From positions 1 to 58,704 of the forward strand of contig CAZPHL010000002.1 in assembly GCA_964586465.1 (NCBI GenBank): a stretch of 58,704 nt of DNA, written 5' to 3'. This document shows, piece after piece, positions 1 to 58,704 of the stretch. Both the position numbers and the translations under genes were made by a program. A model generated the notes under the pieces. That model was not told the DNA's origin. It made no database searches and saw nothing but the letters and a program-made list of their open reading frames with translations. Within the stretch, counting starts at the first letter, position 1; every line of letters begins with the position of its first letter. Origin of the DNA: an uncultured Sangeribacter sp. GTDB lineage: Bacteria > Bacteroidota > Bacteroidia > Bacteroidales > Muribaculaceae.

Positions 1-10
1 TATAATCATT

Positions 11-928
11 ATGAATAAGAATCAGAAGATAATTTTCTATGCCGGCATGATAGCTATAGCGGCGCTGGTAGCCCTCGTTATCGTGCTTATCATCACCAAT
101 GCCTCTCGCACCGAGGAGGTCAATCAAGCCCGTGCCGAAACCGAAAACCTGCGTCTCGCCAACGACCGTCTGTTGCTGACTAACGAATTCAATCAGCTGA
201 ACGCCGATTTCAATCAGTATGAGGACCAGCAGATCTATCTTAAGAATGATTCACTCGTAAAGAAATATAATGAGGCACGCCTCAAAGTGGAGGGACTTCT
301 TACCGAACTAAATCAGGAAAAGCAGAGCAATGCGGCCAACCGCAAACGCATCCGTGACCTTGAAAATGAAATCAAGACCCTCAAAGGTATCGTAAAGCAT
401 TACCTGGAAGAGATCAGAAGGCTCGGAGAGGAAAACGAAGGTCTCAAGAAAGAGATCGAACAGGTCAACCAGCGCAATCAGCAGCTCGCATCGCAGGTGT
501 CGGTCACTACCACTCAAAATGAGCAGCTGACTCAGACTGTCAAACTGGCCAAGAAACTGAACGTCACAGGAGTGTCGCTTGTAGCTTATAATAAAAAGGG
601 GAAAGCAGAGAAAAATATCACCAAGGCTAAACAACTTGGTGTCAGCTTCATTGTCAGCCCGAACAACACAGCTGCCGCCGGAATGAAAGATTTCTATATC
701 CGCATTATTACGCCCGAAGGCAACCTTTTAGGTGGAGGAGGCTCATTCCAGCTTGACGGCTCCACTTTGCAATGCACGGCACATCGACAGATTGAATATA
801 CCAATGAGGAGGTCAGCATAAGTGTGTATTGGGACGTAAACACCACCCTCACTCCGGGCGACTATACCGTTGAAATATTTGCCGACGGTTATCGTCTTGC
901 CTCCAAGCATTTCACGATGAAAAAATAA
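11..928 (+). CDS. Membrane-anchored coiled-coil protein with C-terminal beta-rich domain (conserved hypothetical)
   Basis: N-terminal hydrophobic helix (IIFYAGMIAIAALVALVIVLII), long E/K/N/Q/L heptad region, beta-strand-rich C-terminus; followed by a terminator. Confidence 0.7.
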   Translation: MNKNQKIIFYAGMIAIAALVALVIVLIITNASRTEEVNQARAETENLRLANDRLLLTNEFNQLNADFNQYEDQQIYLKNDSLVKKYNEARLKVEGLLTELNQEKQSNAANRKRIRDLENEIKTLKGIVKHYLEEIRRLGEENEGLKKEIEQVNQRNQQLASQVSVTTTQNEQLTQTVKLAKKLNVTGVSLVAYNKKGKAEKNITKAKQLGVSFIVSPNNTAAAGMKDFYIRIITPEGNLLGGGGSFQLDGSTLQCTAHRQIEYTNEEVSISVYWDVNTTLTPGDYTVEIFADGYRLASKHFTMKK

Positions 929-939
929 TCCTTGATCCG

Positions 940-988
940 ACATAATATAAGCGCCGTGTCTTATCAGGACACGGCGCTTATATTATGT
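940..988. terminator. Bidirectional intrinsic terminator between convergent genes
   Basis: Perfect 21-bp inverted repeat ACATAATATAAGCGCCGTGTC (940-960) / GACACGGCGCTTATATTATGT (968-988). Confidence 0.85.
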
Positions 989-1030
989 AAAATTTCTATC
1001 TCTTAATTCTTTTATTATCACCGTTGAAGG

Positions 1031-3262
1031 TTAGAAAAGACTCCACGCGACGGTCAGACCGGCCATAACGATTGCTACCATCGACATGAGTTTGATAAGG
1101 ATATTGAGACTCGGACCGGATGTATCTTTAAACGGGTCACCCACGGTGTCACCCGTAACCGTTGCTTTATGCACCTCACTGCCTTTGCCTCCGAAATGAC
1201 CCTCTTCTACATACTTTTTCGCGTTGTCCCACGCACCACCGGCATTGGCCATGAAGATCGCGAGCACAAAACCGGCTGAAAGTCCACCCACCAAAAGACC
1301 TACCACGCCGGGAACACCGAAAATCAGACCCGTAAGGATTGGTACAGCGATTGCAAGAAGCGACGGGAACACCATCTCACGCTGAGCACCCTTTGTAGAG
1401 ATCTTCACGCAACGGGCATAATCAGGTTCCGCGTCACCTGTAAGAATACCCTTTATCTCGCGGAACTGTCTGCGTACCTCCTCAACCATCTTGGCAGCTG
1501 CACGTCCCACGGCATTCATAGTAAGGCCGCAGAAGAGGAAGGCCATCATCGCTCCCAGGAACATTCCGGAAAGCACTTTAGGATTCATGAGAGTTACGTC
1601 ATAATAAGTCATGAAGTCGGTGAAAGAAGCCTCATGAATCGGCACATTATTCGGCACATGAATTCCGGTAACCGGGTCTATAGTAGTTCCCACCTGTATG
1701 AATTGATTTCCGAGACGTGTCAGGCCTATACGTATCTCCTCCACGTAAGAGGCAAGGAGAGCCAGACCGGTAAGCGCAGCCGAACCGATCGCGAAACCTT
1801 TACCCGTAGCCGCCGTAGTGTTGCCGAGCGAATCAAGCGCATCAGTGCGACGTCGCACCTCCTCGCCGAGGCCACTCATCTCCGCATTGCCACCTGCATT
1901 ATCGGCTATCGGTCCGTAAGCGTCTGTAGCCAAAGTGATACCTAACGTAGACAACATACCTACAGCCGCTATACCGATGCCATAAAGACCCATCCCTACA
2001 TTGGTGAAATCAAAGCCGGCAGCAAGCCAATAAGAAAGAATGATACCGGCAACAACGGCGATAACCGGAACAGCTGTAGAAATCATACCTAAACCTATAC
2101 CTGAGATTATCACTGTGGCGGGACCGGTGGTGCCGCTCTCAGCCAATTTCTGTGTAGGTTTATACGACTGTGAGGTGTAATATTCTGTTGATCTACCGAT
2201 TACAATACCAACTATAAGACCTACAACTACAGCTAAAGAAATATTCACCCAATTCTCCATACGCAGGAGCCAAAGAATAAAGAAAGTGGCCCCAACAATC
2301 AGAAGTGAACTTAAATTTGTACCCAATGAAAGAGAACCGAGAAGATCTTTCATGGTAGCATTCTCCTTTGTCTTGACTGAAAATATACCAATGATCGACA
2401 GAATAATGCCAACTGCAGCGATAAGCATAGGAGCGATCACCGCTTTATACTGCAATTCTACAGATCCTGAAGTCATGAAAGCCGCAGCTCCCAATGCAGA
2501 GGTAGCCAAAATCGAACCACAATATGACTCATAAAGATCGGCGCCCATACCGGCCACATCACCCACATTGTCACCAACATTATCAGCAATAGTGGCAGGG
2601 TTACGGGGATCATCTTCAGGTATTCCGGCCTCCACCTTACCTACGAGGTCAGCACCTACGTCGGCAGCTTTAGTATAGATACCGCCTCCTACACGTGCGA
2701 ACAGGGCTTGGGTACTTGCTCCCATACCGAAAGTAAGCATAGTTGTGGTGATCATAGCTAACTTGGACGTAGGAGTCAGAAAATCCTCCTCCACACAGAT
2801 ATTAAGCAACCAATACCAGAAAGAGATGTCAAGCAGGCCGAGTCCGACCACCACGAGACCCATCACGGCTCCGCTTCGGAAAGCCACACGCAGGCCACCG
2901 TTGAGCGACTGACGTGCAGCATTGGCCGTACGGGCCGAAGCGTATGTCGCAGTCTTCATTCCGAGAAAACCTGAAAGACCGGAGAAGAAACCACCCGTTA
3001 GGAAAGCTACAGGCACCCAGGGATTCTGAAGATTAAACCCGTATGCCATGATTGAGAACACAATCACCAGAACAATGAAAACGATTCCAACGATCTTGTA
3101 TTGCTGACGCAGATAAGACATTGCTCCCTGACGTACATAAGAGGCGATCTTCTCCATAGTAGGAGTTCCCTCGCTCTCTCCTTTCATCTGGCTATAGAAA
3201 TACCAGGCTAATAATAGTGCGATTACTGACGACACCGGCACTATCCAAAATAATGCATCCAT
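1031..3262 (-). CDS. hppA: Membrane-integral pyrophosphatase, K+-dependent, probable Na+,H+-PPase
   Basis: Motifs [35 protein letters not shown] (Ala form = K+-dependent), [10 protein letters not shown]; many TM helices. Confidence 0.95.
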
Positions 3263-3303
3263 AAATAATGATGTTAAGTTGGTTGTTTAAAAAATTCGGC
3301 AAG

Positions 3304-3311
3304 CAAAGTTA
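3304..3311 (-). promoter_or_regulatory. Bacteroidetes primary-sigma -7 element for hppA
   Basis: TAACTTTG on the minus strand matches TAnnTTTG, about 40 nt upstream of the ATG. Confidence 0.6.
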
Positions 3312-3411
3312 TAAAATCTCCTTTACATCACGAAACAGCGCTTATATGTTTTAAAACACCGCTTTTTAACATCCGTGGTCGTAGCCTGACTCTACCCTGA
3401 GAGTCGCACAT

Positions 3412-3448
3412 AAAAAAGCCGGAACACATGTCACCATGCACCCCGGCT
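3412..3448 (-). terminator. Intrinsic terminator after the GH13 gene
   Basis: Minus strand AGCCGGGGTGCATG-GTGA-CATGTGTTCCGGCT followed by a T-tract. Confidence 0.75.
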
Positions 3449-3474
3449 AAATATCAATCTTTAAGTTTATGATG

Positions 3475-6237
3475 TCAAAGCACTATCTTCACTTTATCCT
3501 TGCCGTTTGTGACAATATAAACACCTGCTGCGGCTTCTATTCTTCCGGGGCCTTTGAGAGAGTCCACTTTACGGCCGTCCACGCCATAGATATCCACGGG
3601 AACTTCGGTATAGTCAACCACAATCGCATTCTCCTCCCCATGCACTCTTAACGAGCCGGCATCACCGTCACTCCACACAGACTCAACTGCTGCCAGATCA
3701 TTTGATCCGATTACTACATAACAATTGGCCGGAACTGTGACTGTACCACCTGCTGCACTGAAAGTCGGTGTCGTGTCATACGATTTGGAAAGAATCGTAT
3801 AGGAAGAATCATCACTCTTACCAAAACTTACATTCACGGTAATTTCTTTATCCGCATTAGGATTAATCACCGTTATAAGTTCTTTTACACCTGCTTTAGA
3901 CACCATCGTGCGCCCGTTAGCCCAGTTGGCCTGAGCACAATTGTTTTCAAACGATGCACTTTCGGCAAACAGATCAGGATTAGCTGAACGTATCGCCATC
4001 AACTCCGAATAATTATCATATAATCCCTTCCTGTCAGGATTGTCGAGCAAGCTCCAGCAGACAGTCTTGGGATCGGTGTTATTGCCTCCGTCATTATTCT
4101 TTGTATTCTGCGCATTACCGAGTTCAGAGAACTGCCATATCATGTGTGCTCCGGGAGCGAGAATCATCTGTGCGGCTGCCGAACCGAGACGATGCATCGA
4201 ATTAGGCACGTTTCCTTTTACTCCCGCCACGCCCCACTGCTCCTGCTTATAGGCCAGACGCTGTTCGTCATGACTTTCGAGGTAAGAAACGGTGGAACCC
4301 CAAGTACGCTGGTCCTTGGGAGCATACATACGGTTAAGGTTGCTGTCATCCGCATATCCCATGGCAAACTGACAACCCGCTTCGTTGATATTTGCCCAGT
4401 TAAGCTGACCTGTCTCCGCCATGTCGTTCTCCTCCTGAGCGCCGGCAAGATTCTCATTTATGAAATATCCGTTTGGATTCACGCCTTCCACTACTTTCTG
4501 CAATTCTCTCATTCGGTCGATACGCGATTGATTAAAGGCATTTGTAGCCGCATCTCCGGAATTGGCGTAAGAATCATTATTACCCAGACCTTTCACAAGA
4601 TCAAAACGGAATCCGTCAAATTTATATTCGGTCATCCAATATTCAAGCACATCCTTCCACTGCTCCTGCACCATTGGAAAACCCTGATTCCAATCGTTGA
4701 GCACACTGTAAGCATGAGGAGCCTGCATATTATAGAAAGGATTATCACCGGGCATATACATCTGATACCAGGGATGCAGACCGTCGCTCTGATTGAACAC
4801 CATATCAAGAATAACAGCAATCCCGTTCTGATGACAGATGTCGATAAACTCCTTATAGTCAGCCGGACTACCGTAAGCTTTGTCAGGAGCAAAATAGAAG
4901 TTAGGATTATAGCCCCAAGATATATTTCCGTTAAACTCCATAATAGGAAGAAGTTCAACGGCATTTACACCGAGAGTCTTGAGATAAGGAATCTTCTCGA
5001 TGGCCATGCGTACGGTGCCGTTACCGTCCGCTTTTCCTTCAGTACCTGTGAAATCACGGAAAAGCAACTCATATATCATGAGCTCAGAAGGTGCAACACC
5101 TTTGAAATCCTTCACCTGCCAAGTGTAATCGTTGATATTACCTTGATATACGGCAAGAGGCACACCATCTATCTTATCGAAAGGATACTGTGGCAGATCG
5201 GGATATACGTCGGTGGAGATATACTTGTCGTTCCAGGGGTCGAGCACAAGGCGTGCATAGGGATCGCCTACCTTCTGCACACCGTCTACAAGGAAATAAT
5301 AACCATACTGCTGCGTGTTGTCAAGGCCATCAAGAGTAATCCAGAAATAACGCAGACCGTCGACATCCTGATAATTCATTACGTACTTATTGTCATAGAC
5401 ATAGTCATTCCAAGCCCCGACAATCATGACACTCTCCTTTCCGGGTGCTCCGAGACAGAATGTGACACTACCGTCATTGTTTTTTACCGGACCCATTTTT
5501 GGAGTTCCCCCGGGATAATTCTCAGCTTTCGAGTCCTCGGCAAAGGTATAACTGCGAACTGTAGTTACTGTGGCATCCCCCGCCGTGGCCACCGCCTTCA
5601 CCACATACTCGCCGGGACCCGGGAAAGTATAGTCTACCGTAAGAAGAGTCGAGTTCTTCACAGACCCGATTTCTTTGTCATTGACACTAAGGCTTATATC
5701 GGCAGACTTGGTAGCGCCCACCTTGAACGTCACATCAGCAGTAGAGGGTGTCACTAATGATCCGCTTAGACCCGACTCTAAAGCCACCTGAAGACCGGAG
5801 TCGAGCACATCGAGAAATATATCGGCATCACCCTCACCCTTTCCCTCTTTCGATTTATCACCCGTACGGAAGACGAAAGCTAGACGTGTGACATTCACCG
5901 CCGGATCTGTTATACCGTAATATTCACGGATATCACCTATATAAAGCAGCCAGAGGTTCTCACTCACATAGCTAAGCTGATATTTCTCAGAATTGTCGCC
6001 CCATTCGGGAGCGTTTACCCAATTATTACCGTCGCTCAGGCATGCACCCGTATGAGCATATACCTTCGCGGTAGCGGGCAAACCCATAAGGCCCTTATTA
6101 CCTTGATCGGCATGGAAAAATATTTTCACATCCTTGGAGTCCTCCTGAAGCGGTGACGGTTCAGACGTGACTTGGGCATACACGCCTGTAATCGTCGCCA
6201 GCAGAAAGAGCAACGTCACAATATAAGTCTTCATCAT
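3475..6237 (-). CDS. Secreted GH13 alpha-amylase/pullulanase-family enzyme with CBM48-like module and T9SS-type C-terminal domain
   Basis: Signal peptide; GH13 regions WGYNP, DMVFN, DGFRFD, INEN, ESHDE; C-terminal IYGVDGRKV...AGVYIV...KVKIVL typical of T9SS cargo. Confidence 0.88.
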   Translation of the reverse strand: MMKTYIVTLLFLLATITGVYAQVTSEPSPLQEDSKDVKIFFHADQGNKGLMGLPATAKVYAHTGACLSDGNNWVNAPEWGDNSEKYQLSYVSENLWLLYIGDIREYYGITDPAVNVTRLAFVFRTGDKSKEGKGEGDADIFLDVLDSGLQVALESGLSGSLVTPSTADVTFKVGATKSADISLSVNDKEIGSVKNSTLLTVDYTFPGPGEYVVKAVATAGDATVTTVRSYTFAEDSKAENYPGGTPKMGPVKNNDGSVTFCLGAPGKESVMIVGAWNDYVYDNKYVMNYQDVDGLRYFWITLDGLDNTQQYGYYFLVDGVQKVGDPYARLVLDPWNDKYISTDVYPDLPQYPFDKIDGVPLAVYQGNINDYTWQVKDFKGVAPSELMIYELLFRDFTGTEGKADGNGTVRMAIEKIPYLKTLGVNAVELLPIMEFNGNISWGYNPNFYFAPDKAYGSPADYKEFIDICHQNGIAVILDMVFNQSDGLHPWYQMYMPGDNPFYNMQAPHAYSVLNDWNQGFPMVQEQWKDVLEYWMTEYKFDGFRFDLVKGLGNNDSYANSGDAATNAFNQSRIDRMRELQKVVEGVNPNGYFINENLAGAQEENDMAETGQLNWANINEAGCQFAMGYADDSNLNRMYAPKDQRTWGSTVSYLESHDEQRLAYKQEQWGVAGVKGNVPNSMHRLGSAAAQMILAPGAHMIWQFSELGNAQNTKNNDGGNNTDPKTVCWSLLDNPDRKGLYDNYSELMAIRSANPDLFAESASFENNCAQANWANGRTMVSKAGVKELITVINPNADKEITVNVSFGKSDDSSYTILSKSYDTTPTFSAAGGTVTVPANCYVVIGSNDLAAVESVWSDGDAGSLRVHGEENAIVVDYTEVPVDIYGVDGRKVDSLKGPGRIEAAAGVYIVTNGKDKVKIVL

Positions 6238-6280
6238 GGTTTGAAAGTATTTGGTTAAACAAAAAAGCAGCTTTTATACT

Positions 6281-6721
6281 TCAGTCCTCATCAGGCACGT
6301 ATGTTTCCTCACGCATGTGGGAATATTCCGTCCAATCGACATCTTCCTCCGCCTCAATTACGATAGGGATAGTAGGCAATTCCTCGAGAGCTCTATTGAA
6401 CACTACGGAAAAAATCTTGAGATTCTTCGTATAGAACACCCAGTCGCGTCGCCCGTCACCGGTATAGATGCCGGTCATGACAGCCACACGGTCTTTCTTG
6501 AAAGCCTCCATAAGGGCATCGGTAGCTTCCTCCATAATTTTGGCGTCCTCGTCTTCCGGCATGCCGTCAGGCAAGGCGTTATATTGCCAGGTCACATCTA
6601 TACGATATTTATACTTGCCGCTATCGCGGAAATCATCAATCTTGTCACGCCCTGTCACAATCACCGTACGCCCCGACTCACTTTCGGCCGGATAACTCCA
6701 CCATTTATCTGTATATTTCAT
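6281..6721 (-). CDS. DUF695-family protein
   Basis: WWSYP...VIVTGR, GMP, TGIYTGDGRRDWVFY motifs recalled for this Bacteroidetes family. Confidence 0.7.
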   Translation of the reverse strand: MKYTDKWWSYPAESESGRTVIVTGRDKIDDFRDSGKYKYRIDVTWQYNALPDGMPEDEDAKIMEEATDALMEAFKKDRVAVMTGIYTGDGRRDWVFYTKNLKIFSVVFNRALEELPTIPIVIEAEEDVDWTEYSHMREETYVPDED

Positions 6722-6768
6722 CTCATCCGCGCTTTAATGTCGTTTTCCTTTCTATGGAAAGTCAACTG

Positions 6769-7911
6769 TCAGTGTATGGTCACAAGAGTAGCGCCGAACC
6801 CATACTCCCGGAAAGAGGCATCCTGAAGTTCAGCTTTGGGATATTCTTTCTTAAGGAGGTCAAGCACAGCTTTACGGAGCACGCCCTCACCCTTACCATG
6901 AATAAACACAATCTTCTGGCCGATTCTCTGCTGATTGTCACGCATGTGCTTGCGCACGGCGGCAAGTTGCATTTCCAGCATATCCTTTGGTTCCATTCCG
7001 GTCAGCGTGTCGGTCAACTCCCCGATATGAAGATCCACTTCTATCAAAGGGAGAACTTTATGAGGATTATCGGCCGGGTTATATCGGTTACGTTTCTCAC
7101 CCTTGTCGACACGATACTTTTTCGACAGCTCGGAGGCCATATCCTTTTCAGTTTTCTTCTCCGTCATGGCCTCACGCACCTCGGCCACATTCACTTCAAG
7201 AGGTTTCGAGGCCACCCCGTCTGTGACCAGAGGCACTTCAAGAACGGGGTTATCAAAATAAAGACCCGGACGGAAACAATGGTATTTATGAAACTTAGTG
7301 AGATCAAGTTTCCGGGCTACACTAACCGGGGGTTGAAGAGTGAAAATTTTTTCTTTCTTATATGCTATACATTGGAAAGCGATTTTCTCGTATTTAGGCA
7401 GATCCTCATGTGTAAGCGTCACAAGATCTATGAGTTCATTGGGCACGACTGTCCCGTTATAGACCATGGTCCAGCCTCTTTCCTCCGCGCTGCGTCGTAA
7501 AAGAGAGAAATCCAGATAATAGTTTGAATCATTAACCAGCACCGCGGTAAACCTGGTTTTATCGAGATGCTTCACATCACCCGGTTCGAAAGCCAGCACA
7601 ATATTCGGTTTCTCCCCGTGAGGAGTTTCCTCCACAGGAAGTTCGGGTTGAGATTCCGGGACAGCCTGTGTTTTAGCCTCAGCGGGTTGAGGCGATTTCC
7701 GGCCCTCGTCAAATGCTTTCTGGTCAAACATAACCTTAGGGGCATTGGCAGCTTTCTCATGCCCTGCCGGCATGACCACCACAACCTCTTTCAACATAAC
7801 GGGGGTTTCGAAACCCTCATCATCCACGTATGCTATCTGTCCTTCGATCCTTACAATCTTTCCGCCTCCCACAGAGTTGAGAAAGCGCACAGTATCACCA
7901 ATCTTAGCCAT
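6769..7911 (-). CDS. DUF2027 / Smr-domain protein
   Basis: N-terminal KIGDTVRFLNSVGGG; C-terminal Smr domain EVDLHI...IVFIHGKGEGVLR...YGFGAT. Confidence 0.85.
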   Translation of the reverse strand: MAKIGDTVRFLNSVGGGKIVRIEGQIAYVDDEGFETPVMLKEVVVVMPAGHEKAANAPKVMFDQKAFDEGRKSPQPAEAKTQAVPESQPELPVEETPHGEKPNIVLAFEPGDVKHLDKTRFTAVLVNDSNYYLDFSLLRRSAEERGWTMVYNGTVVPNELIDLVTLTHEDLPKYEKIAFQCIAYKKEKIFTLQPPVSVARKLDLTKFHKYHCFRPGLYFDNPVLEVPLVTDGVASKPLEVNVAEVREAMTEKKTEKDMASELSKKYRVDKGEKRNRYNPADNPHKVLPLIEVDLHIGELTDTLTGMEPKDMLEMQLAAVRKHMRDNQQRIGQKIVFIHGKGEGVLRKAVLDLLKKEYPKAELQDASFREYGFGATLVTIH

Positions 7912-7933
7912 AATGCTTGTTCACTTCAATATT

Positions 7934-8929
7934 TTAATTCTCTCCGTCGCGTGGCATACGCGCGGCGAGATCTGCCTCAAATTCCTGATCCACCTTCTTC
8001 TCCTTGGCCTCATAGGCATCCACGATGCGCTGCACCAGAGGATGACGCACGATATCCTTCTTCTCATATTCAATGATACCTATGCCGTCTACACCACGAA
8101 GGATCCTGAGCGACTGCAACAGACCGCTCTGCACACTTCGGGGAAGATCAATCTGTGTGGCATCACCGGTGATTATCATACGGCTGTTGACACCCAATCG
8201 TGTCAGAAACATCTTCATCTGGTGCTTGGTAGTGTTCTGTGCTTCGTCTAAGATTATGACCGCATCATTGAGTGTACGGCCGCGCATAAAAGCCAACGGT
8301 GCAATCTGTATAGTGTCGCTCTCCATATATTCCTTAAGCTTCAGCTGAGGGATCATATCCTCCAGGGCATCATAAAGAGGACGCAGGTAAGGATCGATCT
8401 TATCCTTCATGTCACCCGGAAGAAAGCCTAATTTCTCACCGGCTTCCACAGCCGGACGAGATAATATGATACGTTTGCACGCCTTGTTTTTAAGAGCCTG
8501 CACTGCCAAAGCTATAGCTATATAAGTCTTTCCCGTGCCGGCAGGACCGAGGGCGAAAGTAAGGTCATTCTTAGCGAAACTCCTCACCATCTTGGCCTGA
8601 TTGGCATTCCGTGGAGCGATAGGACGACCCGACTGACCGAAAATTATCACTCCCTCGGCATTGACCGGTTTAGGAGGTTCCCCCTTGATCACATCGATGA
8701 TCACATCTTCCGGGAGCTTGTTATATTTCGCTGCATACTCTTCAAGCTCTTTTATCTTACGCTCGAATTCCGCAGTTTCCGAATCCTCCCCTATCACCTT
8801 CACGACATTACCTCGGGCTGCCATCCGCAATTTCGGGAAAAGATTACGGATCAAATTGATATTATTATTGTTCACCCCATAGAAAGTCTGGGGATCGACT
8901 TTATCGATAATTACTATTCGCTCGTTCAT
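7934..8929 (-). CDS. phoH: PhoH-family ATPase
   Basis: GPAGTGKT, RPAVEAGEKLGFLPGD, APLAFMRGRTL, DEAQN. Confidence 0.93.
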   Translation of the reverse strand: MNERIVIIDKVDPQTFYGVNNNNINLIRNLFPKLRMAARGNVVKVIGEDSETAEFERKIKELEEYAAKYNKLPEDVIIDVIKGEPPKPVNAEGVIIFGQSGRPIAPRNANQAKMVRSFAKNDLTFALGPAGTGKTYIAIALAVQALKNKACKRIILSRPAVEAGEKLGFLPGDMKDKIDPYLRPLYDALEDMIPQLKLKEYMESDTIQIAPLAFMRGRTLNDAVIILDEAQNTTKHQMKMFLTRLGVNSRMIITGDATQIDLPRSVQSGLLQSLRILRGVDGIGIIEYEKKDIVRHPLVQRIVDAYEAKEKKVDQEFEADLAARMPRDGEN

Positions 8930-8947
8930 TAATTCAAGTTGATATAT

Positions 8948-10468
8948 TTATCCAACGCTGCCCTCGAGAGTGATCTGGAGGAGCTTCTGAGCTTCCACCG
9001 CAAACTCCATAGGAAGTTTGTTCATCACCTCCTTGGCATAACCGTTGACTATGAGAGCTACAGCCTCCTCTGTAGGGATGCCGCGTTGCCGGCAATAGAA
9101 AAGCTGAGCTTCATTAATTTTTGAAGTGGTGGCCTCGTGTTCCACCGTGGAGCTCGAGTTCTGCACATCAATATACGGGAACGTGTGTGCGCCACATTCG
9201 CTACCCATCAGCAAAGAGTCACATTGGGTATAGTTACGGCAGTTGGTAGCATTCTTTACCACTTTGACAAGACCGCGGTAAGAATTCTGGCTTTTTCCGG
9301 CAGAGATACCCTTGCTCACGATAGTGCTTCTGGAATTCTTTCCGAGGTGTATCATCTTGGTACCGGTATCGGCCTGCTGATAATTGTTAGTGACAGCCAC
9401 CGAATAGAACTCACCCACACTCTCATCACCCTTGAGTATGCAGGAAGGATACTTCCAGGTTATGGCCGAGCCGGTCTCCACCTGTGTCCACGAGATTTTA
9501 CTCCTGTGTCCACGGCACAAGGCACGTTTGGTCACGAAATTATATATACCGCCGCGTCCCTCCTTATCGCCGGCATACCAGTTTTGCACCGTGCTGTATT
9601 TCACCTCAGCTCTCTCCTCACAGATAATCTCCACGATGGCGGCATGGAGTTGGTTCTCGTCACGCATAGGAGCTGTACACCCTTCCAGATAGCTGACATA
9701 AGCATCGTCATCAGCCACTATCAGTGTTCTTTCAAACTGACCTGTGCCGGAGGCATTGATACGGAAATATGTACTCAGCTCCATAGGGCAGCGCACCCCT
9801 TTCGGTATATATACGAAAGAACCGTCAGAAAAGACAGCAGAATTAAGAGCGGCATAGAAATTGTCACGATATCCCACCACCGTGCCGAGATATTTTTTAA
9901 CGAGATCGGGATAATCCTTGACAGCCTCCGAGAATGAACAGAAAATCACACCGAGCTCTGCAAGCTTCTCCCGATGCGTGGTCTTGACACTCACAGAGTC
10001 CATGACAGCGTCCACGGCCACTCCGGCAAGCTGTTTCTGTTCCTCCAGCGAGATGCCGAGCTTATTGAACGTCTTCACCAGTTCGGGATCCACTTCATCC
10101 ATACTTTTCTTCAGCTCCTTCTTCTTAGGGGCTGCGTAATAAGATATGGCCTGGAAATTAATTTCAGGAATTGTGAGATGGGCCCATTCAGGCACCGGAA
10201 GTGTAAGCCAATAGCGATAAGCTTTAAGACGGAAATCGAGCAGCCATTCCGGCTCCCCTTTCACCTTCGAGATAAAGCGAATCACATCCTCACTCAGACC
10301 CGGAGGCACGATCTCCGTGTCTATATCACTGGTAAATCCATATTTATATTCGGAGTTGGTGGCTTCCTTAAGCACCTTCTCACTGTCAGTGACATTCTTC
10401 GGTCCCTCTTCAGGGTTCACCGAAACAGCGCCTCTGACTTCTTCTGTATCTTTCTGATTGGTCTTCAT
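8948..10468 (-). CDS. sufB: Fe-S cluster assembly protein SufB
   Basis: [53 protein letters not shown] at 10468 preferred over TTG at 10483. Confidence 0.95.
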
Positions 10469-10489
10469 AATATATATGAACAATCGGAA

Positions 10490-10512
10490 GCCGCGCCCGG
10501 TTAGGACGCGGC
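10490..10512. terminator. GC-rich hairpin between the phosphatase gene and sufB (possible weak terminator)
   Basis: Minus strand GCCGCGTCC-TAACC-GGGCGCGGC; the T-tract on the minus strand is poor. Confidence 0.4.
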
Positions 10513-10548
10513 CCCCTTTTTCTGACTACAAAAATAATGAATTTCTCC

Positions 10549-11859
10549 CTATTCTGCAAATTCTTTGAACTTATCTCCGAAGGCGCCAAGTTTATTCTGA
10601 TAATAGGAGCGCAGCTCTTTCCAACTGTAATAGGGTCCGCTCACCGGCGTACCGGGCATTGCGATCTCCCTCTCGTTCAGAAGTGCCTTGACAAGCACAT
10701 CATCCGGATCAGTAGAGCCTGAGCGTCTATAGAACACAAGTTGCAGATTACCTGCCATAGGTATTATCTCGTAATCACGCCAGCCGAGGTCATCAAGTTG
10801 CTCCAGATCGGTCACTTCCGTACCATAATTCCCAAGTTCCATAAGAGTAACCAAATTTACAAGGATACCGTCGTGACCATAACGTAGTTTTGCACTTGGC
10901 CATTTTGAATTAATGGCTGAATCGGTATCTTCAATAATCTTTCCGAGCAGCTTCCTTTGGGTATATGGCATACGATGCTCGGTTATTGGTGTATCGCCAC
11001 TGTGGATAAACCAGAAAGCGTTACCCCCTTTCCAATTCTCTTCCAGTTCCTCTTGAGTAAAGACATCTTCCAAAAGCCATGGTTTACCTTCATGCCCCTG
11101 CATACTTCCCAATACCCAATAAAGGTAGGGCATTATGCCGGGTGCCACACTGTCGCGGGCAAATTGGGGATCATTTACCAGACGGTCAAGATAGCCGTCA
11201 CCCCCTTTGTGGACCTCCTTATACGGATTCACTACCTCCTGTTCAGCTTTGTCTTTAATCGGCCAAGCCGGTTTGTCGTCATAATTCATAAACCACATAT
11301 CGGCATAGCTTGCATCTTTTGTAGGAATGATGTCCGGTGCGATCTGTCTGATACCTTCCAGTCCATTCATCATCGAGAGGATACATCTGATTACAACGGT
11401 TGATTTGGCATCGATATCGGCAGTGGCATTAAATATCTTAGGATAATTCTGAGCCATTCTCCTACCAATGGCCTGATGCTGCAAGGCGCCCCTGTCGGTA
11501 AGTTCACCAAGGCGTCCTTTAGATGATTCAGCCATATCTCTGAGAGCATTGAGGATTGTATCGCCCAAGGGGGTAAGTTTACCGGCTTTTTCCGCTTTCT
11601 CCAGCTGTCTTACGGGCGTAAGATAGTCGTTCTCCCCTATAAGCCACCGAGAGCCATGACGTCCATAATGTTCAAGATGGAAAGGCTCGTAACCTTGGGG
11701 TGCCGGAGTCTGTGCCGGAGGAGTGGTTTCCACGTAAGGATATTCGGTTAGATTCCCCGCCAGGCCATCAGCTTTGATATTCTGAAATTTCTTTTCCTCT
11801 CCCCACATTTGCATGGCAGTGAAAGAGAGTAAAATACCTATTGCGATTGATTTTTTCAT
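10549..11859 (-). CDS. Exported histidine acid phosphatase (phytase-like superfamily)
   Basis: Signal peptide, catalytic HYGRHGSR and RYGHD motifs, IPMAGNLQLVFYR. Confidence 0.85.
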   Translation of the reverse strand: MKKSIAIGILLSFTAMQMWGEEKKFQNIKADGLAGNLTEYPYVETTPPAQTPAPQGYEPFHLEHYGRHGSRWLIGENDYLTPVRQLEKAEKAGKLTPLGDTILNALRDMAESSKGRLGELTDRGALQHQAIGRRMAQNYPKIFNATADIDAKSTVVIRCILSMMNGLEGIRQIAPDIIPTKDASYADMWFMNYDDKPAWPIKDKAEQEVVNPYKEVHKGGDGYLDRLVNDPQFARDSVAPGIMPYLYWVLGSMQGHEGKPWLLEDVFTQEELEENWKGGNAFWFIHSGDTPITEHRMPYTQRKLLGKIIEDTDSAINSKWPSAKLRYGHDGILVNLVTLMELGNYGTEVTDLEQLDDLGWRDYEIIPMAGNLQLVFYRRSGSTDPDDVLVKALLNEREIAMPGTPVSGPYYSWKELRSYYQNKLGAFGDKFKEFAE

Positions 11860-11940
11860 ATTTGTCAGGTTAAGTTATTAACTGATTGATTAATTGTCAG
11901 TAAAATAAATTTTACTCAGTTACAGATAAGTAGTCAATTA

Positions 11941-11980
11941 TAAAAACGGGACCGTCTCAGATGAGGCAATCCCGTTTTTA
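11941..11980. terminator. Intrinsic terminator closing the susCDEF unit
   Basis: TAAAAACGGGA...TCCCGTTTTTA inverted repeat with A/T tracts on both sides. Confidence 0.75.
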
Positions 11981-12024
11981 TTCATTATTATTTCAGCAAT
12001 CCGTAAACGGATAGCGCGACAATA

Positions 12025-13515
12025 TTACTGTTTGGTCAGTGTAGCTTTGTAAGGCAGAGCGGAAAGATCCAATACAATAAGATATTTTCCAGCCTCTGCA
12101 ACCTGAAGGTTAGCACCATCTAACTTCAGTTCATCCAAGGAGTCACCACCCAGGTTGATATCCCAGTTATCATTACCTCTGAACTTGAATTGACCTTCGG
12201 TAAGATTAACAGTAAGAGTCCAAGTTAAGAAGTCAGCTGAAGGATTCATGTTAGTCTGATCATCCCAACCACCGGGTGTAGCATCACCAATCACACCTAA
12301 TCCGGTAATTTCAGTAATAGTATATGTAAGGGCATCAATGTTTGCTTTACACCAGTAGAGGCCATCCGCAGGAACAGTTATGTTACCTGCATCACCAGCA
12401 GTGCTTAATGTACCCGGCTCTTCTTTTCCCTCTTCTGTTATAGGTGCTGACGCCATACCGAAATTGATACCGTCCCAACCGGCATCTGTTGTAAATTTAA
12501 ATCCACCTGTCAGATGAGCAAAACCGAAGTAGTCGCTGTAGTTATAGGTAGATAATTTTTGACAACCACTACCAAAACCCCAACCATTTGAATCACCGGG
12601 AGTATAAAGATTCTCGTATGCCAGTTGCACCTGATATGAGAGAAGCTCCATATCTACATTGAAGATGTAAGGACCGGCCACATCAATAAGACCCGGGGTT
12701 GCCTTGGAACCTTCAACATTTGCAACCAATGAACCCTCTTTTGCTTTGTCATCAGCTGTTTCCATGCCAAAACTTGCAAATTCACCGGTCAGATCACCGG
12801 AAGCCATAGCGCTTTCAGGAATTATCATCCACTCAAAACCTGCTCCGTTAACGATGACAGCCGGAGATGCGAATCTACCGTCGGCATAAACATCAGGATT
12901 TGAACCCACCCTGTGAAGTGGTATAGCCTGCTCAAGATCCCAGTTCATTTCGGAAGTAAGAAGATAATACTCCTCCTCTACAAGTCTACCGTTATAAAGA
13001 TCGAAAGGTTTAACCTCAACACCGAAGTTACCGTAATAAGTATCCACGCTACCTAAACGAACTTTCTGAAGACCTTTGACTGCCCAAATCGGGAAACGGA
13101 CATAGGACTCAGTGGTCACGGGACTCTTACCAAACAGTTCACGATAGGCAGCTTCCCATGCATCCGGAGATACAGTGACAAGACCTGCTTCGTCAGTAGC
13201 AGCCTCGATAGTCTGATATTCAGCGAAATCATCAGTTTTTGAAATCTGGATAGTAGGCACCAGAGCAGTAAAGCCTTCGGGCCAATCCTCTCCGGCAGCC
13301 ACTTTTGCTATCTCCACCAATTTGCCCTCATTGTTCAAGGCATCGAGATTGATCAACGAACTTGCTGAAGGTCCCGCCTGAGCCGTGACACTGGTGGCAG
13401 TTACAGTTGGCAGCTGAGGATTGGTCTGCGGAAGACCGGTACCCTCCTCGATATCGTCGCAAGCCGCGAAACCGAGAGCCAGCGCTGTAAGTCCATAAAT
13501 ATATAGTTTATTCAT
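12025..13515 (-). CDS. SusF/SusE-like surface glycan-binding lipoprotein
   Basis: Lipobox FAAC; SusE/F-type modules (LYTPGDSNGW, GVIGDATPGGWD, FKFRGNDNWDINLGG); downstream of susC/susD. Confidence 0.82.
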   Translation of the reverse strand: MNKLYIYGLTALALGFAACDDIEEGTGLPQTNPQLPTVTATSVTAQAGPSASSLINLDALNNEGKLVEIAKVAAGEDWPEGFTALVPTIQISKTDDFAEYQTIEAATDEAGLVTVSPDAWEAAYRELFGKSPVTTESYVRFPIWAVKGLQKVRLGSVDTYYGNFGVEVKPFDLYNGRLVEEEYYLLTSEMNWDLEQAIPLHRVGSNPDVYADGRFASPAVIVNGAGFEWMIIPESAMASGDLTGEFASFGMETADDKAKEGSLVANVEGSKATPGLIDVAGPYIFNVDMELLSYQVQLAYENLYTPGDSNGWGFGSGCQKLSTYNYSDYFGFAHLTGGFKFTTDAGWDGINFGMASAPITEEGKEEPGTLSTAGDAGNITVPADGLYWCKANIDALTYTITEITGLGVIGDATPGGWDDQTNMNPSADFLTWTLTVNLTEGQFKFRGNDNWDINLGGDSLDELKLDGANLQVAEAGKYLIVLDLSALPYKATLTKQ

Positions 13516-13562
13516 TTCGTATTGCTTATGAAAAAATTACTATTTCAGATTGAATACAATAT

Positions 13563-13612
13563 ACCGTCCGGGTAATCATATCGGGTAGCTTCCTTCAACA
13601 TACCCGGACGGT
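13563..13612. other. Intra-operon stem-loop between the susE-like and susF-like genes
   Basis: 12-bp inverted repeat ACCGTCCGGGTA (13563-13574) / TACCCGGACGGT (13601-13612); no clear T-tract. Confidence 0.6.
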
Positions 13613-13626
13613 TGTTCATACTCACT

Positions 13627-14721
13627 TTACTCCATTGTCATAGTGTAAGGTAGAGTGCTGAGATCAAGTGTGATGGTTGCGCCTCCGTTGCTATTGAGAT
13701 TATCGCCGCTGAAGGTCAGATCATCAAATGTACCACCAAGATTAATATTCCAAGCATCATTGAATGCAAACTTGAATTGACCGGTAATACTGCTACTGTC
13801 AAATGTCCACTTGAGATAATTAGAAGATGGAGTCATGTGATTAGCCGCATCAGCCTGATTCCAGTCATTGTCTTCACCAACTACCGTGATACTGCTGATA
13901 TAGGTCAGTGTATATGACAGAGTATTGATGTTGACGTCTGCATAATAAAGGCCTTCACCCTCATCAGGAAGTTGTAAGTTACCGGCTGCACCGTTTGTAT
14001 CAAGTTTACCGGCTTCTTCAGCTGCGCCGAAGTTTGTACCATCCCAGTTAGGTTGATTTGTAAACTTAAACTCACCGTTCAGGTAAACGAAGCCATGGTA
14101 TTTGCCCTCTTCGTAAGCAAGAAGCTGCTGAGAATTTTCTTGATTCCAACCATTGGAGTTACCCGGAGTATAGAGCACGTCCATCTCCACAGCCTCAGGC
14201 TGATAGTAAGTGAGCACCTGCTTCAATACGATTGTATTTGAGGTAATGGTAGTTGATGGCTGATTATTAATACTTGCTGTGGCACGAATGTAAAGCGGCA
14301 CAACAGGGATGTCCTTCTCCAGGTAGTTATCCTGATTGATATCCATAAGCTGACACATGGCCACGGCGAGATTCTTCTCGTCCATCTCTATGACAGCACT
14401 CTGAGGATTGTTTACCAACACAGAGGCATAATATGGAGCTTCTCCCTCTGCCGGCTCAGGAAGTCCTTCGCCGAAATTCTCAAGCAGAGACACTTCGATG
14501 CTGTATGCCGGTGCCAGAGCCATACCATAATTAGGCTGCGAGCAGGTCAGCTCAAGAACTGTATTAGATGTGAGCTGATACAACTGGTCTGCAAAAGGCG
14601 GAGTATTCAGCACAAACTCTGTGGCTTCAGTGAAGACAGGATCCTTGTCGGCCTGACATGAGCTGAACCCAAGTGTTGCTATTGCTGCCATTCCGCAGGC
14701 AATTATATGAATTTTATTCAT
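13627..14721 (-). CDS. SusE-like surface glycan-binding lipoprotein
   Basis: Lipobox FSSC; FVLNTP...LTCSQPNYG N-terminal domain; LYTPGNSNGW and FKFAFNDAWNINLGG modules. Confidence 0.82.
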   Translation of the reverse strand: MNKIHIIACGMAAIATLGFSSCQADKDPVFTEATEFVLNTPPFADQLYQLTSNTVLELTCSQPNYGMALAPAYSIEVSLLENFGEGLPEPAEGEAPYYASVLVNNPQSAVIEMDEKNLAVAMCQLMDINQDNYLEKDIPVVPLYIRATASINNQPSTTITSNTIVLKQVLTYYQPEAVEMDVLYTPGNSNGWNQENSQQLLAYEEGKYHGFVYLNGEFKFTNQPNWDGTNFGAAEEAGKLDTNGAAGNLQLPDEGEGLYYADVNINTLSYTLTYISSITVVGEDNDWNQADAANHMTPSSNYLKWTFDSSSITGQFKFAFNDAWNINLGGTFDDLTFSGDNLNSNGGATITLDLSTLPYTMTME

Positions 14722-14771
14722 TGTTCAGTCTAAATGAAAGTTGATTGAAAGTGTTGTTTACCTCTCTGTCA

Positions 14772-16337
14772 TTAATTGGCATCACCGGTAGAAGTGGGAT
14801 AGCCGGGGTTCTGACCTAAAGTAGCCTCAAACTGCACAGGAATAGCGTAAAGATTACGATAGCTTTCGATTGAAGCGCCGCTATAAGAACCGCCTTTCCA
14901 TTCCCACAGATAGGAAGCACCTGTAAATTTGCCGAAACGGATAAGGTCGGAACGACGGTGACCCTCCCAATAAAGCTCACACATACGCTCATTCAACAGT
15001 TCGTCAGCTGTGTAGTTGCCTACTGGAGCAAGACCGGCGCGGATACGTACTTTATTATAGTAGTCAAGACCGTTGCAAGACTGTCCGTGGAGTTCACATT
15101 CTGCGAGCATCAGATAAACGTCGGCAAGACGGAACAATGGGAAGTCAGCATTGTTGAAAGCATTTACAGCAGTGCTTGTGCCATCGGCATTGTCATAGTT
15201 GGTTTCAGGAGTGTAAACATATTTTACACACATGTAACCGCCGCCGTCACCCGTCCAGTTCTCAAGATCGGCGGGAAGAACGTTCTCATGCAGATCGCCC
15301 TCATAGATAAGACGACGCTTATCATTGGAAGCAAGAGCCTGTGAGAGGTTTGACAATACACGCGGACCGTTCCACTGGTCACCTGCACAGCCGTAAGGCA
15401 GACAGTCAACATCACTGTTGTAAGCACCTACTGAGAGATAAGTAGTGCCGCCATAGGTCTGGATTGTATTGGCATCCTGAGGTACGCCCCAGATTATCTC
15501 ACCGTTGCCTACATACTTATCATTTGTGCCGCAGAAGAGATACTTGTACTCCAGATTTGCATCCCAAGGAATTGTTGTAGCAATCTGGCTGCAGAGATCG
15601 GCACACTCTTTCCACATTGAGCGGCCTGTGTAAACCTCGGCATTGAGGTAAAGTTTAGCGAGCAGCATCTGAGCAGCCTCTTTGGAAAGACGGCCATAAA
15701 TCTGCTGAGAAGCAGGGAGCATATCAGGGATAGCATCAGCCAGATCAGCTGTCACGGCATCGAAAAGTTCCTGACGGCTGTAAGTGGGAGGAATTGAACC
15801 TACGACACTCTCCTCAGTGGTCCAGGGACCTTTGCCGAAGATATCGATGATATGATAGTAGCTCAGAGCACGCAGAGTGCGCACCTCGCTCTTGAACTGT
15901 TTGATCTCGTTTTCCGAGAAGTATTGAGCGCCACCATCGATTACCTTGAGGAATTCGTTACAGATGGCAATCTGATAATTGAAGCGGCAGTATGCTTCGT
16001 AAAGCATCGCGCAGTCAGGTCCGGCATTGGCATTTTTAACCTCCGGTATACCTGCATCTTTCCAGTTATCACCGATAATGACCTCGTCACACGGAAGCTC
16101 CTCGAGGTTCCACATCAGACGGGTGTAGACAGCACGGCCTTCGTCATTTACCGAAACACCGCCCGTAAACACCAGGCCTCCGTAAACACGCGCAAGCACT
16201 CCAAGATAGTCCTCCTTCGACGTAAGCTCGGTCTTGGTGGTGGGGTTCTCCGGGTCAACGTTGAGGTCGCCCACACAAGAGGAGAGACCAAGGGTCAACG
16301 TCAGAGCACCTATCGCTATATATTTGCTGATTTTCAT
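14772..16337 (-). CDS. susD: SusD/RagB nutrient-binding lipoprotein
   Basis: Lipobox LSSC; LRALSYY, LLAKLYLNAEVY, FRLADVYLMLAE, ERMCELYWEGHRRSDLIRFG, QNPGY. Confidence 0.93.
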   Translation of the reverse strand: MKISKYIAIGALTLTLGLSSCVGDLNVDPENPTTKTELTSKEDYLGVLARVYGGLVFTGGVSVNDEGRAVYTRLMWNLEELPCDEVIIGDNWKDAGIPEVKNANAGPDCAMLYEAYCRFNYQIAICNEFLKVIDGGAQYFSENEIKQFKSEVRTLRALSYYHIIDIFGKGPWTTEESVVGSIPPTYSRQELFDAVTADLADAIPDMLPASQQIYGRLSKEAAQMLLAKLYLNAEVYTGRSMWKECADLCSQIATTIPWDANLEYKYLFCGTNDKYVGNGEIIWGVPQDANTIQTYGGTTYLSVGAYNSDVDCLPYGCAGDQWNGPRVLSNLSQALASNDKRRLIYEGDLHENVLPADLENWTGDGGGYMCVKYVYTPETNYDNADGTSTAVNAFNNADFPLFRLADVYLMLAECELHGQSCNGLDYYNKVRIRAGLAPVGNYTADELLNERMCELYWEGHRRSDLIRFGKFTGASYLWEWKGGSYSGASIESYRNLYAIPVQFEATLGQNPGYPTSTGDAN

Positions 16338-16377
16338 ATTGAGAATCCTTGTCTGTTTAAATTGTTAATTGAAGGGT

Positions 16378-19300
16378 TTAGAACGATGCTACTACACCGA
16401 GTGTGAATGTGAATGGACGGGGATATACACCGCTGTCGATACCGCCGGCGCTCTCAGGATCCATACCTTTATATTTCGTAATTACGAAAGGATTCTGAAC
16501 CGCACCATAGAGACGGAGACGCAGACGATCGCCGAGAAGATCACGCCATGTGTAACCTACTGTGATGTTGTCGCAACGTACAAACGATGCATTCTGTACG
16601 AAATAATCTGAAAGCTTCGTAGTAGAGGTAACATCCTCGAAGATGAACGTCTTTCTCATCAGGTTAGACAAGGGGAGTGAATTGTTGGCGGCGTTATCCA
16701 CTGTGCCGGCCATATTGGAATTGTAAAGCCAGTTGCCGATGTTTGCACGTAAGGAAATACCGAAGTCCCAATCCTTATATGAGAAGTTGTTATTCCAGGT
16801 CATAGTCACCTTGGGAGCGGGGCTATGGTAGAAGTAACGGTCAGATTCATTGATAAGACCATCACCGTTGCGGTCTACGAACACACCCTCGAGAGGATTG
16901 CCGCTCTTGTCATAAACCTGCTCATAAACATAGAATGAGCTTGCTGCGTGACCGAGGGCATGCTTCTGAGCCAGAAGGTCAGTACCTACGTTACCGAAGC
17001 TTGTGTCGGCACCGTCAGAGAGTTTGGTAATCTCATTGTGGTTGTAGCCGATATTATAAGCTGTAGTCCAAGTGAAATCGTTGGTTACGACAGGACGTGC
17101 AGTAATGTTGAACTCGATACCTTTATTGACAAGGTTACCGATGTTCATATCACCCTTGTTGGTGATGTTTGAACCTGCAGGGTAAGAGGTATAGAACAGA
17201 AGGTCTTTAGTTTCACGACGATAAAGCTCGAAGCTACCGGTGATGCGGTTGTTCAAGAAACCAAAGTCGATACCACCGTTCCATGTGTGAGTCTCCTCCC
17301 ACTTGATAGCTGCGTTATATCCTTCCGGAGATACGGGGAATACCTGCTGGCCGCCGGGAAGAAGAGCCGGATAAATCGAGCCTAAGCCGGTCCACTGTGA
17401 GTAAACGGGGAGATAGGGGAAGTAGTTGTCGCCTATATCCTGCTGACCGGTCACACCGTAACCTGCGCGGAGCTTAAGTTCGCTCATGAAACCGCGGGCA
17501 CCGTCCATGAAGCTCTCCTCGAGAATCTTCCAACCTAATGCGAATGCAGGGAATGTACCCCAACGGTTATCTTTTGAGAAACGAGATGTACCGTCATAAC
17601 GTACGGTAGCAGTAAGCAGATACTTGTCGACGAATACGAAGTTCACACGACCGAAGAATGACACGAGCTGATGAGGAACGCGGAAGCGATCGGTAGGCTG
17701 AGCCTGCACACCTAAATACTGCTCGTAAGCGGGATCACCGTTCACATTGTTAACGAATGAGAAAGAACGGCCTTTGTTGAAGAATTTCTGCCAAGAGTAA
17801 CCGCCTGTTACGTCAACGTTGGTCTTGATAGCCTCGAAATACTTGTTATAGTTGAGCACGAAATCAAGAAGGAGATTGGTGCGGAGCTGATACTGGTTGG
17901 TGTACATCGTACCACCGTTCTTTACAGTCTCTGCCTTCTCGATAGAACCGTCGGCACCATAAACAGGATATTGCCAACCATTTGCCCATGCTCTCGGAGT
18001 GTTCGGATATACACCGCCCTCCCAAGTACCATGCTGATAGTCGTAAGCGAGGTTAAGGTCTGCGCTTAACTCAGGAAGGAAAGGAAGCTTGTAGTTGAGC
18101 TGGAGGTTACCGATTGACTGCCAGGATTTACCTTTGGAAGTCTGTGCCAACTGTTGTGAAATCGGGTTTACAGGAGCAGTGGCTGTATTGAGCTGAGTGC
18201 CTTTTCCGTCAGGACCGATAACTTCACCTGAAGCGTTGTAAGATGTCCAGTAGTCAAATACGGCAGCGCCGTTGGTGAAATCCCTTACAGGAATTGTCGG
18301 GTTCATGCCTGCGCAAGTGCCGAGAGTGTTGTCGGCATAAGTGTTCTCGACATAAGAACCTTTCACATTGGCATTGACTGAGAGAGTGTTGTTGAAGAAC
18401 TTAGGAGTTATGCTGATAGAAGCAGTACCACGGTTCATGCCGGTTTTCTTGATAATACCGTTGTTGTTGGTGAAAGATACAGACACACGATAAGGAAGTA
18501 CACCTGCAGTACCGCCTACACTGAGAGAGTAGTCGGAAGAAACAGTAGTGCGGGTAGCCTCTTTCTGCCAGTTGGTGTTATAATCACCAAGCTGTCCTGC
18601 CTGAGCTGAGTCGGCACCATAGCGGTTGATGATATAATTGCGGAACTCGTTTCCATCCATCACGTCCAGCAGAGTGCGCGGAGTATTCACATACATATTG
18701 GCGGTGAAAGTCACCTGTGGTTTACCGCTTGAGCCTTTCTTGGTTGTGATGATGATCACACCGTTAGAGGCGCGGCTACCATAGATCGCTGTGGCGGAGG
18801 CATCCTTAAGGATAGTCATAGATTCCACATTCTCCGGCGACACCAAAGAAAGGGGGTTGGAGGCGCCATATACACCCTTAGTGCTCATGGGCACACCGTC
18901 AATCACGATAAGAGGATCGTTAGTAGCTGAAATAGAAGCACCACCACGGATCTGGATAGAAGCTCCACCCTGGGGAGAACCGTCAGTTGTAACAACCACA
19001 CCGGGGCTTGCGCCTACGAGCAGATCCTGAGCTGAAGTAGCCAGACCGGCTTCCACTTCAGAAGGCTTCACCATGGCCACAGCACCGGTGGCGTCAGACT
19101 TCTTCACCGTACCATAACCGATGACGACAGTCTCGTTGAGCATAGTAGCATTCTCCTTCATCTCGATAGTGATCTGAGTGCGTCCGTCAACCGGCACTTC
19201 GAGAGGATCATAGCCGACGTAGCTCACCACAAGAGTGGCATTACTCGGTACAGTGAGGGTAAAGTTACCGTCTAAGTCGGCTGCTGTACCATTACTTGTA

Positions 19301-19461
19301 CCTTTCTCCATCACGGTTGCGCCAATCAGCGGCTCACCGAACTCATCAAGTACGGTTCCGTTTACCGTAATCTTCTGAGCCATGGCCGGAGGTAAGAGCA
19401 AGAGCATCATTGCTATAAAAGCCCATAACCTCCGAGTCAGATGAAAACATACGTTCTTCAT
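16378..19461 (-). CDS. susC: SusC/RagA TonB-dependent transporter
   Basis: GEPLIGATV, VVIGYG, plug PLIVIDG...LKDASATAIYGSRASNGVIIITTK, C-terminal YPRPFTFTLGVVASF. Confidence 0.95.
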   Translation of the reverse strand: MKNVCFHLTRRLWAFIAMMLLLLPPAMAQKITVNGTVLDEFGEPLIGATVMEKGTSNGTAADLDGNFTLTVPSNATLVVSYVGYDPLEVPVDGRTQITIEMKENATMLNETVVIGYGTVKKSDATGAVAMVKPSEVEAGLATSAQDLLVGASPGVVVTTDGSPQGGASIQIRGGASISATNDPLIVIDGVPMSTKGVYGASNPLSLVSPENVESMTILKDASATAIYGSRASNGVIIITTKKGSSGKPQVTFTANMYVNTPRTLLDVMDGNEFRNYIINRYGADSAQAGQLGDYNTNWQKEATRTTVSSDYSLSVGGTAGVLPYRVSVSFTNNNGIIKKTGMNRGTASISITPKFFNNTLSVNANVKGSYVENTYADNTLGTCAGMNPTIPVRDFTNGAAVFDYWTSYNASGEVIGPDGKGTQLNTATAPVNPISQQLAQTSKGKSWQSIGNLQLNYKLPFLPELSADLNLAYDYQHGTWEGGVYPNTPRAWANGWQYPVYGADGSIEKAETVKNGGTMYTNQYQLRTNLLLDFVLNYNKYFEAIKTNVDVTGGYSWQKFFNKGRSFSFVNNVNGDPAYEQYLGVQAQPTDRFRVPHQLVSFFGRVNFVFVDKYLLTATVRYDGTSRFSKDNRWGTFPAFALGWKILEESFMDGARGFMSELKLRAGYGVTGQQDIGDNYFPYLPVYSQWTGLGSIYPALLPGGQQVFPVSPEGYNAAIKWEETHTWNGGIDFGFLNNRITGSFELYRRETKDLLFYTSYPAGSNITNKGDMNIGNLVNKGIEFNITARPVVTNDFTWTTAYNIGYNHNEITKLSDGADTSFGNVGTDLLAQKHALGHAASSFYVYEQVYDKSGNPLEGVFVDRNGDGLINESDRYFYHSPAPKVTMTWNNNFSYKDWDFGISLRANIGNWLYNSNMAGTVDNAANNSLPLSNLMRKTFIFEDVTSTTKLSDYFVQNASFVRCDNITVGYTWRDLLGDRLRLRLYGAVQNPFVITKYKGMDPESAGGIDSGVYPRPFTFTLGVVASF

Positions 19462-19969
19462 GCAAAATCAATTTATGGTTTATAAAAGGTTAAAAATATT
19501 CATTCCTATCTGAGTTTCACGGCTAAACCGTTTTTCTCTCTAGTTAGAGTTGCAAAGAACTTCGGTCAGTTGAATTCCCAAACGGGGAAAACAGAGTAGA
19601 GCAGGTAATTCAAAAAGTCAATTCAACTATTTAAGAGTGTTAAATCTACACTCTCAATTGTTAATTTTTCCTTATCCTAAACCTTATTACACATTGCCTC
19701 ACTTCTTTGTTTTTTTATTTCATATTTTTTAACATTTATTTAGAAATACGGAGCCACGTTTCACAGTAAGTTACAACGATTCCTGACCTCTTATTGGAAA
19801 AGAGACTCTATCTTTCTGTAATACCATAACTTAATGATTAGATCATTTATATAGTTAAGCAGTATCTTTCTTTAGTTAAGCATCTTCGGTGGTTATCCCA
19901 CATTTACAAATTCCTATGTCTTTAAAAGCATTCGGAGAGTTTTTCACTTTCAGACCATCAAAATCTGCG

Positions 19970-19977
19970 CAAATGTA
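19970..19977 (-). promoter_or_regulatory. Candidate -7 promoter element for susC
   Basis: TACATTTG (TAnnTTTG) on the minus strand, about 500 nt upstream of the susC ATG; TTAAC repeats lie upstream. Confidence 0.5.
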
Positions 19978-20151
19978 AGCATTAATTTTTCTTTATTGAT
20001 ATCAGCATTAACCTATTAACACTGTTAATTAACAATATTAACAATTAAAATAATAGTGTAATTTCAACACTCTTTCACCTAATAGTCAGTTAATAAACCA
20101 CTTCTTCATTTCCCTGCGGAACGGTCAGGATTTATGAAATAAAGATAAAAA

Positions 20152-21354
20152 TTACCTCCAGGCTTTTTTTACCCTGTTGTTAACCGCAAATAGATTGACC
20201 GTCATCATTATCACCGATAATAATAACCCGACCAAGGGTCCTGTCCACCATCCGGCGGTATCGGCACCAAGTCCGCGCAAGGGCTCCAGATACCATCCTC
20301 TCAGTATCATTTCGGCTCCCAAGGCAAAGAGAAACGCAACGGCTGTTGACACCACCACGATTCTTTTGTAAGGTGCTGCCACTTCTCTCACAGGACATCC
20401 CAACATGAGCAGGGAATGAAGTTTGTCGCGATTCTTCTCCATCAGCAGCGACATGGAAAGCAGAAGTATAAAAAATGACAATACGGTTATGATCACACCT
20501 ATCGCAAGCACTATCCCCGTCACGACATTCAGTAGATAAGATGCCGAACTGTTACTTTTGTCTCCGGCCACTTCAAGATCGTTAGCCTCAAGGTAATCTT
20601 TGATAGCCACATCGCCGGGACTGTTGACGTCAACAATAAGACGAGACGGTCCGCTTTTACCCCTCCCTGTGCCTAACTCACTGTTACTCCACTTCATAAA
20701 TTCTTCCGGCACCAGAATAGTGTTCAGTCTGTTGGAAAAACCTACTACATGACCCGTAAACTCCTTTACTTTCCGTCCGTCATCAGAAGTCAGGGTCAGT
20801 CTCAATGGGATACCACTCAAGATATTCTCCGACATTTGCGGAAGTCCGGCTGAATTGGCGAAACCGAAGTTATAGAGGGCCAGATAATCTTTCGATATTA
20901 TAATCGGCACCTCACCACTGTCGCTCCGGAAATTCCATTCCGACGACTTTACATCCACAAAACGATCAGGCACCGATTCAAAAAAGAGCATTGTAGACAT
21001 ACCTTTACCACCGGCCCCCACAGAAGCCCAGATCCTGTAGTCGGCGGCACTGAATTCGCCTATACTCCTTACCCAGGGTTGGGCTTTAAGATCGTCCATT
21101 TCCTGAGGTGTGAACACTGATACCTCTCGATCCCAAGCGTTGGACGAAGACACCTTTTTATTCACAACAAGTATGTCATTATTTATGAAACTATCGTCTG
21201 AGCCCCATAATGAACGGGCATCCTGATAAAACTGAAGGCCACCCACTATTATGGCCAGCCCGAGAAAATTGGAAAGAATAAACCCGACTATACGAGCCCG
21301 GGAGGTATTTTTTCGTAATAGTCGTGAAATCAAACGTCGTGAATTCTGTTGCAT
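20152..21354 (-). CDS. ABC transporter permease (FtsX/MacB-like)
   Basis: One N-terminal TM, large periplasmic region, three C-terminal TMs; adjacent to an ABC ATPase. Confidence 0.75.
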   Translation of the reverse strand: MQQNSRRLISRLLRKNTSRARIVGFILSNFLGLAIIVGGLQFYQDARSLWGSDDSFINNDILVVNKKVSSSNAWDREVSVFTPQEMDDLKAQPWVRSIGEFSAADYRIWASVGAGGKGMSTMLFFESVPDRFVDVKSSEWNFRSDSGEVPIIISKDYLALYNFGFANSAGLPQMSENILSGIPLRLTLTSDDGRKVKEFTGHVVGFSNRLNTILVPEEFMKWSNSELGTGRGKSGPSRLIVDVNSPGDVAIKDYLEANDLEVAGDKSNSSASYLLNVVTGIVLAIGVIITVLSFFILLLSMSLLMEKNRDKLHSLLMLGCPVREVAAPYKRIVVVSTAVAFLFALGAEMILRGWYLEPLRGLGADTAGWWTGPLVGLLLSVIMMTVNLFAVNNRVKKAWR

Positions 21355-21375
21355 TTTATAGTTAACAGCTTTTGT

Positions 21376-22026
21376 TTAGAGTTGCAATCTCACACTTTCC
21401 TCTATCATGAGATGGTTGCCAACGGAAGTGCTGATAATTCCGGCTCCCTGACGCATGGCCTCTCCGAGTATAATTTTTGCCGCTTTCCGATTGTTCTCAT
21501 CATCGAGATGGCTGACCGGCTCATCGAGCAACAGGAAATCAAAAGGCTGGCATAGGGCACGTATTATCCCTACTCGCTGTTGCTGCCCTATCGACATGCG
21601 GCCTACAGGATAATCCCGGCGCGAATCTATGCCCAGTTCGTGGAGCCATTGCTCTATCCTCTCCTCCTCCATATATCCGGTAAGGGAATTCTTAAGCATG
21701 ATATTCTGCATGGCCGTCAGTTCGGGAAACAACGACAGTTCCTGAGGGAGATAAGCCAGATTGCGTCGGCGAAGCTCCTGCCAAGCATTCATAGAAAGAG
21801 TGGAGACGTCAATATCATTAAACCTTAATATACCTTCATAATCAGTGCGAGCTCCGAATATGTAGGCACACATAGACGACTTGCCGGCGCCGCTGGCGGC
21901 CTCGACACGATAACAGACACCTCTACGGAAAATCAGTTGGTTACGCCACACATCAGAAACAGGGATGCTTTCCGAGAGAAACACTCTCGGCAGCATCCCT
22001 GTGAGTCGGATTTCTTCTATCTGCAT
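21376..22026 (-). CDS. ABC transporter ATP-binding protein
   Basis: Walker A ASGAGKS, Q-loop YLPQ, signature MSIGQQQR, Walker B LLLDEP. Confidence 0.88.
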   Translation of the reverse strand: MQIEEIRLTGMLPRVFLSESIPVSDVWRNQLIFRRGVCYRVEAASGAGKSSMCAYIFGARTDYEGILRFNDIDVSTLSMNAWQELRRRNLAYLPQELSLFPELTAMQNIMLKNSLTGYMEEERIEQWLHELGIDSRRDYPVGRMSIGQQQRVGIIRALCQPFDFLLLDEPVSHLDDENNRKAAKIILGEAMRQGAGIISTSVGNHLMIEESVRLQL

Positions 22027-22053
22027 CTAATATCTATTTTCTCGGGCAGAGTG

Positions 22054-23247
22054 TCACTGAAGGTTGGCAGAAGCCTCGCGGATTCTGCGCATTGCCTCGC
22101 GGATATTATCATCGGAGGTTGCATAACTGAGACGCATATAGCCGGGAGCGCAGAAGGCAGCGCCGTCGACACAAGCCACATGGGCCTCCTCCAAAAGATA
22201 CATAACATAATCGCCGCTGCTTTTTATCTCACGGTCGCCGGCTTTCTTACCTATATAAGAGCTAACCTCCGGGAAAAGATAGAAAGCACCCTGAGGCTCA
22301 TTAATCACCCAACCGGGGATTTCCTTGGCCAGCGACACGATAAGGTCACGGCGTCGTTCGAAAGCCACACGCATTTCCTCCACACAGTCTTGCGGACCGT
22401 CGTAGGCAGCCTCGGCGGCCTTCTGGGCTATAGATGAGGCGCCTGAGGTGTACTGACCCTGAAGTTTTGTCACAGCTTTAGCCACGGCAAGAGGTCCGGC
22501 CATGTAACCGATGCGCCATCCGGTCATGGCGTATGCCTTCGACACGCCGTTGACTATTATCACACGGTTACGCACGTTTTCAAACTCACAGATGCTGTGG
22601 ACTTCATCAACAAAATTGATATGCTCATAGATGTCATCTGCCAGAATCATTACATCGGGATATTTGGCAAGGACATCAGCCAGCCCCTTGAGCTCATCAT
22701 AACTATAGATGCTTCCCGTAGGGTTGGAGGGTGAATTGAGCATGATCATGCGGGTCTTCGGGGTAATAGCTTTCTCAAGTTGCTCGGGAGTAATCTTGAA
22801 ATCCTGTTCAACACCGGCATACACTTCTACAGTGACACCCTCGGCAAGTTTCACCATTTCCACATAGCTTACCCAGGCGGGGACAGGGATGATAACCTCA
22901 TCGCCGGGATTTATGCAGGCGAGCAGCACATTACAGAGCTCCTGCTTGGCACCGTTGCCCACCACGATCTGTTCCGGAGCATATTCCACATGATTTTCAC
23001 GGAGCAATTTGGCGGATATAGCTTTACGCAAAGAGAGATAACCCGCTACGGGAGTATAACGTGAGAAATTCTCATCCACAGCTCTCTTGGCCGCCTCCTT
23101 GATGAAATCGGGAGTGTTGAAGTCGGGCTCACCGACCGACATGTTGATGACATCGACACCGGCAGCCTTAAGTTCGGCACTCTTCTGCGACATAGCCAAC
23201 GTAGCTGATGGAGAGAGAGCCTGAATGCGTTGTGAAATCTGAATCAT
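22054..23247 (-). CDS. aspC: PLP-dependent class I aminotransferase (aspartate aminotransferase)
   Basis: GEPDF, NSPSNPTG, DDIYE, SKAYAMTGWRIG, PQGAFY, RLSYA. Confidence 0.9.
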   Translation of the reverse strand: MIQISQRIQALSPSATLAMSQKSAELKAAGVDVINMSVGEPDFNTPDFIKEAAKRAVDENFSRYTPVAGYLSLRKAISAKLLRENHVEYAPEQIVVGNGAKQELCNVLLACINPGDEVIIPVPAWVSYVEMVKLAEGVTVEVYAGVEQDFKITPEQLEKAITPKTRMIMLNSPSNPTGSIYSYDELKGLADVLAKYPDVMILADDIYEHINFVDEVHSICEFENVRNRVIIVNGVSKAYAMTGWRIGYMAGPLAVAKAVTKLQGQYTSGASSIAQKAAEAAYDGPQDCVEEMRVAFERRRDLIVSLAKEIPGWVINEPQGAFYLFPEVSSYIGKKAGDREIKSSGDYVMYLLEEAHVACVDGAAFCAPGYMRLSYATSDDNIREAMRRIREASANLQ

Positions 23248-23358
23248 TATTTCTTTATTTAAGATTTTAGATTAAGTCATTATCAAAGGCACAGAGGTGA
23301 CACTGTATCCTTATCTGTCTGCGAAATTAGTTATTAAATATGATTACACAAAAAATAT

Positions 23359-23390
23359 TTTGGCTAAAGATTAAAAAATTCCTATCTTTG
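23359..23390 (+). promoter_or_regulatory. Bacteroidetes primary-sigma promoter (-33/-7)
   Basis: TTTG (23359-23362), 20-nt spacer, TATCTTTG (23383-23390). Confidence 0.7.
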
Positions 23391-23481
23391 GGCCTTATTT
23401 CTTCAGCCTGACAGGTTTTTGAACAAGGCATATTTTCGCTCCCTGTCAATCTGACCCTGATAATTTATAAATATCACTTAT

Positions 23482-24852
23482 ATGAAAAAAAATATCATTT
23501 CTGTAAAACCGCTGAGCATAGCTTTGCTCTGTGTGTTGGTGGCTCTGATTCCTTCGCTGACTTCATGCCGGGAAGAGAAAAGCGCCAATGTTTCAGATCT
23601 TCTGTCAACAGTGCCCTCTTCGGCCGGAGCAGTCGTGGGGTTCAATCTCGCCTCACTTCTTGAGAAAGCCGGTTGCAAGGTGGAAGGATCTACAATTACA
23701 CCGGGAAAAGAACTTGAGCAGATTCTTTCCTCCCAGACCCTTACCGACGGAAGTACAAAAGAGATAATAAAGATGCTCCTTTCCGGAGACAGCGGCATCG
23801 ACCCTATCGGCGCCTTGATATTCACGGATGCTTACCACACCTATCTTACGGCAGCTCTGGCCGACACCGACAAATTCTGTAATTTTGTTGAGCAGCAGAC
23901 CGGCACAGAGTTTGAGAACGTCGACGGCAAAATCAAAGTTTCAGGCCCCATAGCTGTCAACGGAGCCCAGATGTGGATGGCACTCGGCACCTCCACTTCG
24001 ATCGACACAAAAGCCATACAGAATTATTCAAGTCTTGACCAGGCTCAAAGTTTTGTGTCTCTGCCAGTGGCTTCCGATCTCTCTACAATGACCCACGACA
24101 TAGTCGGGTACGGACAGATCAAAAATTTCACGAAATCCTTCTCAATGCGCGATGCCGCCCAACTGTCGCTTGTAACAGGATTTCTTTTTGAAAATCCCTC
24201 GGCACTATCATTCCACATAGATTTCTTTAAAGGTGAGGCTAAAGCAAAGGCTATGGTGCTCAATGATAAATATCAGCCCGCGAAATATCTCCTTCCGGGC
24301 GATAAGATCGACGTGGACGACGTAAAGGCCTTATCACAGAACGCCAATATGATTTTCGCCATGGCCATTTCAAAAGATCTCGTAAAGAAACTAAATAAAA
24401 TAGCCGAAGGGTTCGGAGCTATGGCCGACAAAGCGGTAGAAGCTATCTCCTCTCTTGACGGCACGACAGCCCTGGCCATAAGTGAGCCGGGCGATTATAC
24501 AGAAAACTACAAAGCCATAATCTCCACCAACGGCAATCCTCCTATGGATCTGATGTCGATTCTCTCACAATTCGGTAATATACGTAAAGAAGACAAGAAA
24601 GTGGTGCTTTCAAATGGTATTGTCACAGGATCACTCGATGTGTCAAAGATGGCAGATAAATTTAAAGGCGCCACCATAGGCACCGTGGCAAATCTCGATA
24701 ATAAAAACTTCAATGGACACACCATGGGCATACGCACAGTGTGCATGACATTGAATCCTGAAAACGGATCTCTGGCCCTTAACGGATGGATAGACACTCC
24801 GGAACCGGATGTAAATGCACTGCTGACAATTCTCAAGCAACTGGCTGAATAA
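23482..24852 (+). CDS. Lipoprotein of unknown function (possibly DUF4836-like)
   Basis: Lipobox LTSC; VPSSAGAVV, SGID...IF and C-terminal NALLTIL resemble DUF4836 proteins from memory; family unverified. Confidence 0.6.
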   Translation: MKKNIISVKPLSIALLCVLVALIPSLTSCREEKSANVSDLLSTVPSSAGAVVGFNLASLLEKAGCKVEGSTITPGKELEQILSSQTLTDGSTKEIIKMLLSGDSGIDPIGALIFTDAYHTYLTAALADTDKFCNFVEQQTGTEFENVDGKIKVSGPIAVNGAQMWMALGTSTSIDTKAIQNYSSLDQAQSFVSLPVASDLSTMTHDIVGYGQIKNFTKSFSMRDAAQLSLVTGFLFENPSALSFHIDFFKGEAKAKAMVLNDKYQPAKYLLPGDKIDVDDVKALSQNANMIFAMAISKDLVKKLNKIAEGFGAMADKAVEAISSLDGTTALAISEPGDYTENYKAIISTNGNPPMDLMSILSQFGNIRKEDKKVVLSNGIVTGSLDVSKMADKFKGATIGTVANLDNKNFNGHTMGIRTVCMTLNPENGSLALNGWIDTPEPDVNALLTILKQLAE

Positions 24853-24899
24853 AGTCGACCAAAAAATTTTCACGCTCTTCAAATTTTTCCCCTCAATTA

Positions 24900-24931
24900 T
24901 TTGCTCAGTTCAAATATACTTCGTAACTTTG
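24900..24931 (+). promoter_or_regulatory. Promoter of tRNA-Tyr
   Basis: TTTG (24900-24903), 20-nt spacer, TAACTTTG (24924-24931). Confidence 0.8.
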
Positions 24932-24962
24932 CACCGCAATTCGGGAAACAACCGTTGAGCAC

Positions 24963-25045
24963 GGGTGGATACCAGAGTGGCCAAATGGGGCAGACTGTAA
25001 ATCTGCTGGTTTATACCTTCGGTGGTTCGAATCCATCTCCACCCA
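24963..25045 (+). tRNA. tRNA-Tyr (GTA), CCA not encoded
   Basis: Acceptor GGGTGGA/TCCACCC+A, anticodon arm GCAGA-CTGTAAA-TCTGC (GTA at 24997-24999), long variable arm, T-loop GGTTCGAATCC. Confidence 0.97.
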
Positions 25046-25085
25046 CTTACGACATCAATTCAATTATTGCACATAACAACAGTAC

Positions 25086-25119
25086 AAAAAGGTCGGATCC
25101 GTGAGGACTCGTCCTTTTT
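25086..25119 (+). terminator. Terminator after tRNA-Tyr
   Basis: AAAAAGG...TCC-GTGA-GGA...CCTTTTT imperfect hairpin with T-tract. Confidence 0.65.
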
Positions 25120-25173
25120 AATTATATTCCTCTGATAATTATACTCCTCTGACATCCCATATACTTCATTGTT

Positions 25174-25740
25174 ATGAACCGACTTCTACTCATAATCGAT
25201 CCACAAGTGGACTTTATCTCCGGCACACTACCCGTGCCCTGTGCGGAGACCGCTATGAACGATCTGGCCCTATATATTGCCGATAACGGCGGCAGATATG
25301 TTCATAAGGTTGTAACGGCCGACAGGCATCCGTTCAATCACTGTTCTTTTGTTGAAAATGGCGGAGAATGGCCGCGTCACTGCGTCCACGATACTATCGG
25401 CGCTGCTGTCTGGCCACCACTTTTCCCGGCTCTTTACGAGACCCCGGGACAAGTTACTTTCCTTTATAAAGGTGAGAAACCTGATGAAGAGGAATATTCG
25501 ATTCTCAAGAACCCGGCAGCCAGGCAACAGTTGTTGTCAATAATCCGTGATAATAATATCGGCTCTATAGATCTATGCGGGCTCGCGGGAGATGTGTGCG
25601 TGCTCGCCACACTCAACGATGCCACACAACTTCTCCCCAAAGAGATGCTGAATGTGCTCCCCCGGTTCTCCCCTTCAATCGACGGTGGCGGAAAGTTGAC
25701 AGAAGCAATAAAGGATATTGGTCCTGCATCCGAAATCTGA
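25174..25740 (+). CDS. pncA: Isochorismatase-family cysteine hydrolase (nicotinamidase/pyrazinamidase-like)
   Basis: IIDPQVDF, DRHP, WPRHCV, KG...EEYS, GLAGDVCV. Confidence 0.8.
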   Translation: MNRLLLIIDPQVDFISGTLPVPCAETAMNDLALYIADNGGRYVHKVVTADRHPFNHCSFVENGGEWPRHCVHDTIGAAVWPPLFPALYETPGQVTFLYKGEKPDEEEYSILKNPAARQQLLSIIRDNNIGSIDLCGLAGDVCVLATLNDATQLLPKEMLNVLPRFSPSIDGGGKLTEAIKDIGPASEI

Positions 25741-25815
25741 TCTCCTCCTATAATTAATCACATTTTTCATTAGTGTGAGGTTGAATCCCGGAAAGGTCGA
25801 GTGTTTTTAATGTGT

Positions 25816-26349
25816 ATGAAGAGAATAGAAAACATCGAACGGCTTTTCCGGGAAAATTATACCCCTATGCTAAGGCTCGCTTTCAGAATATTGGATGATG
25901 AAAGTGTGGCCAGAGACATTGTCCATGATATCTTCGCCTCTATAGTAAGTGAAAAAGATACGGCTGACGAAGATACGTCCCTTAGTGAAAGGAAGTCTGA
26001 TCTCACCTCTTCTTACCTTCTCCGTGCCACCCGTAACCGCTGTCTTAACCATATCCGGCATCTGTCGGTAAGAGAGAAGATACACAGACTTTACAGTCTT
26101 GAGAATGGAGATGTGACAGGGAAAGAATCAGAAACGGATTGGCCTGATGAAACTACTTTTCTTAAAATCACAGAAACTGTAGAGTCTGATCTTTCAGGCA
26201 ACTGCCGGGAAGTAGTAAAAATGAGATTTCAACAGGGCTTTGATACAAAAAAGATAGCCGCAGCTCTCGGCATATCCCGTCAGGCCGTTTACAAACACCT
26301 TAACCACGCCATTCATCTGCTACGTCTAAAACTTAATCATCATGGATAA
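25816..26349 (+). CDS. ECF sigma-70 factor
   Basis: Region 2 ARDIVHDIF...YLLRATRNRCLNHIR; region 4 KIAAALGISRQAVYKHL. Start could also be 25810. Confidence 0.9.
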   Translation: MKRIENIERLFRENYTPMLRLAFRILDDESVARDIVHDIFASIVSEKDTADEDTSLSERKSDLTSSYLLRATRNRCLNHIRHLSVREKIHRLYSLENGDVTGKESETDWPDETTFLKITETVESDLSGNCREVVKMRFQQGFDTKKIAAALGISRQAVYKHLNHAIHLLRLKLNHHG

Positions 26350-27034
26350 TACCAACCGACTTTTTGAAGCGATAGAACATCCGGAAAATTTTTCTGAAGA
26401 AAATCTCTTATCTTTATTAGCTGACCCGGAAACAAGGGAGAAATATGAACTGATGTGTGAGATGAGGGCCTCTCTTCGTCAATCGCCACAGGCTGATCTT
26501 GATAAAGAATGGGAGGCTTTCACGGTTGCCAATAAAATTCATTCCTTACTATCCGCCCCGCCTTCCGGACAGAAGAAACAGTTGAATTCATACACAAACA
26601 GAGTGACCAAACAACTCTTGCGCAATACAGCGGCCGTAATAGCTTTAGCAATAATATCGCTTACAGCCATCGCTACTGTAATCGGAGTGAAACTTTATGA
26701 AAAAGAGAAAGAGGCGGTGGTTAGCTCTGAATCAATCAATAGTAGACCCGACAATCCGCTACAATCATCTACTATGCTTTCGCAGACTCAAGATCAGTCC
26801 ACTGCGGCCATCATGGCTCCTGTTTTATTTGAAAATGAGCCTCTTGAGGAAATCATTGAAAAAATCAGACAACACTACGGCTTAGAAGTGAGCTTCAAAG
26901 CGGCGGATGCTAAAAAATTGCGTCTATATTTTCGTTGGAATCCGAATCTTCCAATCGAAGATGTCATTGACCTGCTCAACAATTTCCGGCAGTTCTCAAT
27001 ATATCTCTCCGACAAGACTCTTATTATCGAGTAA
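26342..27034 (+). CDS. Short FecR-type anti-sigma factor (single TM, C-terminal DUF4974-like domain)
   Basis: Overlaps the sigma stop; TM AAVIALAIISLTAIA; C-terminal FENEPLEEI...Y...LRLYFRW...LLNNF. Confidence 0.8.
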   Translation: MDNTNRLFEAIEHPENFSEENLLSLLADPETREKYELMCEMRASLRQSPQADLDKEWEAFTVANKIHSLLSAPPSGQKKQLNSYTNRVTKQLLRNTAAVIALAIISLTAIATVIGVKLYEKEKEAVVSSESINSRPDNPLQSSTMLSQTQDQSTAAIMAPVLFENEPLEEIIEKIRQHYGLEVSFKAADAKKLRLYFRWNPNLPIEDVIDLLNNFRQFSIYLSDKTLIIE

Positions 27035-27062
27035 TACATCACCTTCCTAACCTACATCCAAT

Positions 27063-29600
27063 ATGCTTCGCCTGCTTTTTTCAATCATAATTATGATTGC
27101 TTTCTTTCATGCACATAGTGCGTCCTATTCATATAAATTTCAGGATACCCCTCTGGCTTCGGCACTGAGCCTTATCGGTGAACAGCATCCGGAGATCAAT
27201 CTTATCTTTATATATAATGAATTGGAAAACTACTCCACCAGTGCCTCTATAAATACCGACGATCCGCAAGAAGCGATACGCCTCGCAGTGGGATTAAATC
27301 CCGTGACGATACTTAACCGTAAGAGCACCTTTTTTCTTGAGGCCCTGCAACATGGCAAATACGTGTATCGGGGACGTACGGCAGGACCGGATAATCAACC
27401 TGTCGTAGCCGCAACTGTAATGCTTCTCACACCCAATGATTCGACAGCCATAACCTACGCAATAACCGGCGACGACGGCAGATTCTCGATACCTTGTGAT
27501 CGCAGGGATGTGATAGCTAAAATCAGTTCGATCGGTTATAAGACACTATTTATAAACTGTCATGATTTCAATATGGGCACAATAAAAATGCAGGAATTGC
27601 CCATCAATCTCAAAGGACTTGAAGTGAATCCCGACTATGCCACCGTGTATTCCGACCGCACCACTTTCATCCCTACCACACGGCAGAAAAACGCATCACA
27701 GACCGGACTTGAACTTCTGACAAGAATGGCTATCCCTTATCTCAGAACGGGAGGTCTGAACGGGGTGACGACACTGACAGGGGCACCGGTTGAAATATTT
27801 ATTGACTTCCTGCCCGCATCAGGTGATGACATGAAAGGCATGAGGATGGCAGATGTGAGGAAGGTGGAATACTATGATTTCCCTTCTGATCCAAGGTTTC
27901 TCGGGAAACCGCATGTAGTGAATTTCATAATGGTGAAATATGAATACGGAGGTTATCTGAAAGGTTACACAGACCATAACATATTATACAACTCAGGACA
28001 ACTTAACGGATATGGGAAATTACAATATAAAAAAATGACCTACGACATAAGTCTGGGAGGATACCACCGTGATGATACTCATGCTGGCACCCTCAGCGAG
28101 GAGACATTCAGAATCCCTGACGCGAGCGGGGATCTCAACACTTTCCATAGATATTCCGGTGTAGAAGGGTCCGATATCAAGAACCGCCTTTACTGGTCGA
28201 CTTTTCGCGCAACGTATGCCACTGAAAAAATGACTGTACGTAACTCCATAGCAGGAGACTTTGACCATAAGCCTGTCAATTCACAATATGGCACTGTAAG
28301 TTATTCGCCGGAGATAACACCTGCCTCCTCCTACGAATCCGACCATTCGGACCATGTCAACTCCATATCTTATTACGGACAGCTCACACTGCATCTGCCC
28401 AAAGACAATACGCTGACGGTGGCTCCTAACTACTCTTTCTCGCACACAAGACAACTGACCGGGTATACTGAAAACACCTCCTCCCCTTACCTGAATCTCG
28501 CCAAAGGAGACACTCACAGAGCATCAGCTTCAGTATCCTTTTTTCACAATTTTAAAAACCGATCTACGTTAAGCGCCATATTTGACGGAGAATATATGGC
28601 TGACAAGATAATATATGAAGGAACAGCAGACGCCACCGACCATACCCGATCACTGCGTCTCACCCCCTCTTTGGCCTACTCAATTTATGCCGGTGATTTC
28701 TATGGAAGGGTTTCCGTAGGCCTGCAGTGGCAACGCTTCTCTTATTCCGACCTCACCGACCTATCCAAAGCGCCATGGCTCAACCTCTCCTTACAGTATT
28801 CCTTCCGCAAGAAACATTCCCTGAGAGCTGATTTCAACTACAACAGCACTCTCCCGGCCGCTTACTACAGGAGCAATAACATCATACAATCCAATCCATT
28901 GATGGCCTACACAGGCAATCCATCACTGAAACCCGAGAAACGATTCAGTATCAACGGCTCCTATAGCTTCTTTCCCTCCAATACTTTCTATTGCTCGGCA
29001 TATACATCGACTTCAATTCTGAATAACAGAGCTGTTTTCAACTATCAACCTTCGGGAGATGGCATACTGCGCACTATATCCCAGAATTCAGGCCACTACT
29101 CCAACATCTCTTACGGGCTATATGCTTCAGTTGATCTCTTCAATGCGTCCTTACAACTGTCAGGAAATCTACAGAATACTATAATTCACAATGGCTATCC
29201 TTACAACCTGACGAAGTCAGCTATCGATTATTCCATAGAGGCTTACTATTATCTAAAAGACTTTAATTTCGGCGCCACCTTCATCTCTCCGCAACGTTCC
29301 TGTCCGAATACTATGACAGGCACATGGGAGTCGAGCAGGTCAATATATTATATAAGTGCCGGATGGGCTGACAGTGTGTGGAATCTGAGGGTTGTCTTTA
29401 ATGGATTTGCAACCTGGAACTGGAAAAACTCCACCACTACTCTGTATACCCCATACTATGATCTCCGACAGACAGTATACGGGCAAGGACACGCCTTTAT
29501 AAAACTTGCCGCTACCTACACATTTGGTTTCGGTAAGAAAATAAATCGCGGTGACGAGTCCAACCGCATGTCAGGTGTAAAAGCCAATATCCTGAAATGA
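27063..29600 (+). CDS. TonB-dependent-like outer-membrane receptor with N-terminal signalling (STN-like) extension
   Basis: Signal peptide, FQDTPLASAL...FIYNELE STN-like segment, carboxypeptidase-regulatory-like domain (ISSIGYKT), aromatic-rich barrel with YTFGFGKK near the end. Confidence 0.75.
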   Translation: MLRLLFSIIIMIAFFHAHSASYSYKFQDTPLASALSLIGEQHPEINLIFIYNELENYSTSASINTDDPQEAIRLAVGLNPVTILNRKSTFFLEALQHGKYVYRGRTAGPDNQPVVAATVMLLTPNDSTAITYAITGDDGRFSIPCDRRDVIAKISSIGYKTLFINCHDFNMGTIKMQELPINLKGLEVNPDYATVYSDRTTFIPTTRQKNASQTGLELLTRMAIPYLRTGGLNGVTTLTGAPVEIFIDFLPASGDDMKGMRMADVRKVEYYDFPSDPRFLGKPHVVNFIMVKYEYGGYLKGYTDHNILYNSGQLNGYGKLQYKKMTYDISLGGYHRDDTHAGTLSEETFRIPDASGDLNTFHRYSGVEGSDIKNRLYWSTFRATYATEKMTVRNSIAGDFDHKPVNSQYGTVSYSPEITPASSYESDHSDHVNSISYYGQLTLHLPKDNTLTVAPNYSFSHTRQLTGYTENTSSPYLNLAKGDTHRASASVSFFHNFKNRSTLSAIFDGEYMADKIIYEGTADATDHTRSLRLTPSLAYSIYAGDFYGRVSVGLQWQRFSYSDLTDLSKAPWLNLSLQYSFRKKHSLRADFNYNSTLPAAYYRSNNIIQSNPLMAYTGNPSLKPEKRFSINGSYSFFPSNTFYCSAYTSTSILNNRAVFNYQPSGDGILRTISQNSGHYSNISYGLYASVDLFNASLQLSGNLQNTIIHNGYPYNLTKSAIDYSIEAYYYLKDFNFGATFISPQRSCPNTMTGTWESSRSIYYISAGWADSVWNLRVVFNGFATWNWKNSTTTLYTPYYDLRQTVYGQGHAFIKLAATYTFGFGKKINRGDESNRMSGVKANILK

Positions 29601-29635
29601 CCTTCAGTATAAAGCTCAGTCTGAAACACTATAGA

Positions 29636-29676
29636 AAATGCCGGTGACACAATTCACTTTGTGTGGCCGGCATTTT
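29636..29676. terminator. Bidirectional terminator between the receptor gene and pfkA
   Basis: AAAATGCCGG..ACACAA / TTGTGT.GCCGGCATTTT inverted repeat. Confidence 0.75.
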
Positions 29677-29762
29677 GTATGAGCAGCTGATAAATCAGCA
29701 CTATGATTAAGCTATAATTTGCTTGAGAATTTTTGAGATAAGGTTATCTTGTTAAATACAGA

Positions 29763-30743
29763 TTAGATTGAGAGACGACGCAGGGTTGAGAGCAATTCCT
29801 GATTGATAGGCTTGTCATTCTTGATAGCCTTTGTGAAAGGCACATAGACAATCTCATCGTTCTTGATACCGATCATGACATTTCGCTGATCATCCAATAG
29901 TGCATCCACGGCAGCGGCGCCCATTCGTGAGGCGAGAATACGGTCATGAGCCGTCGGAGAACCACCCCGCTGTAGATGACCGAGGATAGTGACACGCACA
30001 TCATAATTAGGATACTCTGTCTTTACCCTCTCTGCCAGGCCCATGGCACCGCCGGTAGAGGGAGATTCGGCCACGAGTACGATCGAAGAGTTCTTTGATT
30101 TACGGAAACCGTTGGCTATAAGTTCGTCAAGCTGATCCTCCTGAGTGGAGATTTCAGGGATTATGGCAGCCTCGGCACCGGAGGCGATAGCACCGTTAAG
30201 AGCCAGGAAACCGGCATCGCGACCCATCACCTCTATAAAGAACAGACGCTCATGGGAAGTGGCCGTATCACGGATTTTGTCAACACAATCCATGATAGTA
30301 TTTAGAGCAGTGTCATAACCGATAGTGGAGTCGGTGCCATAGAGGTCATTGTCGATTGTGCCGGGCAACCCTACAACCTGGAACGAGAATTCGTTGGCGA
30401 ATATACGCGCACCTGTGAGAGATCCGTCGCCACCGATCACTACAAGGCAGTCGATACCATGACGCTGCAGCACATCATAAGCACACTGGCGCCCTTCAGG
30501 GGTCTGGAATTCCTTACAACGCGCTGTCTTGAGTATGGTTCCGCCACGCTGTATGATATTGGATACATTCTGAGTGGAAAACTCCTCGATTTCATCTGTG
30601 ATCAGACCACGGTAACCGCGTTTGATGCCAAACACCTTAAACCCTGCGAAGATCGCAGCTCGTGTCACCGCACGTATAGCGGCGTTCATGCCGGGGGCAT
30701 CACCTCCCGAAGTCAGGATCCCGACTGCTCTTTGTTTTGCCAT
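29763..30743 (-). CDS. pfkA: ATP-dependent 6-phosphofructokinase
   Basis: [36 protein letters not shown]. Confidence 0.96.
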
Positions 30744-30794
30744 AGGTATATTATTTATAGTGGATTGTTATAGTTATATATAGTTTTCTTCCCA

Positions 30795-30841
30795 CAAAGA
30801 TAATATTTTGTCGGGTAAGTGACAAATATTTGTTAATTTTG
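30795..30841. promoter_or_regulatory. Overlapping divergent promoters for pfkA (minus) and the HAD gene (plus)
   Basis: Minus: TTTG (30826-30823), 20-nt spacer, TATCTTTG (30802-30795). Plus: TAATTTTG (30834-30841), 4 nt before the ATG. Confidence 0.65.
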
Positions 30842-30845
30842 CATT

Positions 30846-31484
30846 ATGAAAAATATAATATTCGACCTCGGCGGAGTGGTAATTGACCTCAACCGCCAAC
30901 GCGCAGCAAACGCCCTCGAGGCACTCGGCATTGAAGACGCGCCCGCTCTCCTCGGAGAATATGAACAGAAAGGACCGTTCCTGCTTCTTGAAAACGGTCA
31001 CTCCACCACTGCGGATTTCTTTGACAACATGTTGCCAAGATGTCGTCCCGGCACCACTTGCACGGAAATAAGGGATGCTTTCGAGCAGTTTCTGCTTGAA
31101 GTGCCTATAGAGAGGCTTCAGGCCATACGTGACCTCCGTCAGAAGGGATTCCGTCTGTTCGTGCTTTCCAACACGAATCCACTGATGTTCAACCATTGGA
31201 TCGACATGGCTTTCCGTCAGGAGGGTTTGAGCATGAACGATTATTTCGACGGTGTCGTAACCTCGTTTCAAGAAAAAATGTGTAAACCCGATTCCGAGAT
31301 ATTTCAGCATCTTGTAGACAGATACGGGCTTGATCCAAAAGAGACAGTCATGCTTGACGACTCGGCTAAAAATTGTGAGAGTGCACGCTCGATAGGTCTC
31401 AACGCCATACAGATTGATAATAACGGAGAAAATAGTATGTTGGCTGTCTGCAAACGCCTTGCGGAGGAGGGGCCCTCAAAGTGA
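30846..31484 (+). CDS. HAD-superfamily phosphatase
   Basis: IIFDLGGV, LSNTN, KPD..IF, LDDS..N. Confidence 0.9.
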   Translation: MKNIIFDLGGVVIDLNRQRAANALEALGIEDAPALLGEYEQKGPFLLLENGHSTTADFFDNMLPRCRPGTTCTEIRDAFEQFLLEVPIERLQAIRDLRQKGFRLFVLSNTNPLMFNHWIDMAFRQEGLSMNDYFDGVVTSFQEKMCKPDSEIFQHLVDRYGLDPKETVMLDDSAKNCESARSIGLNAIQIDNNGENSMLAVCKRLAEEGPSK

Positions 31485-32377
31485 AACCTACAGTTGCTGC
31501 CATAGGCACTTTCGACGGCGTGCACAGAGGTCATCTCGCAGTTATCGAAAAGTTAAAGGAAGTGGCCCGGGAAAAAGATCTTGAACCCATTGTCATAACC
31601 TTCGACAGTCATCCTTTGTCGCTGATAGCTCCTCAGCGGGCGCCACTGGCTATCACTTCCATCGAAAAGAAAGCCGAATTGCTTCGCAAAGCCGGTGTGA
31701 GGCCTATATTACTTCATTTCAATCAAGAGATGCGCGACACCACCGCTCGTGACTGGATGCGTCATCTGCATGAACAATATGGTGTGGAGGCGCTCGTAGT
31801 GGGCTATGACAATACTTTCGGATGCGACGGAGTCACGCTTTCTATTTCAGATTACAGGCATATCGGAGAGAATATCGGCATCGATGTTATTGAAGCCCCG
31901 TTTGTGGCCGACATCAGTTCTTCAGCTATCAGAAAAGCCCTTCTCAATGGCGACATAGACTCAGCCGCCTCCATGCTCGGACGTAATTACACACTCTCGG
32001 GCACCGTCGTGACCGGCAATCGCCTCGGACGCACCATAGGTTTCCCTACAGCCAATCTGCTTCCCCAGCCGGGACTGACAATTCCCGCCAACGGTGTATA
32101 TGCAGCTATGGCCCAGTTGCCCGACTCATCTCACCTTCCTGCCATAGTCAACATCGGCACACGCCCTACAATAAGACGTGGCGACCGTCGTACGATAGAG
32201 GCCCATATAATCGGTTTTGACGGTGACCTGTACGGACATCCGATTTCACTGACATTCTTCAAGCGTCTTCGTGATGAAATGAAATTCAATTCTATTGAAG
32301 CTCTACGCAATCAGATTGAAAAAGATAGAGAAAGCGCAAAACTTTTTCTATCGGATGCGACAAAAAGCAGGTTATAA
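31481..32377 (+). CDS. ribF: Bifunctional riboflavin kinase / FAD synthetase
   Basis: IGTFDGVHRGH, ISSSAIR, GRTIGFPTAN, NIGTRPT, EAHI, LRDEMKF. Confidence 0.95.
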   Translation: MKPTVAAIGTFDGVHRGHLAVIEKLKEVAREKDLEPIVITFDSHPLSLIAPQRAPLAITSIEKKAELLRKAGVRPILLHFNQEMRDTTARDWMRHLHEQYGVEALVVGYDNTFGCDGVTLSISDYRHIGENIGIDVIEAPFVADISSSAIRKALLNGDIDSAASMLGRNYTLSGTVVTGNRLGRTIGFPTANLLPQPGLTIPANGVYAAMAQLPDSSHLPAIVNIGTRPTIRRGDRRTIEAHIIGFDGDLYGHPISLTFFKRLRDEMKFNSIEALRNQIEKDRESAKLFLSDATKSRL

Positions 32378-32459
32378 TAGTTATATTTGTATAAGTTTAA
32401 CCTAAAGGTGCACAAAGGCCGGCGCGCCGGCAACAAGGCTCCCTGATTCCATCTAAACT

Positions 32460-33131
32460 ATGAACGATATTGAAATCATCAACTTCGCTACAACCCCGAG
32501 TCTCGTCAGCCGCTACATGAGAGAGCTCCGTGATGTTAACATGCAAAAGGATCCGATGCGGTTTCGCAACAATCTCAACCGTATAGGTGAGATCATGGCC
32601 TATGAAATTTCGAAACGCCTTGATTATTCACAAGAGAAAGTGCAGACACCACTCGGATATACCATGTGTCATGATATTTCCGACAAAATTGTGCTCGCCA
32701 CCATTCTACGTGCCGGTATTCCTTTCCATCACGGATTTCTTGAGTTTTTCGATACTGCCGAAAATGCATTTGTCAGTGCCTATCGCCGTTATAAGGAGAG
32801 AGGAAACCAGTTTGATGTGCTTATAGAGTATATGGCCACTCCCAGAATCGACGGCAAGACCCTCATTCTCATTGACCCGATGCTGGCCACAGGCAGCTCT
32901 ATGGAACTCGGTTACCGTGCTCTGCTCAAGAAAGGCACTCCGGCCCGTCTGCATATAGCCTCCGTGATAGCTTCACGTCAGGCCATAGAATATCTATGCG
33001 ATGTGCTTCCGGGAGGCATCACGACAATCTGGACGGCTGCCATCGACCCGGACATAAATTCACACAGCTACATCGTGCCCGGACTCGGCGATGCCGGTGA
33101 CCTCTCCTACGGTGAAAAAGACGACGAATGA
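32460..33131 (+). CDS. upp: Uracil phosphoribosyltransferase
   Basis: ILRAG, DPMLATG, YIVPGLGDAGD; TATATTTG promoter element at 32382-32389. Confidence 0.95.
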   Translation: MNDIEIINFATTPSLVSRYMRELRDVNMQKDPMRFRNNLNRIGEIMAYEISKRLDYSQEKVQTPLGYTMCHDISDKIVLATILRAGIPFHHGFLEFFDTAENAFVSAYRRYKERGNQFDVLIEYMATPRIDGKTLILIDPMLATGSSMELGYRALLKKGTPARLHIASVIASRQAIEYLCDVLPGGITTIWTAAIDPDINSHSYIVPGLGDAGDLSYGEKDDE

Positions 33132-34234
33132 TCCTAAAAAATATAGACATACTCAATTTCAAGAATATTGCGTCTGCTACCATTGATTTCTCTCCGGGAG
33201 TAAACTGTCTGCTGGGAATGAACGGAATGGGTAAAAGCAACCTGCTTGAGGCCATTCACTTTCTCAGTATGGCGCGTCCTATGACCGCACTTCCTGACAA
33301 TGCCCTCGTGCGCCATGGAGAGGAAATGCTATTGGTAAAAGGCGACTTCCTTACCGACAGCGCATTGACCGACTCCATAACCTGCGGTTTCACCAAGGGC
33401 AAAGCCAAGAGTCTCAAGCGTAACGGTAAGGAATATCAACGTATAAGCGAGCATATCGGCCGCTATCCGATTGTGACAGTGACGCCCGGTGATTCACAAA
33501 TTATCCGCGGACCCGGTGAAGAACGCCGCAAACTGATGGATACGGTCATATCGCAGGCTCATCCTGAATATCTGGCCAACCTCATACGTTACACCAAATC
33601 ACTCGAGAGCCGCAACAAGATGTTGCGCGCCGGTGTGAACGACCCTTTACTTTTCGAAAGTATAGAGACGGGAATGGAGGAGGCCGCAGCAGTTATATAT
33701 AATTGCCGTAAGGAATGGGTGGAGCTTCTCGCCCCGAAAGTGGAGGAATGTTACTCCCGTCTTTCCGGACAAAAAGAGAACACCGGCTTATCCTACTCAA
33801 GTCAACTTGAAGGCCACACTCTGCGTGAACTCTTTGACGAACGTCGCGCGAAAGATATGGTGCTTGGCCACACGTCTGCCGGCATCCATAGGGATGAACT
33901 TGAGACCAGTCTTGAAGGCTACAGTCTTCGGCGTCTCGGGAGTCAGGGCCAGGTGAAGACTTTCACCATAGCGTTGCGTCTGGCAATATTCGACTATCTG
34001 AAAGAAGCCGGGGGCACCACTCCCCTACTTTTGCTTGACGATATTTTCGACAAACTTGATGCGTCGCGTGTGGAAAACATAATGCATGAGGTGACCTCTT
34101 CCGATACATTCGGACAGATATTCATAACCGACACCAACCGGAAGCATCTGGATGACATTCTGGCGGGGATGGAGGGACCGAGAAGTCTCATGAATGTATC
34201 CGACGGCCATTTTACACCTCTAAACTGGCAATGA
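33128..34234 (+). CDS. recF: DNA replication/repair protein RecF
   Basis: NFKN, GMNGMGKSNLLEA, GIHRD, GSQGQ, LLLDDIFDKLD. Confidence 0.95.
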   Translation: MILKNIDILNFKNIASATIDFSPGVNCLLGMNGMGKSNLLEAIHFLSMARPMTALPDNALVRHGEEMLLVKGDFLTDSALTDSITCGFTKGKAKSLKRNGKEYQRISEHIGRYPIVTVTPGDSQIIRGPGEERRKLMDTVISQAHPEYLANLIRYTKSLESRNKMLRAGVNDPLLFESIETGMEEAAAVIYNCRKEWVELLAPKVEECYSRLSGQKENTGLSYSSQLEGHTLRELFDERRAKDMVLGHTSAGIHRDELETSLEGYSLRRLGSQGQVKTFTIALRLAIFDYLKEAGGTTPLLLLDDIFDKLDASRVENIMHEVTSSDTFGQIFITDTNRKHLDDILAGMEGPRSLMNVSDGHFTPLNWQ

Positions 34235-34235
34235 C

Positions 34236-34541
34236 ATGGAAAGAAAAGAATCGCAAAGCATCGGTGAAGTGTTGCGTCTTGCATTTCAAGACAACTGTAT
34301 GCAAGACCGTCTTGATGAACGCAAGGCAATTGATGCATGGGCTGTCATCGTGGGTCCGGAACTTGCCGCGCAGTGTATGCGTCCCACAGTGAGAGACGCC
34401 CTTATGTCGGTCGGGGTGCGCAACGCTTCTTTACGCCATGAACTTACGATGAACCGTTCGCAACTGTGCCGTGCGATAAATGCGACTCTGGGTCGTGATA
34501 TAATTGATGACATACGCTTCACAGCGCCTAAACAATATTGA
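34236..34541 (+). CDS. DUF721 / DciA-family protein
   Basis: Directly after recF; W..IVG...A...LRHEL pattern; 101 aa. Confidence 0.8.
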   Translation: MERKESQSIGEVLRLAFQDNCMQDRLDERKAIDAWAVIVGPELAAQCMRPTVRDALMSVGVRNASLRHELTMNRSQLCRAINATLGRDIIDDIRFTAPKQY

Positions 34542-34546
34542 AAAAT

Positions 34547-35002
34547 ATGGATCCTAAGAACTTACCCGATATATCTCTTTTCCGTTGTGCCACCCCCGTA
34601 CAGATACGGTTCAATGATGTTGATGTGCTCGGCCATGTCAACAACACTGTCTACTTCACCTTTTATGACACGGGAAAAGCTTACTATTTTGAAGCCGTAC
34701 AAGGCAAGAAAGTAGAATGGAAACATGTGGATACTGTCATAGCTAATGTAAACTGCGCATATATAGCTCCCATTTATTTCGGAGAAGAAATCGAGGTTCT
34801 CACCACCTGCCTGTCGGTGCACGAAAAAAGCTTCAAGCTTCTTCAGGCAATAAGAGAAAAGAATACCGGCGAATTCAAATCAATCTGTGAAACCGTCATG
34901 GTGAGTTTTGATCCGGCTACGAGCCATTCCCGACCACTGCCCGAACATTGGAAACAACTGCTCAATGAATTTGAAGGGCGAGAACTTAAAATTGAAAAAT
35001 AA
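34547..35002 (+). CDS. Acyl-CoA thioesterase (4HBT / YbgC-like)
   Basis: IRFNDVDVLGHVNNTVY hotdog motif; ATG at 34547 preferred over TTG at 34538. Confidence 0.88.
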   Translation: MDPKNLPDISLFRCATPVQIRFNDVDVLGHVNNTVYFTFYDTGKAYYFEAVQGKKVEWKHVDTVIANVNCAYIAPIYFGEEIEVLTTCLSVHEKSFKLLQAIREKNTGEFKSICETVMVSFDPATSHSRPLPEHWKQLLNEFEGRELKIEK

Positions 35003-35023
35003 AAATAATTACAATATATCATA

Positions 35024-35983
35024 ATGACACCCATTGAAATACCCTTGATGACAGAAATATTCGATAAGGAGTCGCAAGAATTCGCAATCCTTAACGAAGC
35101 ACTTGTCTGCCGTAAAGCCGCCACCGAACTCCTTGCAGAAGAGAGATATCTGGATGCTATGGAACGCACCGTGGCCGCCCTGATGGCAATGCGTAATTTT
35201 CCTGATTTCGACAATATCGAATTCCGCACGCTTTTAGTGGCCCTGCTGTTTGACCTCTCAGAGATTCATTTCGCCCTCAAAAATTATAAACAGAGCGAAA
35301 AGGAACTTGAAGTGCTCTTCAAAGTGCTCGATAATCTGGTGAAATATGATGAGAACCGGTTCGGGAAGTACCATATCCTTGCTATGGAACTTTCCACCCG
35401 CATACTGCGGTCGCGCAAGAAAGCTCTTGACCTCCTCGTGAAACAACAGATCAACGCCGGCGCCTTATATGAGAAAGTTAATTCCGGAGTTGTAGCCGCC
35501 ACTGACAAGCTCGTAGATTCACTGCGTAATGTCGGGCAGCTCCTAGCTTCTACCGGCGATCTGAAAGCCGCTCTCAAATTCTATGCGGAGGCTATAAAAT
35601 ATTCAAAGAAACGCACCGGCCGTGTCACCCGGAAAGAGGTGAAGATGACCCTTGAGATGGCTGAGATCATGATGCGTCTGCGCACTATGCGTCCACGTGC
35701 TCTTCGTCTCCTGAACGCTGTGCTGCCTCATGCCGAAGCTCTTGAGACAATCGAGCTCGAACGAGATATCCTTGCTTTGATAGAGGTAATAAATACAGAA
35801 CAGCAGAACGAATCGGCATGGAAAAACTTCTTCCGCAAGATCTCACTCGCAGCGAAATCAAAATTTAACAAGAAACCGGCGGGTGCTCCTGAATCTAACG
35901 AGCAGTCAGCCTCCGAACAATCCGCCTCAACCGAACAAACGGAGACTCCGGAAGCAGAGGGAAAAGAAGATAACAAATCATGA
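35024..35983 (+). CDS. TPR-like alpha-helical protein with acidic tail
   Basis: Helical repeats (VGQLLASTGDLKAALKFYAEAI); low-complexity E/S/Q tail; stop overlaps the ribH start. Confidence 0.65.
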   Translation: MTPIEIPLMTEIFDKESQEFAILNEALVCRKAATELLAEERYLDAMERTVAALMAMRNFPDFDNIEFRTLLVALLFDLSEIHFALKNYKQSEKELEVLFKVLDNLVKYDENRFGKYHILAMELSTRILRSRKKALDLLVKQQINAGALYEKVNSGVVAATDKLVDSLRNVGQLLASTGDLKAALKFYAEAIKYSKKRTGRVTRKEVKMTLEMAEIMMRLRTMRPRALRLLNAVLPHAEALETIELERDILALIEVINTEQQNESAWKNFFRKISLAAKSKFNKKPAGAPESNEQSASEQSASTEQTETPEAEGKEDNKS

Positions 35984-36486
35984 GTACAATTTTAAATACC
36001 AACGGAACCGAACTCCATATTCCGGCACTCGACAGCCGGGCTACCGGCAATTTCTATGTCATTACAGCCGACTGGAATCATAGAATCACACACGCGCTGC
36101 GTGACGGTGCCATTGATGTGCTGCGTAAAGCGGGTGTGGCGGAAAACCGCATAAAATCACTTTCAGTGCCCGGCACAGTGGAGCTTGTCAATGCAGCGGC
36201 AGTGGCTATGAAAGCGGGTAAAATCACCGGTCACACCACGGAAGCCGTCATTGCCATAGGATGCGTGATACGTGGTGATACTCCACATTTCGACTATGTA
36301 TGCCAGATTGCGGCGCAAGGTGTCGCCAATCTCAATGCCAAGGGAGATTGCCCCGTATTGTTCGGAGTGCTTACCGTAGATAGCGAACAGCAGGCGCTCG
36401 ACCGTGCGGGAGGATGTCTCGGCAATAAAGGAGCCGAGGCAGCTGTAGCAGCTATCGAGATGGTGAATTTCCCCTACTCGCTTTAA
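35980..36486 (+). CDS. ribH: 6,7-dimethyl-8-ribityllumazine synthase
   Basis: WN..IT, VPGTVEL, GCVIRGDTPHFDYVC, FGVLT, NKGAEAA. Confidence 0.95.
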   Translation: MSTILNTNGTELHIPALDSRATGNFYVITADWNHRITHALRDGAIDVLRKAGVAENRIKSLSVPGTVELVNAAAVAMKAGKITGHTTEAVIAIGCVIRGDTPHFDYVCQIAAQGVANLNAKGDCPVLFGVLTVDSEQQALDRAGGCLGNKGAEAAVAAIEMVNFPYSL

Positions 36487-36508
36487 TCCATTTTGACCAA
36501 GCCAACCT

Positions 36509-36553
36509 TAAAAAAACCTGAATCTCATCAGTGTGAGATTTAGGTTTTTTTTA
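36509..36553. terminator. Intrinsic terminator after ribH
   Basis: AAAAAAACCTGAATCTCA-TCAGTG-TGAGATTTAGGTTTTTTT. Confidence 0.85.
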
Positions 36554-36914
36554 CTTTTTTACACTAATATTCACGCTATAAGCTGCGTTTCTATATCGAA
36601 ACGAGACAAAAAAGAATATTCAATCCTATTCTATTCTTTACATAACTTTACTACATAACAAATTTAATTTATCAGTTCCGTATGTTCTATCAGTCGCCTT
36701 CTGCCGGCTCACCGGCCAGTGAGATTATCCATAATGATACATATAATTTGAGTTGCAATGACCGCATATTCAGCACAGAGCTTTGTAACTCGAAAATTAC
36801 CGAAAACTTTTTTTCATGACTTAGATATGTTTTAGGGCCTTAAAACTATGCCTGTCAAAAAGAAAAACATAATTGTCTAAATTTTGGGTTATATACATTA
36901 GTAATTTCTATCGT

Positions 36915-36982
36915 CTGTCTTTGATAACGGAAGCCGTCGGTTCCGGGCCTCTGAGGTCCGTATGCCACGGAATCAAAGGCAG
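36915..36982 (+). ncRNA. Candidate structured RNA, family not recognised
   Basis: 11-bp closing stem CTGTCTTTGAT/ATCAAAGGCAG; inner stems CCGT/ACGG, GGT/GCC and CGGGCCT/AGGTCCG. G-U pairs favour the plus strand. GC-rich island in an AT-rich spacer, followed directly by a terminator. Confidence 0.55.
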
Positions 36983-36985
36983 CTC

Positions 36986-37026
36986 AAGAACCGTTCACCG
37001 TGAGGTGCGCGGTTCTTTTTGTTTTT
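36986..37026 (+). terminator. Intrinsic terminator after the candidate RNA
   Basis: AAGAACCGT.CACC-GTGA-GGTG.GCGGTTCTT followed by TTTGTTTTT. Confidence 0.8.
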
Positions 37027-37048
37027 ATACCATTTTTTATTAATTTTG
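37018..37048 (+). promoter_or_regulatory. Primary-sigma promoter for the RelA/SpoT homolog
   Basis: TTTG (37018-37021), 19-nt spacer, TAATTTTG (37041-37048). Confidence 0.65.
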
Positions 37049-37112
37049 TGTTCGTTATCCTCTTTCAACAACTCGACGCCACGGCGCCACGCTTGAACAT
37101 CATCTTTCGCCT

Positions 37113-39332
37113 ATGACCCCTTACCCAAATTACTCCCCGCAGGAGGAAGACCAGATGGTGGAAAGTGCCTATCAGGAGGTGCTCAAAGCTTATCTGGCAA
37201 GCAACCATCGTAAAAAGGTCGAGATTATCGAAAAAGCCTTCCGGTTTGCAAAGGAGGCGCATAAGGGTGTGCGCCGACGCAGCGGCGAGCCTTATATTCT
37301 CCACCCCATAGCGGTGGCCAAAATCGTCATTTCGGAGCTGGGACTCGGCTCTACCTCCATCTGCGCCGCTTTCCTTCACGATGTAATCGAAGACACCGAA
37401 TTCACTCGTGAAGATATCGAGGCCTCTTTCGGGACAAAGATAGCCGATATTGTTGACGGACTTACAAAAATCTCCGGCGGCAGATTCGGAGCAAAGTCAT
37501 CTCTGCAGGCAGAGAACTTCCGTAAGCTCTTGCTTTCCATGTCGACCGATATAAGAGTGGTGCTTATAAAAATGGCCGACCGCCTGCATAATATGCGCAC
37601 TCTCGGCTCCATGCGCCCGGAAAAGCAACTCAAAATTGCCGGCGAGACTTTATATGTCTACGCTCCACTCGCTCATCGTCTCGGTCTTTTTAAAATTAAG
37701 CAAGAACTTGAAGATCTCTCTTTCAAATATGAGCATCCTCAAAAATATCAATGGATTCAGGAACGGCTGTCGGAAACATCAGAGTCGAGGGAACGTATAG
37801 TAGAGGAATTTGTAAAGCCGGTCAGAGCGAAACTTGATGCCGCAGGGTTTAAATATGAGATAAAAGCCCGGGTCAAAAGTGCCTACTCCATCTATAATAA
37901 GATGGAAAACAAGAAAGTACCTTTTGAGGAGGTGTATGATCTCTATGCCGTGCGTGTCATTTTTGAAAATGACGATGACTCCCAGGAAAAAATAAGATGC
38001 TGGCAAATATACACTTTCTTTACTGACGGTCATAAAATTCATCCTGACCGTCTGCGAGACTGGACGAGCATTCCTAAGGCCAACGGTTACAGAGCCCTGC
38101 ATCTCACGGCCATGGGGCCGGAAGGGAAATGGATCGAGGTACAGATACGTTCACGGAAAATGGACGAAATCGCCGAACTCGGTTATGCAGCACATTGGAA
38201 ATACAAAACAGGTGTGCATGAAGATGAGACTGAACTTGACACATGGATCAATACCATCAAGGATATACTCGCCAATCCCGAGCCGAATGCAATCGACTTT
38301 CTTGACACTATCAAGCTGAACCTATTCTCGACAGAGATTTACGTATTTACCCCCAAAGGTGATCTAAAGACCCTTCCTGCCGGAGCCACTGTGCTGGATC
38401 TTGCATTCGCCATTCACTCCGAACTCGGAATGCACTGTATGGCCGGAAAAATCAATCACCGTCTTGTGCCTCTCTCTCACAAACTTGAAAGCGGCGACCA
38501 GGTGGAAATCATCACATCTAACGCCCAGCAGCCCAAACCGGAATGGCTGAAGTCATGCCATACTGCCAAAGCGCAGAACAGGATCAGAGCTTTCCTGCGT
38601 AAAGACAAGAAATTCCTGAGTGCGAAAGGCGAAACTATCTTCAACGAGCTTCTGGAGAAGATGGGACTGCAGCCCACGAATGAGATAATCACCAAGATAG
38701 TGGCGAATTATCACCTTAAAAACCGTGAGGAGCTTTTCACGATGATAGGCAGCGACTCCATCAACCTTTCACCCAAAGAGATGGCCTCGCTTATGAACGA
38801 GCGTAAATCTTTCTTCAGCAAAATTCTCCGCAATCCTTTCTCTTCCAAGAAAAAAAACGGAGAGAAAAAAGAGCCGGTCAACCGTAAGCAAGTATACGTG
38901 TTGCTCCCCGATGATAAAAATCCCAATTATAAATTAGAATCCTGTTGTGCACCTATTCCGGGTGATGAAGTATTAGGTTTTGTTGATGATGACGAGAATG
39001 TGGTGGTCCACAAGGTGAGTTGCCCTAATGCCATGAGGCTGAAAAGTGCTTTCGGACCGAGGTTGGTCGCCACGAAATGGGGAGGCCGAGCCGAACGTTT
39101 CTTAGCCACGATATCTGTAGACGGTCTTGACCGTCACGGTATATTGGAAGAAATCACCAACACCCTCTCCCAAAAGTTAGCAGTCAACATACGAGGTCTG
39201 AATATCGCAGCTAAACAGGAAGTGTTTCACTGTGAGATAGTGGTACAGATCGACAGTGTCGACACCGTCACTGCAATATGTGACGCCCTCAAGAAAATCA
39301 AAGATGTGAAATTTGCACAACGCACCTCTTAA
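37113..39332 (+). CDS. relA: Long RelA/SpoT homolog, bifunctional (p)ppGpp synthetase/hydrolase
   Basis: HD domain RRSGEPYILHP...LHDVIED; synthetase PKANGYRALH, EVQIRS, AAHWKYK; TGS VFTPKG; CCAPIPGD; C-terminal ACT. Confidence 0.95.
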   Translation: MTPYPNYSPQEEDQMVESAYQEVLKAYLASNHRKKVEIIEKAFRFAKEAHKGVRRRSGEPYILHPIAVAKIVISELGLGSTSICAAFLHDVIEDTEFTREDIEASFGTKIADIVDGLTKISGGRFGAKSSLQAENFRKLLLSMSTDIRVVLIKMADRLHNMRTLGSMRPEKQLKIAGETLYVYAPLAHRLGLFKIKQELEDLSFKYEHPQKYQWIQERLSETSESRERIVEEFVKPVRAKLDAAGFKYEIKARVKSAYSIYNKMENKKVPFEEVYDLYAVRVIFENDDDSQEKIRCWQIYTFFTDGHKIHPDRLRDWTSIPKANGYRALHLTAMGPEGKWIEVQIRSRKMDEIAELGYAAHWKYKTGVHEDETELDTWINTIKDILANPEPNAIDFLDTIKLNLFSTEIYVFTPKGDLKTLPAGATVLDLAFAIHSELGMHCMAGKINHRLVPLSHKLESGDQVEIITSNAQQPKPEWLKSCHTAKAQNRIRAFLRKDKKFLSAKGETIFNELLEKMGLQPTNEIITKIVANYHLKNREELFTMIGSDSINLSPKEMASLMNERKSFFSKILRNPFSSKKKNGEKKEPVNRKQVYVLLPDDKNPNYKLESCCAPIPGDEVLGFVDDDENVVVHKVSCPNAMRLKSAFGPRLVATKWGGRAERFLATISVDGLDRHGILEEITNTLSQKLAVNIRGLNIAAKQEVFHCEIVVQIDSVDTVTAICDALKKIKDVKFAQRTS

Positions 39333-39355
39333 TTAAAGATAAAGCTTCGTGAATC

Positions 39356-41584
39356 ATGTGGAAAAAGTTCTTCTCACGCCATAATATGATCCGTTTGGGT
39401 CTGGCTCTGTCTTCGGTCATCGTTATTCTATGCATGTTGCCACGTGCCGACCATCAGAGTTTCTCTTTCGAACAGAACCAGCCTTGGAAATATCCTTTGC
39501 TGACAGCTGATTTCGACACACCTATCTTACGCGACTCGGCTTCGGCCCGAAGAATGCGCGACAGTATCGACAAAGTTTTCACGCCATTCGTAAAACGTAT
39601 CCCCGATATTGAGAAAACGAATATAGAGCGTTTCAGTCAGCTCATAAATGACCACACCTCCACTACTGAGAAGAATCTGCTCATCATGCTCATGAAACAG
39701 GTTTATTCCGATGGTGTGCTCGATTCAAGACTATACGAAAAAATCAACCGCATGCACAACAAGGAACTGCGCCTTGTTGATGAAAGCGACAAATCGGTAA
39801 AATCTGTGGCAGCAATCAATGCCTCCCACATGCTCTCTCCGGCCAGGGCGTTCAGATATATTGACTCCATATATAATTATGAGTATGAGGAATACTATGG
39901 CAAAATGGACCCGGAGATAAGCAAGGCTCTTAATATCAGCTTAGTTCCTAATATCGTGATTGACACCGCAACCGATTACAAATACCGTAGTCAGGAATAT
40001 CTGAATGTCACGGGAGCAATGGGTGTGATCAAGAAAGGTCAGCGCATCGTAGACCGTGGAGAGATCATCACTCCACAGATTTTCACCAATCTCAACACAT
40101 ATCTCGACATGATGGCAACCCGTCAGGCCGACAGTTACACCCACACTTATTTCACCATAGGCCAAGGTCTATATATTATCATCATCTATATTCTTCTCTA
40201 CTGTTTTCTGGCCTTCTACCGATCACGTTTCTATTCGGATATGCGCCAGATGACATTTCTTATAGTCTTCATCACCATATTCGTGATATTCGCCGTCTTG
40301 ATGTTTGAATATTTCGCCAACGGCATATATCTGGTGCCTTTTGCTGCAGTGCCGGTGATAATATTGGTGTTTTTCGATTCACGTACAGCGATTTTCTCAC
40401 TTTTAGTGACAGTGATGATAGCGGCCCTGGTTGCCACAGATCCATTTAACTTCATTTTTATGGAGTTGGTTGTGGGATTAGTCGCTACATTCAGTATCAG
40501 GCAGCTGAGTCGCAGGTCGCAACTGCTTCGTACAGCAGTTTTATCCCTTATTACATATTGTATCACCTTCGTAGCCTTATCGCTGTTGTCTTCAGGCGAC
40601 CTGTCGGGCTTCTCGTGGCGTATACTCGGCACATTCGCAATCAATTCGGTGGTGCTCTCTTTCGCTTATATCCTCATTTTAGTGATTGAAAAAATCTTCG
40701 GATTTACTTCTACCGTCACACTGGTAGAGTTGAGCGATATCAACAGCCCGCTTCTGAGAAAGCTGGCGGAAGAAGCGCCCGGCACTTTCCAACATTCCAC
40801 TCAGGTTTCGACTTTGGCTGCCGAAGCTGCCCGTGCTATCGGAGCAAATACTATGCTTGTCCGTACAGGCGCACTCTATCATGATATCGGTAAAATGAAG
40901 AGTCCTATATTCTTTACAGAGAATCAACATGGAGTGAATCCTCACGCAGGACTTGACCCGGAGACCAGTGCACACAAAATCATATCTCACGTCACCGACG
41001 GGCTTGCTATGGCTTCCAAGGAAAAATTGCCTTCGAGAGTAAAGGATTTTATTTCAGAGCATCACGGCAAAGGATTAGCCAAATATTTCTATAATACTGC
41101 GGTAAACGAGAACCCGGATATAGTGATTGACAAAACCAAATTTCAGTATCCGGGTCCTAATCCACAGTCAAAAGAGACTGCGATACTGATGATGGCCGAT
41201 TCTATAGAGGCTGCATCACGAAGTCTCAAGGAGTACACCCCCGAAGCTATCAATAATCTTGTAGATAAGATTATCGATACCCAGATTGCCGACGGCTTGC
41301 TAAAAGAGGCTCCTATCTCTTTCAAAGATGTGGAAATCATAAAGAATACATTCAAGAAACGTCTTTCGACTATCTATCATTCACGTGTGGCTTACCCTGA
41401 GATGAACAAATCTACTGCAACAGCAGCCGCAGCAGCTACGGCTGCTACGGTCTCTCCGGATACAAGCGGGAAAGATGTAGAGGCGGGCAACGAGAGCAAT
41501 AAGGAAGAGACGAAGTCTGACAAGGAGCCCGACATAAAACCGTCAACTGCACCGGAGACAGACGCTGAAAAAAAGAATGAATAA
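39356..41584 (+). CDS. 7TM-HD (HDIG) membrane phosphohydrolase, PgpH-like
   Basis: N-terminal TM, large extracytoplasmic domain, multi-TM block, APGTFQHS, YHDIGK, FFTENQ, EHHG, YPGPNP, MADSIEAASRS. Confidence 0.9.
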   Translation: MWKKFFSRHNMIRLGLALSSVIVILCMLPRADHQSFSFEQNQPWKYPLLTADFDTPILRDSASARRMRDSIDKVFTPFVKRIPDIEKTNIERFSQLINDHTSTTEKNLLIMLMKQVYSDGVLDSRLYEKINRMHNKELRLVDESDKSVKSVAAINASHMLSPARAFRYIDSIYNYEYEEYYGKMDPEISKALNISLVPNIVIDTATDYKYRSQEYLNVTGAMGVIKKGQRIVDRGEIITPQIFTNLNTYLDMMATRQADSYTHTYFTIGQGLYIIIIYILLYCFLAFYRSRFYSDMRQMTFLIVFITIFVIFAVLMFEYFANGIYLVPFAAVPVIILVFFDSRTAIFSLLVTVMIAALVATDPFNFIFMELVVGLVATFSIRQLSRRSQLLRTAVLSLITYCITFVALSLLSSGDLSGFSWRILGTFAINSVVLSFAYILILVIEKIFGFTSTVTLVELSDINSPLLRKLAEEAPGTFQHSTQVSTLAAEAARAIGANTMLVRTGALYHDIGKMKSPIFFTENQHGVNPHAGLDPETSAHKIISHVTDGLAMASKEKLPSRVKDFISEHHGKGLAKYFYNTAVNENPDIVIDKTKFQYPGPNPQSKETAILMMADSIEAASRSLKEYTPEAINNLVDKIIDTQIADGLLKEAPISFKDVEIIKNTFKKRLSTIYHSRVAYPEMNKSTATAAAAATAATVSPDTSGKDVEAGNESNKEETKSDKEPDIKPSTAPETDAEKKNE

Positions 41585-41671
41585 ATACTTTTTCAGTTTC
41601 AGACGTTTTAATTATAGCATAGTTTACCTCTCTGCCCCACCCATCGCTTAAGAAAGACGGAAATTAAACCT

Positions 41672-42229
41672 ATGGCAACATTTCTAATCATATTATCGTG
41701 TCTGCTATTCGCAACGGCATTAGGATTAGTGAGCGTGAGAATCACACTCGCCCCGGCATGTTCTTATCTGGGTTTGCTTACGTTGAGTTTCGCAACCACT
41801 CCGGAGGGCTATCCGGTGGTCCCCATCAATTCCACCATTCTCTTCGGATGGCTCTGCATGACAATTATCGTGATGGTGGCAACGATAATGCAGCCCCCAC
41901 CACTGCGACGTTCTAAAAAGGGCACAGGCTATATTCTGCTCGGTGCAATCACGGGTTTGGCCGTAGGATTGTTAGGCTTCAGCTTCGCTTCTACATTGAG
42001 TCTGGTGTACGGCACAATGATTGTGGCCACGGCTGCAGGTTGTTTTTTCGGATTTCTCCTCTATACCAACACCCCCGAAGGACAACCCATGGCAATCCGA
42101 TCGGGAAATTTCTACAACTGTTTCGTCAGGTATTTTCTCGCCAAAGCCTTTCCTATCGCTATAACAGTGATGCAGATGGGAGTCGTGGCTGTGCTGCTTA
42201 TAGCGGTCTACCAAAACACTCACTCTTGA
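41672..42229 (+). CDS. Integral membrane protein (possibly DUF456-like)
   Basis: About five hydrophobic segments and a Gly-rich GAITGLAVGLLG helix. Confidence 0.55.
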   Translation: MATFLIILSCLLFATALGLVSVRITLAPACSYLGLLTLSFATTPEGYPVVPINSTILFGWLCMTIIVMVATIMQPPPLRRSKKGTGYILLGAITGLAVGLLGFSFASTLSLVYGTMIVATAAGCFFGFLLYTNTPEGQPMAIRSGNFYNCFVRYFLAKAFPIAITVMQMGVVAVLLIAVYQNTHS

Positions 42230-42261
42230 TAATGGCGAGAGTCCTTTAATTGAATTTTAAG

Positions 42262-43107
42262 ATGCTTAAGATATTATCCTTAATAAAACGCTCACTTCCT
42301 CTTGTAGTCGCGGCCATGGTGGCTGTGCCATCCGTGTTTACGCAGGCTCAAACTACCGTGCCCACAGAGACTTCCGCAAGTAAACGGAAAATAAAAGTGG
42401 AGAAACCGGATCTTGAGAAAATAAAGAAAGAGACACTTGATCCGACAAGTCCTTTCTATTTCCCGAAATTGATGGCGAAGTATACGCGCAACGACACAAC
42501 GATGACCAATGAGGAATATCGTAATTTCTATCTGGGCTACATGTTTCAGGAAGATTATGACCCTTATCGTGTCTCCCCCTATTCCGGAGTGACAGACGAT
42601 ATGCGTCTTAAGGCTTCCCACACAAAGGAGGAAATCGACACCATACGTAAATATGCGGAGTTGAGTCTCAGAGACAATCCTTTCGATCTGCGTCAGATGT
42701 CATTTCTCGTGCATGTGCTTAAAGAGAAAAGGAAAGATATGAGCGCCAAGATTTGGGAGTATCGTCTTGAGCATCTCCTTGGAGCTATCAAGAGCACCGG
42801 CACAGGTGAAGACATCGAGAATGCCTGGTATGTGATTTATCCCATGCACGAGTATGACATGGTGCAGCTGCTCGGCTACGAGGCTGTAGATGCGCAGTTT
42901 ATAGATCCCGGATATGATTATCTTCTTGTAAATCCCGAGCCGGAAACAAAGAAAAGACTACGCGATAAAGTGGCCCAAGGTTTCTATTTCAATGTGGAGG
43001 TGCCTCAGGCCCAATATGAGCTCAAGCATCCGGAAAATCCCAATGAGTTGCCCGCTCAAGAAGAGGAGGAATACGAAGAACCGGACGATGTGCCCGCTCA
43101 GGAATAG
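42262..43107 (+). CDS. Exported protein, DUF4919-like
   Basis: Signal peptide; YFPKLM, YLGYMFQEDYDPY, PFDLR, IKSTGTG...AWYVI...HEY. ATG at 42262 preferred over TTG at 42250. Confidence 0.7.
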   Translation: MLKILSLIKRSLPLVVAAMVAVPSVFTQAQTTVPTETSASKRKIKVEKPDLEKIKKETLDPTSPFYFPKLMAKYTRNDTTMTNEEYRNFYLGYMFQEDYDPYRVSPYSGVTDDMRLKASHTKEEIDTIRKYAELSLRDNPFDLRQMSFLVHVLKEKRKDMSAKIWEYRLEHLLGAIKSTGTGEDIENAWYVIYPMHEYDMVQLLGYEAVDAQFIDPGYDYLLVNPEPETKKRLRDKVAQGFYFNVEVPQAQYELKHPENPNELPAQEEEEYEEPDDVPAQE

Positions 43108-43183
43108 TGATGGATTTGGCACGATATTTGCAGAGATAAATAATTGATTATACTAATAAACATTCAACAAAAAAAGAATTAAT

Positions 43184-43753
43184 ATGTCAGAAGAAATGCG
43201 TGAAGTGGCAGGCCCCGGTAAATTTGTGGCCTTCTCATATAAACTCTATGATGATGCCGATGGTAAACTTCTTTTTGAAGCTACTCCTGAGCAACCCGAT
43301 GTAATGGTTTATGGTGTAAGCCATGAGATCGTGCCCGGCCTCGTTGAAGTGATCAAAGGTCTTGGCAAAGGTGATAAATTTGAAATCACCCTGCCTCCTG
43401 TAGCGGCTTTCGGCGATCGTAGCGCCGACTATGAACTCGTGCTTGACAAAGAGATTTTCATGCGCGACGGCAAACTTGCTGAAGAAGTCAAGGTAGGCGC
43501 CTTCCTTCCTATGATGACGGCAGAAGGTTACCGTGTTCAAGGTCTTGTAACTGAAGTAGGTGACAAGATCAAAATGGACTTCAATCATCCCTACGCCGGT
43601 AAGACAGTGCGTTATGAGGGCGTAGTGGAAGAAGTGCGTGACGCTACTCCGGAAGAGCTCAAGCCACAGGGCGGTTGTTGCGGCGGCTGCGGCGGTGGAA
43701 GCTGCAGCGACGGTGATTGTGGAGACTGTGGTGACGGATGCGGTTGCCACTGA
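43184..43753 (+). CDS. slyD: FKBP-type peptidyl-prolyl isomerase, SlyD-like, with Cys/Gly-rich tail
   Basis: AFG, MDFNHPYAGKTV, VRDATPEEL, tail GGCCGGCGGGSCSDGDCGDCGDGCGCH. Confidence 0.85.
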   Translation: MSEEMREVAGPGKFVAFSYKLYDDADGKLLFEATPEQPDVMVYGVSHEIVPGLVEVIKGLGKGDKFEITLPPVAAFGDRSADYELVLDKEIFMRDGKLAEEVKVGAFLPMMTAEGYRVQGLVTEVGDKIKMDFNHPYAGKTVRYEGVVEEVRDATPEELKPQGGCCGGCGGGSCSDGDCGDCGDGCGCH

Positions 43754-43773
43754 AAATAAAGCAGTAAGATAAT

Positions 43774-43821
43774 AAAACCGACAGATTATGCTGATTGATA
43801 GGCATAGTCTGTCGGTTTTTT
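43774..43821. terminator. Bidirectional terminator between slyD and the radical SAM gene
   Basis: AAAACCGACAGATTATGCT / GGCATAGTCTGTCGGTTTT inverted repeat. Confidence 0.85.
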
Positions 43822-43837
43822 CTGCTGTATCCTTATA

Positions 43838-44902
43838 TTATTGTTTTTTCAAATGACAGTGCATCAGTTTTCCTTCCGAATCTCTGAGATGCATACCGTT
43901 ACCCTCGCAGTATCTCCAGAAAGAACAGTCGGCACATATCCCGGTCTTCATCCATTTCCGGTTGCGGTAAACTTCGAATCTGTTCTGCCACACATCCCAG
44001 AAGTCATCCTGATATATATTTCCTTGCCGATAGTCAGCCCGGATACTCGCACAGGCTCCGATACCTCCGTCAAGCAATATGGAGGCGACAGTCACACCGG
44101 CTGTGCAATCAAAGAAATGGTCTCTGATTTTCCCTTCGTATGCACCCATAAAACCTTCACAACAGAATGAAGCACGTATGCAGCCTTCATTACGGGTATC
44201 TACGATAAAACGCATCAATTCCTCTGTTTCTTCCTTCGTAAGGTCAAATTCCGGATACTGAGCAGCCCGTCCTGAGGGGAAAATTGTAAATAATCTCCAT
44301 TTTTTAACCCCGGCCTCTATCAACAACTTCTTCAGTTGATTTAATTCGGGAAGCGAACGACGGTTGACGCACGTTACCACATCAAAATTAACATCCGGCA
44401 CCGCGGCCACCATTTTTATAGCGTTATACGCCTTTTGAAATGACTGACTGTGTCCTCGCATCCAATTATGATTTCCCTCGAGCCCATCAAGACTTATGGC
44501 CATATTATGGATACCTGCCCTACGGAGACTGTCGAGCCTCTCCTTCGTCAGCAACAGGCCGTTAGTGACAATACCCCAGGGCAGCTCACGGTTATAAAGC
44601 TCCCGGCCTACATACTCCAAGTCTTTTCTCACTAACGGCTCACCCCCTGTTATAACTATATTCAGCACATGAGGATTAACGTGAGGTAGAATGGAATCCA
44701 CCACTTTAAGGAAATCCTCGGCAGGCATGTCGGGAAGCACTGACGAACTCTTACAGTCGCTTCCACAATGTCGGCAAGCGAGATTGCACCGCCATGTACA
44801 TTCCCAGAAAAGTTGCCGGAGAGGATGTTCTCTCCGGCGATCGTTTTTGAGCTTGCGGTTGAGTTCAAGGGCAAGTCGCTGTCTTAAAGATATTTTGTCC
44901 AT
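43838..44902 (-). CDS. Radical SAM/SPASM enzyme of the rSAM/lipoprotein system (TIGR04133-like, splicease-like)
   Basis: FWECTWRCNLACRHCGSDC (CxxxCxxC), TGGEP, SLDG; SPASM CTAG...GAC...CADC..WRYCEG...C; coupled by a TGATG overlap to the upstream lipoprotein. Confidence 0.88.
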   Translation of the reverse strand: MDKISLRQRLALELNRKLKNDRRREHPLRQLFWECTWRCNLACRHCGSDCKSSSVLPDMPAEDFLKVVDSILPHVNPHVLNIVITGGEPLVRKDLEYVGRELYNRELPWGIVTNGLLLTKERLDSLRRAGIHNMAISLDGLEGNHNWMRGHSQSFQKAYNAIKMVAAVPDVNFDVVTCVNRRSLPELNQLKKLLIEAGVKKWRLFTIFPSGRAAQYPEFDLTKEETEELMRFIVDTRNEGCIRASFCCEGFMGAYEGKIRDHFFDCTAGVTVASILLDGGIGACASIRADYRQGNIYQDDFWDVWQNRFEVYRNRKWMKTGICADCSFWRYCEGNGMHLRDSEGKLMHCHLKKQ

Positions 44903-45363
44903 CAGTCTTTATTATCTGCCGGTTTTAACACGAAATCAACCGTAGCCTCGGCTGTCCCTACGTACCAAAAGTTGTCATGGTGAGTCTTATCCTTTACGTA
45001 ATTCAACTCCACTACTGTGGAGTCGGCGCTCAGCTCAGGATCATCAGGAATACATACGATTTTCAGAGTGGTGATGACAACCTTTCCATCCTCTTCTACA
45101 ATATAGGCTCCGGCGGCGTCTGTTTCAGTGGCAGCTATCGGATAGAGACTTGAATCGTAGTCGGGCCACGCTGCTATTATACTTGCTCCGCTCACTGCCT
45201 TACCCGCCTCATCAGTGACAGTCCCCTTGATTTCCCAATCCCCTGTAGGCGTACCATACATCGTCAAGAGTTCATCAGGATGATCGGAAGAACAACCGAA
45301 TCCTAAAATACCCATACATAAGGCACACAAACGCGAGATGGCAGCAGTTATGTTAATTCTCAT
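44902..45363 (-). CDS. Radical SAM-associated lipoprotein (TIGR04134-like) with MYGTP motif
   Basis: Lipobox LGFGC, then MYGTP and an IKGTVTD...TDAAGAY beta-sandwich. ATG at 45363 preferred over TTG at 45390. Confidence 0.82.
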   Translation of the reverse strand: MRINITAAISRLCALCMGILGFGCSSDHPDELLTMYGTPTGDWEIKGTVTDEAGKAVSGASIIAAWPDYDSSLYPIAATETDAAGAYIVEEDGKVVITTLKIVCIPDDPELSADSTVVELNYVKDKTHHDNFWYVGTAEATVDFVLKPADNKD

Positions 45364-45375
45364 AAACAGATTATT

Positions 45376-45421
45376 AATTATTATCCTCAACCTTGATCAA
45401 TTATTATCCTCAGCCTTGACC
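45376..45421. repeat. 23-bp tandem duplication
   Basis: AATTATTATCCTCAACCTTGATC (45376-45398) and AATTATTATCCTCAGCCTTGACC (45399-45421), 21 of 23 identical. Confidence 0.85.
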
Positions 45422-45672
45422 ATCAGCGAATCGGGCTCTAAAGAAGGATCGTCAGCTGCCATACTTTTAATTTCATAAGTACTGCTGACAGTGCCATACA
45501 TTAACACTATTCGGTCATCATCGGGATTATCCGGGTTATCAGGCTCATCGGGCTCAGTGGAACAGCCGTAGCCCAATAATGACATCATAGCAACACATAA
45601 GTATGAAAGAAGCGATGACAACGATAACTTCCGTTTGGTTCCGTTTCCGGTCTTCATATAAATTTTGCCCAT
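45397..45672 (-). CDS. Short lipoprotein/lipopeptide precursor with MYGT motif
   Basis: Lipobox LGYGC, PDE-PDN-PDN-PDD spacer, LMYGTV...YEIK paralleling TMYGTP...WEIK of the neighbouring gene. Confidence 0.75.
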   Translation of the reverse strand: MGKIYMKTGNGTKRKLSLSSLLSYLCVAMMSLLGYGCSTEPDEPDNPDNPDDDRIVLMYGTVSSTYEIKSMAADDPSLEPDSLMVKAEDNN

Positions 45673-45741
45673 ACTACTTGGTATATTAATTTTAAGCTTA
45701 ACTGATTAATCTGATGCAAATATAATCAATTCTTATCTTAT

Positions 45742-45770
45742 AGATATTCAATATCTGAAAATACTGCATG
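45742..45770 (-). promoter_or_regulatory. Putative ECF promoter of the lipoprotein-lipoprotein-rSAM operon
   Basis: CATGCAGTATTT-N12-TATCT, same motif and spacing as upstream of the sigma fusion. A TATATTTG primary-sigma element is also present at 45724-45717. Confidence 0.75.
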
Positions 45771-45819
45771 AGGTCATAAAAAAACTTACATCCCTGAACC
45801 AACAATGATACCATTTGTC

Positions 45820-47499
45820 TTAGAAGTTGAAGCGGAAACCTATGGGAAGAGAGAAACCCCATTGATTGTCACTCCATGCATTCGGCACTGTGTAATCATG
45901 TTTGAAATGATACTGCAACGTCGGCTCCAAAAAGATATCAATCCTATTGCTGAGTTTAATCCCTATACCATATCCTACAAACATTGACCAGACAACCGGT
46001 GAATTAAATCTGCCACCTTCTAAATAAGAAGCGTATGGCGAATCGCTCACAACGGCTTTTGAATATAAAGGAATGTCAATCGAGCCTCCTACACAGGCAT
46101 ACAGTTTTACCCTTTGGTAAGAGAAGGATCGGATATTTATTTTAACCGGTATACCGAGATAATGCCAATAACAGTCACTCTTGGAAGAATAGGTCTCAAA
46201 AGTGGAATGTAAATAAGTGTAAGTCAATCCGGATTCCACACTAAAAGTCTTATTCAACGTTTTCGATACAGAAGCAGAAAACGACACAGGTAAAGAATTA
46301 GTATGGGGTACAGAAGCATAATTCGAATACACGCTGTTTCGTGAGCGAGCGGAAGGTATTGATGATTTCTTATCTTTATCTATCCCATCAGTATCCGGAT
46401 TTGTAGGCTTATTAGGTTTATCACACGGGCCGTTAAAATCGACAGAAGGAGGAGTTTCAGGATTAGCACCATACATTAAATCATCCTTTGAGCCATTCCC
46501 TAACTTAAGGAAACCCGGATCAGCACTCAATCTTAATGACCATAAACTTGAAGAGACTTTAACTTCATTAATTTCCGGCATTGACTCCACATTATCGCTA
46601 TAGGCATAAAGAGGCGGCTCGGTCACACCAACTTCTACTTGATCTGACTCTTTAACCTCTTTAAGACTGTTTTCATGGTTGTCAGGAGTTGAGACAGAAG
46701 TCTCTGAAACTTCCGTCACATTATCAGGATCGGTATTTCCTGAACCTTTAGATACTTTACCCGTACCAGAAGATTCTTTATCTGTATTACCCACTTCACT
46801 CTTTTTAATACCTTCTGCTATAACAATCGGTGCAGCTTGCGTCAGTGAGATGCTCTTTCGTTCAACGGTCAGAAGTTCCGCAGAAGGATTATTGCTTTGG
46901 ATATTACGCCATATCACCAAACCTCCAATAATTCCTAACAGTAGTATACTCCAGACTCCGGTCTGCTTTTTATATTCAGTTATGAGTTTCCTCATCATCA
47001 GTTTGGCATGAAATAACTGTGAAGAGGATGAATTAGGAGCTATACCCAGTAGTTTGGCTATCTCCTTATGCGATTTATTCTCTAAGACAGCAAGACGGAA
47101 AACCTTCTGATAGCCTGCCGGAAGACGTGTGATCAAAGTTTCAAGTGTCTCCAGATCAATTATATCCTCAATCTGTGGGGTGTCCTCGACATCGGGAATA
47201 TCATGAAGTATCTGGGTGACATCCTGAGCCTGCAGGAAGTGCAACGACAGATTCTTCATGATGGAGGCAAGCCAATAGTCAACTTTTCCGGCATCGCGTA
47301 AAGAAGACAGTCGTGTGAAGGCTACGATAAACCCGTCATGCAGAATGTCTTCCGCATCTTTTTGATCATTTACATAACGGCGTATCACACTGAGCATACG
47401 GGGTGCAAAACGGAGATAAAAAAGATTTAAGGCTTCCTTATCTCCCTTTCTGCACTCCTCAACCAAAGTGTGATTATCTATTTCTAACTGTGAGTTCAC
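45820..47499 (-). CDS. ECF sigma factor fused to a TM helix, long linker and C-terminal outer-membrane beta-barrel
   Basis: aa 1-178 sigma (DAEDILHDGFI; LPAGYQKVFRL...SHKEIAKLLGIAPNSSSSQL); TM aa 181-197; S/T/E/K-rich linker; barrel strands VESGLTYTYL, HYLGIPVKI, IFLEPTLQYHF; terminal IGFRFNF. One uninterrupted ORF with a GTG start. Confidence 0.85.
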   Translation of the reverse strand: MNSQLEIDNHTLVEECRKGDKEALNLFYLRFAPRMLSVIRRYVNDQKDAEDILHDGFIVAFTRLSSLRDAGKVDYWLASIMKNLSLHFLQAQDVTQILHDIPDVEDTPQIEDIIDLETLETLITRLPAGYQKVFRLAVLENKSHKEIAKLLGIAPNSSSSQLFHAKLMMRKLITEYKKQTGVWSILLLGIIGGLVIWRNIQSNNPSAELLTVERKSISLTQAAPIVIAEGIKKSEVGNTDKESSGTGKVSKGSGNTDPDNVTEVSETSVSTPDNHENSLKEVKESDQVEVGVTEPPLYAYSDNVESMPEINEVKVSSSLWSLRLSADPGFLKLGNGSKDDLMYGANPETPPSVDFNGPCDKPNKPTNPDTDGIDKDKKSSIPSARSRNSVYSNYASVPHTNSLPVSFSASVSKTLNKTFSVESGLTYTYLHSTFETYSSKSDCYWHYLGIPVKINIRSFSYQRVKLYACVGGSIDIPLYSKAVVSDSPYASYLEGGRFNSPVVWSMFVGYGIGIKLSNRIDIFLEPTLQYHFKHDYTVPNAWSDNQWGFSLPIGFRFNF

Positions 47500-47506
47500 T
47501 ATTTAA

Positions 47507-47535
47507 AGATAGGCCTCAACCCCAAATACTGCATG
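47507..47535 (-). promoter_or_regulatory. Putative autoregulatory ECF promoter, probably giving a leaderless mRNA
   Basis: CATGCAGTATTT-N12-TATCT ending 7 nt before the GTG start codon. Confidence 0.75.
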
Positions 47536-47577
47536 GCCTGTTGAAAAAAAACATCATGACAGTATAAAAATCGAGAT

Positions 47578-47629
47578 AAAAAATGAAGTTGCAATATGCA
47601 AGGACATTCCCATAACATAATGCAACTCC
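47578..47629 (-). terminator. Probable terminator after mltD
   Basis: Minus strand GGAGTTGCA...TGCAACTTC followed by ATTTTTT. Confidence 0.55.
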
Positions 47630-47656
47630 AATGTTCTGCAAAAAAAGCTCTGAATT

Positions 47657-49396
47657 TTATCTTTTTCTCTTCTTCTTCTTGGATGAGCTCTTTTTGCTAC
47701 TACTCTTCTTAGCAGAAGATCCTGTGGATGAAGAGGCCTTAGCTTTTTTGGCGGGTATTTTCAAAGTCGCTCCTGCACGGAGAGCATCCGAGGTCATGCC
47801 GTTGGCCGCCTTCAGTTCTGCGATAGAAACTCCATATTTCTTTGAAATAGATGAGAGACTCTCACCGCTCTTGATCTTATGCGAACTTGGAGCGGCAGCT
47901 TTCGCAGTTTGTGTCTTACCTGTCTGAGAGGTCTTAGTGGTTTTCTTTGAAGAGGCAGGAGCTGACTGAGTTTGCTGACGGGTGGGAGCAGACTGAGCCA
48001 CCTCGGCATCTCCCGGTTGAGTGGTAGTGATGCGTAGCTGCTGACCCACTCTCACTGCATTACGACGGAGATTATTACTTTTCTTGATTTCAGCCGCTGT
48101 CACCCCATATTTCTCGGCAATCGAATAGAGACTTTCACCGGATGCCACCTTATGCACTATCACGGAAGGTTTCCCTTGGGCTGCTGCCAAAGCGACATCA
48201 GCCTCACCGGTATCTGTAGGCCACACCTCTGTGCCGTCAATGGCATGTAGAGCATCACTCGGCATCTCGCCCGGCTCAACGGCATCCCGCTTGGCATATT
48301 TGTCTGACTCGAAATTAAGAATATCATTTTCGCTCAGCAAATAAGCATGAATCTGCTGAGAAGGGAGGATCAAGGTGTAGGTGACTGCCTCATTGCCGGG
48401 AATAAGATCGGCACGAAACTGAGGATTCAGGATTCTTAATTCATCCACAGGAATATCCAGTACCTTTGAAATCTGGTTGAAATGCACGCGGTTTGATACC
48501 TGAAGTGTATCCATCACCAATGGTTTCACGGGCAAGACAGGAGAGATATTATGCTGCGGATAGTATTCCATCACATAGTTGGCAGCTATGAACATAGGTA
48601 CATATCCTCGTGTCTCGGCGGGAAGATAATTATAAATCGACCAGAAATCATGATCCTTTGCCTCTCCACCGGCCCTGCGTATGGCTTTATTTATTACACC
48701 GGGGCCACAGTTATAAGCAGCTATAGCCAATGACCAGTCGCCGTACATGGCATAAAGATCTTTAAGGTAGGAAGCTGCTCTTTCAGAAGCCACGTATGGA
48801 TCACGACGCTCGTCCACAAGAGAATTGACCTCCAGACCCAAACCCTTGGCTGTGCCGAGCATAAACTGCCAGAGACCGGCAGCACCGTGTTTTGACACTG
48901 CATTGGGATCAAGCCCGGACTCAACTACCGGAAGATACTTCAGTTCGAGAGGAAGTCCTTTTTCCTCAAGCGCCTGTTCAAATATAGGCATATAATAGAG
49001 GCTCAAGCCAAGAATAGCGGCGACCTGCTCCCTACCCCGTTTGGTATAGCGATCGATGTAGCTGCGTACAATCTGATTGTAGGGCATCTCTATTACAGTA
49101 GGCAATGCTGAAAGACGCTTTATCATCTCGGCATCACTAACATCTGCATCAGGCTCCGTCTCAAACCGATTGTCGGTGGCGGTATAATTCTTGATAAACC
49201 AGCTTTCACGCAATTTATGTGCATCAGCTTCAAAACTCTCAGGATACACGATGGCCTGATCTGTGATACTTGTCTTCAAGTCAAGCACATTCGGCTTCTT
49301 ATCTTTAGTGGTCTTGGCAAATCCTGCGAGAGAAGCTGCTGCAAGGAGAGCCAATAATAAATGTCTTTTCATATTATGGGGGAGAACTATAAGCAT
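47657..49396 (-). CDS. mltD: Lytic murein transglycosylase D-like protein with two LysM domains
   Basis: SLT motifs LPVVES, AAGLWQFM, AIAAYNCG, ETRGYVP; LysM HKVASGESLYSIA and HKIKSGESLSSIS; Lys/Ser tail. Start may be 49372. Confidence 0.88.
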   Translation of the reverse strand: MLIVLPHNMKRHLLLALLAAASLAGFAKTTKDKKPNVLDLKTSITDQAIVYPESFEADAHKLRESWFIKNYTATDNRFETEPDADVSDAEMIKRLSALPTVIEMPYNQIVRSYIDRYTKRGREQVAAILGLSLYYMPIFEQALEEKGLPLELKYLPVVESGLDPNAVSKHGAAGLWQFMLGTAKGLGLEVNSLVDERRDPYVASERAASYLKDLYAMYGDWSLAIAAYNCGPGVINKAIRRAGGEAKDHDFWSIYNYLPAETRGYVPMFIAANYVMEYYPQHNISPVLPVKPLVMDTLQVSNRVHFNQISKVLDIPVDELRILNPQFRADLIPGNEAVTYTLILPSQQIHAYLLSENDILNFESDKYAKRDAVEPGEMPSDALHAIDGTEVWPTDTGEADVALAAAQGKPSVIVHKVASGESLYSIAEKYGVTAAEIKKSNNLRRNAVRVGQQLRITTTQPGDAEVAQSAPTRQQTQSAPASSKKTTKTSQTGKTQTAKAAAPSSHKIKSGESLSSISKKYGVSIAELKAANGMTSDALRAGATLKIPAKKAKASSSTGSSAKKSSSKKSSSKKKKRKR

Positions 49397-50112
49397 TAAA
49401 AGTTAAAAGCCCAATTGATACCCAGGCTGATCTTACGGTCGGAGGGATCTACCATCATAGCCGGACTCCAGTCTACCGACAGGTCGGGAGATATATCGAA
49501 ATGAGCGAGAGAGGCGTCAACGTAGGCATCCACCATGCATAACATATACATACCTACAAGACAGATTATGCATAAGTCGCGGTTGCGGCGATAGAAATCA
49601 CGGCGTGAACGCATTACATTGGTGAGCCATGTCTTGTCAAGATCCTCTTCCTTTGTGGTGGAGGGGAAAAAATTCATGTAAGAGTTGGTGGCCGGATCAT
49701 TGTCCATCAGGTCACGATAGGCCTGGGTGTACTCTGTGAGTTGATTATTGTTCCAGCTGGTTGCATAACCGAGCCCCATGAATCCACCCACCACTATTGG
49801 CAGCTTCCAATAACGACGATTGTAGACCTGACCTAATCCGGGGAAGAGAGCCGAGAGCCACACTGCCCTGTCGGGAGAGGGATTGAATATTTTCTTTCCG
49901 TCAAGCCCGTATGGTGAATGTTCGTCCACAACCACCGTAGGCACCGTATCCGCAGCCGCATCATATCCATAGTCGTCAGCCGGAGCGCGCACAAGCATAT
50001 CTGCATCCAGATAGACAGTAGAATCAGGCGGTACAGTGGCGGGCTGAGCCTTAGGCAGGTCAGGCGACATTATCGCTATCAGTAATAATAGAAGTATGGC
50101 TTGTAATTTCAT
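49396..50112 (-). CDS. DUF5683-family protein
   Basis: AVWLSALFPGLGQVYNRRYWKLPIV and DAYVDA.L..FD; sits between parB and mltD. Confidence 0.8.
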   Translation of the reverse strand: MKLQAILLLLLIAIMSPDLPKAQPATVPPDSTVYLDADMLVRAPADDYGYDAAADTVPTVVVDEHSPYGLDGKKIFNPSPDRAVWLSALFPGLGQVYNRRYWKLPIVVGGFMGLGYATSWNNNQLTEYTQAYRDLMDNDPATNSYMNFFPSTTKEEDLDKTWLTNVMRSRRDFYRRNRDLCIICLVGMYMLCMVDAYVDASLAHFDISPDLSVDWSPAMMVDPSDRKISLGINWAFNF

Positions 50113-50122
50113 AGAGTCCAGG

Positions 50123-51004
50123 TCAGGTATTCTTCATCTTCTCGAAAAGCTCAACAAGCTGCTGCAGCTCCTCGTCAGAAGCGAATTTAAATGTTATTGA
50201 TCCTTTGCCGTCAGCTGTGCGGGCAAACTTCACAGGAGTGGGAGAAAAATCGGAAAGACTGTGGGCAAAAAGGTCGAAACGTCCGTTATCCCTTTTTACC
50301 TTTTCCGGCTTTTGTTCGATGGGGAGCTGTTCAGCTCCGAGCTGACGCGCCATTTCCTCAACCCGGCGCACAGAGAGACCCTCTTTTATAATCTGATTGT
50401 AGAGATCAAGCTGTGCTTTGGGGTCGGCCACTGAAAGGAGAGCCCGCGCATGACCCATATCAAGCTTCCGGTCGCGCAGACCGAGCTGAATTTCTGCCGG
50501 CAGTTTGAGAAGACGGAGATGATTGGCTATGGTGGTGCGTTTCTTTCCTATGCGTTCCGAAAGACGGTCTTGTGTGAGATGATATGTATCGATGAGCTTC
50601 CGGAAAGCCAAGGCCACCTCTATAGCGTTGAGATCCTCACGTTGTATATTTTCTATCAGCGCCATCTCCGTCACTTCAGAATCGGAGACTGTGCGTATGT
50701 AAGCCGGCACTGTCTGAAGGCCGGCCATGCGGGCGGCACGCCAACGTCTTTCTCCCGCGATTATCTGATAAGTGCCGTCGCCGGCATCACGCAACGACAA
50801 AGGTTGAACTATGCCCAATTCACGGATGGAATTGGCCAGTTCGTCAAGTGTCTCCTCGTTGAAGATGCGACGCGGTTGCTCCGGGTTAGGATAAATGAGG
50901 TCAAGCTCTATCTCATTTATTGCCGACGATCCGCCGGTCTGTATGTCGTTCATTGAGATAAGCGAATCGAGGCCACGTCCCAATGCATTTCGTTTCAATG
51001 CCAT
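50123..51004 (-). CDS. parB: Chromosome partitioning protein ParB
   Basis: LGRGLDSL, NPEQPR, IIAGERRWRA, ENIQREDL, HTH, GHARALL. Confidence 0.95.
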   Translation of the reverse strand: MALKRNALGRGLDSLISMNDIQTGGSSAINEIELDLIYPNPEQPRRIFNEETLDELANSIRELGIVQPLSLRDAGDGTYQIIAGERRWRAARMAGLQTVPAYIRTVSDSEVTEMALIENIQREDLNAIEVALAFRKLIDTYHLTQDRLSERIGKKRTTIANHLRLLKLPAEIQLGLRDRKLDMGHARALLSVADPKAQLDLYNQIIKEGLSVRRVEEMARQLGAEQLPIEQKPEKVKRDNGRFDLFAHSLSDFSPTPVKFARTADGKGSITFKFASDEELQQLVELFEKMKNT

Positions 51005-51051
51005 TCGTTATCCGGTATTTGTATCTTGGCTGTTATTGTTGAAATAAATGA

Positions 51052-51828
51052 TCAGCTTCTCTTTCGGCGGTTGCGCGCTATGACTTCCTTACTCAGCTGA
51101 CCGTAAGCGATAGAGCCGCGGCTCTCCGGATCATACAATATCACAGGCAACCCGTGGCTTGGAGATTCCGAAAGCTTGATGTTGCGCGGGATGACCGTTG
51201 TGAAAACCATATCCCCGAAATGTCCCTTGAGTTCCTCGAAAATCTGGTTGGCCAGACGCAGACGGGCGTCATACATTGTCAGCAGGAAGCCCTCTATCTC
51301 CAGAGATGGTTTCAGACGGCTTTTTATGATTCTGATAGTGTTGAGCAACTGTGAGATGCCCTCCAACGCGAAATATTCCGCCTGCACAGGTATAATCACG
51401 GAGTCAGCCGCAGTAAGAGCATTGACAGTAATCACACCTAATGACGGACTGCAGTCGATCAATATGAAATCGTAGTCCTCTTTGAGTGGCTCAAGCACCT
51501 TTAACAAGGCCTTCTCCCGGTCACGGCGGTTCATCAGTTCCACCTCCGCGCCTACAAGATCTATGCGTGAGCAGATTATGCTCAATCCCTCGACACAGGT
51601 GGGAAGTATGGCATTACGGGCATCCTGTCCGTCAACAAGACATTCATAGATGGATATCTCCGACTGATCGGCATCCACTCCTAATCCTGATGTGGCATTA
51701 GCCTGGGGATCTGCGTCCACAAGCAGAACCTTTTTACCGTCTGTAGCCAGACAGGCCCCTAAATTGAAAGCTGTCGTGGTTTTTCCGACGCCTCCTTTTT
51801 GATTGGCGATAGCTATGATTTTACCCAT
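51052..51828 (-). CDS. parA: Chromosome partitioning ATPase ParA/Soj
   Basis: NQKGGVGKTTT, DADPQANAT, IDCSPSLG, PVQAEYFALEG. Confidence 0.95.
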   Translation of the reverse strand: MGKIIAIANQKGGVGKTTTAFNLGACLATDGKKVLLVDADPQANATSGLGVDADQSEISIYECLVDGQDARNAILPTCVEGLSIICSRIDLVGAEVELMNRRDREKALLKVLEPLKEDYDFILIDCSPSLGVITVNALTAADSVIIPVQAEYFALEGISQLLNTIRIIKSRLKPSLEIEGFLLTMYDARLRLANQIFEELKGHFGDMVFTTVIPRNIKLSESPSHGLPVILYDPESRGSIAYGQLSKEVIARNRRKRS

Positions 51829-51965
51829 TGCTCTCTTTCTGATTAATATAATCCGCTATGGTTTCGGCCATGCGAACGATGTTTCATATCGTTTTGGATT
51901 GCAAAGTAATAACTTTTCTTTGACAATTCACAATTTTTCGTATTAAAGAGTCTTAACAAATTACT

Positions 51966-53339
51966 TTAATCTGCTTTCAGGCTCACTTTCCTCTTCAATG
52001 TGTGGCGGAACACACAGATAAGAAGCACGGCCGCTACTGTCAAGGCGCCTGAAAAGCTATAATAGACACCACGGGTCTCCAACTCGAGACCCAATGCCAT
52101 CCATAACATCAGAGGAATCCCTACGACAATATATGACAACAGAGCGATCCATAACAGAGGTTTTACTTCTGAAGTGCCCCGTAGGGCGTTGACGTATGTC
52201 AGTTGTGTGCCGTCGCAATACTGATAGAGGATCATTGGCGCCACCAGCAACAGGGCATATACGGTTACATCCTGACTGGGAGTAAAGAGATGAACAAGGT
52301 CATCTGCAAAGAAATAGAATACTATCGAAGCCAAGGTTGCCAACAAAAGCACTATATGAAGACCGGCCTTGGTGATATGTCGGATGCCCGGGATGTCGCC
52401 TACACCAGTGAAATTGGCTACTCTGATGGAGGTAGCTACTCCAAAACTCATGTAAATCATGAACCCTAACTGGGAAATAGTATTCATAACCTGATAGGAA
52501 GCCAACTGTATTTTTCCAAACCAGCCGCTTACAACTGCACCGAATGACCATAAGCCACATTCCACGCCGCTCTGTATCATCAAAGGATAACTGGTGACCC
52601 ATACACGATAACGACGTGTCTTCCCCGCATGTAGGCCACACATGGCTTTCCAATACACTTTATAACGCTTCCTTACGGCAATCACCACTACAATCGCGAC
52701 CGCTCCCAGTGTACGGGCCACCAACGTGCTTATCCCTGCTCCGCGCAATCCCAATTCAGGACAGCCCCATTTACCGAATATCAGCATATAATTGCCTAAG
52801 ATGTTCAACACATCTGCTCCGAGGATTATCCACATGGGGGTAGCCGTATCGGTTGTGCCGTTGGCCGTCTGTTGAATACAATTGAACACCGCCATCGGTA
52901 TGATGGTCCATAAGATGATCAGATAATAATCTCTGGCTATCGGCATGAGCTCCGGATCCTGGCCGAAATGGTCAAGAATAAAATAGATTCCGCCCATCAC
53001 CCCCGTAAAGATCAGAGCAAGAATAAGATTCATCTGAAGAGCGGCACGCAGCATCACTCCCCCTTCCTTGTGATCACCCCGGCCATACAGCGCTCCGATA
53101 ATCGGGGTCACTCCGCCGGCAAAGCCTATCAGCATCACTGTCACCACGAAATAAAGGCTGTTGACAAAGGCTGCCGCCGCCAACTCGTTGACACCGTATG
53201 CACCGATCATCATGGTGTCGGCGAAACTCACAAGAATGATTCCTATCTGCGTCACCAATACCGGCAATCCAAGCCTGAACAGACTCAGATAAGCCTTCCC
53301 GTAGGTCTCAGGTTTTAACTTTTGTATGATGCCATTCAT
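51966..53339 (-). CDS. MATE-family efflux transporter (NorM-like)
   Basis: About 12 TMs; FADTMMIG, LIFGKWGCPELGLRGAGIST; TAAATTTG promoter element at 53426-53419. Confidence 0.9.
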   Translation of the reverse strand: MNGIIQKLKPETYGKAYLSLFRLGLPVLVTQIGIILVSFADTMMIGAYGVNELAAAAFVNSLYFVVTVMLIGFAGGVTPIIGALYGRGDHKEGGVMLRAALQMNLILALIFTGVMGGIYFILDHFGQDPELMPIARDYYLIILWTIIPMAVFNCIQQTANGTTDTATPMWIILGADVLNILGNYMLIFGKWGCPELGLRGAGISTLVARTLGAVAIVVVIAVRKRYKVYWKAMCGLHAGKTRRYRVWVTSYPLMIQSGVECGLWSFGAVVSGWFGKIQLASYQVMNTISQLGFMIYMSFGVATSIRVANFTGVGDIPGIRHITKAGLHIVLLLATLASIVFYFFADDLVHLFTPSQDVTVYALLLVAPMILYQYCDGTQLTYVNALRGTSEVKPLLWIALLSYIVVGIPLMLWMALGLELETRGVYYSFSGALTVAAVLLICVFRHTLKRKVSLKAD

Positions 53340-53709
53340 TGCGTATGATGTTTCTCATAAAAATCTCATAAGTCCTATATGTCTTCTCTAATATTATGGC
53401 TCAAAGACTTTTCTTTTGCAAATTTAGCCATTTCCGATGACTTGACCAAACTCCCCGCCTGTCAATAAAGTCTGTAAGGTTTTAATTACCCACACGTTTC
53501 ACAATTAATCTACAGGTTTTACACCTTTCATGACTGTTACCTCAATTTTTAATTGTCAACCGGCATTCTTATCTTTTTTTAAGGTTTATGATGTTAAAAT
53601 TAAACAAAAAGCTTTTAATTTTGTAATCTTTTCAGAGGGGTTTACTGCATACACCTATCCGGATTTACCGGTTAATCTTCCATATTCTTTCCCTCATCCA
53701 CTAAAAAGT

Positions 53710-55140
53710 ATGAAAAAAATATACTTATTATTCGTTCTCGCAGCACCTGCATTATCGGCCACAGCCTCCGTCACACTTGATTCCTGTCGTAATATGGCGG
53801 TGAGGAACAATAAGACAATTCGTATGGCTGAGGAAAATCTCCGGAGTGCCGAGTATTACAAAAAAGCTGCCCACTCAGCCTATCTCCCGGGAATTGACTT
53901 CACCGGCACTTACATGTATAATCAACATGAAATCCGACTGCTCGGTGAAGACGCAAAGCTACCTACAATGAGTTTTGACCCTGCCACACAGTCGTATCAA
54001 TATAATATTCTTAAAGATCCTTCAGGCAAGCCGATCACTGACCCGTCGACCGGAAGCATGATTCCTACCGAAGTAGCCGTGATACCCAAAGAGGCCATGA
54101 GTTATGACGTACATAATGTATTCGCCGGGGCTATTACCCTTACTCAACCTATATTCATGGGCGGCCAGATAAGGGCCTTGAACGAAATCGCAGGATACGG
54201 GGAACTGCTCGCCAAAGCTTCACGCAACAGTCTTACCCAAGATGTGGTATTCGCTGTAGATGAAGCCTACTGGCTTGTGGTGTCGCTCAGGGAGAAACAA
54301 AGACTCGCGGACAGTTTTGTAAATCTTGTCGACACATTGCGCTATAACGTGCAGGCTATGCTTGATGAGGGTGTGGCTACTAAAAGCGACCTGCTGACGG
54401 TAGAGGTGGCTTTAAATGAAGCGAAGATCGCACAGACGAAAGTAGGCAACGGCCTTACTCTTTCACGCATGGCTCTTGCCCAACTTTGCGGACTACCCGT
54501 AAACACCCGGATGGAACTTCGTGACGAGGAACTGAGAAACGCCTATTCGGCTACACAACCGAAGGAAATCAACTTGCAGGAGGTATATTCACGCAGGCAA
54601 GATCTTGAAATCATACGCCAGGGAATAAATATGCTACAAAGCCGTGAGAAACTCGCTATGGGCGAGATGCTTCCCAAAATTGCTCTTGTCGGAGCCTATT
54701 CTTTCTCAAATCCCAACGTAATCGACGGTTTTGAAAAACGCTTCGGCGGAGGATTTTCTGTAGGAGCCGCCGTGACAATTCCTTTATGGCATTGGGGAGG
54801 GAATTACAACCGATACAGAGCGGCCAAAGCTAACACCACTGCAAGCCGCCTGATGCTTGAGGACACGGAAGAAAAGGTGTCTCTCCAGGTGAGCCAGGCA
54901 CAGTTCAGCTTTGACGAGGCAAAAAAAACCTACACAATGACTGTCACCAATCTTGATAAGGCCGACGAGAATCTGCGTCAGGCACAAATAGCGTTCAGGG
55001 AAGGGGTTATGACCACCAACGATGTGATAGGGGCGCAGACCGCTTGGTTAAAAGCCAATTCTGAGAAAATCGATGCTGAAATCGGCATCCGTCTCTGTGA
55101 GACTTATCTCGCCAAAGTGCTCGGCAACCTGATTTATTAA
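53710..55140 (+). CDS. TolC-family outer-membrane efflux protein
   Basis: Signal peptide from MKKIYLL (ATG 53710, in frame with the longer ORF from 53530); AYLP, LTQPIFMGG, VTIPLWHWG. Confidence 0.88.
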   Translation: MKKIYLLFVLAAPALSATASVTLDSCRNMAVRNNKTIRMAEENLRSAEYYKKAAHSAYLPGIDFTGTYMYNQHEIRLLGEDAKLPTMSFDPATQSYQYNILKDPSGKPITDPSTGSMIPTEVAVIPKEAMSYDVHNVFAGAITLTQPIFMGGQIRALNEIAGYGELLAKASRNSLTQDVVFAVDEAYWLVVSLREKQRLADSFVNLVDTLRYNVQAMLDEGVATKSDLLTVEVALNEAKIAQTKVGNGLTLSRMALAQLCGLPVNTRMELRDEELRNAYSATQPKEINLQEVYSRRQDLEIIRQGINMLQSREKLAMGEMLPKIALVGAYSFSNPNVIDGFEKRFGGGFSVGAAVTIPLWHWGGNYNRYRAAKANTTASRLMLEDTEEKVSLQVSQAQFSFDEAKKTYTMTVTNLDKADENLRQAQIAFREGVMTTNDVIGAQTAWLKANSEKIDAEIGIRLCETYLAKVLGNLIY

Positions 55141-55246
55141 TATCATCAACCGCTTGATTTATTAATAGACTCTTCCACTTATTAACTTCCCTTAAGTTTC
55201 AAATCGAATCATATTCTTCACAATTGAAAAAATTATTTCTACCACT

Positions 55247-56290
55247 ATGGCAACTAATGATATAAAAACCGTTACTTCCTCTCAGGCCACCTCAGATGAG
55301 AATGCCGTTACCAAAAAAGACCGTATGCTCATCCTCACAATAGTGATCGTGCTCCTCGTTCTCGCTGCTCTCGCGGTATTCGGCTTCCTGGCAATCAAGC
55401 AGGGTCCCGACACAGTGCAGGGTCAGGCAGATGCAACTGAAATACGCATCTCCGGCAAGCTCCCGGGACGTGTGACCGAGATTTTTGTGGAGGAGGGTAC
55501 CAAAGTTAAGACCGGTGACACACTCGTAAGAATCAAATCCACACTCGTAGATGCCCGTCTCGGTCAGGCGGAGGCAATGGAAAATGCCGCAGCCGCCGCG
55601 AATAAAAAGATTGATGCCGGAACTCGCTCCCAAATCATTCAAGGAGCCTTTGAAATTTATCAGCAGGCCAAAGCCGCTTCCGGGATAGCGAAAAAAACTT
55701 ACGACCGTATGGAGAACCTCTTTGCCAAAGGTGTGATCAGCGAACAGAAACGTGACGAGGCCAAGGCAGCTTATCAGGCAGCCACAGCCGGAGAAGCAGC
55801 CGCTAAAAGTCAGTATGAACTTGCAAAAGCCGGTGCACAGAAAGAGGATAAGGAAGCTGCCCTCGCTATGGTGAATGTCGCCAAGGGCAGTGTGAACGAA
55901 GTCAATGCCCTCCTCGAAGACCAGTATCTCGTGGCTCCGTGTGATGGTGAAATCACTACAATCTATCCTCACGTTTCGGAACTCGTAGCTACAGGCGCAC
56001 CCATAATGTCACTCCAGAAAAATGACCACTGGGTAGTGTTCAATGTGCGTGAAACACTTCTGAAAGACATCACTCTCGGCACCAAACTGAAAGTTAGAAT
56101 CCCTGCCCTCGACAAAGAGGAGGAGGTAAAGGTATATTATATTAAAGACCTCGGCACCTACGCCAACTGGCAAGCTACCAAATCTACCGGCGACTTCGAT
56201 GCCCGTACATTCCAGATCAAAGCACGTCCTGAAAAAAATATTGAGAACCTTCGTCCGGGTATGTCGGTGATTCTTGAGGGACAAAAATAA
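55247..56290 (+). CDS. HlyD-family membrane fusion protein
   Basis: N-terminal TM, ISGKLPGRV..IFVEEG..VKTGD, APCDGEI, LRPGMSV. Confidence 0.9.
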   Translation: MATNDIKTVTSSQATSDENAVTKKDRMLILTIVIVLLVLAALAVFGFLAIKQGPDTVQGQADATEIRISGKLPGRVTEIFVEEGTKVKTGDTLVRIKSTLVDARLGQAEAMENAAAAANKKIDAGTRSQIIQGAFEIYQQAKAASGIAKKTYDRMENLFAKGVISEQKRDEAKAAYQAATAGEAAAKSQYELAKAGAQKEDKEAALAMVNVAKGSVNEVNALLEDQYLVAPCDGEITTIYPHVSELVATGAPIMSLQKNDHWVVFNVRETLLKDITLGTKLKVRIPALDKEEEVKVYYIKDLGTYANWQATKSTGDFDARTFQIKARPEKNIENLRPGMSVILEGQK

Positions 56291-56312
56291 TCACCTTCAG
56301 TCTATCTGAGTT

Positions 56313-57467
56313 ATGAAAGCTATTTTCATAAGAAGCATACTCCAGATTGTGAGAAGGCCCATCTATTGGTTGGCCTTCTTCATCCTGCCTCTATTCTGCT
56401 TCCTTTTCCTAACCAATCTGATGGATAACGGGTTGCCGATAAAGGTGCCGGCTGCTATGGTCGATAAAGACGGCTCATCTATCTCCCGTTCCGTAACCCA
56501 GCAATTGGCAGGAATGGAGATGGTGGACCTTGTGGACAACTGCAACAGTTTCACAGAAGCACGTCAGCAGATGCAGGAGGGTAAGATTTTCGGTTACTTC
56601 CTCATACCGGAAGATTACCAGCAAGATCTCCTCGCAGGGCGTAAGCCGGTGATAACCTTCTACACCAATATGACCTATTTTGTGCCCGGCTCACTTCTTT
56701 TCAAGACTTTCAAGACCACAGCACTCTACACGAAGGCGGGAATTGCCTTAAACGTGTTGGAAGCTGCCGTTGGAGCTACTGAAGATGAGGTGACACCTTT
56801 GATGCTACCTATCAACATCGAGGCACGTGCCATACATAACCCGGGTATGAATTACGCAATTTATTTGTGTAATTCGTTCATTCCTTGTGTGCTTCAGCTG
56901 ATGATTTTCCTTGTCACCTGCTTCTCTTTGGGTCAGGAAATTAAATATGGCACCTCCGTCAAGCTTCTTCGTATGGCAAACGGGTCAATCGTCAAGGCGT
57001 TAGCTGCCAAACTTCTCCCCCAAACCATAATTTGGCTCGTAGTGGCTATATTTATGGAATCGTGGTTGTATAAGATAAACGGCTATCCTGTCTATGGGTC
57101 TTGGTTTTGGCTCACCGTTTCTGAAGTGATGTATGTATTCGCCTGTCAAGGCTGCGCGATATTCTTCTTCGGTGTCCTTCCCAGCCTTCGTCTGTCGCTC
57201 TCCGTGTCGGCACTCTTGGGTATCCTCTCCTTCTCAATCGCCGCCTTCTCCTTCCCTGTAGAGAGTATGTACACCTCAATCGGCATATTCAGTTGGATTC
57301 TTCCGATAAGATATAACTTCCTTATCTATATCGATCAAGCCCTTGACGGAGTGCATATCTATTATTCACGAATATGGTTTGTGGCCTACATCATCTTTAT
57401 GCTCCTCCCCTTCACGATGCTTTGGCGTATAAAGAGAGAGATGGCAAAACCGGTATATGCCCCCTAA
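56313..57467 (+). CDS. ABC-2 type transporter permease
   Basis: VDKDGSSISR, IPEDY, NPGMNY, multi-TM C-terminus with AFSFP. Confidence 0.85.
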   Translation: MKAIFIRSILQIVRRPIYWLAFFILPLFCFLFLTNLMDNGLPIKVPAAMVDKDGSSISRSVTQQLAGMEMVDLVDNCNSFTEARQQMQEGKIFGYFLIPEDYQQDLLAGRKPVITFYTNMTYFVPGSLLFKTFKTTALYTKAGIALNVLEAAVGATEDEVTPLMLPINIEARAIHNPGMNYAIYLCNSFIPCVLQLMIFLVTCFSLGQEIKYGTSVKLLRMANGSIVKALAAKLLPQTIIWLVVAIFMESWLYKINGYPVYGSWFWLTVSEVMYVFACQGCAIFFFGVLPSLRLSLSVSALLGILSFSIAAFSFPVESMYTSIGIFSWILPIRYNFLIYIDQALDGVHIYYSRIWFVAYIIFMLLPFTMLWRIKREMAKPVYAP

Positions 57468-57479
57468 ACAGTAACAGCT

Positions 57480-58703
57480 ATGTGGAAATATATAAAATCA
57501 AAAATCCGCCAGTTTTTGGAGGTATATTGCCGTGAGTTTAAATTAGTGCTTCACGATCAGGGACTCATAATATTCTTCCTTTTCCTTCCGCTGGCTTATC
57601 CGGTGGTCTACTCACTTATCTATAATCCCGAACAGGTGAGAGACCTGAAGATGATTGTGGTTGACCACGATCGCAGCAGCATGAGCCGCGAACTCGTGCG
57701 TAATCTCGACGCTACACAGGAGATTTGGGTAATTGGGTATGCCCCCGACCTTCTTGAAGCACGTCGAGGGATGGACGACAAGAAATGTTTCGGTATTCTT
57801 GAGATTCCCGAGGGCTTCGGTCAAAAAATCGGCAGAGGTGAGCAAGCCAACGCTGCCCTATTCTGTGAGGCGAGTCTTCTGCTCCGCTATCGTTCTTTCC
57901 TCGTGGCAAGCACCAACGTATCGCAAGCTATGGGTGCAGAAATCTTAACCGAGAAAATCAATAATATCGCTCCGCTTGCAACCACCATTACTGATGGCGA
58001 CCTCATGCCTATAGAGTATGTGCCGATGGGCAATATCGAGAGCGGTTTTGACTCTTTCATTATGCCCGGTGTGCTTATCCTCATCTTGCAACAGAGCATT
58101 ATTTTGGCTGCCGGAATGGCGGGAGGTGCAAAGAGGGAACGTCCGGAGCTTATCGGCTACAACGGTGTCAACGAAACTCCCAGCGTATGTATGACAATGT
58201 TCGGCCAGATGATGTGTTACATTACAATCATGTCACTCCCCATCATTTACCTCACCCACTACGTCCCGCTTATGTTCTCCTTTCCAATGGCAGGCAATTT
58301 CCTTGAAATCATGGCTTTTCTTCTTCCTCTGTTCATTGCGTCGGTAGCTCTCGGTTTCTGTGTGCAAGGAATTGTATGGGAACGTGAATCAATATTCGTG
58401 ATATGGGTTGTCACATCGGTGATCTTCCTCTTCCTCTCCGGACTCACTTGGCCCCGCTACGCAATGTCACCCTTCTGGCACTTTGTCAGCGACTGTGTAC
58501 CCGCCACATGGGGTGTAGAAGGATTTATCCGCATGAATGCCAACGGGGCTTCGCTTGCTCAGGTAAGCGGTGATTACATACATCTCTGGATTCTCGCGGG
58601 AGTATATCTCGTATTGGCTTATTGTATACAGAGATGGATAGTACGGCCCTCGATTTACGGACACGATAAAGCTTATGAAAAAATACGCCGCGAATCAATT
58701 TAA
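57480..58703 (+). CDS. ABC-2 type transporter permease
   Basis: VVDHDRSSMSR, IPEGF, FLSGLTWP; TAA at 58701-58703. Confidence 0.85.
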   Translation: MWKYIKSKIRQFLEVYCREFKLVLHDQGLIIFFLFLPLAYPVVYSLIYNPEQVRDLKMIVVDHDRSSMSRELVRNLDATQEIWVIGYAPDLLEARRGMDDKKCFGILEIPEGFGQKIGRGEQANAALFCEASLLLRYRSFLVASTNVSQAMGAEILTEKINNIAPLATTITDGDLMPIEYVPMGNIESGFDSFIMPGVLILILQQSIILAAGMAGGAKRERPELIGYNGVNETPSVCMTMFGQMMCYITIMSLPIIYLTHYVPLMFSFPMAGNFLEIMAFLLPLFIASVALGFCVQGIVWERESIFVIWVVTSVIFLFLSGLTWPRYAMSPFWHFVSDCVPATWGVEGFIRMNANGASLAQVSGDYIHLWILAGVYLVLAYCIQRWIVRPSIYGHDKAYEKIRRESI

Positions 58704-58704
58704 A

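Follow-up and report, generated by a model that had tools for sequence, protein, structure and literature searches.

The window analysed here, 58,704 nt of a contig from an uncultured Sangeribacter sp. (Muribaculaceae), contains four co-oriented genes on the reverse strand that lie between two housekeeping genes, mltD and an FKBP gene. In order of transcription they encode a sigma factor fused to a membrane barrel, two small lipoproteins and a radical SAM/SPASM enzyme. ORF, profile and folding analyses of the locus confirmed all four genes and both of the terminators that the original prediction had placed around them. The hairpin after mltD would insulate the module upstream; that at the far end (arms 43774–43791 and 43802–43819, T-runs on either strand, −29.2 and −22.8 kcal/mol) is common to the module and the convergent FKBP gene.

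Table 1 Coordinates of the genes and features of the locus within the window
Feature	Position	Strand	Evidence or detail
Four co-oriented genes	43838..47499	-	between mltD and FKBP gene
Terminator-like hairpin after mltD	47579..47635	-	inverted repeat I9; -22.0 kcal/mol, then T-run
Promoter-like site P1	47507..47551	-	T-tract, -35-like ATGCAGTA 47534-47527, 15 nt, -10-like TATCT 47511-47507
Dma3-type fusion, 559 aa	45820..47499	-	Pfam, NCBIfam, AlphaFold2, Foldseek
MYG in barrel loop 1 (residue 342), likely chance	46468..46476	-	homologue counts
Promoter-like site P2, before lipoprotein and radical SAM genes	45742..45784	-	ATGCAGTA 45769-45762, 15 nt, TATCT 45746-45742
Lipoprotein 1, 91 aa	45397..45672	-	lipobox Cys37, acidic repeat stretch, MYG 58-60
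23-nt tandem repeat, lipoprotein 1/2 junction	45373..45418	.	family D9, blastn; overlaps lipoprotein 1 stop
Lipoprotein 2, 153 aa, TIGR04134	44902..45363	-	lipobox Cys24, MYGTP 35-39, CarboxypepD_reg-like domain
Radical SAM/SPASM enzyme, TIGR04133, 354 aa, likely tyramine splicease	43838..44902	-	profile score, cysteines, trees
Bidirectional terminator-like hairpin	43774..43819	.	inverted repeat I5; folds; terminator scan

Regions 2 and 4 of an ECF sigma factor occupy about residues 9–180 of the fusion (PF04542, 28–93; PF08281, 117–167; TIGR02937 above cut-off) and are followed by a single hydrophobic helix at about 180–202 (hydropathy peak 180–200), predicted to lie in the inner membrane. AlphaFold2 modelled a disordered linker (203–316, pLDDT <50) and, from its predicted strands, an eight-stranded outer-membrane barrel (320–558), whose long, acidic loop 1 (about 331–395) is predicted to be disordered. 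Foldseek matched the protein to sigmaE and OmpA, and PF13568 fell below cut-off on the barrel (21 vs 27). The sigma domain and the predicted helix, linker and barrel form one polypeptide with the architecture of Dma3 (BT_2778) from Bacteroides thetaiotaomicron, described in the available text of PMC10927553 as a sigma factor fused N-terminally to a helix, a disordered linker and a barrel. The suggestion that the architecture might be uncharacterised therefore does not apply to the fusion itself; what is new is how fusion, promoter motif, lipoproteins and enzyme are connected. A search of a plasmid collection found no full-length fusion, and an RseP profile found nothing above cut-off in this 69%-complete assembly.

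Lipoprotein 2, whose length is counted from an ATG (the ORF finder start is a TTG at 45390), passed the TIGR04134 cut-off of 39.8 with 70.4 bits and gave a weak match to PF13620. Lipoprotein 1 did not pass, at 12.8 bits. It is a truncated homologue without most of the beta-sandwich, with homology confined to the lipobox and the surroundings of MYG, and may be a decaying copy; of the two MYG lipoproteins originally described, only the second is a TIGR04134 member. An MYG motif said to be common to the module is present in both lipoproteins, but the copy in the fusion is not conserved. Among 120 fusion homologues, loop 1 carries MYG in two and any YG in ten, against some 20% expected from composition, and none of the 20 barrel homologues taken from loci of the enzyme has MYG there. 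We rejected the sensor as a substrate on these counts, and although its MYG sits in a loop predicted to be disordered, feedback splicing of the sensor by the enzyme is hardly credible.

Promoter copies and the fused sigma factor

P1 and P2 share a two-part, ECF-type motif, ATGCAGTA-N15-TATCT. In the 2.4 Mb assembly, a T-tract with ATGCAGTA after it is found at just two sites, 5′ of the fusion and of lipoprotein 1. Of 48 candidate sites taken from other genomes, 40 went into a matrix, with this locus excluded from training; genome-wide, the matrix ranked P1 first (37.6 bits) and P2 second (37.0 bits), with the next match at 21.1 bits, and it gave no match of 19 bits or more in three shuffled genomes. 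The promoter motif proposed for the module is thus a real shared feature. A scan for a wider regulon returned no third site above 21.1 bits in the 69%-complete assembly. The GTG start of the fusion lies 7 nt past the TATCT of P1, from which we infer that its mRNA is likely leaderless and autoregulated; an in-frame start is found 8–9 nt past ATC in 18 of 18 loci checked.

A survey of gene neighbourhoods placed the fusion next to the enzyme in 5 of 34 Muribaculaceae loci and in none of 75 order-wide loci. The association of the fusion with the lipoprotein–enzyme (splice) pair is, on this comparison, confined to one Muribaculaceae subclade, and a four-gene module conserved across the order was rejected. 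In 19 of 20 loci with a fusion, a site of at least 15 bits lies 5′ of the enzyme, a partly circular count for which this locus, L002, L015 and L193 were held out of the matrix. Such a site was present in none of four loci with a split regulator, in 6 of 65 further fusion-free loci and in none of 74 order-wide loci. When motif-bearing loci without an adjacent fusion were looked up, four of five had a fusion elsewhere in the assembly, and the motif precedes both the fusion and the next gene whichever cargo follows. Since the promoter copies track the fusion, the fused sigma factor likely regulates the operon, as first proposed. Most TIGR04133 operons have no fusion nearby and the assembly encodes 15 further sigma-like ORFs, so that the fusion might be a mere co-inserted neighbour, with another factor reading the motif and the lipoprotein operon outside its control; given the distribution of the motif and its ECF-type spacing, this is very unlikely.

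The claim that the sensor switches on lipoproteins finds support in this tracking but not in B. thetaiotaomicron, where the pair BT_0510/0511 was expressed but unchanged (log2FC 0.04 and −0.16) in a mutant in which expression of BT_2778/2779, the dma3 locus, went up about 5- to 7-fold (log2FC 2.3 and 2.7).

The radical SAM enzyme and the YG site

The enzyme passed TIGR04133 (564.5 bits, cut-off 425), with the lipoprotein gene adjacent, and its CxxxCxxC motif (39/43/46) and SPASM cysteines are invariant in 48 relatives. It could not be filed in the type I/II splicease families, since its scores on TIGR04103 (117, cut-off 725) and TIGR03913 (105, cut-off 592) were far too low. The AhbD profile gave 126 against the 117 of TIGR04103; HMM scores thus have no power to separate splicease from AhbD affinity, and trees were used instead. 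TIGR04133 grouped with TIGR04103 (the PlpX family) and TIGR03913-type enzymes (support 100/99), and AU tests rejected both Ahb-like enzymes (p 0.005) and MftC (p 0.003) as alternative partners, in a sparse tree with 13 non-TIGR04133 rows, a long TIGR04133 stem and a Nostoc TIGR04103 member standing in for PlpX. Within that sampling, the proposed kinship with PlpX was recovered. Scott et al. (2022) may already count the TIGR04133 enzymes among the spliceases. Structure searches turned up no solved protein closely related to the enzyme (best E 9e-14) or the lipoprotein (best E 0.013), and a predicted complex of enzyme and lipoprotein 2 scored 0.25, against a mark of 0.32, and is given no weight for or against splicing.

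Y36 and G37 of lipoprotein 2 are invariant in 48 aligned relatives. More broadly, YG is kept in 162 of 166 lipoprotein-like ORFs adjoining the enzyme, compared with 2 of 111 control lipoproteins over a shorter stretch; since lipoprotein 2 served as seed for the profile, this count is in part circular. Of enzyme loci lacking a TIGR04134-like gene, 28 of 33 have an adjacent YG-bearing ORF, many of these being unrelated peptides with repeated YGP or YGV. The residue before YG varies (M 76, E 32 and C 26 of 150), and YG lies a median of 8 residues from the lipobox cysteine in relatives, against +12 and +22 here. These comparisons support YG as the target site that had been proposed and, with the grouping of the enzyme among spliceases, make it likely that the enzyme excises tyramine at the lipoprotein MYG to leave a backbone ketoamide.

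Other radical chemistry at the conserved YG, such as an aryl cross-link or modification of the glycine C-alpha, would yield no ketoamide. The low TIGR04103 and TIGR03913 scores would fit such chemistry, as would a SPASM region reading CEGNG, one cysteine short of the CRGGC motif of the PlpX family, and the lack of any Y protein or leader likeness: the module has no Y-protein gene, and hhalign of the lipoprotein N-terminus with one PlpY-like ORF gave a probability of 0.1. Set against this are the trees and AU tests, and the combination of a variable X with an invariant YG, which fits the published splicease rule. We therefore regard other chemistry as improbable and tyramine excision as the preferred reading.

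Cargo of related fusions and a proposed mechanism

Serpins follow 10 of 51 family fusions, a figure that overstates the case since kin are not independent. A larger share, 36 of 51, carry genes other than a serpin or the splice pair (methyltransferase, 9; CotH kinase, 9; a different radical SAM enzyme, 7; YfhO, 2; MBOAT, 2; none clear, 7); protease sensing is therefore not the dedicated role of Dma3. Closer to the present fusion the picture changes. One serpin-linked fusion is nested in the 19-member splice clade (support 100), and the clade enclosing it (support 99) has either a serpin or the splice pair in 25 of its 30 members. A second, split regulator is found independently in three operons (L020, L024 and L063) in which serpin, sigma factor, barrel, lipoprotein and enzyme form one string. 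Serpins behind sister fusions, together with these operons, favour protease defence; that claim is sustained by the sister loci and weakened by the range of other cargo.

We propose that the fusion spans both membranes and that damage at the outer surface probably leads to proteolysis that frees the sigma domain, by analogy with Dma1. From the distribution of the motif, the freed sigma factor would very probably drive P1, in a positive feedback with a likely leaderless message, and P2. The enzyme, a cytoplasmic protein, would quite likely act on the pre-lipoprotein ahead of its Sec export and lipidation and produce alpha-keto-beta-Met, as phylogeny and the co-occurrence of YG suggest. Whether the lipid-anchored ketoamide then traps Ser/Cys proteases, by analogy with published spliceotide activity and the serpin sister loci, is evenly balanced. 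The weakest step is the trigger; the likeliest candidate, put forward tentatively, is cleavage of the long surface loop by a protease. Taken as a whole, the explanation that a Dma3-type sensor drives an operon whose spliced lipoproteins inhibit surface proteases may equally well prove right or wrong. In its fullest form, the fusion would be protease bait: a gut protease clips the loop, and the sigma factor, once released, boosts its own synthesis and arms the surface with ketoamide lipoproteins that evolution can exchange for serpins while sensor and promoter stay the same. This extension is speculative and unlikely to hold in every part.

Regulation and splicing could also operate as proposed with envelope remodelling as the output, the ketoamide acting as a reactive handle that cross-links with, or anchors to, amines of the envelope, and the sensor responding to generic outer-membrane stress. 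The varied cargo agrees with this, as do the raised expression of the dma3 locus in dma1 and dma2 mutants of B. thetaiotaomicron, which hypervesiculate, and the constitutive expression of the Bt lipoprotein in broth (baseMean about 2460). The concentration of serpins and splice pairs in the enclosing clade, and their joint appearance behind the split regulator, argue against remodelling, which we consider possible but somewhat unlikely; protease inhibition remains our preferred reading.

Comparison with known systems

The likeness to Dma3 lies in the order of domains and in the neighbouring gene: a class I methyltransferase follows 9 of 51 family relatives, the arrangement also seen for BT_2778 and BT_2779. 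The present fusion differs in its TIGR04134/TIGR04133 cargo and defined promoter motif, no promoter or regulon for Dma3 being found in the available text of PMC10927553 and PMC13088901, in which its role is stated as undetermined. The promoter motif, the cargo survey and a start that is likely leaderless and autoregulatory now make that role approachable, and B. thetaiotaomicron has both Dma3 and a TIGR04133/04134 pair. Dma1/Das1 and Reo/EcfO, in which an ECF21 sigma factor has a separate dual-membrane anti-sigma factor, would resemble the system proposed here in trans-envelope topology, proteolytic fragments and induction of surface lipoproteins (NigD), but comprise two polypeptides rather than one; in the text available, a dual-membrane span and proteolytic fragments are reported for Dma1 only. 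Split regulators beside splice operons lack the promoter motif found here (0/4).

The enzyme and lipoprotein 2 belong to the NCBIfam TIGR04133/TIGR04134 system, catalogued as hypothetical equivalogs and usually without an adjacent regulator (fusion in 0 of 75 and split pair in 1 of 75 order-wide loci). PlpX/PlpY (type I) and RhaX/RcsX/RasX (type II, without a Y protein) share the rSAM/SPASM type of enzyme, XYG precursors and a sister position in the tree, and the two-component layout resembles type II; types III–V also exist, judging from the figure titles of a supplement. In contrast to these spliceases, the substrate here is a signal-peptide lipoprotein with no Nif11-type leader, and the predicted product is lipid-anchored. 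Literature searches found nothing linking spliceases with lipoproteins, tyramine excision with Bacteroid and lipoprotein, ketoamides with Bacteroidetes or serpins with ECF/anti-sigma factors, and nothing on an EcfO promoter consensus; among the matches listed, TIGR04133 did not occur and none for Muribaculaceae and serpin was relevant, judged by title or the opening of the abstract. One review notes that native spliceotide products are still elusive; where an inducing sigma factor is defined, such a product could be switched on in the native host.

Ketoamide spliceotides inhibit proteases whereas unspliced controls do not, as reported in the available text of PMC11626197. Bacteroidota serpin lipoproteins (PF00079), protease inhibitors that bear export signals, occupy the same slot behind sister fusions; inhibition here would use a post-translational warhead, where serpins use a conformational trap. 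This swap, evidence from genomes that does not depend on the chemistry, favours the lipoproteins as protease inhibitors, and it bears on how Muribaculaceae, an abundant gut family, cope with host proteases.

Module layout and distribution of the pairing

Four minus-strand genes are flanked by mltD and an FKBP gene, with terminator-like hairpins at both ends, bearing out the original prediction of a four-gene module between terminators. The predicted family assignments held for the enzyme (564.5 against a cut-off of 425 on the NCBIfam profile TIGR04133) and for lipoprotein 2 (70.4 against 39.8 on TIGR04134), but not for lipoprotein 1, a 91-aa homologue which keeps the lipobox and MYG, lacks the domain and scores 12.8 bits (cut-off 39.8). 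The nearest relatives of the enzyme share 71–84% identity with it; the source assembly is 69% complete.

Coordinates of features in the window and in two comparison loci from other genomes (prefix L)
Feature	Position	Strand	Remark
Sigma-barrel fusion	45820-47499	minus	559 aa
Lipoprotein 1	45397-45672	minus
Lipoprotein 2	44902-45363	minus
Enzyme	43838-44902	minus	radical SAM/SPASM
mltD-FKBP junction	43774-47635		resembles an insertion site
SusC/SusD/SusE-F locus	12025-19461		ordinary starch utilisation genes
Alpha-amylase gene	3475-6237		ordinary starch utilisation gene
C10 cysteine protease with I69 inhibitor domain	L183:3372-4832		behind fusion, ahead of serpin
C10 cysteine protease with I69 inhibitor domain	L008:3502-4830		behind fusion, ahead of lipoprotein-enzyme genes

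The same junction is found at loci L002, L003, L004 and L326. At L003, where the mltD context is unchanged, it holds the lipoprotein-enzyme pair with a single promoter copy; a fusion is absent and may have been lost between two such copies. L326 carries a distant fusion in the opposite orientation.

A similarity search with the enzyme yielded 69 loci; a fusion lies nearby in 17 (one reduced to the barrel) and separate sigma and barrel genes (a split regulator) in three. Of 251 genomes sampled evenly across the family Muribaculaceae, 31 contained the enzyme (34 loci), with a fusion adjoining five loci, the window included. Across the order, 67 of 301 genomes exceeded the TIGR04133 cut-off; none of 75 other over-cut-off loci, examined together with flanks of several kb as far as the contigs reached, had a fusion beside the enzyme, and one (L110) had a split pair. 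The module therefore unites two older components in one particular lineage, and the expected co-occurrence exists in some relatives but not order-wide.

Enzyme kinship and the YG site

A 31-row tree joined TIGR04133 with a TIGR04103 member (a family we take to be IPR026482), TIGR03913-type enzymes and two unnamed radical SAM enzymes (support 100/99), supporting the predicted kinship with PlpX-type enzymes. With the tree cut to 18 rows by leaving out one long-branch row and 12 of TIGR04133, placement beside Ahb-like enzymes (p 0.005) and placement beside MftC (p 0.003) were both rejected. PlpX belongs to IPR026482 according to the accessible part of PMC11002830, and splicease chemistry is covered in excerpts of PMC11414181, PMC9811515 and PMC11626197. 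An extract of PMC10849128 credits Scott et al. 2022 with YG-rich PlpX-like enzymes from 189 genera and 27 confirmed pairs, a set that may well include the TIGR04133 family.

Of 166 lipoprotein-like neighbours of the enzyme, 162 have YG in their first 125 residues, a count made partly circular by seeding the profile with lipoprotein 2. The motif sits a median of 8 residues past the lipobox Cys, and xP usually comes next. As a control, 2/111 lipoprotein-like ORFs of the source genome had YG, scanned over 30 residues rather than 125. The preceding residue, X, was M in 76, E in 32 and C in 26 of 150 parsed lipoproteins. Of 33 enzyme loci with no profile match, 28 also have an adjoining ORF with YG; some of these cases are due to chance, and many of the ORFs encode short, unrelated peptides in which YGP or YGV recurs. 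Because forms of 50–90 aa with no folded domain retain YG as well, the motif is not part of that domain's structure.

The MYG motif had been proposed as common to the module. Both lipoproteins keep it, but the copy in the fusion's loop is likely due to chance, with MYG in 2/120 homologues and any YG in 10/120 against ~20% expected.

Several variants were seen. The Cys-YG lipoproteins come from L149, L153-L174 and other order-wide loci, and in those read the lipobox Cys serves as X (ACYGTP); splicing would therefore hit the lipid-bearing residue. Five relatives (L124, L127, L133, L137, L147) carry AQYG at a signal-peptidase-I-like end, where X would be the mature protein's N-terminal Gln. In a second Muribaculaceae TIGR04133 group (L202-L214, L150, L152), the neighbours are unrelated peptides in which VYGPP/MYGPR motifs recur; some of these peptides have no signal peptide.

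Promoter motif and cargo of the fusions

Two-part motifs ahead of ECF genes are a mark of autoregulation. The predicted shared promoter motif is present in two window copies, ahead of the fusion (P1) and of the next gene (P2), and was refined to a two-part architecture: a T-tract, ATGCAGTA, 15 nt and a second element, TATCT. In most relatives it precedes the fusion and again the next gene, whatever that gene's identity. A matrix trained on 40 of 48 candidate sites from other genomes (eight were excluded because the second element did not stand at the set distance) ranked the window sites first and second genome-wide (37.6 and 37.0 bits; next 21.1), and three shuffled genomes gave no site of at least 19 bits. 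With four duplicate loci removed, the 2.6 kb preceding the enzyme held a site of ≥15 bits in 19/20 fusion loci (most of which also gave training sites), 6/65 other loci, 0/4 split-regulator loci and 0/74 order-wide loci. In the one fusion locus below threshold, L001, the spacer of the site is shorter by one base. Five of the six motif-bearing loci with no adjacent fusion were looked up, and four of these genomes carry a fusion elsewhere; one of the four, L035, may reflect a contig break.

At all 18 loci checked the fusion has an in-frame start 8–9 nt past ATC, which suggests that its mRNA is leaderless. At 11/17 loci (L001, L005, L012, L023, L027, L029, L030, L032, L036, L037, L067) this start shares two bases with an out-of-frame ATG-TGA or GTG-TGA, which may be a mere by-product of start context. 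Outside the family, several split pairs (within L217-L238; e.g. L218, L221, L222, L237) have a related motif, TGCAGTA with CATTT/TATTT as second element.

Behind 51 family-sample fusions (50 retrieved plus that of the window) we found a serpin (10), methyltransferase (9), CotH (9), another radical SAM enzyme with an oxidoreductase (7), the splice pair of lipoprotein and enzyme (5), YfhO (2), MBOAT (2) or nothing clear (7). Serpins occur in 87/251 family genomes (~169 loci), giving by our own arithmetic a chance of ~0.0004 for one ≤3 kb behind a given gene, though kinship inflates the serpin count. In a 64-row fusion tree, the 18 splice-linked fusions grouped in one clade (SH-aLRT 100), within which a single serpin-linked fusion of the same genus also fell. 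The clade around it (99) comprised 18 splice rows, 7 serpin rows and 5 others, and at least three changes are required to explain the serpin label. L020, L024 and L063 pack serpin, sigma, barrel, lipoprotein and enzyme closely together. At L284, L285, L287, L289, L296, L303 and L309 a Dma3-type fusion precedes a different radical SAM/SPASM gene and a Gfo/Idh/MocA oxidoreductase, sometimes with a CotH kinase lipoprotein; one such radical SAM/SPASM gene had no NCBIfam match at 1e-40.

Proposed mechanism and relation to Dma3

In the fusion, Pfam recognises regions 2 and 4 of a sigma factor and, weakly, a barrel. Its AlphaFold2 model, built with 31 homologues, has a confident sigma domain, a helix up to residue 202, a disordered stretch (203-316), a single strand (320-327), a disordered loop (~331-395) and then the remaining barrel; Foldseek matches it to sigmaE and OmpA.

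By analogy with Dma1, which spans both membranes and gives C-terminal fragments (PMC10927553, in part), proteolysis would probably free the sigma domain, which would very probably control P1 and P2. The enzyme would fairly likely excise tyramine from the lipoprotein ahead of export. The acidic residues past the lipobox Cys would favour surface exposure. Whether the modified lipoproteins would serve protease inhibition is evenly balanced, and a protease as the sensor's trigger is rather doubtful. A dedicated protease role is weakened because 36/51 fusions have cargo other than serpin or splice pair, and because in B. thetaiotaomicron the splice pair BT_0510/0511 stayed flat while the dma3 locus rose (accessible part of PMC13088901). 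The related Reo is treated as a general outer-membrane stress sensor in the portion of PMC13114119 available.

In the open-licence literature we found nothing linking Dma3 to the TIGR04134/TIGR04133 pair, serpins or the promoter motif. Dma3 (BT_2778) has the same domain layout, on which the likeness rests, and its deletion gave no visible phenotype (excerpts of PMC10927553); available passages of PMC13088901 describe its role as still open and catalogue BT_2779 as a class I methyltransferase. The splicease role of the enzyme family may also have been published already. The Dma3-type fusion and the splice pair are each of a known kind; the fusion architecture is already described, and its link to the splice pair is lineage-limited.

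Follow-up and report, generated by a model that had tools for sequence, protein, structure and literature searches.

The gene described here, on the minus strand of a 58,704-nucleotide stretch of DNA from an uncultured Sangeribacter sp. (the window), is a Muribaculaceae-type member of the Dma3 kind, a real and conserved fusion of an ECF21 sigma factor, a membrane helix, a linker and a predicted outer membrane barrel in one chain. Contrary to what the original prediction had implied, the architecture is not new: Pardue et al. (2024 PNAS, PMC10927553), and likewise their preprint, have described Dma3 of Bacteroides thetaiotaomicron (BT_2778), found in 10 of 29 genomes, as a Dma protein with the sigma factor fused N-terminally, and ECF21s12 and s29 are listed as fused to barrel anti-sigma factors in the supplement of Casas-Pastor et al. 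(2021, PMC7826278). On balance, and with some confidence, we favour that this Dma3-family chain is likely anchored in the inner and the outer membrane and likely inactive as long as the sigma factor is not released by proteolysis; the freed sigma factor would then drive expression of its own gene and of an adjacent cassette from a predicted promoter (Table 1).

Anatomy of the fused protein

Table 1. Features of the fused gene, its predicted promoters and the adjacent cassette (positions in the window)
Feature	Position	Strand	Basis
Dma3-type gene: ECF21 sigma, TM helix, linker and OM barrel, 559 aa	45820..47499	-	ORF, Pfam, AlphaFold model, orthology, trees
Sigma region 2 (aa 7-100)	47200..47481	-	Pfam PF04542; fold match to sigmaE region 2
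Sigma region 4 (aa 110-176), recognition helix APNSSSSQL	46972..47172	-	Pfam PF08281
Single hydrophobic helix (aa 180-197)	46909..46962	-	Hydropathy and AlphaFold model
Disordered linker (aa 198-318), predicted periplasmic	46546..46908	-	pLDDT under 50
Barrel strand 1 (aa 319-329)	46513..46545	-	AlphaFold model, conservation, fold match
Long disordered loop 1 (aa 330-398), predicted extracellular	46306..46512	-	Model; topology inferred from OmpA-like fold
Barrel strands 2-8 (aa 399-559), terminal Phe	45823..46305	-	Pfam (below cut-off), model, fold match
Predicted autoregulatory ECF promoter (-35 TGCAGT, -10 TATCT)	47506..47535	-	28.4 bits, best genome site
Another such predicted promoter, preceding the lipoprotein/radical SAM cassette	45741..45770	-	25.3 bits, second-best genome site
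TIGR04134-like lipoprotein, 91 aa, truncated tandem copy with lipobox and MYG motif	45397..45672	-	Weak, E 0.087
TIGR04134 radical-SAM-associated lipoprotein, 162 aa	44902..45390	-	Above cut-off
TIGR04133 radical SAM/SPASM enzyme, 354 aa	43838..44902	-	564 bits vs cut-off 425

The gene is a single frame of 559 codons from a GTG start codon to the terminal GFRFNF, free of internal stops as first read. Sigma regions 2 and 4, recognized at the outset from the sequence alone, both pass the Pfam cut-offs (Sigma70_r2 at aa 28-93, Sigma70_r4_2 at aa 117-167), and in the AlphaFold model, which was built on 109 aligned homologs and is confident over the sigma domains, region 2 matches region 2 of sigmaE (Z 14.4, rmsd 1.6, 91 residues aligned). 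Among 323 distinct fused proteins, which together with 56 split Dma proteins underlie the anatomy counts given here, sigma region 4 is the most conserved part and its recognition helix is almost invariant. The transmembrane helix, initially placed at aa 181-197, coincides with a hydropathy peak at aa 180-197, where the most hydrophobic 17-residue window begins at aa 180-181; the model draws one helix over aa 155-202, with the last helix of sigma region 4 running without a spacer into the membrane segment. The linker of about 120 residues is likewise borne out as a segment that is disordered in the model, with low confidence over aa 207-315.

The claim of a barrel ending in a terminal Phe is supported by prediction. 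The model predicts an eight-stranded OmpA-like barrel, with the eight main strands between aa 320 and 558, which resembles OprF, NspA and OmpA (residues 316-559; Z about 16, rmsd 2-3 Å, 133-160 residues aligned), and the chain does end in GFRFNF; the Pfam match to OMP_b-brl_2 at aa 402-521 lies under the cut-off (E 4e-4). As a refinement of the original prediction, a disordered loop of around 70 residues (aa 330-398) intervenes in the model between strand 1 (aa 320-328) and strands 2-8. The C-terminal residue is aromatic in 264 of the 323 fused proteins.

The absence of a cytoplasmic anti-sigma domain, noted from the window protein at first, extends to the whole set. The distance from G152 to the start of the helix is 20-33 residues in all 323 fused proteins, whereas 55 of the 56 split Dma proteins carry an N-terminal tail of 46-68 residues, so that the fused proteins have no room for such a domain; the cytoplasmic, sigma-sequestering N-tail of the Dma1/Dma2 type is thus also lacking in the window protein. 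The linker counts at least 95 residues in 322 of 323 fused proteins and is not conserved in sequence, a floor near 95 which, by the estimated span, would fit a need to cross the periplasm. The positive-inside bias of the fused proteins is weak (1.3 versus 1.19 K/R).

Conservation of the fusion and relation to Dma3

Full-length homologs, proposed as a check on the fusion, were found in quantity and are not always split. A homolog search gave 545 matches among 7988 candidates, and 115 of the 120 matches listed cover at least 94% of the query; full-length relatives number in the hundreds, and the identical full-length protein is on record in NCBI and Logan assemblies. Single-frame fusions occupy 44 of 80 genome loci, the remainder being mostly two-gene sigma/barrel pairs. 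The closest named relatives are from Muribaculaceae; in the window's family, at least 21 of 150 genomes proved to carry a fusion, a count drawn from 30 excised loci. The window's genus has strong matches in 31 of 100 genomes, and a Bacteroides query gives them in 27 of 250 Bacteroides genomes. That an assembly error or a frameshift joined two genes is practically inconceivable and is already refuted by these family data, namely the near-complete coverage of the query by the listed homologs, the 44 single-frame loci and the missing anti-sigma tail, which loss of a stop codon alone would leave in place.

A few copies are split inside the linker, with sigma factor and helix apart from the barrel (L034:4992-6683; L156 in genome G240; L164 in genome G303; L243:2248-3900), and could reflect either faulty assembly or natural alleles that are constitutive in the manner of truncated IutY. 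A seemingly second fused clade in Bacteroides, with 'open frames' of 600-660 aa, was discarded, since those cut out and translated are in-frame split Das/Dma pairs. Over positions 45500-47000 of the window the G+C content is 39-42% on the fused gene versus 45-50% in the flanks, a dip which, with the patchy distribution, hints at a mobile cassette. At L012 and L026 (around 5001-6773), a fused gene of a neighbouring subclade lies between FKBP-type and lytic transglycosylase genes, the same site as window positions 43184-49396, in the orientation opposite to the window's and with no cargo.

The assignment to Dma3 is founded on orthology and on trees. In genome G394, the best match of the window protein is the sole fused protein (E 1.6e-44), ahead of two split sigma factors (4.8e-31 and 1.8e-27), and the reverse search from this fused protein returns the window gene. 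The G394 fused protein is identical to AAO77884.1 of B. thetaiotaomicron and its gene is followed by a methyltransferase gene, matching the published description of BT_2779, and the published Dma1 peptide was found at its published position within one of the G394 split pairs. From architecture, neighbouring gene and Dma1 peptide position, we infer that AAO77884.1 is BT_2778; WP_011108473.1 is absent among the four accessions listed when AAO77884.1 was matched. Identity between window protein and Dma3 amounts to 39% over sigma factor and helix and 29% over the barrel. In the sigma tree, a branch with support 100 sets 86 fused proteins and one broken copy (L118) apart from the 56 split pairs, and the barrel tree requires the same two label changes as the sigma tree. 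With a distant ECF outgroup, the root falls among the fused proteins, a placement flagged for long branches, and fused monophyly is not rejected by the AU test (p 0.56), so that a single origin of the fusion is allowed, not shown.

Compared with the closest known systems, the window protein shares with Dma3 the four-part architecture, the reciprocal best hit and the side of the tree, and in both cases a motif described below precedes the gene and the next gene. They differ in cargo, a methyltransferase for Dma3 versus TIGR04134 lipoproteins and a TIGR04133 enzyme for the window's Muribaculaceae-type subclade; a bt_2779-like adjacent methyltransferase gene is thus missing from the window, but as neighbours vary across the fused clade, this synteny does not define the family. 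ECF21s12 and s29 are, by their text description, likewise ECF21 sigma factors fused to a barrel-bearing anti-sigma factor, and the radical SAM gene noted at position +1 of ECF21s12 resembles the window (PMC7826278); the described ECF21s12 context, a radical SAM gene and then an oxidoreductase gene, matches Prevotella-type loci, whose enzyme is not TIGR04133. The proposed kinship to two-gene pairs of the EcfO/Reo type is supported: Dma1/Das1, Dma2/Das2 and Reo/EcfO possess a homologous sigma factor and barrel, with helix, linker, eight strands and a related promoter motif, but unlike the window gene are encoded by two genes, with a cytoplasmic sigma-binding tail of 46-68 residues and another -10 box. 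In both Dma papers the role of Dma3 is stated as unknown (PMC10927553; 2026 J Bacteriol, PMC13088901).

The predicted promoter and its cargo genes

An unbiased word count returned TGCAGT[A/C]TT-N13-[C/T]ATC on either side of fused genes, upstream and downstream alike. Among the regions that also served as its training set, the derived matrix detects the motif in 60 of the 69 non-redundant upstream ones and in 48 of the 67 downstream ones, against none of 345 and none of 335 shuffled controls respectively (0/680 in total). All 17 held-out loci, counted after removal of three duplicates of training loci of which one has no site, carry the upstream site, and 44 fused loci hold 58 sites on the strand of the gene and none on the opposite strand. 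With a matrix built without the window sites, the two predicted promoters of the window are the best sites in its 2.4 Mb genome (G000, 69% complete), in which no site outside the fused-gene locus exceeds 17.1 bits. Shuffled genomes yield one match each above 19 bits compared with two in the real genome, so it is the position of the sites and not their count that carries the genome scan. With just 6 nt between the end of the upstream promoter and the start codon, the message is predicted to be near-leaderless.

The published ECF21 group motif, GCAACC/CGTCT (PMC7826278), has a similar spacing but differs in its letters from the GCAGT[A/C]/[C/T]ATCT of the fused loci; nothing relevant to the latter was found in the available parts of the literature (PMC12596196 among them), though figure logos, further ECF subgroup tables and the PMC13088901 supplements may hold it. 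The sigma factor column best tied to the seventh -35 base is residue 156, which is His in 55 of 56 proteins with a C-site and another residue in 16 of 17 with an A-site, an association that comprises only three independent pairs when phylogeny is taken into account (p 0.5). The window combines Asn at this position with TGCAGTA, Dma3 of B. thetaiotaomicron His with TGCAGTC.

As a control, the split sigma factors have a sister motif, TGCAGTATT-N13-CATTTA, in 30 of 39 regions. Its four exact matches in G394 (none for the reversed pattern) precede das1, a DUF4840 gene, a lipoprotein-like gene without a Pfam match and a spot without a long frame. The split matrix scores 26.5 at the das1-adjacent nigD gene of G394, a weak 11.9 at the second and finds no site at the third. 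In a dma1 mutant, the strongest reported induction is that of a DUF4840 gene, two nigD genes and das1 (PMC10927553), so that the sister motif precedes the gene types most induced there and this class of motif behaves like a real ECF21 promoter. Predicted Das1 promoters lie at positions 185566, 1603709 and 6194865 of G394 contig C1 and at the nigD loci L192 and L193, and a Das2-type variant, TGCAGCATT...CGTCTA, precedes das2.

The -35 box of the window, and of its subclade, is the Das1-type box, and the split matrix scores 15.0 bits at the dma3 site of G394 and 13.4 bits at the second site of the window. Cross-reading is therefore possible and could explain the induction of dma3 in dma1 mutants; bt_2778-2779 are upregulated in dma1 and in dma2 mutants (PMC13088901). 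These same observations would suit a motif that is read mainly in trans by a free sigma factor of the Das1/Das2 type, in which case the Dma1 system would act on the locus and the fused sigma factor would have other or no targets. We regard this as unlikely, as the -10 box differs (ATC[T/A] versus ATTT), the fused recognition helix is nearly invariant, residue 156 covaries with the -35 base and a Das1 gene was not found in the incomplete genome G000.

Behind the second predicted promoter of the window lies a cassette of two lipoprotein genes and one radical SAM gene, on which nothing relevant was found in the available parts of the literature. The shorter lipoprotein has D/N/P repeats and an invariant MYG motif, which may, speculatively, be the substrate of the radical SAM enzyme; locus L352 has only a short copy. 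Among 20 new genome loci, the lipoprotein gene is present in 12 and the radical SAM gene in 10. Near the fusions of these new loci, a site lies within 260 bases of 18 of 21 TIGR04134 genes (duplicates included) and is absent at three; the 18 include five genes on the opposite strand (four distinct) and one 4 kb away. The motif hence tracks the TIGR04134 lipoprotein gene through relocation or inversion. A general link between TIGR04133 and the motif is ruled out, as it is absent from the 29 TIGR04133 loci taken from other parts of the order.

Other genes behind or beside the motif code for serpin lipoproteins, a CotH kinase, a methyltransferase, a glycosyltransferase and a different radical SAM enzyme. 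The serpin lipoproteins, which occur in some relatives (L355:2605-3867, L369:2677-3957, L370:2474-3745, L098:3234-4508), would place a protease inhibitor under a sigma factor that is likely protease-activated. Directly downstream of the fused gene, other subclades have a CotH-kinase protein or an unassigned radical SAM enzyme with a Gfo/Idh/MocA oxidoreductase (L017:5062-6471; L027, L028, L032, L035, L037). A wider reading, for which we see an even chance, is that Dma3 proteins are one-chain switches from the outside to a portable promoter, with a surface cargo that differs in each lineage (radical SAM/lipoprotein, serpin lipoprotein, CotH kinase, methyltransferase, glycosyl-/acyltransferase) and with His156 setting the -35 base that insulates them from Das1.

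Proposed mode of activation

In the favoured mechanism, the chain would be anchored in both membranes, a topology transferred from Dma1, and the tethering itself would be the off state of the sigma factor. By analogy with IutY and Dma1, a periplasmic cut would be followed by an RseP-type cut within the helix, and the freed sigma factor, which judging by position and covariation would read the motif, would boost its own gene and switch on the lipoprotein/radical SAM cassette from the predicted TGCAGTATT-N13-TATCT promoter. The cassette would probably modify or protect the surface; the signal, at which we can only guess, is probably outer membrane stress or a ligand that meets the barrel loops at the surface.

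Spanning of both membranes has, according to PMC10927553, been shown only for the unfused Dma1, which is processed proteolytically and whose barrel reaches vesicles, and a topology or processing experiment on Dma3 was not found in the available parts of the literature. IutY of Pseudomonas putida, as described in PMC5411451, also joins sigma factor, helix and an extracytoplasmic part in one chain and is activated by Prc and RseP cleavage, by which it is a likely working model for the window protein; it differs in that it has no built-in barrel, its TonB receptor being a separate protein, and in that its periplasmic anti-sigma domain is folded, and no homology is claimed. An M50/RseP protease was not found in the 69% complete G000, and is present in 20 of 20 relatives.

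A sigma factor that is active while tethered presents an alternative of low probability. ToxR and CadC are membrane-bound transcription activators, and similarly the chain might span both membranes and recruit RNA polymerase at the inner membrane without cleavage, under control of conformation or abundance. A conserved cleavage motif is found in neither helix nor linker of the 323 fused proteins, which is in line with this alternative, as are the missing anti-sigma tail and the lack of an RseP match in the incomplete G000. Against it speak the entry of the last sigma-4 helix into the membrane helix without a spacer in the model, the proteolysis of Dma1 (PMC10927553) and the observation that IutY variants which are still anchored, with periplasmic residues, need RseP (PMC5411451).

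Somewhat less probable again is a constitutive cut of the barrel during export, such that sigma-helix and barrel never constitute a lasting bridge between the membranes. Barrel fragments of Dma1 are abundant and full-length Dma1 is gone in stationary phase (PMC10927553), and the few copies split inside the linker (L034, and those in G240 and G303) would agree with such a cut. Motifs that could mediate it are few, however, signal-peptidase-like in 9 and lipobox in 19 of the 323 fused proteins, the linker hardly falls below a length estimated to be sufficient to cross the periplasm and full-length Dma1 is present in membranes (PMC10927553).

For dma3, whose deletion has been reported to cause no vesicle phenotype (PMC10927553), the predicted promoter and its regulon of two to three genes suggest a reason for this silence, an uninduced sigma factor with a tiny regulon. 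They would also offer a direct readout for the activation of a sigma factor anchored through two membranes, and the same readout would serve the question of how Sec and BAM build such a chain. If true, the portable-promoter reading would be the first to give Dma3 a regulon and to assign a regulator to the orphan TIGR04133/TIGR04134 pair, and through the motif this uncharacterised radical SAM/lipoprotein pair would be tied to envelope signalling in a family of gut bacteria.
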